DNA of 64,000 nucleotides from an uncultured Candidatus Rokubacteria bacterium (GTDB lineage: Bacteria > Methylomirabilota > Methylomirabilia > Rokubacteriales > CSP1-6), in NCBI GenBank assembly GCA_963762145.1, contig CAVXJS010000011.1, forward strand, positions 128,001-192,000, written 5' to 3'. Numbering within the stretch: position 1 is the first letter of the stretch; every line of letters begins with the position of its first letter. Made by a program: the position numbers and the translations under genes. The notes under the pieces were generated by a model. The model was not told the DNA's origin. It did no database searches and saw nothing but the letters and a program-made list of their open reading frames with translations. This document shows positions 1-64,000 of the stretch, piece by piece.

Positions 1-162
1 GGCCTGATCGGGCTGCTGGCCTACACCAGCGAGTCCGTGCACCGCGCGGCGGAGCCTCCGCCGGTCGGGACCGAGGCGGCGCGGCCGACCGTCGAGCCCG
101 TCCCTCACGAGCGTGAGGTCGGGCCCACCGTCGACAGCACCGGGTTGATGCTCACCTACTAG
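1..162 (+). CDS. 3' end of an unidentified CDS (partial)
   Basis: Frame 1 open from the window edge (GLIGLLAYTSES...GLMLTY) to TAG at 160-162. Confidence 0.45.
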   Translation, partial: GLIGLLAYTSESVHRAAEPPPVGTEAARPTVEPVPHEREVGPTVDSTGLMLTY

Positions 163-312
163 GTCTCCCGGGTCTCCGCCGTGGCGGAGGCCGGGGTCCT
201 GGTGTACAGTATTGGCCGATGCGCCGCCGCCGGCGGCGCCCTCGCCTCCGATATTGGCTCTTCCGAGTATTGGGGCGCGTACGAAGCGGAAGAGTGACCG
301 AAGGAGAACCAC

Positions 313-702
313 ATGGCTGCGAAACTGTACGTGGGTGGTCTGTCCTATTCCACGACCAGTGAGACCCTTCGCGAGTATTTCGCCCAGTGCGGGACGGTGG
401 AGTCGGCGTCCGTGATCACGGACAAGTTCTCCGGCCAGTCCCGGGGCTTTGGCTTTGTCGAGATGGCGACGTCCGAGGAGGCACAGCGGGCCATCTCCGA
501 GCTGAACGGCAAGGACCTCGACGGCCGCAAGATCACGGTGAACGTGTCGAACCCCCGTACGCCGGGCTCGGGCGGCGGCGGGCGCGGACCGGGTGGACCT
601 CGCGGTGGCGGTCGGCCGGGTGGTGGTGGCGGGCGGGGGGGCGGCGGCGGCGACCGCGGCGCCTACGGGGTGCCCCCTTCGAAGAAGCCCTTCCGCTGGT
701 AG
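313..702 (+). CDS. RRM (RNP-1) RNA-binding protein with Gly/Arg-rich tail
   Basis: KLYVGGLS (RNP2) and RGFGFVEM (RNP1); AAGGAG RBS upstream. Confidence 0.95.
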   Translation: MAAKLYVGGLSYSTTSETLREYFAQCGTVESASVITDKFSGQSRGFGFVEMATSEEAQRAISELNGKDLDGRKITVNVSNPRTPGSGGGGRGPGGPRGGGRPGGGGGRGGGGGDRGAYGVPPSKKPFRW

Positions 703-728
703 CCCGCCAGCACCTGAGCGGACACATC

Positions 729-758
729 AAGGGCGCGGTGAGTGATCACCGCGCCCTT
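729..758. terminator. Hairpin between convergent genes, probable terminator
   Basis: aagggcgcggtga-GTGA-tcaccgcgccctt, 13-bp perfect stem, short T run. Confidence 0.7.
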
Positions 759-781
759 TGTCTGTCCAGACCGCGCGGCGC

Positions 782-2623
782 CTAGAGGATCTTCTCGTAG
801 CGCCCGTGCTCGTGGGCGGCGTCCATGAACCACTTGACGATCTCGGGACTCGAGCGCGGCGGGATCTCGCAGGACGTCGACAGGATGAAGCCCGAGTGCT
901 TGGCCGCGGTATCGATGCACCGGCGCACCTCGGCGTCCATCTGGGCCTGGGTGGCCTTCTCGAACATGGTCGCGTCCACGTTGCCGATGGCCACCGCGCG
1001 CCCCTTGGCAACCTGCATGAACCGCTCGAGCTGGTCCACGTGCAGCGCCGGGTCCGACTGCTGGTCCAGGTCGAACGAGATCGTGGTGAAGCCGCAGCCG
1101 ATCAGGTCCTCGAAGATCGGGTAGGTGACCCCGCAGATGTGGGTGGTGACGCCCACCTTCTTGGCCTTGAAGTGATCCACCAGCTCCTTGTGATAGGGCG
1201 CGATGAACTCTCGGTAGTTGTCCGGGGAGACGAGGCTGATGGAGGCGGTCGGCTCGGAGAAGGAGAGCCCGATCTTGGTCTTCACGATCGCGTCACCCCA
1301 GAGCTTGCAGAAGTCGGTGGTCAGCCGCATCACGTCGTGGATGAACTGGGGGTCCTCGAAGGTGTCGAGCAGCATCATCTCCGGGTTGCGGAGCAGCATC
1401 GCGATCGTCCACGGCCCCACCGCGACCGCCCCGGTGGCCGCGGGCGGCGCCGCCTTCACGAGCGCCTCGCACTGCTCGAGGAAGCCGGGGAGCCGCGCGG
1501 TCTTGTACGGATCGGGCATCCGGAGCTTGGCCAGGTCCGCCTTGTCCTCGAGCAGGTGGGTCTCGATCGAGGGCACCACGTAGTCGGAGTACTTGACGCC
1601 GCAGCCGAAGGCCTCCGCCTCCTTGGAGAGATCGTTGTACGCGAGCACTACGTCCGGCTGGTAGCGCTCGTAGTAATTCATCATCGCGCTGATGGCCTTC
1701 GTGGGGTTGGTGCAGTATTCCTCGATGCTGAGCCCGTCGAGCGTGCCCGCGAACGAGGCCACGATCGGGTACACCGGCACCCGGTCCGAGAAGGAGCGCT
1801 TGTAGGCCGCCACCACCCGATCGCGGTTGGTCAGGCTGGTCCTGCCGGCCTCGGCGTCCCACAGCTTGTTCACTTCCATGTAGCGCGGGGGCAGCTTGGC
1901 CTCGTACTCCATGAACTGGGTGATCGGATAGCGGATGCCCCCGTTGTGGGTGCCCCGCAGGCCCTCCACGATCTCCTCCATTCGCGCCCACGGAATCGAG
2001 AACGCCATCTCGTGATCCTGGGTCTGGCCGAAGATGCGGTCGCCCGAGCAGGGGAGGATCACCTGCGGCTCGCCGGTCTGCATGGTCGTGACCACGATGT
2101 CGGCGCAGACCGCGCGGCCCTCGAAGGAGGATGTGAGCCGGCCGCCTCGCTTCCAGAGCGCGGCCTGGGTCAGGCGCATCACCTGGGCGGGGTTGGCGTA
2201 GACGCAGACGACGTGCGGCTCGAAGGTGGCGCGGTCGAGCGGGGCGACCAGCAGGCAGTGATACTCGCCGGGCGCGAACTTGTCGATGGCGGCCTCGGAG
2301 CGCTGGCCCGCGGCCTTGGTCTCGGTGTACATGCCCTCGCACAGCGAGCCCACGTTGTAGATGGGCAGCGGCTTGTCGAAGCCGATCGCGGTGATGCCGA
2401 GCGAGCAGATGTGGTCCTCGCGGGTGAGCGCGATGGTCCAGCCGTAGCGCCGGGACATGTCGATGACCTGGCAGCTCATGGAGAGCTTCTTGAAGTCGCG
2501 GGCGGGCCGGCGCGCGCGCTCCGGGATCGGCTCGCCCGCCTTGAGCATGCGGATCGCCACCGGGAACGTCTGCGGACGCAGGTACGTCTGCAGCTCCTGG
2601 TCCGCCGTCTTCACGTCGATCAT
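782..2623 (-). CDS. DUF169 domain fused to a uroporphyrinogen decarboxylase / MtaA-CmuA methyltransferase family domain
   Basis: Start MIDVKTAD after AAGGAG. N-half has SCQ, HICSLG, VCAD, PCSGDR. C-half has DRVPVYP, GPWT, HICG, GNVD, FILSTSCEIP. Confidence 0.8.
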   Translation of the reverse strand: MIDVKTADQELQTYLRPQTFPVAIRMLKAGEPIPERARRPARDFKKLSMSCQVIDMSRRYGWTIALTREDHICSLGITAIGFDKPLPIYNVGSLCEGMYTETKAAGQRSEAAIDKFAPGEYHCLLVAPLDRATFEPHVVCVYANPAQVMRLTQAALWKRGGRLTSSFEGRAVCADIVVTTMQTGEPQVILPCSGDRIFGQTQDHEMAFSIPWARMEEIVEGLRGTHNGGIRYPITQFMEYEAKLPPRYMEVNKLWDAEAGRTSLTNRDRVVAAYKRSFSDRVPVYPIVASFAGTLDGLSIEEYCTNPTKAISAMMNYYERYQPDVVLAYNDLSKEAEAFGCGVKYSDYVVPSIETHLLEDKADLAKLRMPDPYKTARLPGFLEQCEALVKAAPPAATGAVAVGPWTIAMLLRNPEMMLLDTFEDPQFIHDVMRLTTDFCKLWGDAIVKTKIGLSFSEPTASISLVSPDNYREFIAPYHKELVDHFKAKKVGVTTHICGVTYPIFEDLIGCGFTTISFDLDQQSDPALHVDQLERFMQVAKGRAVAIGNVDATMFEKATQAQMDAEVRRCIDTAAKHSGFILSTSCEIPPRSSPEIVKWFMDAAHEHGRYEKIL

Positions 2624-2642
2624 GGGTGTCTCCTTGTCACGG

Positions 2643-2671
2643 AGGCTACGGGGGGCCCTCCGGGTTGTCAA
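2643..2671 (-). promoter_or_regulatory. Putative sigma70 promoter of the DUF169-UroD gene
   Basis: TTGACA-N17-TAGCCT on the minus strand, 20 nt upstream of the start. Confidence 0.55.
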
Positions 2672-2707
2672 GGGAAGGGCGCCCGCTTCCGCTACAATAT
2701 CGCCGCG

Positions 2708-2998
2708 ATGGCGCGATACCGCATCATCCAGTGGCGCGATCTCCCCTCGCTGGTGGAGGCGATGGACGGTGACCACACCGCCCGCGTCCCGCTCTCCCAG
2801 CGCTTCCAGGACCTGATCGACGCCCTGGCCATGCGCGAGGGCGCCACCGAGAGCGAGGCCTACCTGGAAGGCTGGGCCCCGGGCCCCGAGATGGAGCGCC
2901 CGGGCGACGCGGAGACGGTCGCTCGTGAGGTCGCCGCCGACCTGGAGGACGGTTTCCAGGACCTGGTCACGCGCCGCTTTCTCGGCCCGCCTCGTTAG
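2708..2998 (+). CDS. 'Virulence factor' (PF13769-like) small protein
   Basis: MARYRIIQWRDLPSLV...LSQRFQDLIDALAM...YLEGW pattern. Confidence 0.75.
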   Translation: MARYRIIQWRDLPSLVEAMDGDHTARVPLSQRFQDLIDALAMREGATESEAYLEGWAPGPEMERPGDAETVAREVAADLEDGFQDLVTRRFLGPPR

Positions 2999-3043
2999 GT
3001 TCGTGCGCTTCGAGCGCCGGCTTCGCCGGCGCAATCCCGTTGT

Positions 3044-3081
3044 GGGGGAGGTTCGGAGGGGGCCGTCTAGGCCCCCTCCGA
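3044..3081 (+). repeat. REP-like palindrome with GGGGGAG 5' tail
   Basis: tcggagggggcc-gtcta-ggccccctccga 12-bp stem; same layout as elements at 39337, 42232, 42345. Confidence 0.55.
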
Positions 3082-3103
3082 TGCGCTATACTTCCGCCAG
3101 CCA

Positions 3104-3307
3104 ATGAAGGTCGCGGAGCTGCTGGTCGCCTGCTTCCTGCTGTTCGGGGCGTGCCTCGTGTGGCCCCTGCTCGCCATCGCCAACCACCCCGTCCTGATCC
3201 TGGGGGTGCCGGCCCTGGTGCTCTACCTCTTCGCGGTCTGGGCCGCCATGGTCGGGGTCCTGATCACGCTGGCCCGGCGCCCCCGGGCGCCCGAGGACGA
3301 GTCGTGA
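3104..3307 (+). CDS. Small 2-TM membrane peptide coupled to the sensor kinase (CbrX-like)
   Basis: 67 aa, hydrophobic; GTGA stop/start overlap with the kinase. Confidence 0.75.
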   Translation: MKVAELLVACFLLFGACLVWPLLAIANHPVLILGVPALVLYLFAVWAAMVGVLITLARRPRAPEDES

Positions 3308-6300
3308 GCGGCCTGTCGCCCACCGCGCTCCTCTCGATCGTCCTCGGCTACCTGGCCTTCCTGTTCCTGGTCGCGTCGGTGGCGGAGGCCTTCGCGCCCC
3401 GCCTTGCCCGGGGCCGGGCCGCCACGCTGATCTACGTGCTCGCCGCGTCGGTCTACTGCACCGCGTGGACCTTCTACGGCAGCGTGGGCCTGGCCGCCAA
3501 CCGGGGCCTCGAGTTCCTGACGATCTACCTGGGGCCCGCCTGCGTGGCGCTCCTGTGGCCGGTGCTGCTGCGCAAGCTCGTGCGGGTCTCCAAGGAGCAG
3601 CGCATCACCTCGGTCTCCGACTTCATCTCGAGTCGCTACGGCAAGTCGGCGTCCCTGGGCACACTCGTGGCGGTCCTCGTGGTGTGCGGGATGATTCCCT
3701 ACATCGCGCTGCAGCTGAAGGCGGTGTCGGCGTCGTTCCGGATGATCCTCCGGGACGAGGCGGTGCTCGAGGTCTTCGACCCGACCCTGGTGGTGGCGGT
3801 GACCCTCGCCCTCTTCGGCATCCTGTTCGGGGCGCGCAACCTCGACTTCACCAAGCGGCAGACCGGCCTCATGACCGCGGTGGCGGTGGAGTCGGTGGTG
3901 AAGCTGCTCGCGTTCCTCCTGGTCGGGGTCTACGTGACGTGGGGGCTCTTCGGGGGGTTCGCCGATCTCTTCGGCCAGGTGGCGCGGAATCCGGAGCTGT
4001 CGCGTCTCCTCACGCTCGACCAGGCGGGCACCGCGTCCTATGCGCGCTGGACCGCGATGCTGGTGATCTCGATGCTGGCCGTGATGTTCCTGCCGCGGCA
4101 GTTCCACGTGCTGGTCGTGCAGAACCAGCGCGAGCGCGACGTCAACGCGGTCTCCTGGTCCTTCCCGCTCTACCTGTTCCTGATCAACATCTTCGTGCTG
4201 CCGATCGCCTTCGCCGGCCTCCTCGTCTTCCCGGAGGCGGGCGCGCAGGCCGACGGCTTCATCCTCCGGCTGCCGCTGTCCTTCGACAGCCAGCTCATCT
4301 CGGTGATCGTGTTCCTGGGCGGCTTCTCGGCGGCCACCGCGATGATCGTGGTGGACTCCCTCGCCCTGTCCAAGATGATCACCAACGACATCATCCTGCC
4401 GATGCTGCTGCGCCGCCGCCGCATGGAGGACATCTACTGGATCACCCTCTTCTACACGCGGCTCGCCATGCTGGCGGTGGTGGCGCTGGGCTTCGCGTGG
4501 GCGCGGATGGAGCACGGCCAGCTGCTGCTGGTGGAGATGGGGCTGCTCTCCTTCATCGCGGTGGCCCAGTGCGCGCCCGCCATCCTCCTCGGGCTCTACT
4601 GGCGGCGCGGCAACCGCCGGGGCGCCTACGCGGGGATCTCGGGCGGCTTCTTCGTGTGGTTCTACACGCTCATCCTCCCGGCCCTGGGCAAGGAGGAGAT
4701 CCTCGGTCAGTCGTTCCTGTCGAACGGGCCGCTGGGGCTGTGGCTGCTGCGGCCCACCGCGTTCCTGGGGCTCGAGGGACTCGATACCATCAGCCACGGC
4801 GTCTTCTGGTCCTTCTTCTTCAACGTGGGGCTCTTCGTGGTGGTGTCGCTGCTCACCGAGCAGGACGCGGACGACCGGGCCCAGGCCGCCGCCTTCGTGG
4901 GGGTCGCGATGGAGGACAAGCCCGCTCCGGGGGCGCCCGCGATCCTATCCGCGCCCGAGATCGAGCGGCTCGTGCATCACTACGTGGGCGACGAGGACGC
5001 GGAGGCCATCGTGCGCGAGCTGTTCGGGGCCAAGGCGCCCGCTGATCTTTCGGTGCCCGAGCTGCTCGAGATGCGCATCCGCTTCGAGCGGCTTCTCGCC
5101 GCCTCGCTGGGCGCGGCGGCCGCGCGCATCATCGTGGAGGACCACTTCACGATCTCCAAGGAAGAGGCCCAGCAGCTCGTCACGTCCTTCCAGCACATGC
5201 AGCAGTCGCTGCGGGTCACCGAGGAGGAGGTCAAGCGCGGGGAGCGGCTACTGGCCTCGGTGGTCGAGAGCGTGGACGACTGCATCTTCACCGCCGACAC
5301 CACCGGGCGGCTCGTCACCATGAACCCGGCCGGCCGCCGGCTGCTCGGCTACGAGCTCTTCGAAGTGAGTCGCCTCCGCTACCCGGATCTGCTCGCCTCG
5401 GACGTGCGAGGCGGCGCCGGCGGCATCGTGGCCGCGCTCGAGGTCGGCCGTGGCTGGAGCGGGCAGGTGACGGGCCGCCGCGGCCGGGGTGACGTCTTCC
5501 CGGCTCACCTGGCCCTGACCGCCCTCTTCGACGACCGCGGCCAGCGCATGGGCACGGTGGGCGTGCTCCACGACCTCACCGAGCAGGTGGAGACGCAGCG
5601 GCGGCTCATCCACCGCGAGAAGCTCGCCTCGCTCGGCGAGATGGCGGCGGGGGTCGCCCACGAGATCCGCAATCCGTTGGGCGGGATCAAGATGGCCACC
5701 AACCTGCTGTCCTCCCCGGAGGTGGACGGCAGCCCCCTGTCGCAGGAGATGGCCCGATCCATCCTGTCCGGCATCGGCGAGATCGAGGGCATCATCAACA
5801 ACCTCCTCGACTGGACGCGGGACGCGCGGCTCGAGCGGAACGAATACGAGCTGGCGAGGATCCTCGACCCGGTGGTGGAGGCGGTGGCGGGCGAGGGGCG
5901 GGCCCGGGGCGTCCAGGTCGGCTTCGGACGGCTCGAGCGCGAGGTGGTCGCGGCGGTGGACGGGCAGAAGCTCCGTCAGGTGTTCACCAACGTCCTGAAG
6001 AACGCGGTGGAGTCGATCGACCCGCACCGCGGCGCCGGACGCGTCAGCGTGGAGCTCTTCGCGGAGGGTGACCGGGCGGTGGTCGAGGTCGTGGACGACG
6101 GCGTCGGGATCGCTCCGGAGGACCGCGACAAGATCTTCCTGCCCTTCTTCACCACCAAGCCCTCCGGCACGGGCCTCGGCATGTCCATCGTCAAGAAGAT
6201 CGTGGACCTCCACGCGGGGGACATCGCGATCGAGAGCGCGCCGGGCCGCGGCACGCGGGTTCGCATCTCATTCCCGGCGGTGGGCGCGGCCCAGCCGGTG

Positions 6301-6318
6301 GCTGGAGGCAATCCATGA
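3304..6318 (+). CDS. SLC5 (sodium:solute symporter)-STAC-PAS histidine kinase, CbrA/CrbS family
   Basis: VYCTAWTFYGSVG, PYIALQLKAV, FLPRQFHV; STAC-like ERLLAASLGAAAARI; HEIRNPLGGI H-box; DDGVGI and GTGLGM. Confidence 0.93.
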   Translation: MSGLSPTALLSIVLGYLAFLFLVASVAEAFAPRLARGRAATLIYVLAASVYCTAWTFYGSVGLAANRGLEFLTIYLGPACVALLWPVLLRKLVRVSKEQRITSVSDFISSRYGKSASLGTLVAVLVVCGMIPYIALQLKAVSASFRMILRDEAVLEVFDPTLVVAVTLALFGILFGARNLDFTKRQTGLMTAVAVESVVKLLAFLLVGVYVTWGLFGGFADLFGQVARNPELSRLLTLDQAGTASYARWTAMLVISMLAVMFLPRQFHVLVVQNQRERDVNAVSWSFPLYLFLINIFVLPIAFAGLLVFPEAGAQADGFILRLPLSFDSQLISVIVFLGGFSAATAMIVVDSLALSKMITNDIILPMLLRRRRMEDIYWITLFYTRLAMLAVVALGFAWARMEHGQLLLVEMGLLSFIAVAQCAPAILLGLYWRRGNRRGAYAGISGGFFVWFYTLILPALGKEEILGQSFLSNGPLGLWLLRPTAFLGLEGLDTISHGVFWSFFFNVGLFVVVSLLTEQDADDRAQAAAFVGVAMEDKPAPGAPAILSAPEIERLVHHYVGDEDAEAIVRELFGAKAPADLSVPELLEMRIRFERLLAASLGAAAARIIVEDHFTISKEEAQQLVTSFQHMQQSLRVTEEEVKRGERLLASVVESVDDCIFTADTTGRLVTMNPAGRRLLGYELFEVSRLRYPDLLASDVRGGAGGIVAALEVGRGWSGQVTGRRGRGDVFPAHLALTALFDDRGQRMGTVGVLHDLTEQVETQRRLIHREKLASLGEMAAGVAHEIRNPLGGIKMATNLLSSPEVDGSPLSQEMARSILSGIGEIEGIINNLLDWTRDARLERNEYELARILDPVVEAVAGEGRARGVQVGFGRLEREVVAAVDGQKLRQVFTNVLKNAVESIDPHRGAGRVSVELFAEGDRAVVEVVDDGVGIAPEDRDKIFLPFFTTKPSGTGLGMSIVKKIVDLHAGDIAIESAPGRGTRVRISFPAVGAAQPVAGGNP

Positions 6319-7700
6319 AGCGACGGCTCCTGCTGGTCGAGGACGACGAGGTCTTTCTCCGCCCGCTGCACCGCACGCTCGAGCTGAAAGGCTACGAGGT
6401 GGTGCCGGTCCACAGCGCGGAGGAGGCACTCGACTCCCTCAAGACCGAGGACGTGGACGTGGTGCTCACCGACCGCCGGCTGCCCGGGATGGACGGCGTC
6501 GAGCTGGTGCGGCAGATCAAGGTGGAGCATCCGGACCTCGCGGTGGTGGTCATGACCGCCTACGGCACCATCGAGTCGGCGGTCGAGGCGATGCGACTCG
6601 GGGCCGAGGACTACCTGGTGAAGCCCTTCGAGGCGGCCGAGCTGCTGCTGGTGATCCGGCGGGCCATCGAGTTCCAGGAGCTGAAGTCGGCGAACCGCCG
6701 GACGATCCGGCGCAATCAGGAGCGCTTCACGTTCGGCAACATCGTGGCGGCCAGCGCGGGCATGCAGGCGGTATTCGACCTGCTGCGCTCGGTGGTGGAT
6801 CTGGACACCACCGTGCTCATCCATGGGGAGACCGGCGTCGGCAAGGAGCTGCTCGCGCGCTCCATCCACTTCTCGGGGGCCCGGCGCGACCGGCCCTTCG
6901 TGGCGGTCAACTGCGCGGCCATTCCCGCCGAGCTGTTCGAGTCCGAGCTGTTCGGCTCCCGGCGAGGCGCCTTCACCGGCGCCACCGAGCACCGGCGCGG
7001 CCACTTCCAGATGGCCCACGGGGGAACCCTGCTCCTCGACGAGATCGGGGAGATGCCGTTGCATCTGCAGAGCAAGCTGCTGCGCGCGCTCGAGGAGAAG
7101 AAGGTGACCTCGGTGGGGGCGGACCGCTCGGTGGAGGTGGACGTGCGCTTCATCGCCACCACCAACAAGGACCTGCAGGTGGAGGTGGAGCACGGGGCCT
7201 TCCGCCGCGACCTGTTCTACCGGCTCTCGGTGATGCCGGTGCGGGTGCCCCCGCTGCGCGAGCGCCCGGAAGACATCCCGCTGCTCGCCCGGCACTTCGT
7301 GGAGCAGGCGAGCCGCCGCATCAAGAAGGCGGTCCGCGACATCGCGCCCGAGAGCCTCGGAGCCCTGATGCGATACCCGTGGCCCGGCAACGTGCGCGAG
7401 CTGGAAAACGTGATCGAGCGGGCGGTCATCGTATCCACCGCCCACGTTCTCGCGGACCTCGAGCGCTTTCTCGCGCCGACCGGCGCTCACGCGCCAGTGG
7501 ATCTGTCGCTGCCCTTCCGGGACGCCAAGGCCCGGGTGGTGGAGGACTTCGAGCGCGCCTACATCGAGGGCCTGCTCAAGAGCCACGGGGGCAAGCTCAC
7601 CGCGGCGGCCAAGCACGCGGACATGGATCCCAAGAATTTCTCCGACAAGATCCAGCGCTACGGCCTGCGCCGCTCCGCGCCGGAGCCGCCTCCCGCCTAG
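6315..7700 (+). CDS. Sigma54-dependent NtrC-family response regulator
   Basis: REC domain, GETGVGKE, GAFTGA, WPGNVRELENVIER, C-terminal HTH. Confidence 0.95.
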   Translation: MKRRLLLVEDDEVFLRPLHRTLELKGYEVVPVHSAEEALDSLKTEDVDVVLTDRRLPGMDGVELVRQIKVEHPDLAVVVMTAYGTIESAVEAMRLGAEDYLVKPFEAAELLLVIRRAIEFQELKSANRRTIRRNQERFTFGNIVAASAGMQAVFDLLRSVVDLDTTVLIHGETGVGKELLARSIHFSGARRDRPFVAVNCAAIPAELFESELFGSRRGAFTGATEHRRGHFQMAHGGTLLLDEIGEMPLHLQSKLLRALEEKKVTSVGADRSVEVDVRFIATTNKDLQVEVEHGAFRRDLFYRLSVMPVRVPPLRERPEDIPLLARHFVEQASRRIKKAVRDIAPESLGALMRYPWPGNVRELENVIERAVIVSTAHVLADLERFLAPTGAHAPVDLSLPFRDAKARVVEDFERAYIEGLLKSHGGKLTAAAKHADMDPKNFSDKIQRYGLRRSAPEPPPA

Positions 7701-8931
7701 AAGAAGAGGATGGTCACGATCGCGAAGAGCGGCAGCAGCACCGCGCCGCTGTAGGCCATGTACCCGAAGAAGCTCGGCATGCGCACGCCCGCCGCATCCG
7801 CGATGGCCTTCACCATGAAGTTGGGGGCGTTGCCGATATAGGTGTTGGCTCCCATCGCCACCGCGCCCACGCTGATCGCGGTCAGGATCACGTGCGGCAC
7901 TCCGACCACCTCCGCGGGCAATCCGAGGCTCTGGGCCAGCGCGAGGAACGTGAGGTAGGTCGGCGCGTTGTCGAGGAACGACGAGAGCACGCCGGTGGCC
8001 CAGAAGAACTGCCAGGGCTCCCGCACGCCGAGCTCCCCCCGCGCACGTGGAGCAGCTCGAGGGCGGGGATCATGGTGAGGAAGATCCCGAGGAAGAGCAC
8101 CGCCACCTCCACCATCGGACCCGCGGTGAAGTGGTTCGCCCGGCGAATCGCGCTCGGCGTCCGCCAGAGCGAAACGCCGGCCAGGACCAGGATGGCGAGC
8201 TCGCGCACCGGCGCGTGGAGGAAGGCCACCGCAGCCACCACACCCGCGAGCCAGACCCCGTTGAGCGTGCCGCGGATCCGGAGCGGCTCGATCTGGACGT
8301 GGTCGCGCCGGCGTGCCGCTTTCGTCTCGCGCGAAAGCTCGCGCGAGTCCCAGACGTAGTACAGCAGCAGCAGCGCCGCGGTCATGGTGAGCCAGGGCCC
8401 CCACAGCCGCAGGGTCCAGGCGAACGGGACTCCTTGCAGGTACCCGAGGAAGAGCGGTGGGTCGCCCAGCGGGGTGAGCATCCCGCCGATGTTGGAGACG
8501 AGGAAGATGAAGAACACCACGGTGTGCGTCACCCGCGCCCGCTCCCGGTTCGTCTGCAGCAGTGGCCGGATCAGGAGCATCGAGGCGCCGGTGGTGCCCA
8601 CGAGGGAGGCGAGCAGGGTGCCGGTGGCGAGGAAGGCGGTGTTCACGAGCGGGGTCGCCTCCAGGTCGCCGGTGAGGCGGACGCCGCCCGCGACCACGTA
8701 GAGCCCGCCGAGCAGGATGATGAACGAGACGTAGTCGGCCGCCATGTGGACGAGCGCGCCTGGTTGCCGGGCCAGGTAGAGGACCAGCACCGGCGCTCCC
8801 AGGACCACCGCCACCACCAGCTTGCTCCGGTTGGACTCCCACCAGTGCGGCAGCCACAGGGGGAAGAGGGCGATGGTGAGCAGCATCGCGACGAAGGGCA
8901 GCACGGTGTAGAGCGGCAGCGCGGTCGGCAC
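7697..8931 (-). CDS. Ion-transporter superfamily Na+/H+ antiporter or carboxylate transporter, frameshifted near 8035-8040
   Basis: SNIGGMLTPLGDPPLFLG in one frame; LSSFLDNAPTY and GANTYIGNAPNFMVK in another; junction in a C6 run. Confidence 0.85.
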
Positions 8932-9027
8932 TCGGTGATGTTACTCCCTTGAAGTTGCCGGGCGGATGGTTTAGAAGGGGAGCGGCGCGGCGACGCGCCG
9001 ATCCTCACCCGAGAACGAGGTCCCCCA

Positions 9028-10977
9028 ATGGCCAGCGAGACCAAAGGCAGCAGCGCCGTCGAAGCTCTCCTGAAAGAGAAGCGGAGGTTTCCGCCGCCGA
9101 AGGAGTTCGTCAAGCACGCCAACGTCAAGAGCGCGTCGGTCTACAAGGAGGCGGCCAAGAATCCGGCCCGCTTCTGGGAGCGCTTCGCCAAGGAGCTCGA
9201 CTGGTTCAAGCCGTGGAAGACGGTCGTGCAGTGGAAGGCGCCCCACGCCAAGTGGTTCGTGGGCGGCAAGCTGAACGTGGCCTACAACTGCCTCGATCGC
9301 CACGTGGCCACCGCGCGCAAGACGAAGGCCGCCATCATCTGGGAGGGCGAGCCGGGCGACACGCGGGTGCTGACCTACTGGGACCTCTACCGCGAGGTCA
9401 ACCGCTTCGCGGCCGCGCTCAAGCGGCGCGGGGTCAAGAAGGGCGACCGGGTCACCATCTACATGCCGATGGTGCCGGAGCTGCCGATCGCGATGCTGGC
9501 CTGCGCCCGCATCGGGGCCCCGCACAGCGTGATCTTCGGCGGGTTCGCCCCCGAGGCGGTGCGCGACCGCATTCACGACGCGGAGTCCACCGTGCTCATC
9601 ACCGCCGACGGCGGCTTCCGGCGGGGCGGCACGGTGGCGCTCAAGAAGAACGTGGACGAGGCGCTCCGGGAGTGCCCCGACGTGAGCACCGTCATCGTGC
9701 TCAAGCGCACGCGGCAGGACATCGACATGCAGGCCGGGCGCGACGTCTGGTGGGACGACTTCGTCAAGGACGCGCCCGCCTACTGCGCGCCCGAGAAGAT
9801 GGACTCCGAGGACATGCTGTACCTGCTCTACACCTCGGGCTCCACCGGCAAGCCGAAGGGCATCGTGCACACCACCGGCGGCTATCTCACCGGGGTCTAC
9901 GCGACCACCAAGTGGATCTTCGACCTGCACGACACCGACGTGTACTGGTGCACCGCCGACATTGGCTGGGTCACCGGCCACTCCTACATCGTCTACGGGC
10001 CACTCGCGAACGGGACCACCACCGTGATGTACGAGGGCACGCCGGACTACCCGGACAAGGACCGGTTCTGGCGGATCGTCGAGAAGTACGGCGTCACCAT
10101 CTGCTACACCGCGCCCACCGCCATCCGCACCTTCATGCGCTGGGGCGAGGAGTATCCGAAGCGCTGCGATCTCTCGAGCCTCCGCCTGCTCGGATCGGTC
10201 GGGGAGCCGATCAACCCGGAGGCGTGGGTCTGGTACTGGAAGGTCATCGGGGGCGGCCGCTGCCCGGTGGTGGACACCTGGTGGCAGACCGAGACCGGCC
10301 ACATCCTGATCAGCCCGCTGCCCGGCATCACCACGCTCAAGCCCGGCTCGGCCACCCGCCCGTTCCCCGGCATCGAGGCCGACGTGGTCAACGACAAGGG
10401 GGAATCGGCCAAGGCCGGCTACCTCGTGCTCAAGAAGCCGTGGCCGGGCATGCTGCGCGGCATCTACCGCGACCCGCAGCGCTTCGTCGCCCAGTACTGG
10501 AGCAAGTATCCGGGCATCTACTTCACGGGCGACGGCGCCAAGATCGACGAGGACGGCTACTTCTGGCTGCTCGGCCGAGTGGACGACGTCATGAACATCT
10601 CGGGTCACCGCGTGTCCACCATGGAGGTGGAGTCGGCGCTGGTGGACCACCCGCACGTGGCGGAAGCCGCGGTGATCGGCCGGCCCCACGAGATCAAGGG
10701 GCAGGCCATCGCGGCCTTCGTGACCATCAAGGACGGCACCAAACCGTCCAAGGAGCTGATGGAGGAGATCAAGGGGCACGTGACCAAGAAGATCGGAGCG
10801 CTGGCGCGGCCCGACGACCTGATCTTCGCGGCCGACCTGCCCAAGACTCGCTCCGGCAAGATCATGCGCCGCCTGCTGCGCGACATCGCCGAGGGCAAGG
10901 CGCTGGGGGACACGACCACCCTGGCCGACCCTGCCGTCGTCGCCACCCTCAAGGAGAAGTACGGCGAGGAGGAGTAG
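9028..10977 (+). CDS. acs: Acetyl-CoA synthetase
   Basis: [32 protein letters not shown]. Confidence 0.98.
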
Positions 10978-10993
10978 GGGCCGCGCGACGCCC

Positions 10994-11033
10994 CTTGGTA
11001 ACGGTGCCAAGATCACTTGGTGCCGCTACCAAG
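10994..11033. promoter_or_regulatory. Tandem palindromic sites (putative enhancer/UAS)
   Basis: CTTGG-N8-CCAAG at 10994-11011 and 11016-11033, 22-bp period. Confidence 0.6.
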
Positions 11034-11093
11034 AAGGGCCCATGGAGACAGAGACTTCGCTCGTCGAATCGCGCACTTGGAAAGGGGCTCGCC

Positions 11094-11109
11094 TGGCACC
11101 GTTCGTGCT
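11094..11109 (+). promoter_or_regulatory. Sigma54 -24/-12 promoter
   Basis: TGGCACCGTTCGTGCT, GG-N10-GC. Confidence 0.75.
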
Positions 11110-11124
11110 GCTCCGGGCGGACCA

Positions 11125-11439
11125 ATGCGCTACCGGCGAATCGCCTTCATGGTTGCGTTGTACGTGACGGTCGACCTCACGAACCCGTTCATCGGGTGCG
11201 CGTTCAATTTCAGCCCAGAGGAGTCGATCGACGGTCTATCGCGCTCCGATGAGCGGCTCCTCCCGCAGGAGGCCCCGGCGGTGCTGCCGACGCCCCCCGG
11301 TGGGGACAACCACGCCCGAATCGCGCGCCTCGCTCCCACCTGGCGGTTCACGGCCCGCGTGCTGGGCGGGTGGCTCGCGCAGATGAGACAGGGGCACGCG
11401 CCGAATTCCGATCCGCAGTCGTCGACCGAAGATCACTAG
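11125..11439 (+). CDS. Small hypothetical protein / possible leader ORF
   Basis: ATG just after the sigma54 promoter; basic-hydrophobic N-terminus; 104 aa. Confidence 0.5.
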   Translation: MRYRRIAFMVALYVTVDLTNPFIGCAFNFSPEESIDGLSRSDERLLPQEAPAVLPTPPGGDNHARIARLAPTWRFTARVLGGWLAQMRQGHAPNSDPQSSTEDH

Positions 11440-11539
11440 CGGCGCCCGCCGCACAGGTGTCCGTGGTCGTTCCCGTGCCCGCCGGCGATCGGCGTGCGCG
11501 TGGCCGGGTGATTCGAACCATCTCTCAGGAGGGGATCCA

Positions 11540-11809
11540 ATGGCGGATCTGACCGACAAACAGAAGGACGCGTACTGGCGGTTCAACGTCAAGCTCACCA
11601 CGATCCTGCTGGTCATCTGGTTCGTGGTGACGTATCTGATCTCCGGGCTGTGGGCGGGCTGGCTGAACCAGTACTCGGTCCTCGGCTTCCCGATGGGGTA
11701 TTACATGGCGGCCCAGGGCTCGCTCGCGATCTTCGTCATCGAGATCGCGGTGTACGCCTACCTCATGAATCGCAAGGACCAGGAGTACGGCATTCGCGAG
11801 GAGGCCTAG
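11540..11809 (+). CDS. DUF4212 small subunit of solute symporter
   Basis: YWR..LVIWFVV..GFPMGYYMAAQGS; directly upstream of the SSS gene. Confidence 0.9.
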   Translation: MADLTDKQKDAYWRFNVKLTTILLVIWFVVTYLISGLWAGWLNQYSVLGFPMGYYMAAQGSLAIFVIEIAVYAYLMNRKDQEYGIREEA

Positions 11810-11812
11810 CGC

Positions 11813-13735
11813 ATGAGCCTGGACAAGATCTTCGGTCTCTACACCGTCTCGTTCCTCGCCGTGACGATCCTTATCGGCATCGGCGAGCTGGCCTTCGGTC
11901 TGCCCAACCGGTGGATCGGCTGGATCTTCATGGCCCTGTCCCTCGCCATCTACATCGTCATCGGCGTGGTCACCCGCACGTCGAACCCGGACCAGTACTA
12001 CGTGGCCGGGCGCGGGGTGCCCGCCTTGTACAACGGCATGGCCACCGGCTCCGACTGGATGTCGGCGGCTTCCTTCATCTCGATGGGTGGTGCCCTGTCC
12101 GCCCAGGGCTTCGCCGGGCTGGCGTACGTCATGGGCTGGACCGGCGGTTACCTGCTGCTGGCGGTGTTTCTCGGCCCGTACCTGCGCCAGTTCGGCGCCT
12201 ACACGATTCCCGACTTCCTCAGCGCCCGCTACGGCGGCACGTCCGCCCGTCTCATCGGGGTCGTCGCGGCGGTCGCCTGTTCCTTCACGTATCTGATCGC
12301 GCAGGTCACCGGCGTCGGCCTGATCGTCTCGCGCTTCATCGGCCTCGACTTCAACGTGGGCGTCTTCGTCGGCCTGCTGGGCGTGCTGTTCTGCTCGGTG
12401 CTGGGCGGAATGCGCTCGGTCACGTGGACCCAGGTCGCGCAGTACATCATCCTGATCATCTCCTACCTGGTCCCGGTCGTGTATCTCTCGTGGCAGCTCT
12501 TCTCGATCCCGATCCCCGAGCTGACCTACGGTCGCGTCCTGCAGCAGAACAACAGCAAGGCCATCGAGATCACGCGCGACGCGAAGGAGAAAGAGACGCG
12601 CGCGCTCTGGAAGAAGGACGCGGACGAGGTCAACGCCAAGATCAAGGCGGGCGGCCTGCCCGAGGCCGAGATCGACAAGCTGAAGGCGCAGGCGGCCCTA
12701 TCGGGTCGGCAGGCAACCGCGCCGGCGGCCAGCGACGACGCCACGATCAGCCGGTATCTCACGGTGCCCTCCGGCGTCGGGATGTGGAACTTCCTGGCCC
12801 TCACGTTCTGCCTGATGGTGGGCACCGCGGGCCTGCCGCACATCCTGACCCGCTACTACACCACGCCTTCGGTACGCCAGGCGCGCACCTCGGTGGCGTG
12901 GTCGCTGTTCTTCATCTTCCTGCTGTACTTCACCGCCCCGGCCTACGCGGCCTTCGCGCGCTTCACGATCTACGCCAAGCTGGTCGGCACCAAGGTCGCG
13001 GAGCTACCACGCTGGGTCACGCTCTGGCAGCCCGCCGGTCTCTTCGACGTGGTGGACAAGAACGGGGACGGCATCGTGCAGTGGGCCGACTTCGTGATCA
13101 AGAGCACCGACTTCGTGGTGCTGGCCATGCCCGAGATCGCGGGCCTGCCCTTCGTGATCACCGGGCTCGTCATGGCGGGCGGTCTCGCGGCCGCGCTGTC
13201 CACCGCGGATGGGCTGCTGCTCACGATCGCCAATGCCATCTCGCACGACCTTTACTACAACGTCATCGATCCGAGCGCCTCGCTCACCAAGCGGCTCACC
13301 ATCACCAAGGTGCTCCTGGTGGTGACCGCGATCATCGCGGCCTGGGTGGCCACGTTCCGCCTGTCCCTGATCGTGGAGCTCGTGGCCTGGGCCTTCAGCC
13401 TGGCCGGCGCATCGTTCTTCCCCGCGCTCGTCATGGGGATCTGGTGGAAGCGGGCCAACAAGGCGGGGGCGGTGGCGGGCATGGTCCTCGGCCTCGGCAT
13501 CACGACCTACTACATGATCGGCAGCCGGTTCTACGGCCTCTCCTGGTTCGGCACGCAGACCATCGCGTCGGCCATCTTCGGCCTGCCGGCCGGGTTCCTC
13601 ACCATCTGGATCGTCTCGCTCCTCACCGCGCCGCCGCCCAAGGCGGTGCAGGACCTCGTGGTCAGTGTCCGGTATCCGAAGTCCGGTCAAGGGACCGCGC
13701 TGTCGGCCCAGGGCATCGGGCTCGGCCGGCACTGA
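11813..13735 (+). CDS. actP: Cation/acetate symporter (ActP / VC_2705-like SSS family)
   Basis: NGMATGSDWMSAASF, MVGTAGLPHIL, GGLAAALSTADGLLL. Confidence 0.88.
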   Translation: MSLDKIFGLYTVSFLAVTILIGIGELAFGLPNRWIGWIFMALSLAIYIVIGVVTRTSNPDQYYVAGRGVPALYNGMATGSDWMSAASFISMGGALSAQGFAGLAYVMGWTGGYLLLAVFLGPYLRQFGAYTIPDFLSARYGGTSARLIGVVAAVACSFTYLIAQVTGVGLIVSRFIGLDFNVGVFVGLLGVLFCSVLGGMRSVTWTQVAQYIILIISYLVPVVYLSWQLFSIPIPELTYGRVLQQNNSKAIEITRDAKEKETRALWKKDADEVNAKIKAGGLPEAEIDKLKAQAALSGRQATAPAASDDATISRYLTVPSGVGMWNFLALTFCLMVGTAGLPHILTRYYTTPSVRQARTSVAWSLFFIFLLYFTAPAYAAFARFTIYAKLVGTKVAELPRWVTLWQPAGLFDVVDKNGDGIVQWADFVIKSTDFVVLAMPEIAGLPFVITGLVMAGGLAAALSTADGLLLTIANAISHDLYYNVIDPSASLTKRLTITKVLLVVTAIIAAWVATFRLSLIVELVAWAFSLAGASFFPALVMGIWWKRANKAGAVAGMVLGLGITTYYMIGSRFYGLSWFGTQTIASAIFGLPAGFLTIWIVSLLTAPPPKAVQDLVVSVRYPKSGQGTALSAQGIGLGRH

Positions 13736-13747
13736 TCGCATGACCCG

Positions 13748-13781
13748 GCGCGGGCAGGGGGGCTCTCGCCTCTGCCCGCGC
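13748..13781 (+). terminator. GC-rich hairpin after actP
   Basis: gcgcgggcag...ctgcccgcgc inverted repeat; no U-tract. Confidence 0.4.
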
Positions 13782-13791
13782 CACCACCCTC

Positions 13792-14079
13792 ATGCATGAG
13801 CTGATCTACCGGTTCCTCGTCCTGGTGTGGTTTCTGTCGTACATGGCCGCCATCTATCTCGCCCTGCACATGATCGTGGCCCGTTTCACGCGGGCGCCGG
13901 ATAGCCGCCTGCTCTGGTTCTTTTCCGTGATCACCGGCCCGCTCACCCGGCCGGTCCGCGGCTGGGCCCCGGCGGGCACGTCCGAGGGACGGGTGCGGCT
14001 GATCACCCTGGTCGTGCTGGTCGCCCTGTGGCTCGGCTCGCGGCTGCTGCTCGGCACCATGGGTGGCCTGGACCTCTGA
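13792..14079 (+). CDS. Small membrane protein, YggT-like
   Basis: Two hydrophobic helices around ITGPLTRPVR. Confidence 0.6.
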   Translation: MHELIYRFLVLVWFLSYMAAIYLALHMIVARFTRAPDSRLLWFFSVITGPLTRPVRGWAPAGTSEGRVRLITLVVLVALWLGSRLLLGTMGGLDL

Positions 14080-14533
14080 GGAGCCGACGGGTCACGTGCT
14101 CCGGCTGGCCGGGACCAACGCGCTCGCGATGCTGATGTTCGCCGTGATCTACGCTGCGGCCGGGGCCCGTTGGCTCACGCAGGGGGCCTTCCTGGCCAGT
14201 CTGACGGTGTTCTTCATCTCGGTCACGGCGCTCTGGGTCCACGTCGAGCGTTCGCGGCCCGGAGCCCGCGACGTCCTGAGCCGGATCGGCCGCGGGGTAC
14301 TCGCGCTGCTGATCGTTGCCGTCGGGCTGCCGGCACTCGTGCTGGCGCCTCTCTTCGCCGTACAGGAGACGCTGCCCGCGGACGCCGGCTTTGCGGATGT
14401 CGTTCGGCCGGTCATGGTTCTCCTGCTGCTCGCACTGGTCCTCGTGGTCGCGGTGAACATCGCGGGGCTTCTGGTATTGGCGGTCTCCGGTCTGACCTCG
14501 CGGCTTCGGCGGGGGCGCGGCGCCGGACGTTAG
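14063..14533 (+). CDS. Hypothetical 4-TM membrane protein
   Basis: Four hydrophobic segments; overlaps the previous gene. Confidence 0.55.
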   Translation: MAWTSEEPTGHVLRLAGTNALAMLMFAVIYAAAGARWLTQGAFLASLTVFFISVTALWVHVERSRPGARDVLSRIGRGVLALLIVAVGLPALVLAPLFAVQETLPADAGFADVVRPVMVLLLLALVLVVAVNIAGLLVLAVSGLTSRLRRGRGAGR

Positions 14534-14688
14534 CCGTCGGTTCCAAAGCTATCCACAGACCAGAACTGACATACCCACTGACGAATTTTCCCAGTGGTTA
14601 CCGGGCGTTTTGCCCCGTAGGTTTCACTGCCCTTGCGGTTGTCCAACGAATATCGGGGGTTTTCGCACGTCTCTTCCATGCAGTGGTC

Positions 14689-14704
14689 AGGCACAGGCTT
14701 TGCA
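14689..14704 (+). promoter_or_regulatory. Sigma54 -24/-12 promoter
   Basis: AGGCACAGGCTTTGCA, GG-N10-GC, after an AT-richer intergenic stretch. Confidence 0.7.
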
Positions 14705-14751
14705 GCTAGCTGCGCCAACCGGGCGAGCCGGGTCGGAGCGATCCGGCGCCC

Positions 14752-15174
14752 ATGGAGGAGACGATGGACGAGATCAAGCAGCGCCTGGAGCGGGAACTGA
14801 GCCACACCATGCAGCGCATCCGGCACATGGGTGGGGTCAATACGATGGAAGAGCTCGGTGGCGGCCGGGGAGAGAACACGCCGCTGGCCGACGAAGTCGA
14901 CGTGATCCGGCTGAACGAGGATCGCGAGATGAACTTCGCCACGCGGAGCCTGCTGGTGGAACGCGCCAACAAGCTGGCGGAGGCGCTCGAGAGGCTGCGG
15001 GGCGGGGAGTACGGCGTGTGTGAGGAGTGCGGCGAGGCGATCGCGCCCGCCCGGCTTCGCGTCATGCCGGAGGTCACCACCTGCGTGCGCTGCCAGGACC
15101 GCCTCGAGCGGATGCTGCCGCGCCTGGAAACGGTCGGCGCCGTGGTCGACGCCGACGAGCCCGAGGACGACTAG
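14752..15174 (+). CDS. TraR/DksA C4 zinc-finger protein
   Basis: Coiled coil with DEVD; YGVCEECGEAI..RL...PEVTTCVRCQ. Confidence 0.92.
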   Translation: MEETMDEIKQRLERELSHTMQRIRHMGGVNTMEELGGGRGENTPLADEVDVIRLNEDREMNFATRSLLVERANKLAEALERLRGGEYGVCEECGEAIAPARLRVMPEVTTCVRCQDRLERMLPRLETVGAVVDADEPEDD

Positions 15175-15181
15175 CTGATCC

Positions 15182-15919
15182 CTACGACCGGCCGAGCCGG
15201 GCCCGCAGCAGGCCCGGCCGGTCGGTGATGATTCCGTTCACACCCCACTCGACGAGCCGGTCCATCTGGGCCGGCTCGTTGACTGTCCAGACGTAGCACT
15301 CGAGCCCGGCTCCGTGGATTTGCGCGAGGAGCGGGGCGGTCAGGACGTGTCCGCCGGGACAGATCGCGCTGACCACCTCCGGCGCGAGCAGGGCCGGGTC
15401 GATGGGCGCCTGCGCCACCAGTGCCCCGACCGGAATCTCGCGGTTGAGGCTCCGCACCCTGGCGATGGCCGTGTCGTCGAAGGACTGCACCAGGACCCGG
15501 TCCACCACGTCGTAGATCTCCACCATCGAGACCACCCGCTCCTCGACGCCCGGATAGAGTGCCGAGCCGGCCTTCAGCTCGATCCAGAAGCGCGCCCGGC
15601 TCCGAAACCGTTCCAGGACCTCCTGGAGCGTCTGTACGCGCTGGCCGCGGAATCGGCGGTCGTGCCAGCCGCCCGCGTCCAGGCGCTTGAGCTCGCGGAC
15701 GCGATGATCGCCCACCGGGCCCGCGCCGTCGGTGGTGCGTTCCAGGGTGAAATCGTGGATGACGACCGGCTGCTCGTCGGCGGAGAGGTGCACGTCCAGC
15801 TCGATGCCGTCGGCACCCTGCTCGAGGGCCAGCTCGAAGGCCGCGATGGTGTTCTCGGGCGCGTCGGCCGAGGCGCCACGGTGGCCGATCACGAGGGGGC
15901 GCGCGTCCGCTCCGGGCAC
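15182..15919 (-). CDS. Glycerophosphodiester phosphodiesterase
   Basis: IGHRGAS..APENT, IELDV, HD..LERTT, WTVN, IITDRP. Confidence 0.95.
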   Translation of the reverse strand: MPGADARPLVIGHRGASADAPENTIAAFELALEQGADGIELDVHLSADEQPVVIHDFTLERTTDGAGPVGDHRVRELKRLDAGGWHDRRFRGQRVQTLQEVLERFRSRARFWIELKAGSALYPGVEERVVSMVEIYDVVDRVLVQSFDDTAIARVRSLNREIPVGALVAQAPIDPALLAPEVVSAICPGGHVLTAPLLAQIHGAGLECYVWTVNEPAQMDRLVEWGVNGIITDRPGLLRARLGRS

Positions 15920-15954
15920 TGTCGGTCTCAGACGGGGCGTGGCACTATCGGGCC

Positions 15955-16599
15955 GTGCGCACGCCCGTGATCGACGTCGCCCGGCCGGTCATCCGGCTCG
16001 GGGCGCGCATCTATTTCCGCATCCGCTTCGAAGGCGTCCATCACATCCCTCGCTCCGGTCCTCTCCTCATCGTGCCGAACCATGTCACGTTTGCCGACCC
16101 GGTGCTCGCGACCATTCCGGTGCGCCGGCCCGTCCACTACATGGCATGGAACGCCCTGTTCCGCGTGCGTGGCCTCTCGTGGCTCATTCGCCGCCTGCGC
16201 GCCTTTCCGGTGGACATCGACGGGGCCGACGCGGGCGCGACCCGGGCCGCGGTCCGCCTCCTCCGCGCGGGGGAGGCGGTCATGATCTTCCCCGAGGCCG
16301 GCCGGAGCCTCGACGGGCGGGTCCAGCGCTTCCGCCTTGGCGCGTTCCGCCTGGCCTGCTCGCTCGGCGTGCCCGTCATGCCGGTGACCATCATCGGGGC
16401 GCACGAGTGCTGGCCGCCCGGTCGCCGCCTGCCGCGCCCCGGCCGCCTCACCATCGTCTATCATCCGGTGATCGCGCCGCCGGAGAACCTCGACGTGAAG
16501 GGGGCCGCGCGGGACCTCGCCCATCGCGTCCACGCGGTCGTCGCCGCCGCGCTGCCCGCGCACCAGCGGCCAGATGCGCCGAGTGACGCGCCCGCCTGA
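15955..16599 (+). CDS. plsC: 1-acyl-sn-glycerol-3-phosphate acyltransferase
   Basis: NHVTFAD (HX4D) and IFPEAGRS. Confidence 0.88.
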
Positions 16600-16642
16600 G
16601 GCGCGAGCATTATACGGGCGTCCAGTGTATTCTCTCCCTTCA

Positions 16643-17134
16643 ATGGCACGTCGCGTCGAGTCCGCCATCCTCGTCCTCCACGGCCCGAATCTCAACCTCC
16701 TCGGCACCCGCGAGCCGGCGGTCTACGGCCGTGTCACGCTCACGGAGGTGAACCGCGCGGTGCAGCGCCACGCGGAGAGTCGGGGCGCGCGAGCGGTCTG
16801 CCGGCAGTCCAACCACGAGGGGGAGCTGGTGGACTGGATCCAGGCGGCGGCGCGCGAAGGCTTCCGCGGCATCGTCTTCAATCCGGGCGCGCTCTCGCAC
16901 TACTCGATCGCCTTACGCGACGCGGTGGCCTCGGTGCGCGTGCCGGTGGTCGAGGTGCATCTCTCGAACATCCATGCCCGCGAGGAGTTCCGACACCACT
17001 CGGTGGTCGCGGCGGCCGCCGTCGGGCAGATCTCCGGTTTCGGGCCATCCAGCTACCTGCTCGGCGTGGACGCCCTCCTGGGCGCCTCGCCTGCGATCGG
17101 CGCCCGGGGGACGGCCCGGCAGCGTCGGCCGTGA
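16643..17134 (+). CDS. aroQ: Type II 3-dehydroquinate dehydratase
   Basis: [37 protein letters not shown]. Confidence 0.97.
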
Positions 17135-17205
17135 ATGCGGGCGCCCTACCTGCCGTCCTACCCCCGATCGCTTAGGGGGCGCGAGGGCCGCGACCGGGTC
17201 CGGCC

Positions 17206-18294
17206 GTGACGCCGCCCGACGGTCCCGCCGGGCTCCCGGAGTCCCCCGGAATCGACGAGCGAGCGCTCATCCAGCGGTGCATCGGGGGAGACGCCGCGGC
17301 GTTCGAGCCGCTGGTCGAGAAATACCGTCAGCGGGTGTGGCGTCTGGCCTACCAGGTGTTGCACGACCGCGAGGAGGCCTGGGACGTGGCTCAGGAGGCA
17401 TTCGTGCGGGCGTTTCATTCGCTGTCGTCGTTCCGTGGCCAGTCGGCGTTCTACACCTGGCTCTTTCGCATCACCGTGAACGTGGCCACCGATCGGCATC
17501 GGCAGCGAGGCGCGCAGGCGCGCGCCTTCGGGCCGGAGCGGGTGACCGAGGAGGAATGGACCCGCAGCATGCCCGATCCGGGACGGGGGCCGGATCAGGA
17601 AGCGACGCGCGCGGAGCAGCGCGAGCGCATCCGTCGGGCGCTCGATGCCTTGCCGCCCAAGGCCCGAACGATTATCATGCTGAGTGACGTGGAGGGCCTT
17701 TCGTACCGCGAGATCGCCGAGGTGCTCAACTGCCCGATCGGAACCGTGATGTCCAGGCTGCATAACGCGCGGAAGCGGCTCAAGGGCCTCCTGGGGCCGA
17801 TGCTCGTCCTGATCCTCTGGCTGGGGCTGACGCTCGGCTGGGTCATGCCAGCCGAGGCCCAGCAGATCATTCGCTTCGGCGTCCGCATCATGGAGGCCTC
17901 GAGCCCGCCCCGCGCGGGCGAGACCCCGGGCGTCCTCCGGGCTCCCGCCACGCCCGAGGCCGAGACCGACGAGCGCATGAAGAGGATCCTGCCCCGGCTC
18001 CGCACCCTCTTCCGTTACACCGACTACACCACGCTCGACCGCCAGCGCGTCGAGGGGCCGCTCGGCACCCAGCAGCGGTTCGCGGTGCCCGGCGAGCGGT
18101 GGCTCGAGGTCACGCCCGACCAGCTCCACGGCGACCACGTGCGGATGCGGGTGCGCCTCCTGCGCGGCGTGCATCCGGAGGTCAACGCGGCGATCCAGGC
18201 CGCGCCCGGCGCCCCCGCGGTGCTCGGCGGCCCGCCGTACGGCAACGGCGTGCTGATCATCATCCTCTGGGCCAATCCCAATCCCGCTCCCTAG
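17206..18294 (+). CDS. ECF sigma factor fused to a TM helix and extracytoplasmic domain
   Basis: DVAQEAF, FYTWLFRITVN, SYREIAEVLNCPIGTVMSRLHNARKRL, then MLVLILWLGLTLGWVMPAEA and about 145 aa. Confidence 0.88.
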   Translation: MTPPDGPAGLPESPGIDERALIQRCIGGDAAAFEPLVEKYRQRVWRLAYQVLHDREEAWDVAQEAFVRAFHSLSSFRGQSAFYTWLFRITVNVATDRHRQRGAQARAFGPERVTEEEWTRSMPDPGRGPDQEATRAEQRERIRRALDALPPKARTIIMLSDVEGLSYREIAEVLNCPIGTVMSRLHNARKRLKGLLGPMLVLILWLGLTLGWVMPAEAQQIIRFGVRIMEASSPPRAGETPGVLRAPATPEAETDERMKRILPRLRTLFRYTDYTTLDRQRVEGPLGTQQRFAVPGERWLEVTPDQLHGDHVRMRVRLLRGVHPEVNAAIQAAPGAPAVLGGPPYGNGVLIIILWANPNPAP

Positions 18295-18300
18295 CCCCGC

Positions 18301-19824
18301 GTGAGCGAGCAGCGCTACCGGCAGGAACGGGCCCGTATCGAGCAGGGCCACGTCAAGTACCGCGAGAAGCTCAGGGACGAGGGCAAGCTCTTCGTCCGCG
18401 ACCGCCTGAAGCTGCTCCTGGATCCCGGGACCGAGTTCCAGGAGGATTTCCTCTTCGCGCGCAACCAGGAGGCGGACACGCCCGCCGACGGCGTGGTCAC
18501 GGGGGTCGGCACGGTCGGCGGCCGCGCGGTGTGCGTGATGGCCAACGACTACACCGTGAAGGCGGGCTCGTGGGGCGAGAAGACCATCCAGAAGATCGTG
18601 CGCATCCAGGAGCGCGCCCAGCGGCTGCAGGTGCCGATGATCTACCTGGTGGACGCGGCGGGCGGGCGCATCTCGGAGCAGATCAAGATCTTCCCCGGGC
18701 GCTTCCACGCCGGCCGCATCTTCTACAACGAGGTCCAGCTCTCCGGGGTGGTGCCGCAGGTGTGCGTGCTCTTCGGCCCGTCGCCGGCCGGCTCCGCCTA
18801 TCTGCCCGCGCTCACCGATTGCGTGATCATGGTGGACGGCAAGGCAAGTCTCTACGTCGGGTCTCCCCGAATGGTCGAGATGGCCATCGGGGAGAAGACG
18901 ACCCTCGAGGACCTGGGCGGAGCGCGGATGCACTGCACGGTGTCGGGATGCGGCGACGTGCTCGCCGCCTCCGACGAGGAGGCGATCGAGATCTGCCGGC
19001 GATACTTGAGCTACCTGCCCGGCTCTTTCCGCGAGCGGCCCGCCCCCGTCGAGCCGGTCGGCCCGAAGCCGGGCCGGTCCATCGAGGAGATCGTGCCCTA
19101 CGACCAGCGCAAGTGGTTCGACATGTACGAGGTGATCGACCGCGTGGTGGACGCGGGGTCCTTCTTCGAGATCAAGCGGCTCTTCGCGCCGGAGATCATC
19201 GTGGGCTTCGCGCGCCTCGGCGGCCGCGCGGTGGGCGTGGTGGCCAATCAGCCCAAGGTCAAGGGCGGCGTGCTGATGGTGGACTCCTCCGACAAGGCGG
19301 CGCGGTTCATCGCGCTCTGCAACGCCTTCAACGTCCCGCTCCTGTACCTGGCCGACGTCCCGGGTTTCATGGTCGGCAGCAAGGTGGAGCGGGCCGGCAT
19401 CATCCGCCACGGGGCCAAGATGGTCTTCGCGACGTCGCAGGCCACCGTGCCCAAGATCTGCGTGGTCGTGCGCAAGTGCTACGGTGCCGGCCTGTACGCG
19501 ATGTGCGGCCCGGCCTTCGAGCCGGACGCGGCGCTCGCGCTGCCGCAGGGGCAGGTGGCCATCATGGGGCCCGAGCCGGCGGTCAATGCGGTGTACTACA
19601 ACAAGATCATGGAGCTGCCGGAGGGCGAGCGGGCCGCCTATGTCCAGCAGAAGCGCGACGAGTACGCGCAGGACGTGGACATCTACAAGCTCGCCTCCGA
19701 GATGCTGGTGGACGGCATCGTCGGCGGCTCCGAGCTGCGCGACGAGCTGATCAAGCGGCTGGCCTACGCAGAATCCAAGCAGCTCGAGTTCCCCCCGCGC
19801 CGCAATCCGGTCCTGCCCGTCTGA
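18301..19824 (+). CDS. Acyl-CoA carboxylase carboxyltransferase (beta) subunit
   Basis: PADGVVTG, DAAGGRI, ADVPGFMVG..ERAGIIRHGAK, YGAG. Confidence 0.95.
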   Translation: MSEQRYRQERARIEQGHVKYREKLRDEGKLFVRDRLKLLLDPGTEFQEDFLFARNQEADTPADGVVTGVGTVGGRAVCVMANDYTVKAGSWGEKTIQKIVRIQERAQRLQVPMIYLVDAAGGRISEQIKIFPGRFHAGRIFYNEVQLSGVVPQVCVLFGPSPAGSAYLPALTDCVIMVDGKASLYVGSPRMVEMAIGEKTTLEDLGGARMHCTVSGCGDVLAASDEEAIEICRRYLSYLPGSFRERPAPVEPVGPKPGRSIEEIVPYDQRKWFDMYEVIDRVVDAGSFFEIKRLFAPEIIVGFARLGGRAVGVVANQPKVKGGVLMVDSSDKAARFIALCNAFNVPLLYLADVPGFMVGSKVERAGIIRHGAKMVFATSQATVPKICVVVRKCYGAGLYAMCGPAFEPDAALALPQGQVAIMGPEPAVNAVYYNKIMELPEGERAAYVQQKRDEYAQDVDIYKLASEMLVDGIVGGSELRDELIKRLAYAESKQLEFPPRRNPVLPV

Positions 19825-19849
19825 GCGGCGTGTCCGCCGCGGCCCCCGC

Positions 19850-20599
19850 ATGGGCTCGCTGATCCTGGCGATCCGCTTTCTCACGATCGTCCCGGTGCCC
19901 GGTCGCCAGGCGGCGGGCCCGTCGGCGCTGGGCCGGGCCGCCTGGTGGTTCCCCATCGTCGGGTTACTGCTGGGGATCGCGCTGGCGGTCGGGGGACGGG
20001 GGGCGGACGCGCTGTTCCCCCCGCTGGTCGCGGCGGCGCTCCTCGTCACGGGGTGGAAGGTGGCCACCGGCGGGATTCACCTCGACGGCGTCGCCGACTG
20101 TCTGGACGGCCTCGCGGGGAGCGACCCGGCGCGGCGGCTCGCGATCATGCGCGACAGCCGGATCGGCGTGTTCGGCGCCGCCGGCCTCATCCTGCTCTGC
20201 CTCCTGACCGTCGCCGCGCTCGCCGCGCTCGCCGCGTCCCTCCGACTCCGCGTCCTCGTGCTGGCCCCGGTGATCGGCCGGGTGGCGCCTCTGCTCGCGG
20301 GCGCCTGGCTGGCGCCCGCGACGCCGGGGCAGGGGCTCGGCGCCGCATTCGCCGCGGGCCTCTCGCGGGGAGCGGGGCCGGCCCACGTGGTCGCGTCCGG
20401 CGTCCTGGCCGCCTGGCTCCTGGGCATCGGCGGTGTGGCCGTCGCGGCGGCGGCGTGGAGCCTGGCGCTGCTCGCAGCCGCGTTCGTGGCCCGCCGTCTC
20501 GGCGGGCTCACCGGCGATGTGCTGGGCGCCGTCGTGGAGGTGGCCGAGCTCGGAACTCTGCTCGGCGTGGCGGCGGCGGCCCACCGGGGCTGGCTCTGA
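19850..20599 (+). CDS. cobS: Cobalamin synthase
   Basis: FLTIVP, TGGIHLDGVADCLDG, MRDSRIGVFG, GGLTGDVLGA. Confidence 0.95.
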   Translation: MGSLILAIRFLTIVPVPGRQAAGPSALGRAAWWFPIVGLLLGIALAVGGRGADALFPPLVAAALLVTGWKVATGGIHLDGVADCLDGLAGSDPARRLAIMRDSRIGVFGAAGLILLCLLTVAALAALAASLRLRVLVLAPVIGRVAPLLAGAWLAPATPGQGLGAAFAAGLSRGAGPAHVVASGVLAAWLLGIGGVAVAAAAWSLALLAAAFVARRLGGLTGDVLGAVVEVAELGTLLGVAAAAHRGWL

Positions 20600-21207
20600 C
20601 CTCCACCACCGTGTGCCTGGTCCGCCACGGCAGCGTGGTGGGCGCCGAGACCCGCCGCTTCATCGGCCACCTCGACGTGGCCCTCTCGCCGCTCGGCGTC
20701 GCGCAGCTCGATGCGCTCTCGCGCCGGCTCGAGTGCGTCGCGTTCGATGCGATCTACTGCAGCGATCTCGAGCGCACGCGGCACAGCGCCGAGATCCTGG
20801 CCGCGCCCCACGCGCTCACCCCCGTCCGGGACCCGGCCCTCCGCGAGTTCGCGATGGGGGAGTGGGACGGGCTGACCGCCGAGCAGATCCGCGCGCGTGA
20901 TGCCCGCGCGTTCGAGGCGTGGATGGCCGACGTGGGGCGCTTCCAGTTCCCCGGCGGCGAGAGCCTGCCCGACCTGGTCGCGCGGGCGGTCCCGGTCTTC
21001 GAGGCGCTGGTGGCGCGGCACGCGGGCGGCACGATCGCGGTGGTGGCGCACGGCGGGAGCAATCGCGCGATCCTCTGCCACGCGCTCGGGCTCGGCCCGG
21101 AGCGCCTGCTCGCGCTGGGCCAGGACTACGCGGCCCTCTCCGTGCTCGACGGGTCCGCCGGGCGCTGGACCCTGCGTTTGCTGAACCACTGCGAGCCCCT
21201 CCGGTGA
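20596..21207 (+). CDS. cobC: Histidine phosphatase, alpha-ribazole phosphatase
   Basis: LVRHG, SDLER, PGGES, VAHGG; follows cobS; start uncertain (CTG 20596 or GTG 20611). Confidence 0.82.
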   Translation: MTSTTVCLVRHGSVVGAETRRFIGHLDVALSPLGVAQLDALSRRLECVAFDAIYCSDLERTRHSAEILAAPHALTPVRDPALREFAMGEWDGLTAEQIRARDARAFEAWMADVGRFQFPGGESLPDLVARAVPVFEALVARHAGGTIAVVAHGGSNRAILCHALGLGPERLLALGQDYAALSVLDGSAGRWTLRLLNHCEPLR

Positions 21208-21402
21208 CCGTCCGCGGGCCCCGGGCGGCCCGGCTGAGTCACCCGGGCCCGTTTCGCGGCTGACGGTTCCTGTAGGTCGTCTGTCACAACTTGTAGACTC
21301 CCGGGTCGCGCGCTGGAACTGCACCCCTGTCGAACCCAAAACAAGCCAGATATATCAGCCTCTTACCGGCCTAAACGGACGCCAGATCGAGAGCCGATCC
21401 GC

Positions 21403-21418
21403 TGGCATTCGTCTTGCC
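21403..21418 (+). promoter_or_regulatory. Sigma54 -24/-12 promoter of the pilin cluster
   Basis: TGGCATTCGTCTTGCC, GG-N10-GC. Confidence 0.75.
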
Positions 21419-21436
21419 CTGTAGCGAGCCGGGTAT

Positions 21437-21898
21437 GTGGAGGTCATGACCATGCATGCGTTGAACCGATCGAAGTCTCGCGCCGCTGAGGCCGGGTTCA
21501 CCCTGGCCGAGATCCTGGTGGCCTGCGCCATCATCTCGGTGGGACTGGTCGCGGTGGCGACCGGCTTTGGGCTCGGCGTCGATGGGGTGGAGGCCGGGCG
21601 CCAGCAGAGCACCGCGGTGTTCCTCGCCGAGCAGCGCATCGAGCAGGCCAAGGAGCTGGCCATGCGTCAGACGGGTCTGGTGCAGCTCGTCGTCGGCAAC
21701 TTGCCGGCCACCGAGGCGTACGGGACGATCACGGGCGCTCCGCCCAGCTACCGTCGGACCACGACGATCACCGACAATCCGGGCGGCACCGCCGGCAAAC
21801 GCGTCGACGTCGTCGTGTTCTACCGCCCGGTGACCGGGCGCGGCGTGCTCACGACGGAACGGTCGGTGTCGCTGTCCATCTTCCTGGCAAATCGATGA
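21437..21898 (+). CDS. Type IV minor pilin, PilV-like
   Basis: Prepilin motif AGFTLAEILVA. Confidence 0.85.
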   Translation: MEVMTMHALNRSKSRAAEAGFTLAEILVACAIISVGLVAVATGFGLGVDGVEAGRQQSTAVFLAEQRIEQAKELAMRQTGLVQLVVGNLPATEAYGTITGAPPSYRRTTTITDNPGGTAGKRVDVVVFYRPVTGRGVLTTERSVSLSIFLANR

Positions 21899-22587
21899 GG
21901 CGAGGGGACATCATGAACAATCAGCGAGGCTTCACCCTGGCCGAGATGCTGGTGGTCTGCGCCATCGTGGGTCTCGTGATGGCGAGCCTCCTGGGTCTCA
22001 CGATGCAGGGTCAGCAGGCGTACTGGTTCGGGACGACTCAGGTGGACGGCCAGCAGACGGTGCGCGTGGCCATCGAGCGCATGGCCAAGGAGATCCGCGA
22101 GGCGGGCTACGAGCCGCTGCCCGGCGAGACCGACCCTACCGCGTGCCCGAACGCCACGAACTATCCGCTCTACACCTCCGGCGTTCCTTGCTACAAGTTC
22201 GTGCCGGTCACCGCTGCCAGCGCGACCTCGCTCACGCTCCAGTACAACTGGAACGGCTCGACCTGCGCGGTCCCGTGTTCGCCCATCACGACGGGCGCCC
22301 TGGTCACCGATCCGATGGTGTGTCCGACCGCTGCCTGCCGGGGCGAGCAGATCACGTACGCCCTGACTTCCGGCAACATCACGCGCCAGGAGATCGTGGT
22401 GGACGCGTCCCCGGTCGTCATCGCGAGCGGCATCACCAACCTGACCTTCACCTATCGAGACGAGAACAACAACGTCACGGCGTCGACCGACCTCATCCGG
22501 TCTGTCGAGATCTCGGTGACCGCCCAGACCGCGACCAAGGGCGCCTTCGTGACGATGGTCGATCGTATCCGGCTGCGCAATCGATGA
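21895..22587 (+). CDS. Type IV minor pilin, PilW-like
   Basis: RGFTLAEMLV, EIREAGY, C-terminal IRLRN. Confidence 0.88.
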   Translation: MRRGDIMNNQRGFTLAEMLVVCAIVGLVMASLLGLTMQGQQAYWFGTTQVDGQQTVRVAIERMAKEIREAGYEPLPGETDPTACPNATNYPLYTSGVPCYKFVPVTAASATSLTLQYNWNGSTCAVPCSPITTGALVTDPMVCPTAACRGEQITYALTSGNITRQEIVVDASPVVIASGITNLTFTYRDENNNVTASTDLIRSVEISVTAQTATKGAFVTMVDRIRLRNR

Positions 22588-24086
22588 TCCAAGTCACACC
22601 CCGGAGGCCAGTACCGATGAAGACGTGGCGCACGATGCTTGGTGATGAGCGCGGGGTGGCCCTGCCCCTCGCGATGATCATGCTGGTGGTCCTGACGATG
22701 CTCACGCTCACGTTCATGTCCCTGGGGGCGGTCGAGCCCCAGATCTCCCGCAACCTCTCCGACGGCGCCCGCGCCCGGCAGCTTGCCGAGAGCGGGATCG
22801 AGTGGGGATTCAATCAGCTCGCGGGCAAGGCCTTCGACGACGCGACCCTGCTGGGCAGCGGCCTCACCACCGGCGGCGTCAACTGCGGATCGGGCATCGT
22901 CTGCAAGGTGCTGGTGACCGGTCAGGCGATGCCGGGGCTCACCACGACCGCCGGCACGTTCACGGTGACGCTGCGGAACGACCTGAACACGCTCAACACG
23001 GACCAGGCGCTCATCGGGAGCGGCAACACCCTCGACACGAGCACCTCGGTGGACAACAACAAGATCGTGATCCTGAAGTCGACCGGCACCTACAACGGGG
23101 CGAGCCGGACGATCACCGCGGTCGTCCAGCGCGGCAACCTGCCGATCAACGCGGCGGTGAGCCTGCCCGGCGTGCAGGGCGACACCTATACGGACGCGCC
23201 GCCCTGCGCGGGCTGCTACTCCGTCGACGGGCGCGACTGGAAGGACGTCGACACCACCACCAACACCGGGACGGGCCCGCTGAAGTACGCGATGACCGCC
23301 GCCAACAACACGATCGAGGGGATCGCAGAGAGCGGGTTCAATACCCTCGCCAAGCGCGACTACATGCACGGCCTGACCGACGGTGACGGCTACAGCGCGG
23401 CGACCGATGGCGCGAACCTCACCGGGGCGACCGGCAACGGCCGGAACACCATCGCGAGCGACGGCACGCTCACCCCGGCCCTGATCACGAAGTTCATGCA
23501 GAACCTGGCAAGCAATCCGTCGACCCAGATCCTCAACAGCACCATGGCCTGCCAGTACCCCGCGGGTGGCGGCGACCACGACAAGCCCGAGGGCATCAAG
23601 ATGCAGAGCACGGGCACCGCGAACATCGTGACGGTCACGAACAACTGCGTCGGGACCGATCAGATCAACCAGACCGTGAACCTCGGCACGGCGGCCGCGC
23701 CCACGATGCTCTACGTCAAGGGCGAGTACGACCCGAACTCCCTCTTCCGCGGCCTCGGGGTGGATGGGAGCAACGCGATCACCGGCTACGGCATCCTCGT
23801 CGTCGAGGACTCCGACCTGGCCTTCTTCCAGACCGGCCAGTTCCGGTGGAACGGCATCGTCCTGCTCACCGGGCGCAACAACTCGTCCGCGTTCCTCGGC
23901 GCGAGCAACACCGAGATCCGCGGCGCCCTCATCACGAACGAGACGAACACCGCCGAGGTGAGCGGCTTCTCCGAGTTCGCGGTCAAGACGGACGGCAGCA
24001 TGAAGATCCGCGCGAGCAAGGAGAACGTGGACCGGGCCCTCATGGCGCTTTACAACATGCGGATCTCCGCATACCGCGAGAACTAG
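22584..24086 (+). CDS. PilX-like minor pilin with large C-terminal domain
   Basis: ERGVALPLAM (no Glu5), ARQLAESGIE; Thr/Gly/Asn-rich C-terminus. Confidence 0.85.
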   Translation: MIQVTPRRPVPMKTWRTMLGDERGVALPLAMIMLVVLTMLTLTFMSLGAVEPQISRNLSDGARARQLAESGIEWGFNQLAGKAFDDATLLGSGLTTGGVNCGSGIVCKVLVTGQAMPGLTTTAGTFTVTLRNDLNTLNTDQALIGSGNTLDTSTSVDNNKIVILKSTGTYNGASRTITAVVQRGNLPINAAVSLPGVQGDTYTDAPPCAGCYSVDGRDWKDVDTTTNTGTGPLKYAMTAANNTIEGIAESGFNTLAKRDYMHGLTDGDGYSAATDGANLTGATGNGRNTIASDGTLTPALITKFMQNLASNPSTQILNSTMACQYPAGGGDHDKPEGIKMQSTGTANIVTVTNNCVGTDQINQTVNLGTAAAPTMLYVKGEYDPNSLFRGLGVDGSNAITGYGILVVEDSDLAFFQTGQFRWNGIVLLTGRNNSSAFLGASNTEIRGALITNETNTAEVSGFSEFAVKTDGSMKIRASKENVDRALMALYNMRISAYREN

Positions 24087-24088
24087 GC

Positions 24089-24841
24089 GTGCGGATCCTG
24101 CTCCTGGCCGCGGCGCTGCTGCTCGCGGCCTGCCAGGAACCGCCCGCGGATCATCCGGTCACGAGCCAGGTCTCCCCGGCCGCGCAGCTGCAAGCCGAGG
24201 GGGCCGCGCTCATGGCCCGGGGCGACCACGCGGGCGCGATCGAGAAGTTCCGGCAGGGGCTCGATCTGGAGCCCAACAGCGTGCCGCTGCACTTCGCCCT
24301 CGGCACCGCGTATTCGTTCCTCGATCGGCGGCCGGAGGGCATCGCCCAGCTCCGCTGGGTGGTCGCGAACGCCAGCACCGAGTCGACCGAGTACCAGGAG
24401 GCGCGTCGCTGGCTGCTGCGCGCGGGTGCCCTCGTCGACGCGCCCACGGTGGCCAGAGCCGCCGAGACCTCGGCGGCGGAGGCGGCCAAGAAGGTGGTGG
24501 ATCCGGCCGCGCAGGGCTCGGTCGCCGGCGAGACCCGCTGGGCGGGGGTGGCTCCGGCCGAGAACCCGATCCCGATCCGGATGTCGCTGGTGGGCAGCGA
24601 CGACGCCACGAAGCACGTCGGTCAGCGGCGAGACTTCGCCCTGGGTGAGCGCTTCGAGTTCAAGGACGTTCCCGAGGGTCAGTACCGGCTGGTCGGCGTC
24701 TTCGACGACAAGATCATCTGGGACCAGAACATCACGGTGAAGGGCGGCAAGCGGACCGACGTCGCACTGGATCAGGGCGCAAGCACCGTGCCGCCCACCA
24801 CATTCCCGCTTCAGGACCGCGTCCCGAGCTCGTCCCGGTAG
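24089..24841 (+). CDS. TPR lipoprotein with C-terminal beta-sandwich
   Basis: Lipobox LAAC; TPR-like helices; FEFKDVPEGQYRLV. Confidence 0.75.
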   Translation: MRILLLAAALLLAACQEPPADHPVTSQVSPAAQLQAEGAALMARGDHAGAIEKFRQGLDLEPNSVPLHFALGTAYSFLDRRPEGIAQLRWVVANASTESTEYQEARRWLLRAGALVDAPTVARAAETSAAEAAKKVVDPAAQGSVAGETRWAGVAPAENPIPIRMSLVGSDDATKHVGQRRDFALGERFEFKDVPEGQYRLVGVFDDKIIWDQNITVKGGKRTDVALDQGASTVPPTTFPLQDRVPSSSR

Positions 24842-24874
24842 CCGCCGGAACAAATCCGCGGCGGGGCGCGCCGG

Positions 24875-25264
24875 CTAGCGGCGCAGGCCGAGGGCGCCGC
24901 CCCCGATCATCGCCGACGCCACCGTGGCCACCAGCAGGACCAGCACGTACTCGTAGCCGGGGGAGTCCGGCTTCAGGTCGGCCCAGAAGCCGTTCTTCAG
25001 GTGCACGAAGACGATCGCCCCCAGCATGGCGGGGACGTTCGCCAGTGCCGCCCAGCGCGGGAAGATCCCGAGCACGAGACAGATGCCGCCGAGCCCGTGC
25101 GCCAGGATCAGGTACCACGTGGCGAGCTCCGGGAAAGGCACGCCCGCCTTGGTCTGATAGGCCACCATTCCCGAGGGACCGAAGACGACCAGCGCGAGGT
25201 AGGCGTGCATGATGTAAACGACGCCCAGGATCACCCGGAGCAGCATCGCGCCGTAGGACGCCAT
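24875..25264 (-). CDS. DoxX family membrane protein
   Basis: LLRVILG..YIMH, GIFPRWAA, VHL..GF, GYEY. Confidence 0.88.
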   Translation of the reverse strand: MASYGAMLLRVILGVVYIMHAYLALVVFGPSGMVAYQTKAGVPFPELATWYLILAHGLGGICLVLGIFPRWAALANVPAMLGAIVFVHLKNGFWADLKPDSPGYEYVLVLLVATVASAMIGGGALGLRR

Positions 25265-25284
25265 GGGGCCTCCTTCCCTGGCTC

Positions 25285-25980
25285 TCAGGGCTTGCGGAAC
25301 ATGATCTCGCCGAAGTAGGCCTCGGCCGAAGAGCGCGTGTCGTTGGAGTCGATGGAGATCGAGACCGCGCCCACGTCTTCCGACGGCGCCTCCCCGTAGA
25401 TCTTCCGGTAGTCCTCGAGCACATTGCGGGTCTCGGTCAGCCACTTGCCCAGATCGGCCGGTCCCGATCGGACCACCACGTAGGTCACGAGGCCCGTCTT
25501 CTCGCTCTTGAACACGGCGCCGGCGGGCGCGGTGGTGTCCCAGATGTAGGAGATGATGCGCGAGCGGACCTGGGTCGGGAACCGCGGGAAGGTGACGTAG
25601 AGCTGCGCGGCCTGATCGTCGGTCGCGGACTTGCGAGCGTCGCCTCCCTTGGGGAGGGTCACCGCCTGCCAGCTCCACGTCAGGATCGACAGGCTCTTGA
25701 CGTCCACCTTGATCTCCTTGGAGATCGTCGAGCTGTCGTTGTTGCTCTTGATGCTGAGCGCCTTGCGGCCGTCCTGGGTGACGATGCGAAAGTCGAACTT
25801 GGGGCTGCCCCAGCTCTGTCCCTTCCACCCGTCCGGGATGCCGGTCTTGCCGTCGGGCTGCTGCGACCAATCCTCGACGAGGAACGTGGGCGGATCGGCC
25901 GCGGACAGGGGCCCGCTCGTGACGAGCGTCATCGCCAGCAGCGTCATCCAGGCCGTGAATGCGATCGCCGCGCGGAACAT
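25285..25980 (-). CDS. DUF3047 exported protein
   Basis: Signal peptide; LTWSW, DDQAAQLYVTF, ISYIWD, W..ETRNVLEDY, DSNDT. Confidence 0.85.
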   Translation of the reverse strand: MFRAAIAFTAWMTLLAMTLVTSGPLSAADPPTFLVEDWSQQPDGKTGIPDGWKGQSWGSPKFDFRIVTQDGRKALSIKSNNDSSTISKEIKVDVKSLSILTWSWQAVTLPKGGDARKSATDDQAAQLYVTFPRFPTQVRSRIISYIWDTTAPAGAVFKSEKTGLVTYVVVRSGPADLGKWLTETRNVLEDYRKIYGEAPSEDVGAVSISIDSNDTRSSAEAYFGEIMFRKP

Positions 25981-26027
25981 GGCCGGCTCAGTGTCTCACG
26001 GGGTCCATGTGCTACGGTAAAAACCTG

Positions 26028-26393
26028 ATGCCGGACGTGCGGATCGACAAGTGGTTGTGGGCGGCGCGCTTCTTCAAGAGCCGCACGCTCGCCGCGACCG
26101 CCTGCAACGGCGGGAAGGTGCACGTCAACGGCGACGCGGCCAAGCCATCCAAGGCGGTGCGGCCCGGCGACATGCTGCGCGTGACGCTCCCGCGAATTCG
26201 CCGCGTCGTGCGCGTAGTCGCGCTCGCCGAGCGACGGGGCGGCGCGAGCGAGGCGGCGGTGCTCTACGAGGATCTCACTCCGCCCCCGCCGCCGCGCGAG
26301 GCGCGCCCGGCCCCGCCCGCCTATCGTCCGCCGGGCGCGGGACGTCCCACCAAGCGCGAGCGCCGCCGCATCGACCGCCTCGGCGACGGGTAA
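26028..26393 (+). CDS. hslR: S4-domain ribosome-associated heat shock protein Hsp15
   Basis: VRIDKWLWAARFFKSR, RRGGA..A..LYED, GRPTKRERR. Confidence 0.93.
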   Translation: MPDVRIDKWLWAARFFKSRTLAATACNGGKVHVNGDAAKPSKAVRPGDMLRVTLPRIRRVVRVVALAERRGGASEAAVLYEDLTPPPPPREARPAPPAYRPPGAGRPTKRERRRIDRLGDG

Positions 26394-26431
26394 GGGCGGT
26401 TGCGCTCACCGCACCCCTCTGTTACGGTCTG

Positions 26432-26615
26432 CCCGTCCATGGTGTCCGGGCGGCCCGCCGGGTGCGGGCCCCAGGGAAGGCGGTGCGAATCCGCCGCGAC
26501 CCCGTCACTGTAATCGGGTACGAAACCCGCGATCGGCCACTGCTCCGGCCCCAGCCGGATCGGGAAGGCGCGGGGAGTAGGACGATCCGAAAGCCAGGAG
26601 ACCTGCCCGGACGCT
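26432..26615 (+). ncRNA. Cobalamin riboswitch
   Basis: AGGGAA-ggcGGTGCGAATCCgcc..CCCCGTCACTGTAA..GCCACTG..GGGAAGG..AGCCAGGAGACCTGCC upstream of cobU. Confidence 0.93.
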
Positions 26616-26648
26616 GCCACCCGCGCCGGTCCTCGAGGGAGGACCGAG

Positions 26649-27224
26649 GTGACGGCCGTGCACTCCTCGCATCTCGTGCTGGGCGGCGCCCGTAGCGGCA
26701 AGAGTCGCCACGCGGTCGAGCGGGCGGCGCAGTGCGCGCGGCGCGTGGCCTTCCTGGCGACCGCGCGGGCGCTGGACGGCGACATGGCCGCGCGCATCGC
26801 GCGTCACCGGGCCGAGCGTCCGTCCGGCTGGACCACGCTGGAGGCGCCGCAGGATCTCGTGGAAGCCTGCCGCCGTGCCGCCCCCGCGCATGACCTGATC
26901 CTCGTGGACTGCGCCACCGTCTGGGTCGCCAACCTGATGGAGCGCGGCGACGACGACGCGGCGGTCCTGGCCGCCGCCGACGACCTGGCCACGCTCCAGC
27001 GGGAGCGCGTCGTCTCCCTCCTCATCGTCTCGAACGAGGTGGGCGAGGGCGTGCATCCCCCGACCGAGCTCGGACGCCGCTTTCGCGACCTCCTCGGATT
27101 CGTCAACCAGCGCCTGGCCGCCGCCGCCGATCGGGTGACCCTGATGGTCGCGGGCATTCCGATGGCGGTGAAGGACACGCCGCCGCTCCCGACCCGTCGC
27201 GAGCCGACCCATGAAGCTCCCTGA
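26649..27224 (+). CDS. cobU: Adenosylcobinamide kinase/guanylyltransferase
   Basis: GGARSGKS, RIARHRAER, VSNEVG.G, FRDLLG.VNQ. Confidence 0.95.
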   Translation: MTAVHSSHLVLGGARSGKSRHAVERAAQCARRVAFLATARALDGDMAARIARHRAERPSGWTTLEAPQDLVEACRRAAPAHDLILVDCATVWVANLMERGDDDAAVLAAADDLATLQRERVVSLLIVSNEVGEGVHPPTELGRRFRDLLGFVNQRLAAAADRVTLMVAGIPMAVKDTPPLPTRREPTHEAP

Positions 27225-28275
27225 CGTCATCCCGTTGCCGGATCCCGGCGCCGAGCTCGAGGTGCGCCGGCGCCTCGATGAGCTCACCAAGCCGCCGGGG
27301 AGCCTGGGGCGGCTCGAGGAGCTGGCGGTGCGGCTCGCCGCCATCACGGGGATCTGTCCGCCGCCGCTCAGGGACCCGGTGATCTTCACGCTGGCGGGTG
27401 ACCACGGCGTGGTCGCGCAGGGAGTGAGCGCCTACCCTCAGGTCGTCACCGCCCAGATGGTGGAGAACTTCCTGCGCGGTGGCGCGGCGGTCAACGTCCT
27501 CGCGCGCCACGCGGGCGCGCGCGTCGTGGTGGCGGACCTGGGCGTGGCGGTGTCGCTGCCCCGGCATCCGGATCTGCGGGACTGCAAGGTGGCGCCCGGC
27601 ACCGCGGACATGACCCGCGGGCCCGCGATGACACCCGCACAGTGCACGCGGGCGATCGAGGCGGGCATCGCCCTGGTGGAGGCCGAGCGCGCCCGCGGCG
27701 CGGACCTGATCGGCACCGGCGAGATGGGGATCGGCAATACGACCGCGGCCAGCGCGATCGTGGCCGCCCTCACCGGCGCGTCGCCGGAGAGTGTCACCGG
27801 TCCGGGTACGGGCATCGACGCGGCTGGCCGGCGGCGGAAGGTCGAGGCCATCCGGTTGGCACTGGCCGTGAATCGGCCGGATGCGGCCGATCCCCTCGAC
27901 ACCCTTGCCAAGCTCGGGGGCTTCGAGATCGCCGGGCTCGTGGGCGTCATCCTGGCCGGCGCCGCGGGGCGCCTGCCGGTGGTGCTCGACGGCTTCATCG
28001 CCGGGGCGGCCGCCCTCGCCGCCGTCCGGATCCGACCTGAGGCGCGCGCAGCACTGCTCGCCGCGCACCGCTCCGCCGAGCCGGGCCATGCCCGCGTTCT
28101 GGAGGCCCTGGACCTCGAACCCTACCTCGATCTCGGTCTTCGCCTGGGGGAGGGGACCGGTGCGGCCCTCTGCATCGGTCTGGCGCGTGCCGCGGTCGGC
28201 GTCCTGTCGGACATGGCGACCTTCAAGTCGGCCGGCGTGTCGGATCGTCCGCACGTCCCGGGCGGTCGATCGTGA
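27211..28275 (+). CDS. cobT: Nicotinate-nucleotide-dimethylbenzimidazole phosphoribosyltransferase
   Basis: LTKPPGSLGRLE, GDHGV, GEMGIGNTT, LRLGEGTGA. Confidence 0.97.
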   Translation: MKLPDVIPLPDPGAELEVRRRLDELTKPPGSLGRLEELAVRLAAITGICPPPLRDPVIFTLAGDHGVVAQGVSAYPQVVTAQMVENFLRGGAAVNVLARHAGARVVVADLGVAVSLPRHPDLRDCKVAPGTADMTRGPAMTPAQCTRAIEAGIALVEAERARGADLIGTGEMGIGNTTAASAIVAALTGASPESVTGPGTGIDAAGRRRKVEAIRLALAVNRPDAADPLDTLAKLGGFEIAGLVGVILAGAAGRLPVVLDGFIAGAAALAAVRIRPEARAALLAAHRSAEPGHARVLEALDLEPYLDLGLRLGEGTGAALCIGLARAAVGVLSDMATFKSAGVSDRPHVPGGRS

Positions 28276-29180
28276 TCGGCCCCGTGCGCTGGCTTCTCGC
28301 CGTGCTGGTGCTGGCGTCGTGCGGGCTGCTGTCCGCGGCAGGGTCTGCCCTGACCGTCACCGATCAGATGGGCCGGCGCGTCGTCCTGCCGGCGCGGCCG
28401 GTGCGGATCGTCTCGCTCGTGCCCAGCGTGACCGAGACCGTCTTCACGATCGGAGCCCAGGACCGCCTCGTCGGCGTCACCGACTTTTGCGACTATCCGC
28501 CCGCGGCCCGCCAGAAGCCCAGCATCGGCGGCATGGTCTCGCCGAGCCTCGAGGGAATCGTGGCGCTCAAGCCCGATCTCGTGGTCGCCACCACCGCGGG
28601 TAATCGACAGGAGACGTTTGATCAGCTGGCGAGGCTCAAGATACCGGTCTACCTGGTCAATCCGGTGTCGGTGCATGACGTGCTGGACCTGATCGTCCGG
28701 CTGGGTCGCCTGACCGATCGTCCCGAGGCGGCGGATCGCGTGGCCGCCCTCCTGCGTGAGCGCATCCAGGCCGTCTCGGCCCGCGTGGCGGGGCGCCCAC
28801 GCCCGCGCGTGTTCTACGTGCTCTGGCCGGACCCGCTCATCGTGCCCGCGCGCGGCGCGCTCGTCTCCGAGCTGATCGCCCTGGCCGGCGGCGACTCCGT
28901 GACCGCCGACGGGGGGCAGGGGTATCCACGCTACAGCATGGAGGCGGCCCTGGCCCGGAATCCCGAGGTCATCCTGGTCGCGAGCCACGATGCGGCACAG
29001 AGCGCGCTGGTACGGGCCAAGTGGGAGCGTTTCACCCAGGTCCCGGCGGTCCGCGCGGGGCGGCTGCATACCGTGGACGGCAACCTGATGCACCGCTACG
29101 GCCCCCGCATGGTGGACGGTCTGGAGACGCTTGCGCGCCTGATCCATCCCGAAGCATTCGTCCGGGCGGTGGCGCGATGA
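28272..29180 (+). CDS. btuF: Cobalamin ABC transporter substrate-binding protein
   Basis: RIVSLVPSVTE, LVGVTDFCDYPP, RYGPR. Confidence 0.9.
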   Translation: MIGPVRWLLAVLVLASCGLLSAAGSALTVTDQMGRRVVLPARPVRIVSLVPSVTETVFTIGAQDRLVGVTDFCDYPPAARQKPSIGGMVSPSLEGIVALKPDLVVATTAGNRQETFDQLARLKIPVYLVNPVSVHDVLDLIVRLGRLTDRPEAADRVAALLRERIQAVSARVAGRPRPRVFYVLWPDPLIVPARGALVSELIALAGGDSVTADGGQGYPRYSMEAALARNPEVILVASHDAAQSALVRAKWERFTQVPAVRAGRLHTVDGNLMHRYGPRMVDGLETLARLIHPEAFVRAVAR

Positions 29181-30205
29181 CCCGGGCGCCCTCCGCCTCG
29201 GGTGCGCGGCTCGCGGTGCTGCTGGTCGGACTCGGCCTCGTGGTGGTGGTCGCCGCGATCGGCGCCCTCTTCCTCGGCAGCGCCCGGGTGCCTCCCGGCG
29301 ACGTGCTGGCGGTCCTCACCGGTCGCGTCCGGGGCGTGGACCAGGTCGTGGTGCTGAGCCTGCGGCTGCCGCGCATCCTGGCCGCCCTGCTCGCGGGCGG
29401 TGCGCTCGCGGTCGCGGGGGCGGGGTTCCAGGCCCTCACGCGCAATCCGCTGGCCGAGCCGTCGGTGCTCGGGGTCTCGAGCGGCGCCGCCTTCGGCGTG
29501 ATCGTCGCGCAGGTGTTCGGGCTCGGCGGCGGGCTCGTGGAGGCGGTCGGCATCGCGGCCTGCGCCTTCGCGGGCGCGCTGGTCGCGGGGGTGGCCGTCT
29601 ACGCGATCGCGTCGCGCGGCGGCGGCCTGCCGGTGCACACCCTCCTGCTGGCCGGGGTCATCGTCGGCATCTTCTTCTCCTCGGCCATCACGGTGCTGAT
29701 CTCGGTCCTGGACTTCGATCGCCTCGGCGGGGTGGTGCACTGGCTGCTCGGCAACCTGGGACCGATCGCGCCCGGAAGCCTCGCCGTCTTCGCGGCCCTG
29801 ACCCTGGTCGGGCTCTGGCTCGTCGTGGGCCAGGCCCGCCCGCTCAACCTCCTCGCGCTCGGAGAAGAAAGCGCCCAGCAGCTCGGCGTGGACGCCGAGC
29901 GGCTCAAGCGCCGCGTCTTCGCGGGCGCCGCCCTGCTCACCTCGGCGGTGGTGGCCTTCGTGGGCCCCATCGGCTTCGTCGGCCTGATCGTGCCGCAGGT
30001 CCTCCGGATGCTGTGCGGGCCGGACAACCGCGTGGTGATCCCGGCGGCGGTCCTGGGCGGCGGCGCCTTCCTGCTCCTGGCCGACACGCTCGCCCGCAAC
30101 GTGGTCGCGCCGGCCGAGCTCTCCGTCGGCGTCATCACCGCGTTCTGCGGCGCGCCGTTCTTCATCTATCTCCTCCGCGCCCGCGCGCCCGAGGTCGGGC
30201 GATGA
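29177..30205 (+). CDS. btuC: Cobalamin ABC transporter permease
   Basis: LRLPR, RNPLAEPSVLGVSSGA, GPIGFVGLIVP, GAPFF. Confidence 0.9.
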   Translation: MTRAPSASGARLAVLLVGLGLVVVVAAIGALFLGSARVPPGDVLAVLTGRVRGVDQVVVLSLRLPRILAALLAGGALAVAGAGFQALTRNPLAEPSVLGVSSGAAFGVIVAQVFGLGGGLVEAVGIAACAFAGALVAGVAVYAIASRGGGLPVHTLLLAGVIVGIFFSSAITVLISVLDFDRLGGVVHWLLGNLGPIAPGSLAVFAALTLVGLWLVVGQARPLNLLALGEESAQQLGVDAERLKRRVFAGAALLTSAVVAFVGPIGFVGLIVPQVLRMLCGPDNRVVIPAAVLGGGAFLLLADTLARNVVAPAELSVGVITAFCGAPFFIYLLRARAPEVGR

Positions 30206-31005
30206 GCGCCCCGCTCGTCGCGTGCGAGCGCGTGGAATTTGCCTACGCCTCCGCCGCGGCGGGGGCCTTCGCCATCCGCGATCTGTCGTTCGAGGTGCGG
30301 CCGGGCGAGACCTTCGGAGTCATCGGCCCGAACGCCTCGGGCAAGACGACGCTGGTGCGCCTGCTGTCCAAGGTGGTGACGCCCTCATCCGGCCGGATCC
30401 GCCTCGACGGCGCGGACGTGGCGGGGCTCTCCGGGGCCCAGGTGGCGCGGCAGGTCGCGGTGGTCCCCCAGGACGTGCTGCGCGGTTTCCCGCACAGCGT
30501 CGAGGAGCTGGTCCTCATGGGCCGCTACCCACGCGCCCCCCGCCGCTTCTTCGAGAGCCCGGAGGATCGCGCCGCCGCCCGGCGGGCCATGGAAGCTGCG
30601 GGCGTGCTCGAGCTCCGGGCGACCCTGCTCGACCGCCTGAGCGGGGGCGAGCGCCAGCGTGTGATGCTGGCGCGGGCCCTGGCCCAGGAGCCGCGCCTGC
30701 TCGTGCTCGACGAGCCCACCGCGCATCTCGACCTCCGCTACCAGGCCGAGTGTGCGGGGCTGCTGCGGCGGCTCGGGCGCGAGACCGGGCTCACCATCGT
30801 CCTCGTCTCCCACGACCTGGGGTTCGCGGCCGAGCTCTGCGACCGCCTCCTGCTCATGGCCGGCGGCGTGGCGGTGCGCGTGGGGCCGCCCGAGGACGTC
30901 ATCGACGAAGCCGTGCTGCAGGCCGCGTACGGCTGCCGCGTCCTGGTGGACAAGCACCCGATCAGTCGCCGTCCGACCGTGCACCTGGTCTACCCGACCA
31001 GCTGA
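30202..31005 (+). CDS. btuD: Cobalamin ABC transporter ATPase
   Basis: GPNASGKT, LSGGERQR, LDEPTAHLD. Confidence 0.9.
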   Translation: MSAPLVACERVEFAYASAAAGAFAIRDLSFEVRPGETFGVIGPNASGKTTLVRLLSKVVTPSSGRIRLDGADVAGLSGAQVARQVAVVPQDVLRGFPHSVEELVLMGRYPRAPRRFFESPEDRAAARRAMEAAGVLELRATLLDRLSGGERQRVMLARALAQEPRLLVLDEPTAHLDLRYQAECAGLLRRLGRETGLTIVLVSHDLGFAAELCDRLLLMAGGVAVRVGPPEDVIDEAVLQAAYGCRVLVDKHPISRRPTVHLVYPTS

Positions 31006-31055
31006 AACGAGAACAGGAGGTGACACGACCTAAACAGCAATAAATACAGCAAACA

Positions 31056-31236
31056 GATCGCAGATCAAGGGAAGCCGGTCCCGGCCGATGTCGAGGCCGA
31101 AGCCGGCACGGTCCCGCCACTGTAAGTGGGGAGTCTCGCCCGATTCCGTGATGGGAGCCACTGGGCCGCCCGAGAGGGCGCCTGGGAAGGCCGGGCCACG
31201 ACGCCGATCCACGAGTCAGGAGACCTGGCTGCGATC
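31056..31236 (+). ncRNA. Cobalamin riboswitch (variant)
   Basis: AAGGGAA..CCCGCCACTGTAA..AGCCACTG..GGGAAGG..GAGTCAGGAGACCTG; closing stem gatcgcag/ctgcgatc; upstream of btuB. Confidence 0.88.
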
Positions 31237-31274
31237 ACGGTTGCCAACCCCTTTCGAGGCAAAAGGAGTGGTCG

Positions 31275-33158
31275 ATGCGACAGCACTTGAGGTGGTTTCT
31301 GGGCCTGGTCCTGATCGCGCCGCAGGCGGCGCATGCGCAGGAGCCGAAGAGCGTGGATCCGGTGGTGGTGACGGCGACCGGGGTACCGACCCCGACCCAG
31401 CAGCTGGGGGCCTCGATCAGCGTGGTCAACGGGGACGATTTCCAGACCTATCACTACCCGACCGTGGACGAGGCGCTCCGCAACGTTCCGGGGGTCGAGA
31501 TCCGGCGATCGGGCTCCTACGGGAAGACCTCGAGCATCTCGATCCGGGGGGCCAACTCCAACCAGGTGCAGGTGCTGGTGGACGGTGTGCGGGTCAAGAG
31601 CTCCACGCTCGGGACGGCCGACCTGTCCGACCTCTCTCCCGACCTGATCGATCGGATCGAGATCATCCGGGGAGCGCAGTCGACCCTCTACGGCGCCGAC
31701 GCCATCGGCGGCGTGGTCAACATCATCACCCGGAAGGGAAGCGGGGGGCCCTTCCAGGCCACCATCCAGCAGGAAGGGGGCAACTACGATACCTATGCCT
31801 CGGGGGCGACGATCCGCGGCGCCTACAAGATCTTCAACTACGCGGCGTCGGGCTCCCATTTCGAGAGCAACGGCCAGTATCAGAACGACGGCACGAACGC
31901 CAACGCGTTCAACGTGCGCATCGGGCTGGACCAGCTGCCCTGGGACAGCTCGCTCTCCTTCATCTTCCGCTGGAACAAGAACGACATCGGTGTGCCCGTG
32001 AAGGGCGTGTTTCCCGGCCCCCAGCCGAACAAGCCCATCATCAACCCCAACGCCAAGCAGCAGTCGGAGACCACCATCTACAGCCTGGAGGGCAAGACGC
32101 GGCCGGTCGAGTGGTGGGAGAGCCGCGCCCGCATCTCGAGCTACCAGAACAACCAGGGCTTCCAGGATCCGGTGGATCCCGGTTTCGACTTCGACGTTCC
32201 CATCTTCTCGCAGGTGAACGTGGAGCGGCGGGAGGCGGAGTGGGTGAACTCGTTCCTCATCGGCAAGTGGAGCACCAGCAGCGTCGGGCTCGAGTATCGC
32301 AAGGAGGAGGGCGACAACGTGCACCTCTTCCGTGACTCCACCGAGACCGGGTCGGTCTTCTTCGAGCAGCAGCTTCGCTTCTTCGAGCGGCTGTTCGTGA
32401 CGGGCGGCTTCCGCGTGGAGGACAACGACGTGTGGGGGACCCAGACGACCGAGCGGGGCTCGGTGGCCTTCGTGATCCCGGAGACCGGGAGCCGCATTCG
32501 CGGAAGCGCCGGGACCGGCTTCCGGGCCCCCACCTTCAACGACCTGTTCTTCCCCCAGTTCGGGAACCCGGACCTGGAGCCGGAGACCAGCCTGTCCTGG
32601 GACGTCGGGATCGATCAGAAGCTCTGGAAGGGCCGGATCCGGCTCGGGCTCACCTACTTTCACAACAACTTCGACAACCTGATCACCTGCTGTATCCCGC
32701 TCCCCACCGCCCCTTTCGGGGGGCCCTTCAACGTGGGCCGGGCGCGCAGCGAGGGGGTGGAGGTCACCGCCGAGGTGGACGTGCTGTCGAACCTGGTGGT
32801 CTCGGCCAACTACACCTACACGAACAGCAAGAACCTCCAGACGGGGCGGCGGCTGCCGCGGGAGCCGGAGAACCGCTGGAACGTCGGCGTCACCTGGGAG
32901 CCGATCCCGAAGCTCTCCCTGTTCACCCAGGTTCACGTGGAGTCCGGGCAGTTCGAGCCGTTCGGCGAGGTGTACACCGGCGGGTACACGCGGGTGGACG
33001 TCGGCGGGACGTGGCGGATCCTGGAGCGCTTCGGATGGCTCCAGAAGCTCGAGTTCACGACGCGCATCCAGAACGCGCTCAACGCCAGCTACTCCGAGGT
33101 GCGCGGCTTCCCCGCGCTCGGCATCAACGCCCTCGTGGGGCTCCGGGCCTCGTTCTAG
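31275..33158 (+). CDS. btuB: TonB-dependent cobalamin receptor
   Basis: DPVVVTAT, IEIIRGAQSTLYGADAIGGVVNIIT, GFRAPTFNDL, terminal F. Confidence 0.92.
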   Translation: MRQHLRWFLGLVLIAPQAAHAQEPKSVDPVVVTATGVPTPTQQLGASISVVNGDDFQTYHYPTVDEALRNVPGVEIRRSGSYGKTSSISIRGANSNQVQVLVDGVRVKSSTLGTADLSDLSPDLIDRIEIIRGAQSTLYGADAIGGVVNIITRKGSGGPFQATIQQEGGNYDTYASGATIRGAYKIFNYAASGSHFESNGQYQNDGTNANAFNVRIGLDQLPWDSSLSFIFRWNKNDIGVPVKGVFPGPQPNKPIINPNAKQQSETTIYSLEGKTRPVEWWESRARISSYQNNQGFQDPVDPGFDFDVPIFSQVNVERREAEWVNSFLIGKWSTSSVGLEYRKEEGDNVHLFRDSTETGSVFFEQQLRFFERLFVTGGFRVEDNDVWGTQTTERGSVAFVIPETGSRIRGSAGTGFRAPTFNDLFFPQFGNPDLEPETSLSWDVGIDQKLWKGRIRLGLTYFHNNFDNLITCCIPLPTAPFGGPFNVGRARSEGVEVTAEVDVLSNLVVSANYTYTNSKNLQTGRRLPREPENRWNVGVTWEPIPKLSLFTQVHVESGQFEPFGEVYTGGYTRVDVGGTWRILERFGWLQKLEFTTRIQNALNASYSEVRGFPALGINALVGLRASF

Positions 33159-33165
33159 GGCACGC

Positions 33166-33819
33166 ATGATCGTCGGGGTCTCCGTCGAGGTCGGGAGCGA
33201 GGCGGTGGTGGTCCGAAGCGCGGCGCCGCTCCGCGTCCTGTCCTCGGCGGTGCACCTCGGCGGCTTCGCGCACGCCCGCGCGATCGTCAACCTGCACGTG
33301 AGCAAGAACGATCCCTGCGTGGACCCCGCGGGGATGATCGGGGATTTCGCCCGTCGCGCGGGCGTGCCGTCGCCGTGGGTCGGCCTGCTCACGGGCGCCC
33401 ACACCGAGCGCGCGACGCAGGCCGAGGAGTCCGCCGGCGGCTTCCACGCGCTGGCCGTGGTGACGGTGGGGCTCAGCAACCCGGTGGCCGCGGGCGCCTC
33501 GCCGGTCGCGACGTGGGCCGCGTCCACCATCAACACGATCGTGGTGGTGGGCGCGGATCCGGAGCCGGCCGCTCTCGTCAACGCGGTGATCACCGCGACG
33601 GAGGTCAAGGGGCTCGCCCTGCGCGAGGCCGGTTTGCTGGCCGACGGCGGCCGGGCCGCCAGCGGGACCTCCACCGACGCGGTGGTGATCGCCGCGACCG
33701 GCCGCGGACCCGCGGCGCGCTTCGGGGGCCCCGCGAGCGAGATGGGCTGGGTCGTGGCGCGCGCGGTGCGCGCGGCGCTCGATCGGGCCATCGCGGACTG
33801 GCAGGAGCGCCACCGGTGA
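33166..33819 (+). CDS. cbiZ: Adenosylcobinamide amidohydrolase
   Basis: LSSA..GG, GLLTG, TVGLSN, TIN, NAVITATE.K, SGTSTDA. Confidence 0.9.
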   Translation: MIVGVSVEVGSEAVVVRSAAPLRVLSSAVHLGGFAHARAIVNLHVSKNDPCVDPAGMIGDFARRAGVPSPWVGLLTGAHTERATQAEESAGGFHALAVVTVGLSNPVAAGASPVATWAASTINTIVVVGADPEPAALVNAVITATEVKGLALREAGLLADGGRAASGTSTDAVVIAATGRGPAARFGGPASEMGWVVARAVRAALDRAIADWQERHR

Positions 33820-34673
33820 TCGCGCGGCTCGGAGGTGTCGTGCTGTCGGTGCTGCTGCACGGCGGGCTCATCGCCCTGCTGCTGGCCTGGTCCGCCGTCG
33901 ACTGGACGCGCCCGCTCTTCGTGGACCTCGTGGAGAACGCCGACACGCCCGGCTCGCCCGCCGCGGGTTCCTCGCCAGCGCCGGCCCCGCCCTCCGCGCC
34001 GCGCGCCAAGGGGACCGCGCCCGTCCCGTTGCGCAGCGCCGCCCGGCCCGCACCGATGCAGTCCGCGGCACCCTCTGCGCCGACTCCCTCGCCGGCGCCG
34101 CAGCCGGCGGAGGTCGCGGCGCCGGCGGCCCCATCGCCTCCGACGACACCCAACCTGGCGATCGAGCCGCCGGCGGCCCCACCGGACGCGGCCGCCCCGG
34201 CGCAGATCGCGTCCGGGCCGATCGCTCCGCCCGACGGCCGTGGCGCAGCGTCCGACAACGGCTCGAGCGCCGCCGCCGGGAGCGGAACCCGGACGCAGGG
34301 GGATGCTGACCGCGGATCGAGTGCCGGGCCCGGCTCGTCGGTCGCTCTCGCGGTCCCGGGAGCCGGCGGCTCTGGCGCCCCGCCGGCCGAGTACGGCTCG
34401 TATCTCCGGCAGTTCCGTCAGCGTGTCCAGGAGAGCCTCGTCTATCCGCTCGCGGCACGCCGCCAGGGGCTCCGGGGCACGGTGGAGCTGCACGTCTGGC
34501 TCGAGGCCACGGGCCGCGTGCGTGACGTCCAGGTCGTGCGCTCCTCGACGCACGACGTGCTGGACGACGCGGCGCTCGAGACCGTCCGCCGGCTCGGCCC
34601 CGTCCCGTTCCCCGAGTCGCTCCCGCGCCGGCCCCTGCTGATCCGGATCCCGCTCGTCTACGACCTGCGATGA
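33816..34673 (+). CDS. tonB: Energy transducer TonB
   Basis: SVLLH TM motif, Pro-rich linker, YP..ARRQG..GTV, SS..VLDDAAL. Confidence 0.88.
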   Translation: MIARLGGVVLSVLLHGGLIALLLAWSAVDWTRPLFVDLVENADTPGSPAAGSSPAPAPPSAPRAKGTAPVPLRSAARPAPMQSAAPSAPTPSPAPQPAEVAAPAAPSPPTTPNLAIEPPAAPPDAAAPAQIASGPIAPPDGRGAASDNGSSAAAGSGTRTQGDADRGSSAGPGSSVALAVPGAGGSGAPPAEYGSYLRQFRQRVQESLVYPLAARRQGLRGTVELHVWLEATGRVRDVQVVRSSTHDVLDDAALETVRRLGPVPFPESLPRRPLLIRIPLVYDLR

Positions 34674-34680
34674 GCTGATC

Positions 34681-35616
34681 GTGACGCTGCTGGCTCTCGC
34701 GGTCGCGCTCGATCTCCTCGTCGGGGACCCGCCCAATCGCTGGCATCCGGTGGCGTGGATCGGCCGGCTCATCACGCTCGCCCGCGCGCGCGCGCCGCGC
34801 GCCCCGGACGACCTGGCGCTCTACGGCTCCTTCCTCATCTTGATCGTGGCCGGCCTGGCGGCGGGCGGCGCGCTGGTCGCGCAGGCCCTCCTGGGCGAGC
34901 TGCCCGGCACGGCCGCGCCGCTCGCCCAGGCGTGGCTGCTCAAGTGCAGCTTCTCGCTGAGCGGGCTCTTCGCCGCCGTCGAGATCGTGCGTGGGCATCT
35001 GGTCGCGGGGGACCTCGACGGCGCCCGGCGCCAGGTCGCCCGCCATCTCGTCAGCCGCGACACCGCCGCCCTCGACGAGGGCGCGGTCGCGTCCGCCGCG
35101 GTCGAGTCCCTCGCCGAGAACCTCACCGACAGCGTCGTCGCGCCCATCTGCTTCTACGTGGCGGGCGTGGCCCTGGGCGGTGTCGCGGGCGGCCTGGCGC
35201 TGGCGTGGGCCTATCGCGCGGTGAACACCGCCGACGCGATGATCGGCTACCGGCGCGACGAGCTGGAGTACCTCGGCCGCGCCACCGCGCGCACCGACGA
35301 CGTCGCCAACTACGTCCCGGCCCGGCTGGCCGCCGCCGCGCTCGTCGCGGGCGCGTGGCTCGCGCGGGCGTCGGCGGCGGGCGCGGCGCGCGTGCTGCGC
35401 CGCGACGGCCGCCGCACCGAGAGCCCGAATGGCGGCCTGACCATGGCCGCTATGGCCGGGGCGCTGGGCGTGACGCTCGAGAAGCGCGGGCTCTACCGCC
35501 TGGGCGATGGGCCGCCGCCCGATCCGGCCGCGATGGATCGCGCGATGGCAGTGGCGCGGTGGACGGGAGTGGTCTGCGTCGGGATCGCCGCGCTCGCCCT
35601 GGTCGCGCGCTCGTGA
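34681..35616 (+). CDS. cbiB: Adenosylcobinamide-phosphate synthase
   Basis: GDPP..HPVAWIG, VSRDT, ESLAEN..DSVVAP, YRAVNT.DAMIGY, SPN.G. Confidence 0.95.
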   Translation: MTLLALAVALDLLVGDPPNRWHPVAWIGRLITLARARAPRAPDDLALYGSFLILIVAGLAAGGALVAQALLGELPGTAAPLAQAWLLKCSFSLSGLFAAVEIVRGHLVAGDLDGARRQVARHLVSRDTAALDEGAVASAAVESLAENLTDSVVAPICFYVAGVALGGVAGGLALAWAYRAVNTADAMIGYRRDELEYLGRATARTDDVANYVPARLAAAALVAGAWLARASAAGAARVLRRDGRRTESPNGGLTMAAMAGALGVTLEKRGLYRLGDGPPPDPAAMDRAMAVARWTGVVCVGIAALALVARS

Positions 35617-37091
35617 GCCGCGGGCGCGCCCGGGCCATCATGCTGCAGGCCACCGGCTCGCACGCGGGCAAGACCGTGCTGGTCGCGGGCCTGTGCCGGC
35701 TCCTGGCCCGTCGCGGCCTCCGCGTGCGGCCGTTCAAGTCGCAGAACATGTCGCTCAACGCTCACGTCGCGGCGGACGGCGGGGAGATGGGCTGGGCGCA
35801 GGTGATGCAGGCCGAGGCCGCGGGCGTCCCGGCCCGCGTGGAGATGAACCCCATCCTGCTCAAGCCGCGCGCGGAGGCGCGCAGCCAGGTCGTGCTTCTC
35901 GGCCGGGTGCTCCGGGAGGCGGATGCGGTCGGCTACTACCGGCTGACGCCGCGGCTCTGGCCGGCGGTGCGGCGGAGCTACGAGACGCTGGCGCGCGAGG
36001 CCGACGTCGTCGTGATCGAGGGAGCGGGGAGTCCGGCCGAGCCCAACCTGATGCGGCGCGACCTGGCCAACATGCGCGTGGCGCGCCTGGCCCGCGCGCC
36101 GGTCCTGCTCGTCGGCGACATCGACCGCGGCGGCGTGTTCGCGAGCCTGCTCGGGACCATGGCGCTGCTGCCGCGCGCCGACCGGCTGCGGGTGCGCGGG
36201 TTCCTGATCAACAAGTTCCGGGGCGACGCCTCGCTGCTCCGGCCGGCGCTGCGTGATCTCGTCCACCGCACGCGCGTGCCCGTCGTCGGGGTGATGCCCT
36301 TTCTCCCGCGCCTCGGCCTGCCCGAGGAAGACTCGGTCGCGCTCGACGCCGCCCCGCCGCCCGCGCGCGGCGGACTGCGGGTGGCGGTGCTGCGCCTGCC
36401 TCACCTCGCCAACTTCACCGATTTCACTCCGCTCGAGACCGAGCCGGGCGTGGATCTGGTCTACGCCGAGGAGCCGGCCGCCCTCGCGGGCGCGGCGCTG
36501 CTGGTCCTGCCCGGCTCCAAGGACACCATCGCCGATCTGCGCGCGCTCAAGGCACGGGGACTGGCCGCCGCCGTCCTGGACCACCGCGCGCGGGGCGGTC
36601 TCGTGCTGGGCATCTGCGGCGGCTACCAGATGCTCGGCCACGGGGTCACCGATCCGCACGGGGTCGAGAGCGGAGGCGAGGAACCCGGGCTCGGGCTCCT
36701 GCCGGTGCGGACCATGCTCGGACGCGACAAGGTCACCCGCCGCGTGCGCGCGCGGTGGCGGCCCGACGGCCCGGGCTTCGAGGCCTACGAGATCCACGTC
36801 GGAGAGACCGTGGCCGAGGGGCGTGACCGGCCACTCCTCGAGGTGGACGGTCGGCCCGAGGGCTGCGCCTCCGACGACGGGCGCGTGTGGGGCACGCATC
36901 TGCACGGGCTCTTCGAGTCCGGCCCGGCCCGGCGCCACGTGCTGGACTGGGCGCAGCGCGCGCCCGCCCCCGCATCGGCGCCCGCGCCGGCCGATCACCG
37001 CGTGCGGCGCGAGGCGGCCTACGATCGCCTCGCGGACGCGCTCGACGCCGCGCTCGATCCACGCGTGCTGAGCGACCTCGGCGTCTCGTAA
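35613..37091 (+). CDS. cobQ: Cobyric acid synthase
   Basis: PFKSQNMSLN, MNPILLKP, EGAGSPAE.NL, DIDRGGVFA, GICGGYQMLG. Confidence 0.96.
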   Translation: MSRGRARAIMLQATGSHAGKTVLVAGLCRLLARRGLRVRPFKSQNMSLNAHVAADGGEMGWAQVMQAEAAGVPARVEMNPILLKPRAEARSQVVLLGRVLREADAVGYYRLTPRLWPAVRRSYETLAREADVVVIEGAGSPAEPNLMRRDLANMRVARLARAPVLLVGDIDRGGVFASLLGTMALLPRADRLRVRGFLINKFRGDASLLRPALRDLVHRTRVPVVGVMPFLPRLGLPEEDSVALDAAPPPARGGLRVAVLRLPHLANFTDFTPLETEPGVDLVYAEEPAALAGAALLVLPGSKDTIADLRALKARGLAAAVLDHRARGGLVLGICGGYQMLGHGVTDPHGVESGGEEPGLGLLPVRTMLGRDKVTRRVRARWRPDGPGFEAYEIHVGETVAEGRDRPLLEVDGRPEGCASDDGRVWGTHLHGLFESGPARRHVLDWAQRAPAPASAPAPADHRVRREAAYDRLADALDAALDPRVLSDLGVS

Positions 37092-37174
37092 GCGCCCGAA
37101 TATTCTTCCTTCGCCCGAAGGCCGGGGGGTATCATTCTCTATCGCCGCCGTGAGCAGCGCGGCATTCTCTGTCT

Positions 37175-38857
37175 TTGAACATCACCGATCATCTGACGGA
37201 CGCATTGAGGCACGCGCTCGACGCCGCCGGATTGCCCGCACCCCCCGAGGTGCAGTGGGAAATCCCGCGCGAAGCGCGGCACGGCGACTATGCGACCAAT
37301 GCCGCGATGGCGCTGGCGCGTGAGGCCCGCCGTCCGCCGCGCAAGATCGCGGAGGCGGTGGTGGCCAATTTCCCGAAATCGGAGGCCGTCCAGCGCCTGG
37401 AGATCGCGGGCCCCGGCTTCCTGAACGTCTTCCTCTCGCCGCGCTGGTGCGCGGCCGGGCTCCACCAGGTGCTCGCGGCGGGCGCGGAGTACGGCCGGTC
37501 CGACGCGGGCAAGGGCATGGGCGTGCTCCTCGAGTTCGTCTCGGCCAATCCGACCGGCCCGCTCGTGATCGTCAACGCGCGCGCGGCCGCGGTGGGCGAC
37601 GCGCTCGCGCGCATCTTCCGGAGCCAGGGCTACCGCGTCGAGTCGTGGTACTACGTCAACGACGCGGGCAATCAGTTCCTCGCCCTGGCGCGCTCGGTGG
37701 ACGTGCGGCTGCGGCAGGCGCTGGGCGAGGCGGCGGAGCTGCCCGAGAACTCGTACCCCGGCGAGTACGTGATCGACATGGTGGCGGAGTGGCTGGCCCG
37801 GGACCCGCAGGGGATGCGCGCGCTCGCCGCGCGGCCGGACGCGGAGCGGATCGAGCGCCTCGGGCGCCTCGCGGTCGACGCGATGGTGGAGAGCCAGCGG
37901 CGCGTGCTCGAGGCCTATGGCACGCGCTTCGACCGCTGGGCCCACGAGCAGCGCGACGTGCGCGACGTGGCTCGCCCCGAGGCCGCGATCGAGGCGCTGA
38001 CCGCGGCGGGCCACACCTACGAGCAGGACGGGGCGCTCTGGTTCCGCTCCACCGCGTTCGGCGACGACAAGGACCGGGTGCTGCGGAAGTCGGACGGGGA
38101 GCTGACCTACTTCGCGGTGGACATCGGCTTCCATCACTTCGAGAAGTTCCTGCGGGGCGACCACGTCATCAACTTCCTGGGGCCCGATCACCACGGCTAC
38201 GTGGAACGCATGCGCGCGGCGATGCGGGCGCTCGGCCACGCGCCCGAGCGCTTCGACGTGCTGATCGTCCAGCTCGTGACGCTGCTCCGCGACGGCCAGC
38301 CGGTGCGGATGTCCAAGCGCCGCGGCGAGTTCGTGCTGATGGAGGAGCTGCTGGAGGAGGTGGGCCGCGACGCGGCGCGCTTCACCTTCCTGACCCGGCG
38401 GCACGACAGCCCGCTCGAGTTCGACCTCGCGGTCGCCACGCGGCAGTCCTCCGACAACCCGGTGTTCTACGTGCAGTACGCCCACGCGCGCGTCGCCAGC
38501 CTCTTCCGGACCGCGGCGGAGCAGGGGGTGACGGTGCCGCCCTGGGCGGAGGTGGACTTCTCCCCGCTCGCGCTCGACGAGGAGCAGGCGCTCATCAAGC
38601 GGCTCCTGCAATACCCCGAGCTGGTGGCCGGCGCGGCGCGGGCCCGCGAGCCGCATCGCGTCGCCTATTATCTCAGCGAGCTGGCCGGGATCTTCCACCC
38701 GTACTACAAGGCCCATCGCGTGATCGTGTCGGACCGCGCGACGACCGTGGCGCGCCTGGGCCTCTGCGCCGCGGTGGGCCAGGTGGTCCGCAACGGCCTC
38801 GACCTCCTGGGCGTCTCCGCGCCCGACCGCATGAGCCGCGGCGAGGAGCGCGACTGA
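37175..38857 (+). CDS. argS: Arginyl-tRNA synthetase
   Basis: HGDYATN, AGPGFLN, EFVSANPTGPL, MSKRRG, YVQYAHAR. Confidence 0.97.
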   Translation: MNITDHLTDALRHALDAAGLPAPPEVQWEIPREARHGDYATNAAMALAREARRPPRKIAEAVVANFPKSEAVQRLEIAGPGFLNVFLSPRWCAAGLHQVLAAGAEYGRSDAGKGMGVLLEFVSANPTGPLVIVNARAAAVGDALARIFRSQGYRVESWYYVNDAGNQFLALARSVDVRLRQALGEAAELPENSYPGEYVIDMVAEWLARDPQGMRALAARPDAERIERLGRLAVDAMVESQRRVLEAYGTRFDRWAHEQRDVRDVARPEAAIEALTAAGHTYEQDGALWFRSTAFGDDKDRVLRKSDGELTYFAVDIGFHHFEKFLRGDHVINFLGPDHHGYVERMRAAMRALGHAPERFDVLIVQLVTLLRDGQPVRMSKRRGEFVLMEELLEEVGRDAARFTFLTRRHDSPLEFDLAVATRQSSDNPVFYVQYAHARVASLFRTAAEQGVTVPPWAEVDFSPLALDEEQALIKRLLQYPELVAGAARAREPHRVAYYLSELAGIFHPYYKAHRVIVSDRATTVARLGLCAAVGQVVRNGLDLLGVSAPDRMSRGEERD

Positions 38858-38858
38858 C

Positions 38859-39668
38859 ATGGCTTCCTCGGCGCGGCGGCGGGCGGGCGGCGCCCCGGGC
38901 GGGGCCCAGTGGATCGCGCTCGGCGGGTCCGTGCTGGTCATCCTGGGCCTCACGTTCGCGCTCGGGCTGCTGGTCGGTCGCCAGTGGGCGCGCCAGCCGG
39001 CCACCTCGGTGGTCGCGGGCGTCACGGACGCCGCCAAGAAGCCCGCCGCGTCCCCGCGCCGCAGCGGCATCGCGGCCGAGACCATGGCCGATCGCGCGCC
39101 CGAGTCCACCGAGAAGCTCACGTTCTACAAGACGCTGACCGAGCCGCTCGACGGACCCGGCGCCGCGCCGAAGCCCGAGGCGAAGTCGGTTGCGGTCAAG
39201 ATCCCGCCCGCCACACCCTCGAGCCTGCCGCCGCCGGCACCCGCGCCTCCGGCGGCCGCAGCCAGGCCCGCGCCCGCCCCGACGCCTCCGGCCGCTCAGC
39301 CCTCACTGCCCCCACCTCCCGGCAAGACTGCGGACGGGGGGAGTGCGGGGGCCATTTCTGGGCCCCCGCATTCAAACAATGCCTCAGCGAGCGCTCCAGT
39401 CAGCGCGTCCGCTAGCCCGTCCGCGAGCCCATCCACCCCGTACACCATCCAGGTCGGCGCCTACAAGAACCGCCGCCAGGCCGACGAGTCGCGGCAGCAG
39501 CTCGCCAGCGCCGGGCTGGACGCCTACGTGGTCGCCCTGACCGCGCAGGAAGGGGTGGCCCGCTACCGGGTGCGCGTCGGCACCTACCGGTCCCGCGAGG
39601 AGGCGGTCTCGGCCGCCGAGCGGATCCGGGCGCAGCGCTCGCTGCCCACGTTCGTCACGCCCAAGTAG
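38859..39668 (+). CDS. SPOR-domain protein (FtsN/DedD-like)
   Basis: N-terminal TM, LTFYKTL, Pro-rich linker, [14 protein letters not shown]. Confidence 0.9.
39337..39371 (+). repeat. REP-like element inside the SPOR coding sequence
   Basis: gggggagtgcgggggccatttctgggcccccgcat, identical to the reverse complement of 42345-42379. Confidence 0.85.
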
Positions 39669-39678
39669 CGCCCGTGAA

Positions 39679-39777
39679 TGGCGAGGCGCAGCCCAAGGCG
39701 AGCCGAGCGGATATGGTGTGGGAGGCGAGGGGGTGAGTGGCGAGGCGCAGCCCAAGGCGAGCCGAGCGGATATGGTG
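39679..39777 (+). repeat. Two identical 40-bp direct repeats, 59-bp period
   Basis: tggcgaggcgcagcccaaggcgagccgagcggatatggtg at 39679-39718 and 39738-39777. Confidence 0.92.
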
Positions 39778-40311
39778 GACCGGCGCATCGGACGCATCCT
39801 GATCTCTCGCGACGAGATCTCGGCCCGCGTGAGCGAGCTGGGGGAGGCCATCGGCCGGGACTACGCGGGGCGGTCGCCGGTGCTGGTCGGCGTGCTCAAG
39901 GGCGCGGTGGTCTTCACGGCCGATCTCCTGCGGGCCATCCCGCTGCCGGCCGCGATGGACTTCATGGCGGTGTCCTCCTACGGCTCGGGTACCCGCTCCT
40001 CGGGCGTGGTGCGCCTCACCGCCGACCTGTCGCTCTCCATCGAGGGGCGGGACGTGATCATCGTGGAGGACGTCATCGACTCGGGCCGGACCATCAGCTA
40101 CCTGCGCCGCAACCTGGCCACCCGGCATCCCAGGAGCCTGGCGCTCTGCGGGCTGCTGGACAAGGTCTCCCGCCGCGAGGTGGACGTGGACGTGGACTAC
40201 GTGGGCTTCGTGATCCCGGACGAGTTCGTGGTGGGTTACGGCCTCGACTTCGACGGCCGGCATCGGGAGCTGCCCGATCTGGCCGTCCTGGAGCCCTTGA
40301 CGCCCTCGTGA
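39772..40311 (+). CDS. hpt: Hypoxanthine phosphoribosyltransferase
   Basis: [30 protein letters not shown]. Confidence 0.96.
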
Positions 40312-40365
40312 TCCGGGGTGGGCCGGCCCCCGCAACCCCTCGCGGCGTATGGTATGATCCCCCCT

Positions 40366-42178
<1,813 letters not shown>

Positions 42179-42231
42179 CGGCCTGACGGAGCCACGCGGG
42201 CTGTCCGCCGAGCGCGGACTGTCCGCGGCCT

Positions 42232-42379
42232 GGGGGAGTGCGGGGCCATGTCTGGGCCCCCGCATTAGAAAAAGGGGCGGGTTCGTAAGTCAGCCCTCGC
42301 GGAAGGCCTCCGCGGACTCTGGTTTACCTCCTCAAACTTTCCATATGCGGGGGCCCAGAAATGGCCCCCGCACTCCCCC
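42232..42379. repeat. Inverted pair of REP-like elements (BIME-like)
   Basis: Plus copy 42232-42265 and minus copy 42345-42379, with cgcggact-containing flanks. Confidence 0.85.
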
Positions 42380-42463
42380 AACGCGCGGACTGCGTCCGCG
42401 CCCAATTTCCGGCTCCCGCGGGCGCCGGGTGCGGTGATAAGTTAGTCGTGGAGCAATCCCCCT

Positions 42464-43315
42464 ATGAACCGCGCGATCGTGGCAGGAGTGTCGGTCGGCG
42501 ATGGCCTGGACGTGGCCGTCGTGGGGGCGCTCAACGTGAGCCCGGAGTCCTTCTACGCGGGCTCCGTGGTCGCGGACGCCGATCGGCTGCTCCAGGCCGC
42601 GGAGGCCATGGCCCGGGCGGGAGCGGCGTGGCTCGACCTCGGCGCCATGTCCACCGCGCCCTATCTGGAGACCCGGATCCCGGAGGCGCAGGAAGCCGAC
42701 CGACTCCACTGGGCGGTAGGGCTGCTGACCGCCAAGCTCGATCTGCCCGTGTCCGCCGATGTGAGCCGCCTGGGCCCGGCCCGGGCCGCCCTCGAGGCCG
42801 GGGCCCGCATGATCAACGACGTGACCGGCCTGGCGGGTGATCCGGGCCTGGCGCGGCTGACCGCCGAGTCGGGTGCCGCCCTCGTGCTCATGGCCGCGCC
42901 GGCCGCGGCCGGCCCCCTCGGCGAGCCCGTGGCCACGGTGCGCCGGGCGCTCGAGCGCAGCCTGGCCCTCGCGCGCGCCGCCGGGATCCCGGATGAGCGC
43001 GTCCTGGTGGACCCGGGCATCGGCTTCTTCCGAGGCGACGGCGCGAGCTGGCCGGAGTGGGACTGCCGGGTCCTGGCGGGGTTGCCCGCGCTGCGTGCCC
43101 TCGGCCGCCCACTCCACGTCGGCGTTTCCCGGAAGTCGTTCATCGGGTCCGTGACCGGCGCGGCGGATCCCGCCGAGCGCCTGCCGGGCTCGCTGGCGGC
43201 GGCGGCGGCGGCGGTGCTGGGCGGCGCGCACGTCATCCGCGCCCACGACGTGGGCGAGACGATCCAGGCGGTCCGGGTGGCCGAAGCCATCCGTCGCGCC
43301 ATCGAGCGCGGGTAG
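42464..43315 (+). CDS. folP: Dihydropteroate synthase
   Basis: LNVSPESF, INDVTG, VDPGIGF, GVSRKSFIG, RAHDV. Confidence 0.93.
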   Translation: MNRAIVAGVSVGDGLDVAVVGALNVSPESFYAGSVVADADRLLQAAEAMARAGAAWLDLGAMSTAPYLETRIPEAQEADRLHWAVGLLTAKLDLPVSADVSRLGPARAALEAGARMINDVTGLAGDPGLARLTAESGAALVLMAAPAAAGPLGEPVATVRRALERSLALARAAGIPDERVLVDPGIGFFRGDGASWPEWDCRVLAGLPALRALGRPLHVGVSRKSFIGSVTGAADPAERLPGSLAAAAAAVLGGAHVIRAHDVGETIQAVRVAEAIRRAIERG

Positions 43316-43321
43316 CCCGCC

Positions 43322-44146
43322 ATGTGGCCTGCGCTGCAGACCTTCCGGCTCCGTGACGCCATCGACATCGTGGTGGTGGCCATCGTGCTCTACCGCGTCT
43401 TCGTGATGTTCAAGGAGACGCGGGCGATCCAGATGCTCCTCGGCCTCGCCGGTCTCATGGTCGCGTCGTTCGTGGCGCGGCAGTTCGACCTCTTCAGCAC
43501 GAGCTGGCTGCTCGACAACTTCTGGTCGTTCTGGGTGCTCGCTCTGATCGTGCTGTTCCAGCCCGAGCTGCGCCGGGCGCTCACCCGGCTCGGCGAGAGC
43601 CGGCTCCTCCAGGGCATGGCCCTGGGGGCACGGGAGGAGCGCGGCCAGCTCATCGACGAGGTCATCAAGGCGGCCGACGCGCTGGCCAGCAAGCGCATCG
43701 GCGCCCTCATCGTGCTCGAGCGCAGCACCGGTCTGCGCAACTACGCGGAGCTCGGGGTGCCGCTCGACGCGATGGTCTCGGCCGACCTGCTCGTGAGCCT
43801 GTTCCTGCCCTACTCGCCGCTGCACGACGGCGCCGCCTTCATCCGGGGCGATCGGATCGCCGCGGCCGGGTGCTTCCTGCCGCTGTCGCGCAACACCCAG
43901 CTCGGCCGGAACATGGGCACGCGGCACCGGGCCGGCCTGGGCCTGGCCGAGGAGACGGACGCGGTCGTGCTGATCGTCTCCGAGGAGGCCGGGCGCATCT
44001 CGCTGGCGGTGGACGGCCAGATGGAGTCGCCGCTCGATCTCGACGCGCTCCGCCGCCGTCTGGCCGAGCTCTTCTCACTGGAAGAGGCGCCCCTGCCGCG
44101 CCGAACCGCCTGGTGGGAGCCGGCGCGTGAGTGGCTGCGCAAATGA
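43322..44146 (+). CDS. cdaA: Diadenylate cyclase
   Basis: 3 TM, FQPELRRAL, PLHDGA, GTRHRA, VSEE. Confidence 0.95.
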   Translation: MWPALQTFRLRDAIDIVVVAIVLYRVFVMFKETRAIQMLLGLAGLMVASFVARQFDLFSTSWLLDNFWSFWVLALIVLFQPELRRALTRLGESRLLQGMALGAREERGQLIDEVIKAADALASKRIGALIVLERSTGLRNYAELGVPLDAMVSADLLVSLFLPYSPLHDGAAFIRGDRIAAAGCFLPLSRNTQLGRNMGTRHRAGLGLAEETDAVVLIVSEEAGRISLAVDGQMESPLDLDALRRRLAELFSLEEAPLPRRTAWWEPAREWLRK

Positions 44147-44520
44147 GCGTGCTCACGCGACACTGGGAGCTCAAGCTGCTCGCGCTGGGCGTCTCCATGG
44201 TGCTCTGGGCTTTCGTCATGACCTCCGAGAAGTCGGACCTGATCATGGCCGCGCCGCTGGAGCTCGACAATATCCCGGCCGGGCTCGAGGTGAAGGGAGA
44301 CCGACCGGACAGCGTGGACGTGCAGCTGCACGGTCTGCGCGGAACGCTGTCGCGCCTCGGAAGCGATCGGGTGAAGGCGCGGCTCAACCTCTCAGGATCG
44401 AAAGCGGGTGAGGTGACGATGCGTGTGCTTCCCGAGCAGATCACGGTGCCGCCCGGCGTCACGGTGGTGCGGGTGAATCCCTCCCGCGTCCGCCTCATCC
44501 TCGGATCTCCCCGCTCGTGA
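44143..44520 (+). CDS. cdaR: CdaR/YbbR-like regulator (single domain)
   Basis: LKLLAL..SMVLW.FV anchor plus one YbbR-like domain; between cdaA and glmM. Confidence 0.8.
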   Translation: MSVLTRHWELKLLALGVSMVLWAFVMTSEKSDLIMAAPLELDNIPAGLEVKGDRPDSVDVQLHGLRGTLSRLGSDRVKARLNLSGSKAGEVTMRVLPEQITVPPGVTVVRVNPSRVRLILGSPRS

Positions 44521-45866
44521 GCCGCCTCTTCGGCACCGACGGCATCCGGGGCCTCGCCAACACGCCCCCGCTGACCACCGAGCTGGCCTTCCGCCTCGGG
44601 CGGCAGCTCGTCGCCACCCTGATCCAGCACGACCCCACCAAGAAGACGCGCCTGGTCGTCGGGCGCGACACGCGGCTCTCCGGGCCCATGCTCGAGGGCG
44701 CGCTGGTCTCCGGCGCGCTCTCCGCGGGCGGCGACGTCTATGCGGTCGGCGTGCTGCCGACCCCCGCGATCGCGTATCTTACGCGGCGGCTCGAGGCCCA
44801 CGGCGGGGTGGTGCTGTCCGCCTCCCACAATTCGTTCGAGGACAACGGCATCAAGATCTTCTCCTCGGAGGGCTCCAAGTTTCCCGACGCCTGGGAAGAG
44901 GAGATCGAGGGACGGCTGAACGGTCCCGACACCGCGCCGTGGCCCACCGGCGTCGACATCGGCCGGCTCGTGGTCCACGAGGCGGCCGAGGCCGACTACA
45001 TCGCGCACGCGCGCGCGTCGTGCCCGCACGATCTCCGTGACGTGCGCATCGTCCTCGACTGCGCGCACGGCGCGACCTACCGGGTGGCTCCCGAGATCTT
45101 CCGCCGCCTGGGCGCCGACGTGCGGGTGCTGAACGCGAGCCCCGACGGGCAGAACATCAACCGCGGCGTCGGCGCCATGCACCCGGAGGGCCTGCAGAAG
45201 GAGGTCCTGCGCTCGCGGGCCCACCTCGGGCTCGCCTTCGACGGCGACGGGGACCGGCTCATCTCGGTGGACGAGACGGGCGAGATCCGGGACGGCGACT
45301 TCGCGCTGGCCATCTGCGGGCGGCATCTCGCGCGGCGCGGGCAGCTCAAGGGAGGCACCGTGGTCACCACCGTCATGGCCAACCTCGCGCTCGACCGGAC
45401 CCTGACCCGGGCCGGCATCGGGGTCGCGAAGGTCGCGGTCGGGGACCGGTACGTGCTGGAGGAGATGCTGCGCATCGGCGCCAACCTGGGCGGCGAGCAA
45501 TCCGGCCATCTGCTCTTCCTCGATCACACCACCACCGGCGACGGCATCGTCTCCGCCCTCCAGCTCATCGGGGTCATGCGCGAGAGCGGCGTCTCGCTGG
45601 GCGAGCTGTCCCGGTGCCTCGTGAAGTTCCCCCAGGTGCTCGTCAACGTGCGGGTGAAGAGCAAGCCGCCGGTGAGCACGATTCCGGATCTCGCGGAGCG
45701 GGCCCAGGTGCTCGAGGCGGAGATGAACGGCGCGGGGCGGATCCTGCTGCGCTACTCCGGCACCGAGTCGCTCCTGCGCGTGATGATCGAAGGCGAGGAG
45801 CAGGCGCGCATCGAGCATATGGCCGAGGAGCTCGCCGGCATCATCCGCCGGTCCATCGGGGCATGA
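44517..45866 (+). CDS. glmM: Phosphoglucosamine mutase
   Basis: LFGTDGIRG, SASHN, DGDGDR, GGEQSGH, RYSGTE. Confidence 0.97.
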   Translation: MSRLFGTDGIRGLANTPPLTTELAFRLGRQLVATLIQHDPTKKTRLVVGRDTRLSGPMLEGALVSGALSAGGDVYAVGVLPTPAIAYLTRRLEAHGGVVLSASHNSFEDNGIKIFSSEGSKFPDAWEEEIEGRLNGPDTAPWPTGVDIGRLVVHEAAEADYIAHARASCPHDLRDVRIVLDCAHGATYRVAPEIFRRLGADVRVLNASPDGQNINRGVGAMHPEGLQKEVLRSRAHLGLAFDGDGDRLISVDETGEIRDGDFALAICGRHLARRGQLKGGTVVTTVMANLALDRTLTRAGIGVAKVAVGDRYVLEEMLRIGANLGGEQSGHLLFLDHTTTGDGIVSALQLIGVMRESGVSLGELSRCLVKFPQVLVNVRVKSKPPVSTIPDLAERAQVLEAEMNGAGRILLRYSGTESLLRVMIEGEEQARIEHMAEELAGIIRRSIGA

Positions 45867-46276
45867 GCCGGGTGCTGGGCATCGGGGTCGACCTCACCCA
45901 GATGTCCCGGATGCGCCGCGTGGTGGCCCGCTGGGACGAGCGCTTTCTTCAACGGGTCTTCACCGAGCAAGAGATTGCGTATTGCCGTCGGCGCCGAGAT
46001 CCGATCCCTCACTTCGCGGCGCGCTTCGCGGCCAAGGAGGCCACGCTCAAGGCGCTCGGGACCGGTCTCAGCATGGGCGTGAGCTGGCGCGAGCTCGAGG
46101 TCCGGCGCGAGCGTGGGCAGGCCCCCACCATGACGCTCCACGGCGCGAGCCGCGCCATCGCCCTGGCCAAGGGTGGCGCCCGTGTGCTGCTCTCGCTCAC
46201 CCACGATGGCGAGTACGCGATGGCGCAGGCCATGCTGATCGGCGACTCCGCGGATGACGAGGCGAGGCCCCGGTAG
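45863..46276 (+). CDS. acpS: Holo-ACP synthase
   Basis: GIGVD, FAARFAAKEA..KALGTG, LSLTH. Confidence 0.95.
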   Translation: MSRVLGIGVDLTQMSRMRRVVARWDERFLQRVFTEQEIAYCRRRRDPIPHFAARFAAKEATLKALGTGLSMGVSWRELEVRRERGQAPTMTLHGASRAIALAKGGARVLLSLTHDGEYAMAQAMLIGDSADDEARPR

Positions 46277-47048
46277 TCTCGTGGTCGGTCTCGCCCTCCT
46301 CGTCCAGGGTTGCGCGGGGCTGATCACGGGGAAGGATTCGGCCGAGGCGCCGCCCGCGCCCGCCACCCCGACGCCCCGGACGCCGGTTCCCGGCGGGACG
46401 GTGCAGGTCGAGAAGGGCCGCCCCGGCTTCGTCATCGCCGCCCCCCACGGCAGCTCCGACATCGCCACCGACGTGATGGGGCGCGCGCTCGCGAAGCTCA
46501 CCGACTTCGGTCTGGTCGTCGCGACCGGGTACACCAACCTCGACGGCGAGGGCCGCCGGTTCAACGTCAATCGCCCGACCGAGAGCGTCCCCGGGGCCGC
46601 CGCGCGGCTCGAGGTGGAGACCGCCGCCGCGCGCCAGGTCTACCAGGACTATCGCCGGTACGTGGCCGAGGCCGCCCAGGGCGTGGTCCGGCTCTACGTG
46701 GAGCTGCACGGCAACATGCGGCCGGAGAGCGCGGGCCGTGTGGAGATCGCCACGGTGGGCGTGAGTCGGGACGAGGCCTGGCGGCTCAAGACGCTCCTGG
46801 AGCTGATCCGGGACAGCCGGCTGCCGGCGGACGGTGACGTGCCGCGCCTCGAGGTGTGGGTGGAGTTGCAGGATCCCGTGGTCTACACCGCTTCCGCGGC
46901 GAAGCAGTCCGGCATCCTGGCCCAGACGCCGCTCGCGCTGCACATCGAGCTGCCGCGCGTGGCGCGGACCACCCATCGCGAGGCCTACACGACGGTGCTC
47001 GCCGACTTCCTCATCCAGTCGGCGGCCCTGCTGCTGCCTCCCCGCTGA
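46254..47048 (+). CDS. Lipoprotein, possible Zn-dependent amidohydrolase fold
   Basis: Lipobox VQGC; APHG and ELHG motifs. Confidence 0.6.
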   Translation: MTRRGPGSLVVGLALLVQGCAGLITGKDSAEAPPAPATPTPRTPVPGGTVQVEKGRPGFVIAAPHGSSDIATDVMGRALAKLTDFGLVVATGYTNLDGEGRRFNVNRPTESVPGAAARLEVETAAARQVYQDYRRYVAEAAQGVVRLYVELHGNMRPESAGRVEIATVGVSRDEAWRLKTLLELIRDSRLPADGDVPRLEVWVELQDPVVYTASAAKQSGILAQTPLALHIELPRVARTTHREAYTTVLADFLIQSAALLLPPR

Positions 47049-47053
47049 CGCCC

Positions 47054-48604
47054 GTGTTGCCCGTCTTCACCGCCGCGGAGATGCGGGCGCTCGACGCGCG
47101 CGCCATCCGGGAGCTCGGCATTCCCGGGCCCCGCCTCATGGACCACGCGGGCACCGGCGCGGCCACGCTCATCGCGCGCTGGCTCGCGCCGATCCGCGGC
47201 AAGACGGTCGCCGTCGTGTGCGGCAAGGGCAACAACGGCGGCGACGGCTTCGTGGTCGCGCGCCGGCTCAAGGCCCGCGGCGCGGTGGTGCGCGTGCTGC
47301 TGGTGGGCCGCCGCGCCGAGGTGCGCGGCGACGCGGCGGACGCGCTCGAGCGCTGGCGCGGGCGCGTCGAGGAGATCGCGGACCCGGCCGGGCTCGCCCC
47401 CGCCCTGAGCGCCGCCGATCTCATCGTGGACGCGCTGCTCGGCACCGGTGTGAGCGGCGCCGCGCGTGGAGCGGTCGCCGCCGCCATCGAGGCGATCAAC
47501 CGGGCCGGCGCCACCGGGGTGCCGGTCGTCGCGCTCGACCTGCCCTCCGGCCTCGACGCGGATCACGGCGCGCTCCTGGGGCCGACGGTCAAGGCCGGGC
47601 GCACCGTCACCTTCGCGGGACTCAAGCGAAGCCTGCTCCAGGCCCCGGCGGCCGCCCAGGCCGGCGCGGTCGAGATCGGCGACATCGGCGTGTCCGCCGA
47701 CGAGGCCCGCCGGGGTATCACCACCTGGCGCCTCGAGGTCCCCGACGTGCGCCCGCTCTTTCCGCCGCGCGATCTCGACGCCCACAAGGGCCGCTTCGGC
47801 CACCTGCTGGTGGTGGCGGGCTCGCTCGGCAAGACCGGCGCCGCCGTCCTCGCGGGGCGGGCCGCGCTGCGCAGCGGCGTCGGCCTCTGCACGATCGCCG
47901 CACCCGCCTCGCAGCAGCCCATCATCGCCGCGCAGGCGCCCGAGTACATGACCGAGGCGCTGCCCGAGACGAGCGCGCAGAGTCTGTCCCTCACGGCCGC
48001 CGACCGCATCCTGGAGCTGGCGCGGCGCATGGACGCCGTCGCCATCGGTCCCGGGCTCTCGCTCGATCCGGAAGCCCAGGAGCTGGCGCGGCGGCTGATC
48101 CGCGAGATCGATCGGCCGATGGTGGTGGACGCCGACGCGCTGAGCGCCCTGGCCGGCCATCTCGATCTGCTGCGCCATGCGGCGGGCCCGCGTGCGCTCA
48201 CCCCGCACCCCGGCGAGATGGCGCGGATGCTCGGCACCACGGTCGAGGTCGTGCAGGCCGACCGGATCGAGATCGCGCGTGGGTTCGCGCGCGATCACCG
48301 CGTGGCCATCGCGCTGAAGGGGGCTTACACCGTGATCGCAGGTCCGGACGGCCACGTGGCGATCAATCCCACCGGCAATCCCGGCATGGCCAAGGGGGGA
48401 TCGGGTGACGTGCTGACCGGGATCGCGGGCGCGCTGCTCGCGCGGGAGGTCGGCCCCGCCGCCGCGCTGCGCGCGGGCTGCTACGTCCACGGCCTCGCGG
48501 CGGACGTGGCGGTGCGCGACCGGGGCGAGTACGGGATGCTGGCGGGCGACATCGTCGAGGGGCTGCCCGCCGCCCTCCGCGCGCTCGCGGAGGGGGGCGC
48601 GTGA
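47054..48604 (+). CDS. nnr: Bifunctional NAD(P)HX epimerase/dehydratase
   Basis: GKGNNGGDG, DALLGTG, HKG.FG, LTPHPGE, GGSGDVLTG. Confidence 0.95.
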   Translation: MLPVFTAAEMRALDARAIRELGIPGPRLMDHAGTGAATLIARWLAPIRGKTVAVVCGKGNNGGDGFVVARRLKARGAVVRVLLVGRRAEVRGDAADALERWRGRVEEIADPAGLAPALSAADLIVDALLGTGVSGAARGAVAAAIEAINRAGATGVPVVALDLPSGLDADHGALLGPTVKAGRTVTFAGLKRSLLQAPAAAQAGAVEIGDIGVSADEARRGITTWRLEVPDVRPLFPPRDLDAHKGRFGHLLVVAGSLGKTGAAVLAGRAALRSGVGLCTIAAPASQQPIIAAQAPEYMTEALPETSAQSLSLTAADRILELARRMDAVAIGPGLSLDPEAQELARRLIREIDRPMVVDADALSALAGHLDLLRHAAGPRALTPHPGEMARMLGTTVEVVQADRIEIARGFARDHRVAIALKGAYTVIAGPDGHVAINPTGNPGMAKGGSGDVLTGIAGALLAREVGPAAALRAGCYVHGLAADVAVRDRGEYGMLAGDIVEGLPAALRALAEGGA

Positions 48605-49047
48605 GCGCGCCGCGGACGCTGCACTCGCGGAGCCCCGAGGAGACGCAGGCCATCGGCGAGCGGCTCGGCGCGCGCCTCACTCCGGGCACGGTCGTGGCCT
48701 GCACCGGCGAGCTGGGGGCGGGGAAGACGTGCTTTCTCCAGGGGCTCGCGCGCGGCCTCGGCGTCACCACCGACGTGACGAGCCCGACCTTCGTGCTGAT
48801 CAACCAGTATCGCGGGCGCCTGCCCGTCTACCACCTCGACGCCTACCGCACCGGCAGCCTCACCGAGCTGGTGGACCTCGGGCTCGAGGAGATGCTGCAC
48901 GGCGACGGGGTGACCGTGGTCGAGTGGGCCGACAAGCTGCTGCCGCTCCTGCCCGCGGCCCGCACCATCCACGTCCACCTGCGCGGCCTCGGCGACGAGC
49001 CTCGCGAGATCACGATCGAGGGCCCGGCGATCTCCGCCGCGGAGTGA
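48601..49047 (+). CDS. tsaE: tRNA threonylcarbamoyladenosine biosynthesis ATPase
   Basis: GELGAGKT, VTSPTF, HLDAYR, VEW. Confidence 0.96.
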   Translation: MSAPRTLHSRSPEETQAIGERLGARLTPGTVVACTGELGAGKTCFLQGLARGLGVTTDVTSPTFVLINQYRGRLPVYHLDAYRTGSLTELVDLGLEEMLHGDGVTVVEWADKLLPLLPAARTIHVHLRGLGDEPREITIEGPAISAAE

Positions 49048-49063
49048 TGGAGGATCGCGGCGT

Positions 49064-51211
49064 CTAGCCCCCGGTGCGGAGGAAGAAGAAGTCGCCGCCC
49101 TCGTGGCCCGCGTACTTGATGGGGGCGTACTCCGGCACCTGGGGTACCGCCCAGCGCTGCGCCATCGCGTTGACCCGCAGCTGCACCCGCTGGAACACAT
49201 CGCGTCCGAGCAGGACGCCGTCGTTCGTCCGGAGCGTCTCGATGAAGATCTGGGCAAACACGGAGTGGGCGCCTCCGGTGTTGTCGAGCACCGGCTCCAC
49301 CCCGCCGGACGTCAACACCAGTCGCGCCCGCTTGTTGGCGAGATTCTGGACCGCGCGGGCGAGCTCTTCCTCGGTCATCGCCGGCTCGAGGCGACCGGAG
49401 GCCGAGCGGGTCAGGGTCGCCGCGTAACACGAATCGGCCACGACCAGCAGGTGCTTGACCGCCATGAGGTTGAGGATGTCGCTCAGATCGATGTTGGAGA
49501 TCCAGTTCGCGGTGTTGCCGGGCTCGGCATCGGTCGGCAGCCAGTAGCCCCGCTGGTTCTTCTGGTCCAGCTCTCCGTGCCCCGCGTAGTAGATCAGCAG
49601 GTTGTCCTTGTCGGTGAGCCGTTGCCGGAGGTCGTTCAGCTCGGAGAGGATCTGGGTCCGCGTCGCGTTGCGCAGGAGCTTCACCTTGAAGCCGTAGCGA
49701 TCTCGCAGGATGCCGGCGATCACCTCGGCGTCGTTGACCGCGGTCTGGAGACGCTTGAATCCCTTGTACTCGTTGTTCCCGATGACGAGCGCGTGATAGG
49801 TCCCGAGCGTCAGCTGCGGAGCCGGCCGGGCCGGCCGCTCGCCCTCGGCGGCGGGACCGGAGCTCGACACCCGGACCCGGTTGGGGACGATCATCTCGAG
49901 GGTCGCCTTGCGCCGGGACCGGTCCAGCGCGAGGACCGTCACGCGCTCGCCCTCCGTCCCCTTGAGCGGCACCCGCGCCTTGAAGAAGCCGTCGCGGTCG
50001 ACGACCTCCTCGCGATCGTTGATGGTCAGCGACTGCAGGCCCCCCGCGGCCTTGACCTTCCCGGCCAGCAACAGCGTGGGGCCGGCGCCGGCGGTCCGGG
50101 TCGGCTGGACGCGGATGTCGCGCGTCAACGCGACGAGCTGGGGCTCGACGATCTGCACCTGGGTGAGCTCGATCTCGGGGCCCGCCTGCTCGCGCTCCCG
50201 GCGGAGCTGATCGAATCCGGCCCGTTGCGCCGCCGAGTCCGCTTCGGTGCGCGCGAGCTGCTCGCGCAGGCGGAGGATCTCGCGATCCTTCTCGGATTGC
50301 TGGCGGCCGGAGTCCTCCTGGGCGCGCGCCAGGCGGGCCTGGAGGGCGCTCGTCTCGCGCTCCTTGTCGCGGAGCCGGGTTTCCGACTCCCCGATCGCCC
50401 GCTGCAGGTCGTTGAGGCGCGTCATCGCGGCCGCGTCGGTGCCCTGGACGGCGGCGCGCTCGCGGCGGAGTCGGTCCAGCTCGGCGCGCGCCGTCTGGGT
50501 GTCCCCCTGGAGCTGGGCGAGGCTCTTGCGCGCCTCGGCGAGACTCCGCTGGTTCTGATCGAGCTCCGCCTGCTTGGCTTGCAGGTCGGCGCGCAGCGTC
50601 TCGACCTGCGCCTCCAGCCGGCGGACGTCGCTCTGCGACGCGCCGGAGGTATTGACCGCGACGCTCGATGCGCCGGTCGCGCGGCCGTACCATTGCGCCG
50701 CCTGCTTCGGGTCCTTCGGGACGCCGAGCCCGTTCTCGTAGAGCACCCCGAGACTCAGCGCGGCCGGCGCAAAGCCTTGCTCGGCCGCGCGGCGGTACCA
50801 TTGCGCGGCGGCCGCGTAGTCCGGGGCGACGCCCAGCCCCTTCTCGTAGATCTCTCCCACGTAGGTCTGCGACTTGGCGTCGCCTCGCTGCGCTGCGTCC
50901 ATCCAGACCTGCAACGCGGTCTTGTAGTCCGCGCGGTCGTAGGCGACGTACTCGCCGCCTCGGATCTCGCAGTCGCGCGCGGTGGTCTTCTCGCCCCGCC
51001 GCGCGCCCAGATAGGTGACCTGGTTGCCGAGCCGGCGAATCTGCCCGGGCAGGAGGCAATCGACGACCAGGAATGCATCCGCGGCCTGGCCGGGCGTCGC
51101 CGGGCGTGGCTCCGCCGCCTTGGGGGCCGGCGCCGGCGCGCAGCTCAGCGCGACGAGCGACAGCATGGCGACGCCGATCCCGCGAATGGTCAGCGCCACG
51201 CGCGGGCTCAC
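49064..51211 (-). CDS. Lipoprotein with SEL1 repeats, coiled coil and caspase-like peptidase C14 domain
   Basis: Lipobox ALSC; SEL1 (G.IYEKGLGV..DY..AAQWYRRAAEQG); ALVIGNNEY, YYAGHG, ADSC dyad; GGVEPV.D..HSVF. Confidence 0.9.
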   Translation of the reverse strand: MSPRVALTIRGIGVAMLSLVALSCAPAPAPKAAEPRPATPGQAADAFLVVDCLLPGQIRRLGNQVTYLGARRGEKTTARDCEIRGGEYVAYDRADYKTALQVWMDAAQRGDAKSQTYVGEIYEKGLGVAPDYAAAAQWYRRAAEQGFAPAALSLGVLYENGLGVPKDPKQAAQWYGRATGASSVAVNTSGASQSDVRRLEAQVETLRADLQAKQAELDQNQRSLAEARKSLAQLQGDTQTARAELDRLRRERAAVQGTDAAAMTRLNDLQRAIGESETRLRDKERETSALQARLARAQEDSGRQQSEKDREILRLREQLARTEADSAAQRAGFDQLRREREQAGPEIELTQVQIVEPQLVALTRDIRVQPTRTAGAGPTLLLAGKVKAAGGLQSLTINDREEVVDRDGFFKARVPLKGTEGERVTVLALDRSRRKATLEMIVPNRVRVSSSGPAAEGERPARPAPQLTLGTYHALVIGNNEYKGFKRLQTAVNDAEVIAGILRDRYGFKVKLLRNATRTQILSELNDLRQRLTDKDNLLIYYAGHGELDQKNQRGYWLPTDAEPGNTANWISNIDLSDILNLMAVKHLLVVADSCYAATLTRSASGRLEPAMTEEELARAVQNLANKRARLVLTSGGVEPVLDNTGGAHSVFAQIFIETLRTNDGVLLGRDVFQRVQLRVNAMAQRWAVPQVPEYAPIKYAGHEGGDFFFLRTGG

Positions 51212-52239
51212 CGGCTGATCTCCAGCTCGATCATGGCGCGGGCCTGTTCGCGCAGCGGGATCGACTTGGCGGCCACGTTGATGTCGCGGGTGACGCGAGA
51301 CACGCGATCGGTCGTCGAGGGAAACACCGCGCCGGGCGAGGAGAAGTCGGTCGCGAGGAACAGCACCGGCTTGAGGGTCAGCAGGGCGTAGACGAGCTCC
51401 ACGCCGGGAGGGCCCTTCAGCTCGAGCTCGTAGCTATCGGTGGCCTCGGGGATCCGGTACGTGCGTCCCGCCTTGACGCCGTGCCCCCCGGAGAAGCGGT
51501 TGGGATAGAGAATCGTCACTTCCCCGCTCGTCCCGACGTTCACGATGGTGAGGAACGCGTCCCGATTGGACTCGAAGCCGAGGCTCAGTCGCTCGCCGAC
51601 ACGGTACTTCGACTTGTCCGCCCAGAGCCTCACCGTGACGCCATCATCGCCGGCCGCCTTGGGCGCCGACGCGGGCGGGGGAGCGGGCGCGGCCGGGGCG
51701 GCGGGCGTGGGAGCGGCGCCGGCCGCCGACGCCTTCGTATCGACGAAGAAGCCCGTTTCCTTCTGCTCGGGCCCGCCTCCGCGAGTTGCAGGGCCCATCC
51801 GCTCGACCGTGGTCGTCACCGCGTACCATCCTTCGGCCGCGTCCCGGGGCACGTCCACCCGGTACTCGCTCAGGACGTTGCCGCCCGGTCGCGCGATCAC
51901 GCGCTCGATCCGTGCCAGGACGAGGCCGTCGTAGCGAATGATCCGGGTTTCTCGGACCTGGCTGGACTCCGGGACCTCATAGCTCGCCCGGAGCGTGGCC
52001 GCTTCCCCCGGCTGCAGTCGGGGCCGTTGCACCGCGGTCTCGCCGAGGGCCAGCTGCTTGGTGCCAGATCGGGTGGTCACGTTGGTGTCCCGATACTGTC
52101 CGGCTTGCCAGCCCCCTTGGGCGAGGGCGAAACTTTTGCGTAGCAGGACCGCGGGAACGAGGGCCAGGGCCAGCAGGCCGGCGATCACCCCGAATCGGAG
52201 GAGTCGTTCGAACCGGCGGGCGACACGGGGGACGGGCAT
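51208..52239 (-). CDS. Exported DUF4384-domain protein
   Basis: N-terminal hydrophobic helix; YRVGE.L......DAFL.IVNV..SG.VT.LYPN, P.GVE. Confidence 0.8.
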   Translation of the reverse strand: MPVPRVARRFERLLRFGVIAGLLALALVPAVLLRKSFALAQGGWQAGQYRDTNVTTRSGTKQLALGETAVQRPRLQPGEAATLRASYEVPESSQVRETRIIRYDGLVLARIERVIARPGGNVLSEYRVDVPRDAAEGWYAVTTTVERMGPATRGGGPEQKETGFFVDTKASAAGAAPTPAAPAAPAPPPASAPKAAGDDGVTVRLWADKSKYRVGERLSLGFESNRDAFLTIVNVGTSGEVTILYPNRFSGGHGVKAGRTYRIPEATDSYELELKGPPGVELVYALLTLKPVLFLATDFSSPGAVFPSTTDRVSRVTRDINVAAKSIPLREQARAMIELEISR

Positions 52240-52288
52240 CGTCTTCCTCTCGGAAGGGGCTCCCGCAAGCGCAGCCCCAACGCGATTT

Positions 52289-52354
52289 ACACTACGTCGG
52301 CCCGATGCGGGGAGTCAAGCTAGCTTGACTCCCCGTCAGGTGCTCTACTACTCT
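52289..52354. promoter_or_regulatory. Perfect 28-bp palindrome with divergent sigma70-like promoters
   Basis: cggggagtcaagctagcttgactccccg (52308-52335); TTGACT-N18-TACTCT (+) and TTGACT-N18-TAGTGT (-). Confidence 0.7.
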
Positions 52355-52480
52355 GCGGTTTACTAGGCTATCTAGGCTCACCGGAGGGCAGGGGACGCTT
52401 GGGATCGGGTGCTCGTTGCGATTGAAGCGTCGTACTGCCGGCGACTCGCGGCTCGGCGCCGCACCTTCCGCTGAGAGCGC

Positions 52481-55400
52481 ATGATCTATCTCAAGCATGT
52501 CGAGGGAAGCAAGCGCGGCCAGGTCGAGGAGTTCGATCTCGAGCGCATTCGCATCGGACGCCACCCCGACAACGATCTGAAGTTCGATCCCGGTGCGGAC
52601 CGGGAGGTCTCCGGCCACCACGCCGAGATCCTCTGTCAGGGAGAGCAGGTCTCGATCCGCGATCTCCAGAGTCGCAACGGCACCCTGGTCAACGGGCGCC
52701 GGATCAATCAGACGACGGTCCTCCGGCACGGGGACGCCATTCAGTTCGCGCCCACCGGCCCCAAGGTCATCTTCTCGCTGGGCGAAGCCGAGTCGGGCAC
52801 CGGCACGATGGTGATCGATCGCGATCAGGTCGTCGCCGCATCCCGGTCGGCCCCCGAGCCGGCGGCCCCGGCCGCGTCCCGGCCCTCGGCCGCGCCGCGC
52901 CGGAAGACCTTCGTGCTGGCCGGCTTGATCGTGGTGCTCCTGCTGGTGGTCGCGCTCCTCGCCGTCGCCGCTTGGCGCTCGTGGACCCTCTTCTTCGTGC
53001 TCCTGGGTGTGGTCGTGCTCCTGGCCATCGCGGGCGCGGTCACGTGGTGGTGGACGCGGAAGCGTGCCGGGACCGCGGCGTCGCACGCCGACGCGAGCCG
53101 GCGGGCCGGCGACGAGCCCGGTCCCGCGCCGGGCGAAGCGACCGGGGACACGATCCGGGAGCTGCGGGCGAAGTGGAGCCAGGCCCTGGCCCGGCTGCGC
53201 GGCTCCAAGCTCGGGGGGCCGGACGACGACGCGGTGGGGGCGCTGCCGTGGCTCGTGGCGCTCGGCGAGCGCGGATCGGGGAAGAGCGAGCTCATCAGGG
53301 CCGGCAATCCGCCGGCGTCCGTCTCGACGGTCCGGCAGGCGGTCTCGGGGACCCGAACGTGCGACTGGTGGTTCTTCGACGGCGCCGTGATCCTCGACAC
53401 GCCCGGACGGTATGCCTTCCCGGTCGACGCGCGGGGCGACGGGCGTGAGTGGGAGGAATTCCTCTCGCTGCTGCGCGGCGCGCGACCGGTCGACCCCCTC
53501 AACGGCGTCATCGTCACGGTGGCGGCCGACTCCCTCGCGGCCCGGTCGGCCGCGAGCCTCAAGGACGAGGCCACCCAGATACGCCGGCGGCTCGACCACC
53601 TGACCCGGCGGGTGGGAGTGAGACCGCCCATCTATCTGGTCGTGACCAAGATCGACCTGCTGGCCGGCTTCCGGGAGTTCTTCGCCGACGTGCCCGAGGC
53701 GCACCGCAGCCAGGCCATGGGCTGGGTCAGCGAGGACGGGCGTGAGGAAGCCCCGGGGAGCCTCTTCGTCCGGGCGGTCGACACCGTCGCCAGACAGCTC
53801 GATCGCCTGCGCCTCTCCGTCCTGGACCGACGGGACACCGATGCGCAGGTCGGGCGCCGGTTCCTGTTCCCCGAGGAGTTCCGGGCCCTCGCGCGACCCC
53901 TCCATGCCTTCGGCGAGGCCCTGCTTCGCGCCAATCAGTACGATGAGACTCCCTGGTTCCGGGGCGTGTTCTTCACCTCGGCGCCGGGCGACGGGGCGCC
54001 CTCCTCGTACCTGGCCCGGACCCTGGGCCTGGAGGACGGCGTGCCGTCGGCGGGGTCGCGCGCGGCCGGCTCCCTCTTCGTCCGCGATCTGTTCGGCGCG
54101 ATCCTGCCGAAGGACCGCGAGCTGGTGCGGCGCACCGGAGCCACGCGCCATCGCCACCGTGGCGGCCGCCAGAAGGCCCTCTACGCCGTCGGCGCCGGCG
54201 CGGCGGTCCTGTCGCTGTTGCTGACGGTCTCCTTCGTCCGGAACTCGCGGGCTCTCGCCCGCCTCGACGTGAGCCCCTGTCTCGGGTCGGCGGGATCCGC
54301 CGCGGGCGCCACGCTGGGCGGCCGCCTCGAGCGCCTCGACCGGTGTCGGAACACGCTGGCGACGCTCGTACCCCACGGCTTCTGGGCCCGCGCCACGACC
54401 GACTTCTGGCTCCGTCAGGCCGAGCGTCTCGAGGGCCCCATCGCACGCCGGTACGTGGAGGTATTCAAGGTCGAGGTCGAGGGGCCGATCGATGGAGCCG
54501 TCGATCGCGCGCTCGCGCCGGGGCCGAAGGCCCCCGTCGTCGTCGGCGCGGTGCTCCAGCGGATCGCGCTGGTCGGCCGATGCCGGACCGACGGCCGCTG
54601 CCCGACCGACGACGCCGGCGCCTGGCCCAGCTATCGCACGCTCCTCGGCGCCGCGGAGCCCAGGGCCCAGGACAACGAGGAGACCGTGAAGGCCCTCCGG
54701 CGGACTCACGCCGCGTACCTGGAGCTGCACGCCGATCCCGCTGCCCTCGACGAGATGCGCGCCCGCGACGTGGCCCGCGTCAGTCGATGGCTGAGCGCGG
54801 GCGGGTTGCGGACCGAGTGGGTCCTCGCGTCCGCCACCAGTCAGTTCGCGCCGGTGCGCTCGCGAGATTTCTGGGCGTGGGACGGTCCGCTCCAGGTCGA
54901 CGCGCCGTTCACCGGCCGGGCCTGGGGCGAGGCCATCCAACCGCTGACGCAGGGCCTGCGAGCCCTCGCGCCGAACGCGGCCGACGTGCGTGACGCGGTC
55001 GCGCGATTCGAGAACGACTACCGCACCGAGGCACTGCGTCAGTGGGGGCAGTTCCTGATCGGCTTCCCGCAGGAAGAGCGGGTGCTGGGCGGGCGGCGCG
55101 GGTCGCGCGATCTCGCGGTGCGGTCCCTCGAGGCGGAGTCGCCGTATCGACGCGTGCTCGACCAGGCCGCCGCCGATGTCGGCGCGATCGTCGGCCCGGC
55201 TCGCGGCGACGCCGACCTGCCGGCCTGGGCCGGCACGCTGCTGCGCTACGCGGCGCTGCGCAAGATGGCGGCGAGTCCGCCGCCCGCGCCCGGACAGAGG
55301 CCGGCCGACCCGAAGGCGCAGCCCACGGAGGCCGAGCGTCTGGCGATGGGGTACGTCAAGGGATACGGCGAGGCCCTGGATCAGCTCAAGGGCGAGCTGG

Positions 55401-55885
55401 GCGGTCCGGAGAAGGCCTACGCCTCGGTTCAGAAGGTGTTCGACGAGGGAGAGTCGAGCGAGCGGAGCGTGCACCCGGTGCACAAGACCCTCTGGAATCT
55501 GCGCGCCCTCCGCAACCAGATCGGCGCGCGTCAGGGCGACGACCGCATCGTGTGGGATCTGCTCTCCCGGCCGGTCACCCTGGTGTGGCGGACCATGCTC
55601 GGGGAGGCCGCTCAGCAGGTGCAGGGCGTGTGGGAGGCGATGATTCCGGGGCTCACGGGTCTGACCCCGGGCCTCCAGGCCACCCGGATCATCGAGTTCG
55701 CCAACACCGGGCCCGCGGGGCCGCTACTCGAGCGGTCGAGAGATCGGTACGTGGTGCGCCGCTTCCTCGGGGAGGGCGCCCCGCTGTCACCGGGCTTCGT
55801 CGATTTCATCTCGCGCATTCGCACGATGCCGGTCGAGCGCCTGGACAAGATCGACCCGCCACGCCTCATCGTCACATCCTCATGA
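52481..55885 (+). CDS. tssM: FHA domain fused to T6SS membrane subunit TssM/IcmF
   Basis: FHA: IGRHPDND..VSGHHA..DLQSRNGTLVNG. Then 2 TM, LPW..LGERGSGKS, CDWWF, DTPGRY, PLNGVIV, YLVVTKIDLLAGF, RGVFFTS. Confidence 0.9.
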   Translation: MIYLKHVEGSKRGQVEEFDLERIRIGRHPDNDLKFDPGADREVSGHHAEILCQGEQVSIRDLQSRNGTLVNGRRINQTTVLRHGDAIQFAPTGPKVIFSLGEAESGTGTMVIDRDQVVAASRSAPEPAAPAASRPSAAPRRKTFVLAGLIVVLLLVVALLAVAAWRSWTLFFVLLGVVVLLAIAGAVTWWWTRKRAGTAASHADASRRAGDEPGPAPGEATGDTIRELRAKWSQALARLRGSKLGGPDDDAVGALPWLVALGERGSGKSELIRAGNPPASVSTVRQAVSGTRTCDWWFFDGAVILDTPGRYAFPVDARGDGREWEEFLSLLRGARPVDPLNGVIVTVAADSLAARSAASLKDEATQIRRRLDHLTRRVGVRPPIYLVVTKIDLLAGFREFFADVPEAHRSQAMGWVSEDGREEAPGSLFVRAVDTVARQLDRLRLSVLDRRDTDAQVGRRFLFPEEFRALARPLHAFGEALLRANQYDETPWFRGVFFTSAPGDGAPSSYLARTLGLEDGVPSAGSRAAGSLFVRDLFGAILPKDRELVRRTGATRHRHRGGRQKALYAVGAGAAVLSLLLTVSFVRNSRALARLDVSPCLGSAGSAAGATLGGRLERLDRCRNTLATLVPHGFWARATTDFWLRQAERLEGPIARRYVEVFKVEVEGPIDGAVDRALAPGPKAPVVVGAVLQRIALVGRCRTDGRCPTDDAGAWPSYRTLLGAAEPRAQDNEETVKALRRTHAAYLELHADPAALDEMRARDVARVSRWLSAGGLRTEWVLASATSQFAPVRSRDFWAWDGPLQVDAPFTGRAWGEAIQPLTQGLRALAPNAADVRDAVARFENDYRTEALRQWGQFLIGFPQEERVLGGRRGSRDLAVRSLEAESPYRRVLDQAAADVGAIVGPARGDADLPAWAGTLLRYAALRKMAASPPPAPGQRPADPKAQPTEAERLAMGYVKGYGEALDQLKGELGGPEKAYASVQKVFDEGESSERSVHPVHKTLWNLRALRNQIGARQGDDRIVWDLLSRPVTLVWRTMLGEAAQQVQGVWEAMIPGLTGLTPGLQATRIIEFANTGPAGPLLERSRDRYVVRRFLGEGAPLSPGFVDFISRIRTMPVERLDKIDPPRLIVTSS

Positions 55886-55907
55886 AAGGCTTCGAGCGAA
55901 CAACGCC

Positions 55908-57245
55908 ATGACGCAATCGGGCAAGGTCGTATGGGGTGAGGGCATGTTCCTCACGCCCCATCTCTTCCAGCAGGCGGATCGCCATCACGAGCACGTGCTC
56001 GACTTCCGGCTGCGCGCGGTCGTTCCGTTCGGCTGGGGCTTCGTCGAGCTGGAGCTGGACGACGAGGCGGTGACCAACGGCGACATCGCGGTTCGGCGCT
56101 GCGCGGGCGTGCTGCCGGACGGGCTCGTCTTCCAGGTGCCGCAGCCCGACCGCGGCCCGAGCAGCCGCTCGATCAAGTCGCACTTCTCCGTCTCGACCGA
56201 CCGCGTGTCGGTCTACCTGGCGTTGCCGGTGGTCCGCGAGGGGACGAACGTGCGCCTCGACGGCGCGGGAGGCGGGCCGCCCACGCGATACGAGACCGAG
56301 ATGGTCCGGGTCGCGGACGAGACGGCCGAGGACAACGAAGGCGAGATCCCGTTCGCGCGGAAGAACTTCCGGCTGCTCTTCTCCGGCGAGGCGCTCGACG
56401 ACACCGTCTCCATGAAGCTGGGGGAAGTCACCCGGACCGAGTCGGGGGCGTTCCGGCTGTCCGAGTCGTTCGTGCCCGCCTCGCTGACGATCCGCTCGTC
56501 TCCCCGGCTTCTCGCGATGCTGCGCGAGGTGCTGGAGCTGCTGAGCGCCCGGAGCACCTCCCTCGGGTCCCAGCGACGCCATCTCGCCGACTTCTCGCAG
56601 TCCGACATGGCCACGTTCTGGCTCCTGCACACCGTCAACTCCTGGATCCCGCTGCTCGCCCACATCGCGGCGTCTCCCGACCATCATCCCGAGCGGGTGT
56701 ACGTGGCGTTCGCTCAGCTCATCGGCCAGCTCTCGAGCTTCGCCCTCGACAGCGATCCCCGGGACGTGCCGGTGTACGACCACGATCGCCTGGGCGACGT
56801 CTTCAGCGAGCTGGTCCGCCGGATCCGCACCCTCCTCGACACGGTCATCCCGATCCGGTACGTGATCATCCCGCTCGTGCGGACCCGGGACCTCCTGCAC
56901 GTGGGGCGGGTCGAGGACGAGCGGCTGCTCCAGACCGCCCAGTTCTATCTGGGGGCGGACGCCAAGATGCCCGCCGGCCGGCTCGTGGAGGAGCTTCCCG
57001 CCAAGTCCAAGATCAGCTCCCCGGACCACGTCGGCGACCTGATCGGGCGCGCGGTGCCCGGGGTGGAGCTGCTGCACGAGCCGGTCCCGCCGGCCGCGAT
57101 TCCGGTGCGCGCGGGCTTCAAGTACTTCCAGCTGAGCCGGCACGGGCGCGCGTGGGAAGCCATCAACCGGGCCAAGGCGCTGGCGCTGTATCTGCCCGAT
57201 GACTTCCCGGAATTGAAGCTTGAATTAGTCGCTATAAAGTCGTAG
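55908..57245 (+). CDS. tssK: T6SS baseplate subunit TssK
   Basis: VVWGEGMFLTPHLFQQ.DR, WGF, HPE, YDHD. Confidence 0.95.
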   Translation: MTQSGKVVWGEGMFLTPHLFQQADRHHEHVLDFRLRAVVPFGWGFVELELDDEAVTNGDIAVRRCAGVLPDGLVFQVPQPDRGPSSRSIKSHFSVSTDRVSVYLALPVVREGTNVRLDGAGGGPPTRYETEMVRVADETAEDNEGEIPFARKNFRLLFSGEALDDTVSMKLGEVTRTESGAFRLSESFVPASLTIRSSPRLLAMLREVLELLSARSTSLGSQRRHLADFSQSDMATFWLLHTVNSWIPLLAHIAASPDHHPERVYVAFAQLIGQLSSFALDSDPRDVPVYDHDRLGDVFSELVRRIRTLLDTVIPIRYVIIPLVRTRDLLHVGRVEDERLLQTAQFYLGADAKMPAGRLVEELPAKSKISSPDHVGDLIGRAVPGVELLHEPVPPAAIPVRAGFKYFQLSRHGRAWEAINRAKALALYLPDDFPELKLELVAIKS

Positions 57246-57303
57246 GTTAGGCTACCTTGAGCGCGGCACCGAGCGGCTTGCCACAGGCGGGATAGAGGCG
57301 CCG

Positions 57304-58386
57304 ATGTCCTCACCGGAGACCGTCGATTTCGAGTCGCTCCTCGCCCCCATTCCCGGGGACAAGCCGGGGGGAGAGTCCATCCGCTATGCCGGCCCCTACG
57401 ACGCGATCGAGGACGCACGGCGGGCCGACGACGAGCTGACCCAGGGGGACTGGCAGCGCGACACGAAGACGTCGGACTGGCGCCGCGTCGTCGATCTCGC
57501 GGGCGACGCGCTCTGCAAGCGCAGCAAGGATATCCAGGTCGCGGCGTGGATGACCGAGGCGCTCATCCGCCTGCACGGCTTCGCCGGCCTGCGCGACGGC
57601 AGCCGCCTCCTGCGCGAGCTGAGCGAGCGATTCTGGGACCATCTCCATCCCGAGGCGGAGGGGGACGATCTGGAGGGCCGCGCCGGGCCCATCGAATGGA
57701 TGAACCAGCGCCTGCCCGAGGCGGTGCGCTTCGTGGCGATCGCTCAGTCGAGCCAGGGAGACAAGTACGGGTGGTGGCACTGGCAGGAGTCCCGCTCCGT
57801 CGACAACCTCGGCCGGACCAACCCGGAGGCGAAGGCCGCCGCGCTGGCCGAGGGGAAGATCTCGGGCGAGGATTTCGACAAGGCGGTGGGGACGCTCCGG
57901 CGCGTCCACTACGAGCAGGTCTTCGCGGACGTCACGCAGGCGGGCGAGCAGATCCAGGCCTTGATCGCGGAGGTCGATACCCGCTTCGGACGGAACGCGC
58001 CGAGCCTCGTCGCGCTGAAGCAGGCCGCCGAGGACTGCCGCGCGCTCGTCGAGACGATCGTCAAGCGGAAGCGGGAGCTCGAGCCCGACGCGGCGACGAG
58101 CGAGGCCGCGCCGGGCGAGGAAGCGCCCAGCGCGACGGGCCGCCGGGGCGCCGCCCTGGGCGATCGAGCGGCCGCGCTGCAGCAGCTCGCCGAGGTCGCG
58201 GCGTTCTTTCGCCGCACCGAGCCGCACAGCCCCGTGTCCTATCTGGTACAACGAGCCGTGCAGTGGGGGCACATGCCGCTGGAGAACTGGCTCCGTGACG
58301 TCATCAAGGACGAGACCGTCCTGGCCAATCTCCGCGATACGCTGGGTCTGAAGGAAGGGGCTCCGGGGGCGGACAGCGCTCCCTAG
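57304..58386 (+). CDS. tssA: T6SS protein TssA (ImpA family)
   Basis: LLAPI...PGG, SKDIQ, FW..LHP, FFRRTEPHSPVSYL..RA..WG. Confidence 0.95.
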   Translation: MSSPETVDFESLLAPIPGDKPGGESIRYAGPYDAIEDARRADDELTQGDWQRDTKTSDWRRVVDLAGDALCKRSKDIQVAAWMTEALIRLHGFAGLRDGSRLLRELSERFWDHLHPEAEGDDLEGRAGPIEWMNQRLPEAVRFVAIAQSSQGDKYGWWHWQESRSVDNLGRTNPEAKAAALAEGKISGEDFDKAVGTLRRVHYEQVFADVTQAGEQIQALIAEVDTRFGRNAPSLVALKQAAEDCRALVETIVKRKRELEPDAATSEAAPGEEAPSATGRRGAALGDRAAALQQLAEVAAFFRRTEPHSPVSYLVQRAVQWGHMPLENWLRDVIKDETVLANLRDTLGLKEGAPGADSAP

Positions 58387-58414
58387 AGCCTGAGTTCACC
58401 AAGGAGGAGTTGCC

Positions 58415-58944
58415 ATGGCGCGAGAGAGTACACAGCACAAGCTGGACCGTGTAAGGCCGCCGCGGGTGCAGATCACCTACGACGTCGAGACGGGTGACGC
58501 GATCGAGATGAAGGAGCTACCCTTCGTTCTCGGCGTGCTCGCGGACCTGTCCGGGAAGCCCGAGGAGCCCCTGCCACGCCTGAGGGACCGCAAGTTCGTC
58601 GAGATCGACCGCGACAACTTCGACGCGGTGATGCGCGGCATGAAGCCGCGCCTGGCGTTCCGGGTCGACAACAAGCTCAGCGACGACAACACCCAGATGG
58701 CCGTCGAGCTGAAGTTCAACTCGCTCGAGGACTTCGAGCCGGAGCAGGTCGTCCGGCAGGTCGAGCCCCTCCGCAAGCTGCTGGAGACGCGCCAGCAGCT
58801 GCAGGCGCTGCTGGCCAAGATGGACGGCAACGACAAGCTGACGACAAGCTGCAGGAGATCATCAGCAACACCGACATGCTGAAGAAGATCGGCAGCGAGG
58901 TCGGGGCGGGCGAGGACGGGAAGGAGGGCCGGGGCAATGGCTAA
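58415..58944 (+). CDS. tssB: T6SS sheath small subunit, 1-nt deletion near 58840
   Basis: RPPRVQITYDVE, ELPFVLGVLADLSG; shifted frame continues DDKLQEIISN to TAA at 58942-58944. Confidence 0.93.
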
Positions 58945-60427
58945 CGAGGCGAAGGGCGCCAAGTCCCAGTCGGCCGAAGCGGCCAGTCAGGAAGCGAGCC
59001 TGCTCGACCAGGTCATCGGCCAGACCCGCTCGCGCAACGACGAGCAGCGCGAGGAATCCCGGCGGCAGATCTCGACGCTGGTCGAAGAGGTGATGCAGGG
59101 CACTGAAGATCTCGAAGGATCTCGAGACCACGATCAATGCCCGCATCGCGGAGATCGATCAGCTCCTGACCAAGCAGCTCAACGAGATCCTGCACCAGCC
59201 GGAGTTCCAGAAGCTGGAGGCCTCGTGGCGCGGGCTGCACTACTGGTGCACGAGAGCGAGACCGAGCACGATGCTCAAGATCCGCGTGCTCAACGTCTCG
59301 AAGGAGGACCTGCTCCGCGACCTCGAGCGCGCGGTCGAGTTCGACCAGAGCGCGCTCTTCAAGAAGGTCTACGAGGAGGAGTACGGCACCTTCGGCGGCG
59401 CCCCCTTCGCGGCGCTGATCGGCGACTACGAGTTCTCGCGCGACGAGCCCGGACATCGGCGCTGCTCGAGAAGATCTCGAACGTGGCGGCGGCGCGCCCA
59501 CGCGCCGTTCATCGCCGCGGCCGCGCCCGAGCTGTTCAACCTGGACAGCTTCACCGAGCTCGACCGCGCCGCGCGACCTGGCCAAGATCTTCGAGAGCGT
59601 CGAGTACGCCAAGTGGAAGTCGTTCCGGGAGTCCGAGGACTCCCGCTACGTGGGCCTGTGCCTGCCCCACATCCTGATGCGCCTGCCCTACGGCCCCGAC
59701 ACGATCCCGGTCGAGGCGTTCAACTTCGAGGAGGACGTCGACGGCCGCGACCACAGCAAGTACCTGTGGGGCAACGCGGCCTACGCGCTGGCCACCCGGC
59801 TCACCAGCTGCCTTCGCCAAGTACGGCTGGTGCGCGGCCATCCGCGGCGTGGAGGGCGGCGGCCTGGTCGAGGGCCTGCCGACCCACACCTTCCAGACCG
59901 ACGAGGGCGACGTCGCGCTGAAGTGCCCGACCGAGATCGCGATCACCGACCGGCGCGAGAAGGAGCTGGCGGACCTCGGGCTTCATCCCGCTGGTGCACT
60001 GCAAGGGCACCGACTACGCGGCGTTCTTCGGCGCCCAGTCGGCGCAGAAGCCGAAGAAGTACGACACCGACGCGGCCAACGCCAACGCGCGGCTCTCGAC
60101 GCAGCTGCCGTACATCCTGGCGATGTCGCGCTTCGCCCACTACCTGAAGGCGATCATGCGCGACAAGATCGGCAGCTTCATGTCCCGCGCCGACGTGCGA
60201 GTACTTCCTGAACCGCTGGATCACGAACTACGTGACCCTCGACGACGACGCCAGCCCGCCTCAAGGCCCAGAAGCCGCTGCGCGAGGCGCGGATCGAGGT
60301 GTCCGAGGTCGCCGGCAAGCCGGGGGTGTACCAGGCGGTGGCGTTCCTGCGGCCGCACTTCCAGCTCGACGAGCTGTCGGTGTCGCTGCGGCTGGTGGCC
60401 GAGCTGCCGCAGTCGACGCGCAAGTAG
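58937..60427 (+). CDS. tssC: T6SS sheath large subunit, multiple frameshifts (assembly error or pseudogene)
   Basis: Fragments across three frames: FQKLEASWRGL, EFDQSALFKKVYEEEYGTFGG, YLWGNAA, KCPTEIAITDRRE, SRFAHYLK, LRPHFQLDEL. Confidence 0.9.
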
Positions 60428-60464
60428 TGTTCACAACTCACGTACGGGAGGCGGAGGCGAGAAA

Positions 60465-60950
60465 ATGGCCGCGGTAGACTACTTTCTGAAGCTCAAGGGA
60501 ATCGATGGTGAGTCGGAGGACTCGAAGCACAAGGCCGAGATCGACGTCGAGTCCTGGTCGTGGGGCGAGTCCAACTCGGGCACCCACTCCGGCGGCGGCG
60601 GGGGCGGCGCCGGCAAGGTGGCGATGCAGGACTTTCACTTCACGATGAAGGTCAACAAGGCGTCACCGAAGCTGTTGCTGGCCTGCGCCAACGGGGAGCA
60701 CATTGCGGACGCGAAGCTCACCTGTCGCAAGGCCGGCAAGGAGCAGCAGGAGTACCTGATCTTCAAGTTCACCGACCTGCTGGTCTCCTCGTACCAGACC
60801 GGTGGTTCTCACGGCGATCTGGTGCCGACTGACCAGATCTCCTTGAATTTCGCGAAGGTCGAGGTGGAGTACAAGCCGCAGAACACCGACGGTTCGCTGG
60901 GCGGCTCGATCAGCGCCGGCTACGACCTGAAGAAGAACAAACAGGTCTGA
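60465..60950 (+). CDS. hcp: T6SS tube protein Hcp
   Basis: YFLKLKGIDGESED..HK.EIDV.SWSWG, KASPKL..AC..G.HI, GYDLK.NK. Confidence 0.97.
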   Translation: MAAVDYFLKLKGIDGESEDSKHKAEIDVESWSWGESNSGTHSGGGGGGAGKVAMQDFHFTMKVNKASPKLLLACANGEHIADAKLTCRKAGKEQQEYLIFKFTDLLVSSYQTGGSHGDLVPTDQISLNFAKVEVEYKPQNTDGSLGGSISAGYDLKKNKQV

Positions 60951-60967
60951 TCCCTCCGGAAGAGGAT

Positions 60968-61001
60968 CGGAACCGGCGCGTCGGGAGACGCGCCGGTTCC
61001 G
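60968..61001 (+). terminator. Perfect 15-bp hairpin after hcp (terminator or mRNA stabiliser)
   Basis: cggaaccggcgcgtc-GGGA-gacgcgccggttccg; no U-tract. Confidence 0.6.
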
Positions 61002-61016
61002 GCCATTCAGGGCCCA

Positions 61017-61763
61017 ATGTCGCCGCGACGCCAGGACGAACCGAACATCGTGCCGTCCGTGCTGGATCGGTTGCTGGGCGACGAGCGGAGATCGGCTCGC
61101 CCGCAGCTGTCCGCCGACTCGGAGCTGGACGCGCTATGGGTTCGCCTGCTCGACGCGGCCGCCACCCGGCTCCGGCCGGAAGTGATCGACGCGTGGGTGC
61201 GGCCGTGTCGTCTCCTCGCGGTGGAGGGTGATCGGTGGCGCGTCGTGGTCCCCGACCGTCTGCTTCGCGACCGTCTCGTCCAGAGCTACCAGGAGGCCCT
61301 CCAGGACTCCGCGGCTGACGTCGCGGGGGGCAAGGTCCGTCTCGCCTTCAGCGTCGACACCGCCCTCGGCAGCTACGGGATCCGGGAGCTCAAGCGGGCG
61401 GTGGCCCGGGACCTGGAGGCCTTGCTCAACACCCGGCAGGAGGCGCTCGACGAGCTGCCGGAATCGCTCGAGGAGGTCCGGCGCTCACTCGTCACCTACG
61501 GCCTGCCGGACTTCACCGCGGCGAGCCTGCAGAGCTCGCGTGACCGGGCGCGCATCCGCCGCGCTCTCGAGGACACCATCGCCGCCTTCGAGCCCCGCCT
61601 GGACCGGGTCCGCATCGAGCTCGAGGACTCCGAGGGCAACGAGCGGGCGATGCGCTTCCGCGTCGAGGGCTGGTTGCGCCTCGAGCCCACGCCGGAACCG
61701 GTCGCCTTCGACACGGTGCTGCAGCTCACCACCCGCGAATATACCGTGCAGGGCCGGGACTGA
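61017..61763 (+). CDS. tssE: T6SS baseplate subunit TssE with inserted DnaA-N-like domain
   Basis: PSVLDRL, then about 80 aa insert, then VARDLEALLNTR, YGLPD, FEPRL. Confidence 0.9.
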   Translation: MSPRRQDEPNIVPSVLDRLLGDERRSARPQLSADSELDALWVRLLDAAATRLRPEVIDAWVRPCRLLAVEGDRWRVVVPDRLLRDRLVQSYQEALQDSAADVAGGKVRLAFSVDTALGSYGIRELKRAVARDLEALLNTRQEALDELPESLEEVRRSLVTYGLPDFTAASLQSSRDRARIRRALEDTIAAFEPRLDRVRIELEDSEGNERAMRFRVEGWLRLEPTPEPVAFDTVLQLTTREYTVQGRD

Positions 61764-63574
61764 TGGCCGACGAGATCCTCACGTACTACGAGCGGGAGCT
61801 GTCCTTCCTTCGGCAGACCGGGGCCGAGTTCGCGGCGAGCTATCCCAAGATCGCCAGCCGCCTGCTCCTGGAGGCGGACAAGTGCGAGGACCCCCACGTC
61901 GAGCGCCTGATCCAGGCGTTCGCGTTCCTGGCCGCCCGCATCCGCTACAAGCTCGACGACGATTTCCCCGAGATCACCGACTCGCTCCTCAGCGTGCTGT
62001 ACCCGCACTATCTCGCTCCGGTGCCGTCGATGGCGATCGTGCAGTTCGTCCTGGACGCCGAGCGCGGAAAGCTCACCGAGCCGTTCCGCATCGCCCGGGG
62101 CGCGAAGCTCTTCTCGCCGCCGGTGAGCGGCGCGCCGTGCCGGTTCCGCACCGCCTACCCGGTGACGCTGTGGCCCTTGACCGTCACCTCGGCACGCCTG
62201 GGCGCGGCCGACGGCCTCGGCGCCTCCAAGCGGGCGGTCTCGGTCATCCGTCTCGGCCTGCGTGCCCAGGGGGGCACCTCGATCGCCGGGCTGCGTCCAG
62301 AAGCGCTGCGCTTCTTCCTGCACGGGGAAGGGCACCAGACCTGGCCGCTGTACGAGCTGCTCTGCAACAACGTCCGCGAGGTGCATCTCCGTCCCGGCGC
62401 CGGGCGCCCCGCCCCGCCGATCCGCCTCGGGCCCGAGTGCATCCGGCCGGTGGGCTTTGCCGCCGACGAGGGGCTGCTGCCGTACGGCCCCCGGTCCTTT
62501 CTCGGATACCGGCTCCTGCACGAATACTTCGCGTTTCCCGAGAAGTTCCTCTTCGTCGACGTGACCGGTCTGGACGCCGCCGCGAAGGCGGGCTTCGGGG
62601 AGGAGCTCGAGATCCTGATCTTCCTCGACCACATGCCGCAGCTGGGCGACGTCGTCGCGCCGAGCACGTTCCGCCTCGGCTGTGTGCCGGTGGTCAACAC
62701 CTTCGAGCAGATCGCCGAGCCCATCCGGGTGAGCCAGACCGACTCGGAATACCGGGTGGTGGTCGACGGGCGACGGCAGGATGCCACCGAGGTGTACTCG
62801 GTGGATTCGGTGGTGAGCGTCTCCCCCGACGACCCGCAGCCACTCGTCTACCGTCCGTTCTACTCGTTCAAGCACGAGATGGACCAGGACCAGCAGCGGA
62901 CCTTCTGGTACGCCACCCGCCGCGCATCCGATCGCAAGGGCGACGCGGGCACCGAGGTGTACCTGTCGCTGGTGGACCTGGACTTCAAGCCATCGAGACC
63001 GCCCGCCGATACGCTCACCGTGCACGTGACCTGCACGAATCGCGATCTGCCCGCCCGGCTGCCGTTCGGGGGCGAGCGCGGCGTGCTCGAGCTGGAGGGG
63101 GCCGCGCCCCTGTCGCGGATCCTCTGCCTGACGAAGCCGACCACGGTGGCCCGCCCGCGCATGGGCCGGGGCGCCCAGTGGCGCCTGATCTCTCACCTCT
63201 CCCTGAACTACCTGTCGATCTGCGACGGCGGCCGCGAGGCCCTGCAGGAGATCCTGCGACTGTACGACTTCTCGGGCTCCCCGGTCGTGCGGCAGCAGAT
63301 CGCGGGCATCCTCGACGTCAGGAGCCGCCGGGTGGTGGGCCGTCCGGGCTCGATGCCCTGGAACGGCTTCTGCCGCGGCCTCGAGGTGACCGTCGATCTC
63401 GACGAGGAGCAGTACGTCGGCACCGGCGTCTACCTGTTCGCGTCGGTGCTCGAGCGGTTCTTCGGCCTGTACTCGTCCCTCAACTCGTTCACCCAGCTCG
63501 TCGCGCGGACCCGTCAGCGCAAAGAGCCCCTCAAGCGATGGCCTCCGAGAGCCGGCGAACAGATCCTTCTGTAG
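61763..63574 (+). CDS. tssF: T6SS baseplate subunit TssF
   Basis: YYERELSFLR..G.EFA..YPKIA.RL, DPHVERLI, GYRLLHEYF.FPEKF, WRLISHLSLNYLS. Confidence 0.97.
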   Translation: MADEILTYYERELSFLRQTGAEFAASYPKIASRLLLEADKCEDPHVERLIQAFAFLAARIRYKLDDDFPEITDSLLSVLYPHYLAPVPSMAIVQFVLDAERGKLTEPFRIARGAKLFSPPVSGAPCRFRTAYPVTLWPLTVTSARLGAADGLGASKRAVSVIRLGLRAQGGTSIAGLRPEALRFFLHGEGHQTWPLYELLCNNVREVHLRPGAGRPAPPIRLGPECIRPVGFAADEGLLPYGPRSFLGYRLLHEYFAFPEKFLFVDVTGLDAAAKAGFGEELEILIFLDHMPQLGDVVAPSTFRLGCVPVVNTFEQIAEPIRVSQTDSEYRVVVDGRRQDATEVYSVDSVVSVSPDDPQPLVYRPFYSFKHEMDQDQQRTFWYATRRASDRKGDAGTEVYLSLVDLDFKPSRPPADTLTVHVTCTNRDLPARLPFGGERGVLELEGAAPLSRILCLTKPTTVARPRMGRGAQWRLISHLSLNYLSICDGGREALQEILRLYDFSGSPVVRQQIAGILDVRSRRVVGRPGSMPWNGFCRGLEVTVDLDEEQYVGTGVYLFASVLERFFGLYSSLNSFTQLVARTRQRKEPLKRWPPRAGEQILL

Positions 63575-64000
63575 AAGAGCTCCTCTTCGACGAGGGGTTC
63601 CGGTTCGAGTTCTTCCAGGCGGTGCGCCTGCTGGAGCGGGTGTTCCCGGAGCGCGGGCCGGTCGGGCGCGACGTGCGCCCGGGCGAGGAGATCGTCCGGT
63701 TCCGGGCGCACAACTCGCTGACCTTCCCGCCCAGCTCGATTCACGATCTGTCCCGCACGGACGGCGAGGGGCCCGCCTCGATGGTCGTCGCCTTCATGGG
63801 GCTGACGGGTCCCTCGGGCGTGCTACCCCGGCACTACACCGAGATGGTGCTCGAGGAGGAGCGGCGCCGCGAGCACGGCCTCGCCGGCTTCTTCGACGTC
63901 TTCAATCACCGGATGATCTCTCTCTTCTACCGCGCGTGGCAGAAGTATCGCGTTCCGATCGCTCACGAGCAGGCGCGCCGGCCGGGGGCGGCGCCGGACC
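63538..64000 (+). CDS. tssG: T6SS baseplate subunit TssG (partial, runs off window)
   Basis: MASESRR..FEFFQAVRLLE, FMGLTGPSGVLPRHYTE, FFDVFNHR..SLFYRAW.KY. Confidence 0.93.
   Translation, partial: MASESRRTDPSVEELLFDEGFRFEFFQAVRLLERVFPERGPVGRDVRPGEEIVRFRAHNSLTFPPSSIHDLSRTDGEGPASMVVAFMGLTGPSGVLPRHYTEMVLEEERRREHGLAGFFDVFNHRMISLFYRAWQKYRVPIAHEQARRPGAAPD

Follow-up and report, generated by a model that had tools for sequence, protein, structure and literature searches.

A Rokubacteria type VI secretion locus encoding a TssM with a fused FHA domain and without the TssJ-binding beta-domain

The C-terminal beta-domain of TssM, about 135 residues long, is the part of the protein that binds TssJ. Two questions remain open in the field of type VI secretion systems (T6SS), namely how the membrane complex makes contact with the outer membrane and passes through it, and whether the machine is built from the outside in (with TssJ) or from the inside out (with Fha). 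In Acidovorax, Fha starts an inside-first assembly, according to the accessible text of two reports (10.1101/2023.12.21.572528; PMC12607579). T6SSs without TssJ are already known from Acinetobacter and from group 5. In group 5, tssJ is absent according to the available sections of PMC5813230, and in Agrobacterium, a group 5 system controlled through PpkA, phosphorylated TssL and Fha, a separate Fha protein binds phospho-TssL within the TssM-TssL complex (PMC3953482, available sections). Acinetobacter is missing TssJ despite having an outer membrane; its TssM still has the beta-domain, supplemented by a GS-linker and the protein TsmK (PMC10564176, accessible text). In Citrobacter rodentium, the TssM1 frame does not contain the TssJ-binding domain, and the missing part, which lies out of frame downstream, is rescued by transcriptional slippage (PMC4256274, accessible text). 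Among the T6SS-i systems of subgroup 4B2 (Ralstonia, Burkholderia, Xanthomonas; PMC5813230), that of Ralstonia includes a block of lipoprotein, tssK and tssL genes; FHA genes are listed in the available sections of the same source for groups 1, 3 and 5, and not for 4B.

The locus described here comes from the metagenome-assembled genome (MAG) of an uncultured Candidatus Rokubacteria bacterium, GCA_963762145.1 (GTDB: Bacteria; Methylomirabilota; Methylomirabilia; Rokubacteriales; CSP1-6). The window, meaning the whole stretch of DNA analysed, is 64,000 nt long and spans positions 128,001-192,000 of the forward strand of contig CAVXJS010000011.1. Its relevant features, in window coordinates, are as follows.

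49064..51211, minus strand: caspase lipoprotein (predicted), with Sel1 repeats, coiled coil and Peptidase_C14 (Pfam)
51208..52239, minus strand: DUF4384 protein, predicted exported (Pfam)
52308..52335, no strand: palindrome, a perfect 28-nt inverted repeat between the divergent DUF4384 and tssM genes
52481..55885, plus strand: FHA-TssM, 1134 aa (Pfam FHA and IcmF-related_N)
52481..52780, plus strand: FHA domain of TssM (Pfam, family alignment)
52805..52816, plus strand: candidate phosphosite Thr109-x-x-Ile, directly after the FHA domain (motif count)
55908..57245, plus strand: tssK (Pfam)
57304..58386, plus strand: tssA, ImpA_N type, 360 aa (Pfam)
58415..58944, plus strand: tssB, with a frameshift close to its 3' end in the assembly (Pfam)
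58937..60427, plus strand: tssC, several frameshifts in the assembly (VipB matches, tblastn)
60465..60950, plus strand: hcp (Pfam)
61017..61763, plus strand: tssE, 248 aa including an inserted domain (Pfam, predicted structure)
61116..61358, plus strand: DnaA domain I insert, complete, in the N-terminal loop of TssE (alignment, predicted structure)
61763..63574, plus strand: tssF (Pfam)
63538..64000, plus strand: tssG, running past the window end (Pfam)

Pfam gives the gene order tsaE, Sel1 with Peptidase_C14, DUF4384, TssM with FHA and IcmF-related_N, TssK, TssA, TssB, Hcp, TssE, TssF and TssG; TssC was recognized from VipB matches split over three pieces and from tblastn against one relative. 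This bears out the order from tsaE to tssG in the initial annotation, along with its observation that neither tssJ nor tssL flanks tssK. The extra domains that it saw in two core subunits were also confirmed, in TssM by Pfam (FHA) and in TssE by alignment and a structural model (DnaA-like). It had proposed that further T6SS genes be sought downstream, and a tssL-OmpA gene, a Ser/Thr kinase gene, tssH and vgrG do lie 1-14 kb beyond the window end, but neither tssJ nor a linked PP2C gene was found there. The tssL gene (L001:13331-14494) encodes DotU and OmpA domains by Pfam, and DotU is present in 9 of the 11 FHA-TssM genomes. The T6SS-i core set (TssA, B, C, E, F, G, K, Hcp, ClpV and VgrG) is complete. 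The genome has a single vgrG and an unlinked PAAR-like gene on contig C7, recognized by its resemblance to PAAR-like genes at related loci and not by Pfam, with an adaptor-like neighbor.

The baseplate, sheath, tube and ClpV set resembles that of 4B2. In a quick tree, built with TssC instead of TssB and with one 4B2 reference, TssC falls in a clade with that of Ralstonia 4B2 (SH-aLRT 98, 66% identity), so the sheath probably does not represent a new subtype. In contrast to 4B2, no TssJ was found with our locus, and its TssM possesses an FHA domain and no beta-domain. The expectation of a lineage-restricted variant held, in that the FHA-TssM family forms one small clade of Methylomirabilota, Binatota and related MAGs; the FHA fusion and a common end point are maintained in about 45 clusters at 38% to 99% identity. 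No record in a plasmid collection covers 80% of TssM. A literature search for names of a fused FHA-TssM or IcmF, covering the main text of largely non-subscription papers, gave no match, no such architecture appeared among the papers listed, and the one paper naming both "type VI secretion" and "Rokubacteria" was unrelated, judged from the title and the start of the abstract.

FHA-TssM consists of the FHA domain, two transmembrane helices, a cytoplasmic P-loop domain, a further transmembrane helix and an all-helical periplasmic part. Residues G26, R27, S44, H47, N66, G67 and T68 of the FHA domain are invariant in 37 of 37 family members, and the phosphothreonine-binding residues are all kept in the family alignment (37/37). 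The strongest feature of the locus is the deletion of the beta-domain. The deletion is internal, with the terminal tail retained. All 20 complete FHA-TssMs share one end position, past which the complete non-FHA relatives have 130-328 extra residues (87/87). This extra segment aligns with canonical IcmF_C in hhalign (E 0.0026 with a score of 26, the best of 20 shuffles reaching 21.7); at the sequence level, the homology of the sister-clade segment to the canonical beta-domain is weak, with a Pfam E of 0.089 in 1 of 17 and no PDB hit. The final helices of the FHA-TssM profile align to E. coli TssM 855-966, and the predicted structure has no C-terminal beta-sandwich. Pfam IcmF_C is found in 0 of the 11 FHA-TssM genomes; because it fails to detect the sister clade as well (0/4), its absence alone was dropped as a diagnostic, and a custom profile and profile-profile comparison were used instead. 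The custom beta-domain profile, which was built partly from the tested genomes (5 of the 9 positives) and misses the canonical domain of genome G111, matched 0/11 FHA-TssM genomes versus 9/10 sister genomes.

Slippage of the Citrobacter type was rejected as a means of restoring the TssM tail. Unlike C. rodentium TssM1, our protein keeps its terminal tail, and tssK starts within about 50 nt of tssM in 24 of 25 loci, leaving no space for a frameshifted tail. Each of the 11 genomes has only one TssM, and no separate beta-domain protein was found elsewhere in the Rokubacteria genome. Two relatives inside the same clade, P0166 and P0167, are without both FHA and beta-domain, so FHA is not strictly required to compensate for the deletion.

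TssJ (PF12790) was detected in none of the 11 FHA-TssM genomes, which are incomplete, related and non-independent MAGs (ours is 88% complete; completeness is not given for eight), versus 16 of 19 sister-TssM genomes; a sister-clade profile found none in our genome either. Of the three sister genomes in which TssJ was not detected, two retain the beta-domain. A TssJ diverged beyond both PF12790 and the sister-clade profile could escape detection. The host encodes BamA.

In our locus, a gene with Pkinase and BON domains (Pfam) adjoins tssL. A kinase or PP2C gene occurs at most 9 kb upstream in 10 of 25 FHA-TssM loci, and a PP2C gene is linked to the locus in many relatives; our locus has none, the sole match being unlinked on contig C17. 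A T-x-x-hydrophobic motif lies just past the FHA domain in 26 of 37 members (shuffled mean 6.5, maximum 13) and is missing from the other 11, and the same motif occurs in only one of nine TssL N-termini. The suggestion that phosphothreonine binding gates assembly is plausible, given the invariant FHA residues and the linked kinase; its extension to joint gating with the caspase and the TssE insert is unsupported. The locus encodes a T6SS-i variant with a stripped, probably phosphorylation-gated membrane complex, and we consider it somewhat likely that this T6SS-i, with its FHA-bearing TssM, no beta-domain and no TssJ found, assembles from the inside out on a phosphothreonine signal from the linked kinase. 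The kinase would sense an envelope cue through its periplasmic BON domain and phosphorylate TssM at Thr109, or else TssL or the threonines in its own juxtamembrane part. Contacts of FHA with phosphothreonine between neighboring subunits would then drive formation of a TssLM ring, replacing nucleation by TssJ, and the OmpA domain of TssL would tie the ring to peptidoglycan. Baseplate and sheath would assemble as normal, and the VgrG/PAAR spike would cross the outer membrane without a canonical TssJ-TssM cap. Agrobacterium is similar in having no tssJ, a TssL with a peptidoglycan-binding domain and FHA at the TssM-TssL complex, and differs in its separate Fha and other sheath group. The clade amounts to a natural deletion-plus-fusion experiment, with TssJ and its docking domain gone and an FHA reader joined to TssM, and for both of the open questions it supplies a minimal construct together with Thr109 as a named candidate phosphosite. 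More tentatively, the T6SS may be functional in a bacterium with an outer membrane after discarding the whole TssJ-TssM interface, its ring formed by phospho-driven self-polymerization of FHA-TssM and a dedicated protein methyltransferase serving as an accessory; if so, firing would not require the canonical outer-membrane cap.

An unrelated envelope protein could instead serve as the outer anchor, as TsmK recruited in Acinetobacter might suggest (PMC10564176, accessible text), although we consider this unlikely. The DUF4384 protein, in which DUF4384 follows a beta-rich N-terminal domain that matches no known family, is one candidate; in 9 of 25 loci, some at 43% TssM identity, its gene and tssM form a head-to-head pair, but the full-length protein occurs in only 3 of 11 genomes. 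A similar beta-rich domain is present in a lipoprotein near tssL in our locus and in G068. Several sub-lineages have barrel-like genes. An autotransporter barrel adjoins tssL here and in G015, but this barrel travels with the caspase (11 of 22 caspase loci, of which 10 are from genomes lacking detectable TssC). Binatota-like loci have a barrel-like family, c21, as an ESM lead only. No candidate is common to the whole clade. The palindrome between the DUF4384 gene and tssM probably represents back-to-back -35 boxes or an operator; as a sigma-70 promoter it failed a consensus scan, and the genome shows no enrichment of its core motif, with 13 occurrences where 13.8 are expected.

It is improbable that the machine has given up the usual passage through the outer membrane, and delivers cargo to the periplasm or acts on the envelope of its own cell. 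Both canonical outer-membrane contacts are missing, the genome has one vgrG, and the Citrobacter T6SS requires the TssM C-terminal domain (PMC4256274, accessible text), but the sheath, tube and spike are ordinary, and the PAAR gene and its adaptor-like neighbor are as in ordinary antibacterial systems.

The initial annotation suggested that FHA, a periplasmic caspase and the DnaA-like domain may jointly gate assembly, which we regard as very improbable. The insert in TssE is, judged from sequence and predicted structure, a genuine DnaA domain I under purifying selection (dN/dS 0.26-0.31). Its Pfam DnaA_N match is weak (E 3.5e-4, under the curated cut-off), but it is 29-52% identical to DnaA-type N-termini of relatives, and its predicted KH-like fold is that of DnaA domain I (4tps; TM 0.88, rmsd 1.8). 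W41, equivalent to the dimerization residue Trp6, is present in 7 of the 7 inserts shown. In E. coli DnaA, Asn44, Phe46 and Trp50 bind DiaA, and Phe46 also DnaB (PMC5448010); the insert differs in having D80, L82 and R86 at these sites, which are D/L/R in inserts versus N/F-or-Y/W in most family DnaAs, and in being embedded in TssE. An assembly chimera was rejected, given some 17 clusters of full-length sequences with 79-89% identity. Derivation from the host dnaA is unsupported; the inserts form one clade, of weak placement, apart from both host copies. The insert is a recent and local addition that most probably either self-associates weakly or is carried as a tolerated passenger, and it documents the recruitment of a replication-initiator domain into a baseplate wedge.

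The caspase (Peptidase_C14) has an intact His/Cys dyad. All three features are combined in our locus and in two genus-mates, and a caspase gene also neighbors the G063 FHA-TssM locus and, in G026, another T6SS. The three features nevertheless do not form one module, with the insert in only 3 of the 10 distinct FHA-TssM loci with a visible tssE, and a caspase gene within 9 kb on the upstream side in 8 of 25. L129 has a caspase and a plain TssE (82.7% core identity), and the G063-locus caspase is without the catalytic Cys. Of 120 family genomes, 22 have caspase homologues, and in 18 of the 22 no TssC is detectable (overlap p=0.08). The caspase was rejected as a core T6SS part. The caspase lipoprotein belongs to a caspase and beta-barrel module largely independent of the T6SS, and is an adjacent signaling module; caspase genes mostly lie next to a beta-barrel gene in genomes lacking detectable TssC.

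In our assembly, tssB, tssC, tssH (outside the window) and a hydrolase gene are frameshifted. These frameshifts (other than that of the hydrolase gene) and the missing beta-domain were absent from the initial annotation. That the cluster is decaying, or that its features are assembly artefacts, is hardly credible, with tssB, tssC and tssH intact in two genus-mates, the fusion and end point constant across the clusters, tssE under purifying selection, and ftsH in the window also split between frames, which suggests sequencing indels.

A PKMT-like methyltransferase tracks FHA-TssM (10/11 versus 0/36) and is a possible accessory of a TssJ-less T6SS.

In FHA-TssM, the TssM with an N-terminal FHA domain encoded in the window, the end that binds TssJ has been lost. 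The 20 complete FHA-TssMs all stop at an identical point, whereas 130-328 further residues follow in 87/87 complete non-FHA relatives; only the difference is informative, because the end-point profile derives from the FHA family. The loci compared include near-duplicates. The alignment makes the deletion internal, with the last Pro-x-x-Ile-Val tail kept. The final helices of the family profile align to E. coli TssM 855-966, and residues 931-1129 of that protein are described as essentially the beta-domain, its C-terminal domain being the one that contacts TssJ (PMC3213119). An AlphaFold model of FHA-TssM (pLDDT 80) is helical throughout its periplasmic part, and 310 residues of the model could be superposed on 6ixh (Z 15, rmsd 5.0). 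The deleted segment aligned weakly with canonical IcmF_C regions (E 0.0026), and a PDB search with it gave no match. Unlike the slippage case described from Citrobacter (PMC4256274), tssK starts no more than ~50 nt from the tssM stop in 24/25 loci. In a quick tree all beta-less TssMs formed one clade (support 100) that takes in two proteins lacking FHA.

The partner of the lost domain is also missing. Searching with PF12790 (TssJ) gave no match in the 11 FHA-TssM genomes versus matches in 16/19 sister-TssM (non-FHA) genomes, all of these counts coming from incomplete and related MAGs; by locus, TssJ-like genes occur at 71/87 sister loci versus 0/20 FHA loci. Each of the 11 genomes has a single TssM, and a separately encoded beta-domain was found in none of them. 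BamA is present (E 1e-50). Three sister genomes also had no TssJ match, and two of these keep the beta-domain. Loss of TssJ is itself known from Acinetobacter and from 27.5% of the non-Acinetobacter set of the same study (PMC10564176), as well as from group 5 T6SS.

FHA-TssM is a real, small family. FHA and IcmF-related_N occur together in ~45 clusters (38-99% identity), and a 50%-cluster library held four full-length FHA-bearing representatives among the best 150 matches. Hosts are Methylomirabilota, Binatota, "Deltaproteobacteria" and one "Verrucomicrobia" MAG, and include 3/21 genomes of the host genus. Wherever a locus extends far enough, the order is tssM, tssK, A, B, C, the rare exceptions being a contig end or an intervening gene before hcp. 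FHA residues G26, R27, S44, H47, N66, G67 and T68 are invariant (37/37), and the predicted FHA model matches FHA structures (Z 18, rmsd 1.0). Thr-x-x-hydrophobic motifs are FHA ligands, and one follows the FHA domain in 26/37 proteins (1000 shuffles: mean 6.5, maximum 13). In the Walker A motif, glycines and lysine are retained in 36-37/37.

The window is part of contig C11 in a 6.26 Mb genome (88% complete, 70% G+C), and close homologues of its TssM carry the label Candidatus Methylomirabilota, which together with the G+C content points to Rokubacteria. Pfam bore out the gene list of the initial annotation; tssH, vgrG, tssL and a Ser/Thr kinase, for which it had proposed looking downstream, are all present past the window end. 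There the locus (L001) continues with the rest of tssG, tssH, vgrG, a 173-aa unknown, two methyltransferases, a lipoprotein, the kinase with a BON domain, tssL-OmpA, an autotransporter-type beta-barrel and a broken hydrolase:

L001:6822-8324 (G000:C11:197822-199324 in the host genome), minus strand, PKMT-like protein methyltransferase (PF10119) within the T6SS locus
L001:9041-10525, minus strand, second methyltransferase (MTS; DUF7059/DUF7782 in relatives)
L001:11536-13329, Ser/Thr kinase with BON domain
L001:13331-14494, tssL fused to OmpA
L001:14603-15814, plus strand, passenger-less autotransporter barrel

The tssB, tssC and tssH genes are frameshifted in this assembly and intact in two genus-mates (G011 and G015). 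Sequencing indels are the likeliest cause, since ftsH, at 40318-42186 in the window, is split over two frames as well. A Calpain-family (Peptidase_C2) gene lies just downstream of the locus (L001:17244-18140, minus strand), with a close relative in the same place in G015.

By tail and baseplate the system belongs to T6SS-i, but two features that define the canonical membrane complex are missing from it. For all functional steps we infer that the complex is most likely kinase-gated, inside-out and peptidoglycan-anchored. It would work like the Agrobacterium PpkA-pTssL-Fha switch (PMC3953482), here with the FHA reader fused to TssM. A phosphatase could come from a separate cluster of FHA, Ser/Thr kinase and PP2C genes (G000:C17:55968-59596). 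At G000:C7:1-2172 an unlinked PAAR gene precedes an adaptor-like gene and another that the contig end truncates; this is a possible effector locus. We found no report of an FHA-TssM fusion or of a clade-wide beta-domain deletion in the literature searched, including the review PMC13584744.

The PF10119 methyltransferase, which is close to Rickettsia PKMT1 (E 4.5e-75), tracks TssJ-less systems. It occurs in 10/11 FHA-TssM genomes versus 0/36 family genomes in which no T6SS was detected, in 1/9 family genomes with another T6SS (a weak match), and, among sister genomes, in none of seven TssJ-positive and both TssJ-negative ones. A literature search found no T6SS paper on a PKMT-like methyltransferase. 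The second methyltransferase's kind also lies within unrelated T6SS loci of two genomes (G111 and G134).

The Sel1-Peptidase_C14 caspase, at 49064-51211 of the window, has an intact dyad. Caspase homologues, some partial, occur in 22/120 host-family genomes and TssC in 10/120, with four shared (p=0.08, kin not being independent). An autotransporter-barrel gene adjoins the caspase in 11/22, in some with a hydrolase too; barrel and Sel1-caspase (plus hydrolase, sometimes a kinase) form a module found repeatedly among host-family genomes, usually without a T6SS. Here the caspase lies on one side of the T6SS and the barrel and hydrolase on the opposite side, as if, we infer, the T6SS cluster had settled inside the module. 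The caspase should not be dismissed altogether, because it also adjoins T6SS genes in G063, where the catalytic Cys is absent, and G026.

The DUF4384 gene, present in 9/25 loci, is more faithful to the T6SS than the caspase; the full-length protein occurs in 3/11 FHA-TssM genomes versus 0/45 other family genomes (partial matches in two). The predicted lipoprotein at L001:10522-11400 (minus strand) has a C-terminal domain resembling the N-terminal domain of the DUF4384 protein, and its G068 relative has glycine zipper, SHOCT and SH3 domains with a CsgG-SHOCT gene adjoining. An uncharacterised secreted protein, c21 (L209:3204-4016 and relatives), recurs at FHA-TssM loci of Binatota-like genomes and, from an ESM lead, is probably an outer-membrane beta-barrel.

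The TssE insert is a complete DnaA domain I in the loop after the first helix of TssE, and is a recent add-on, present in 3/10 distinct FHA-TssM loci with tssE visible. The same loop holds an unrelated insert in three other TssEs, and the site is therefore permissive; in these 248-aa proteins (P0073, P0112, P0120) the insert looks like a duplicate of the helical part of TssE itself. The DnaA-type inserts have one origin among host-family DnaAs, apart from the host's own two copies (weak support). The host's dnaA-like genes lie at G000:C22:168448 and G000:C19:71746, one in a dnaA-dnaN context and the other an orphan. In three pairwise comparisons dN/dS was 0.26-0.31 for the insert versus 0.16-0.23 for the core. 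By motif alignment the Trp6 equivalent is kept, and those of Asn44, Phe46 and Trp50, the residues used by DiaA and DnaB (PMC5448010), are replaced. The insert most likely serves in self-association and is unlikely to be linked to replication.

In a quick tree that used 52 of 94 TssC sequences and kept one sister row in three, TssC clusters (support 98) with those of Ralstonia, Granulicella, Azospirillum and some of the Desulfobacterota systems; Ralstonia has been placed in subgroup 4B2 (PMC5813230). In a Granulicella plasmid T6SS (L235, NC_015057.1) tssK is present twice and no tssJ is annotated. The FHA-type TssCs fall into two supported groups and make no single resolved clade. Eight TssCs from other host-family genomes sit in a separate clade; among these, the membrane-complex region is visible for one, G111, where TssM is canonical and TssJ was matched.
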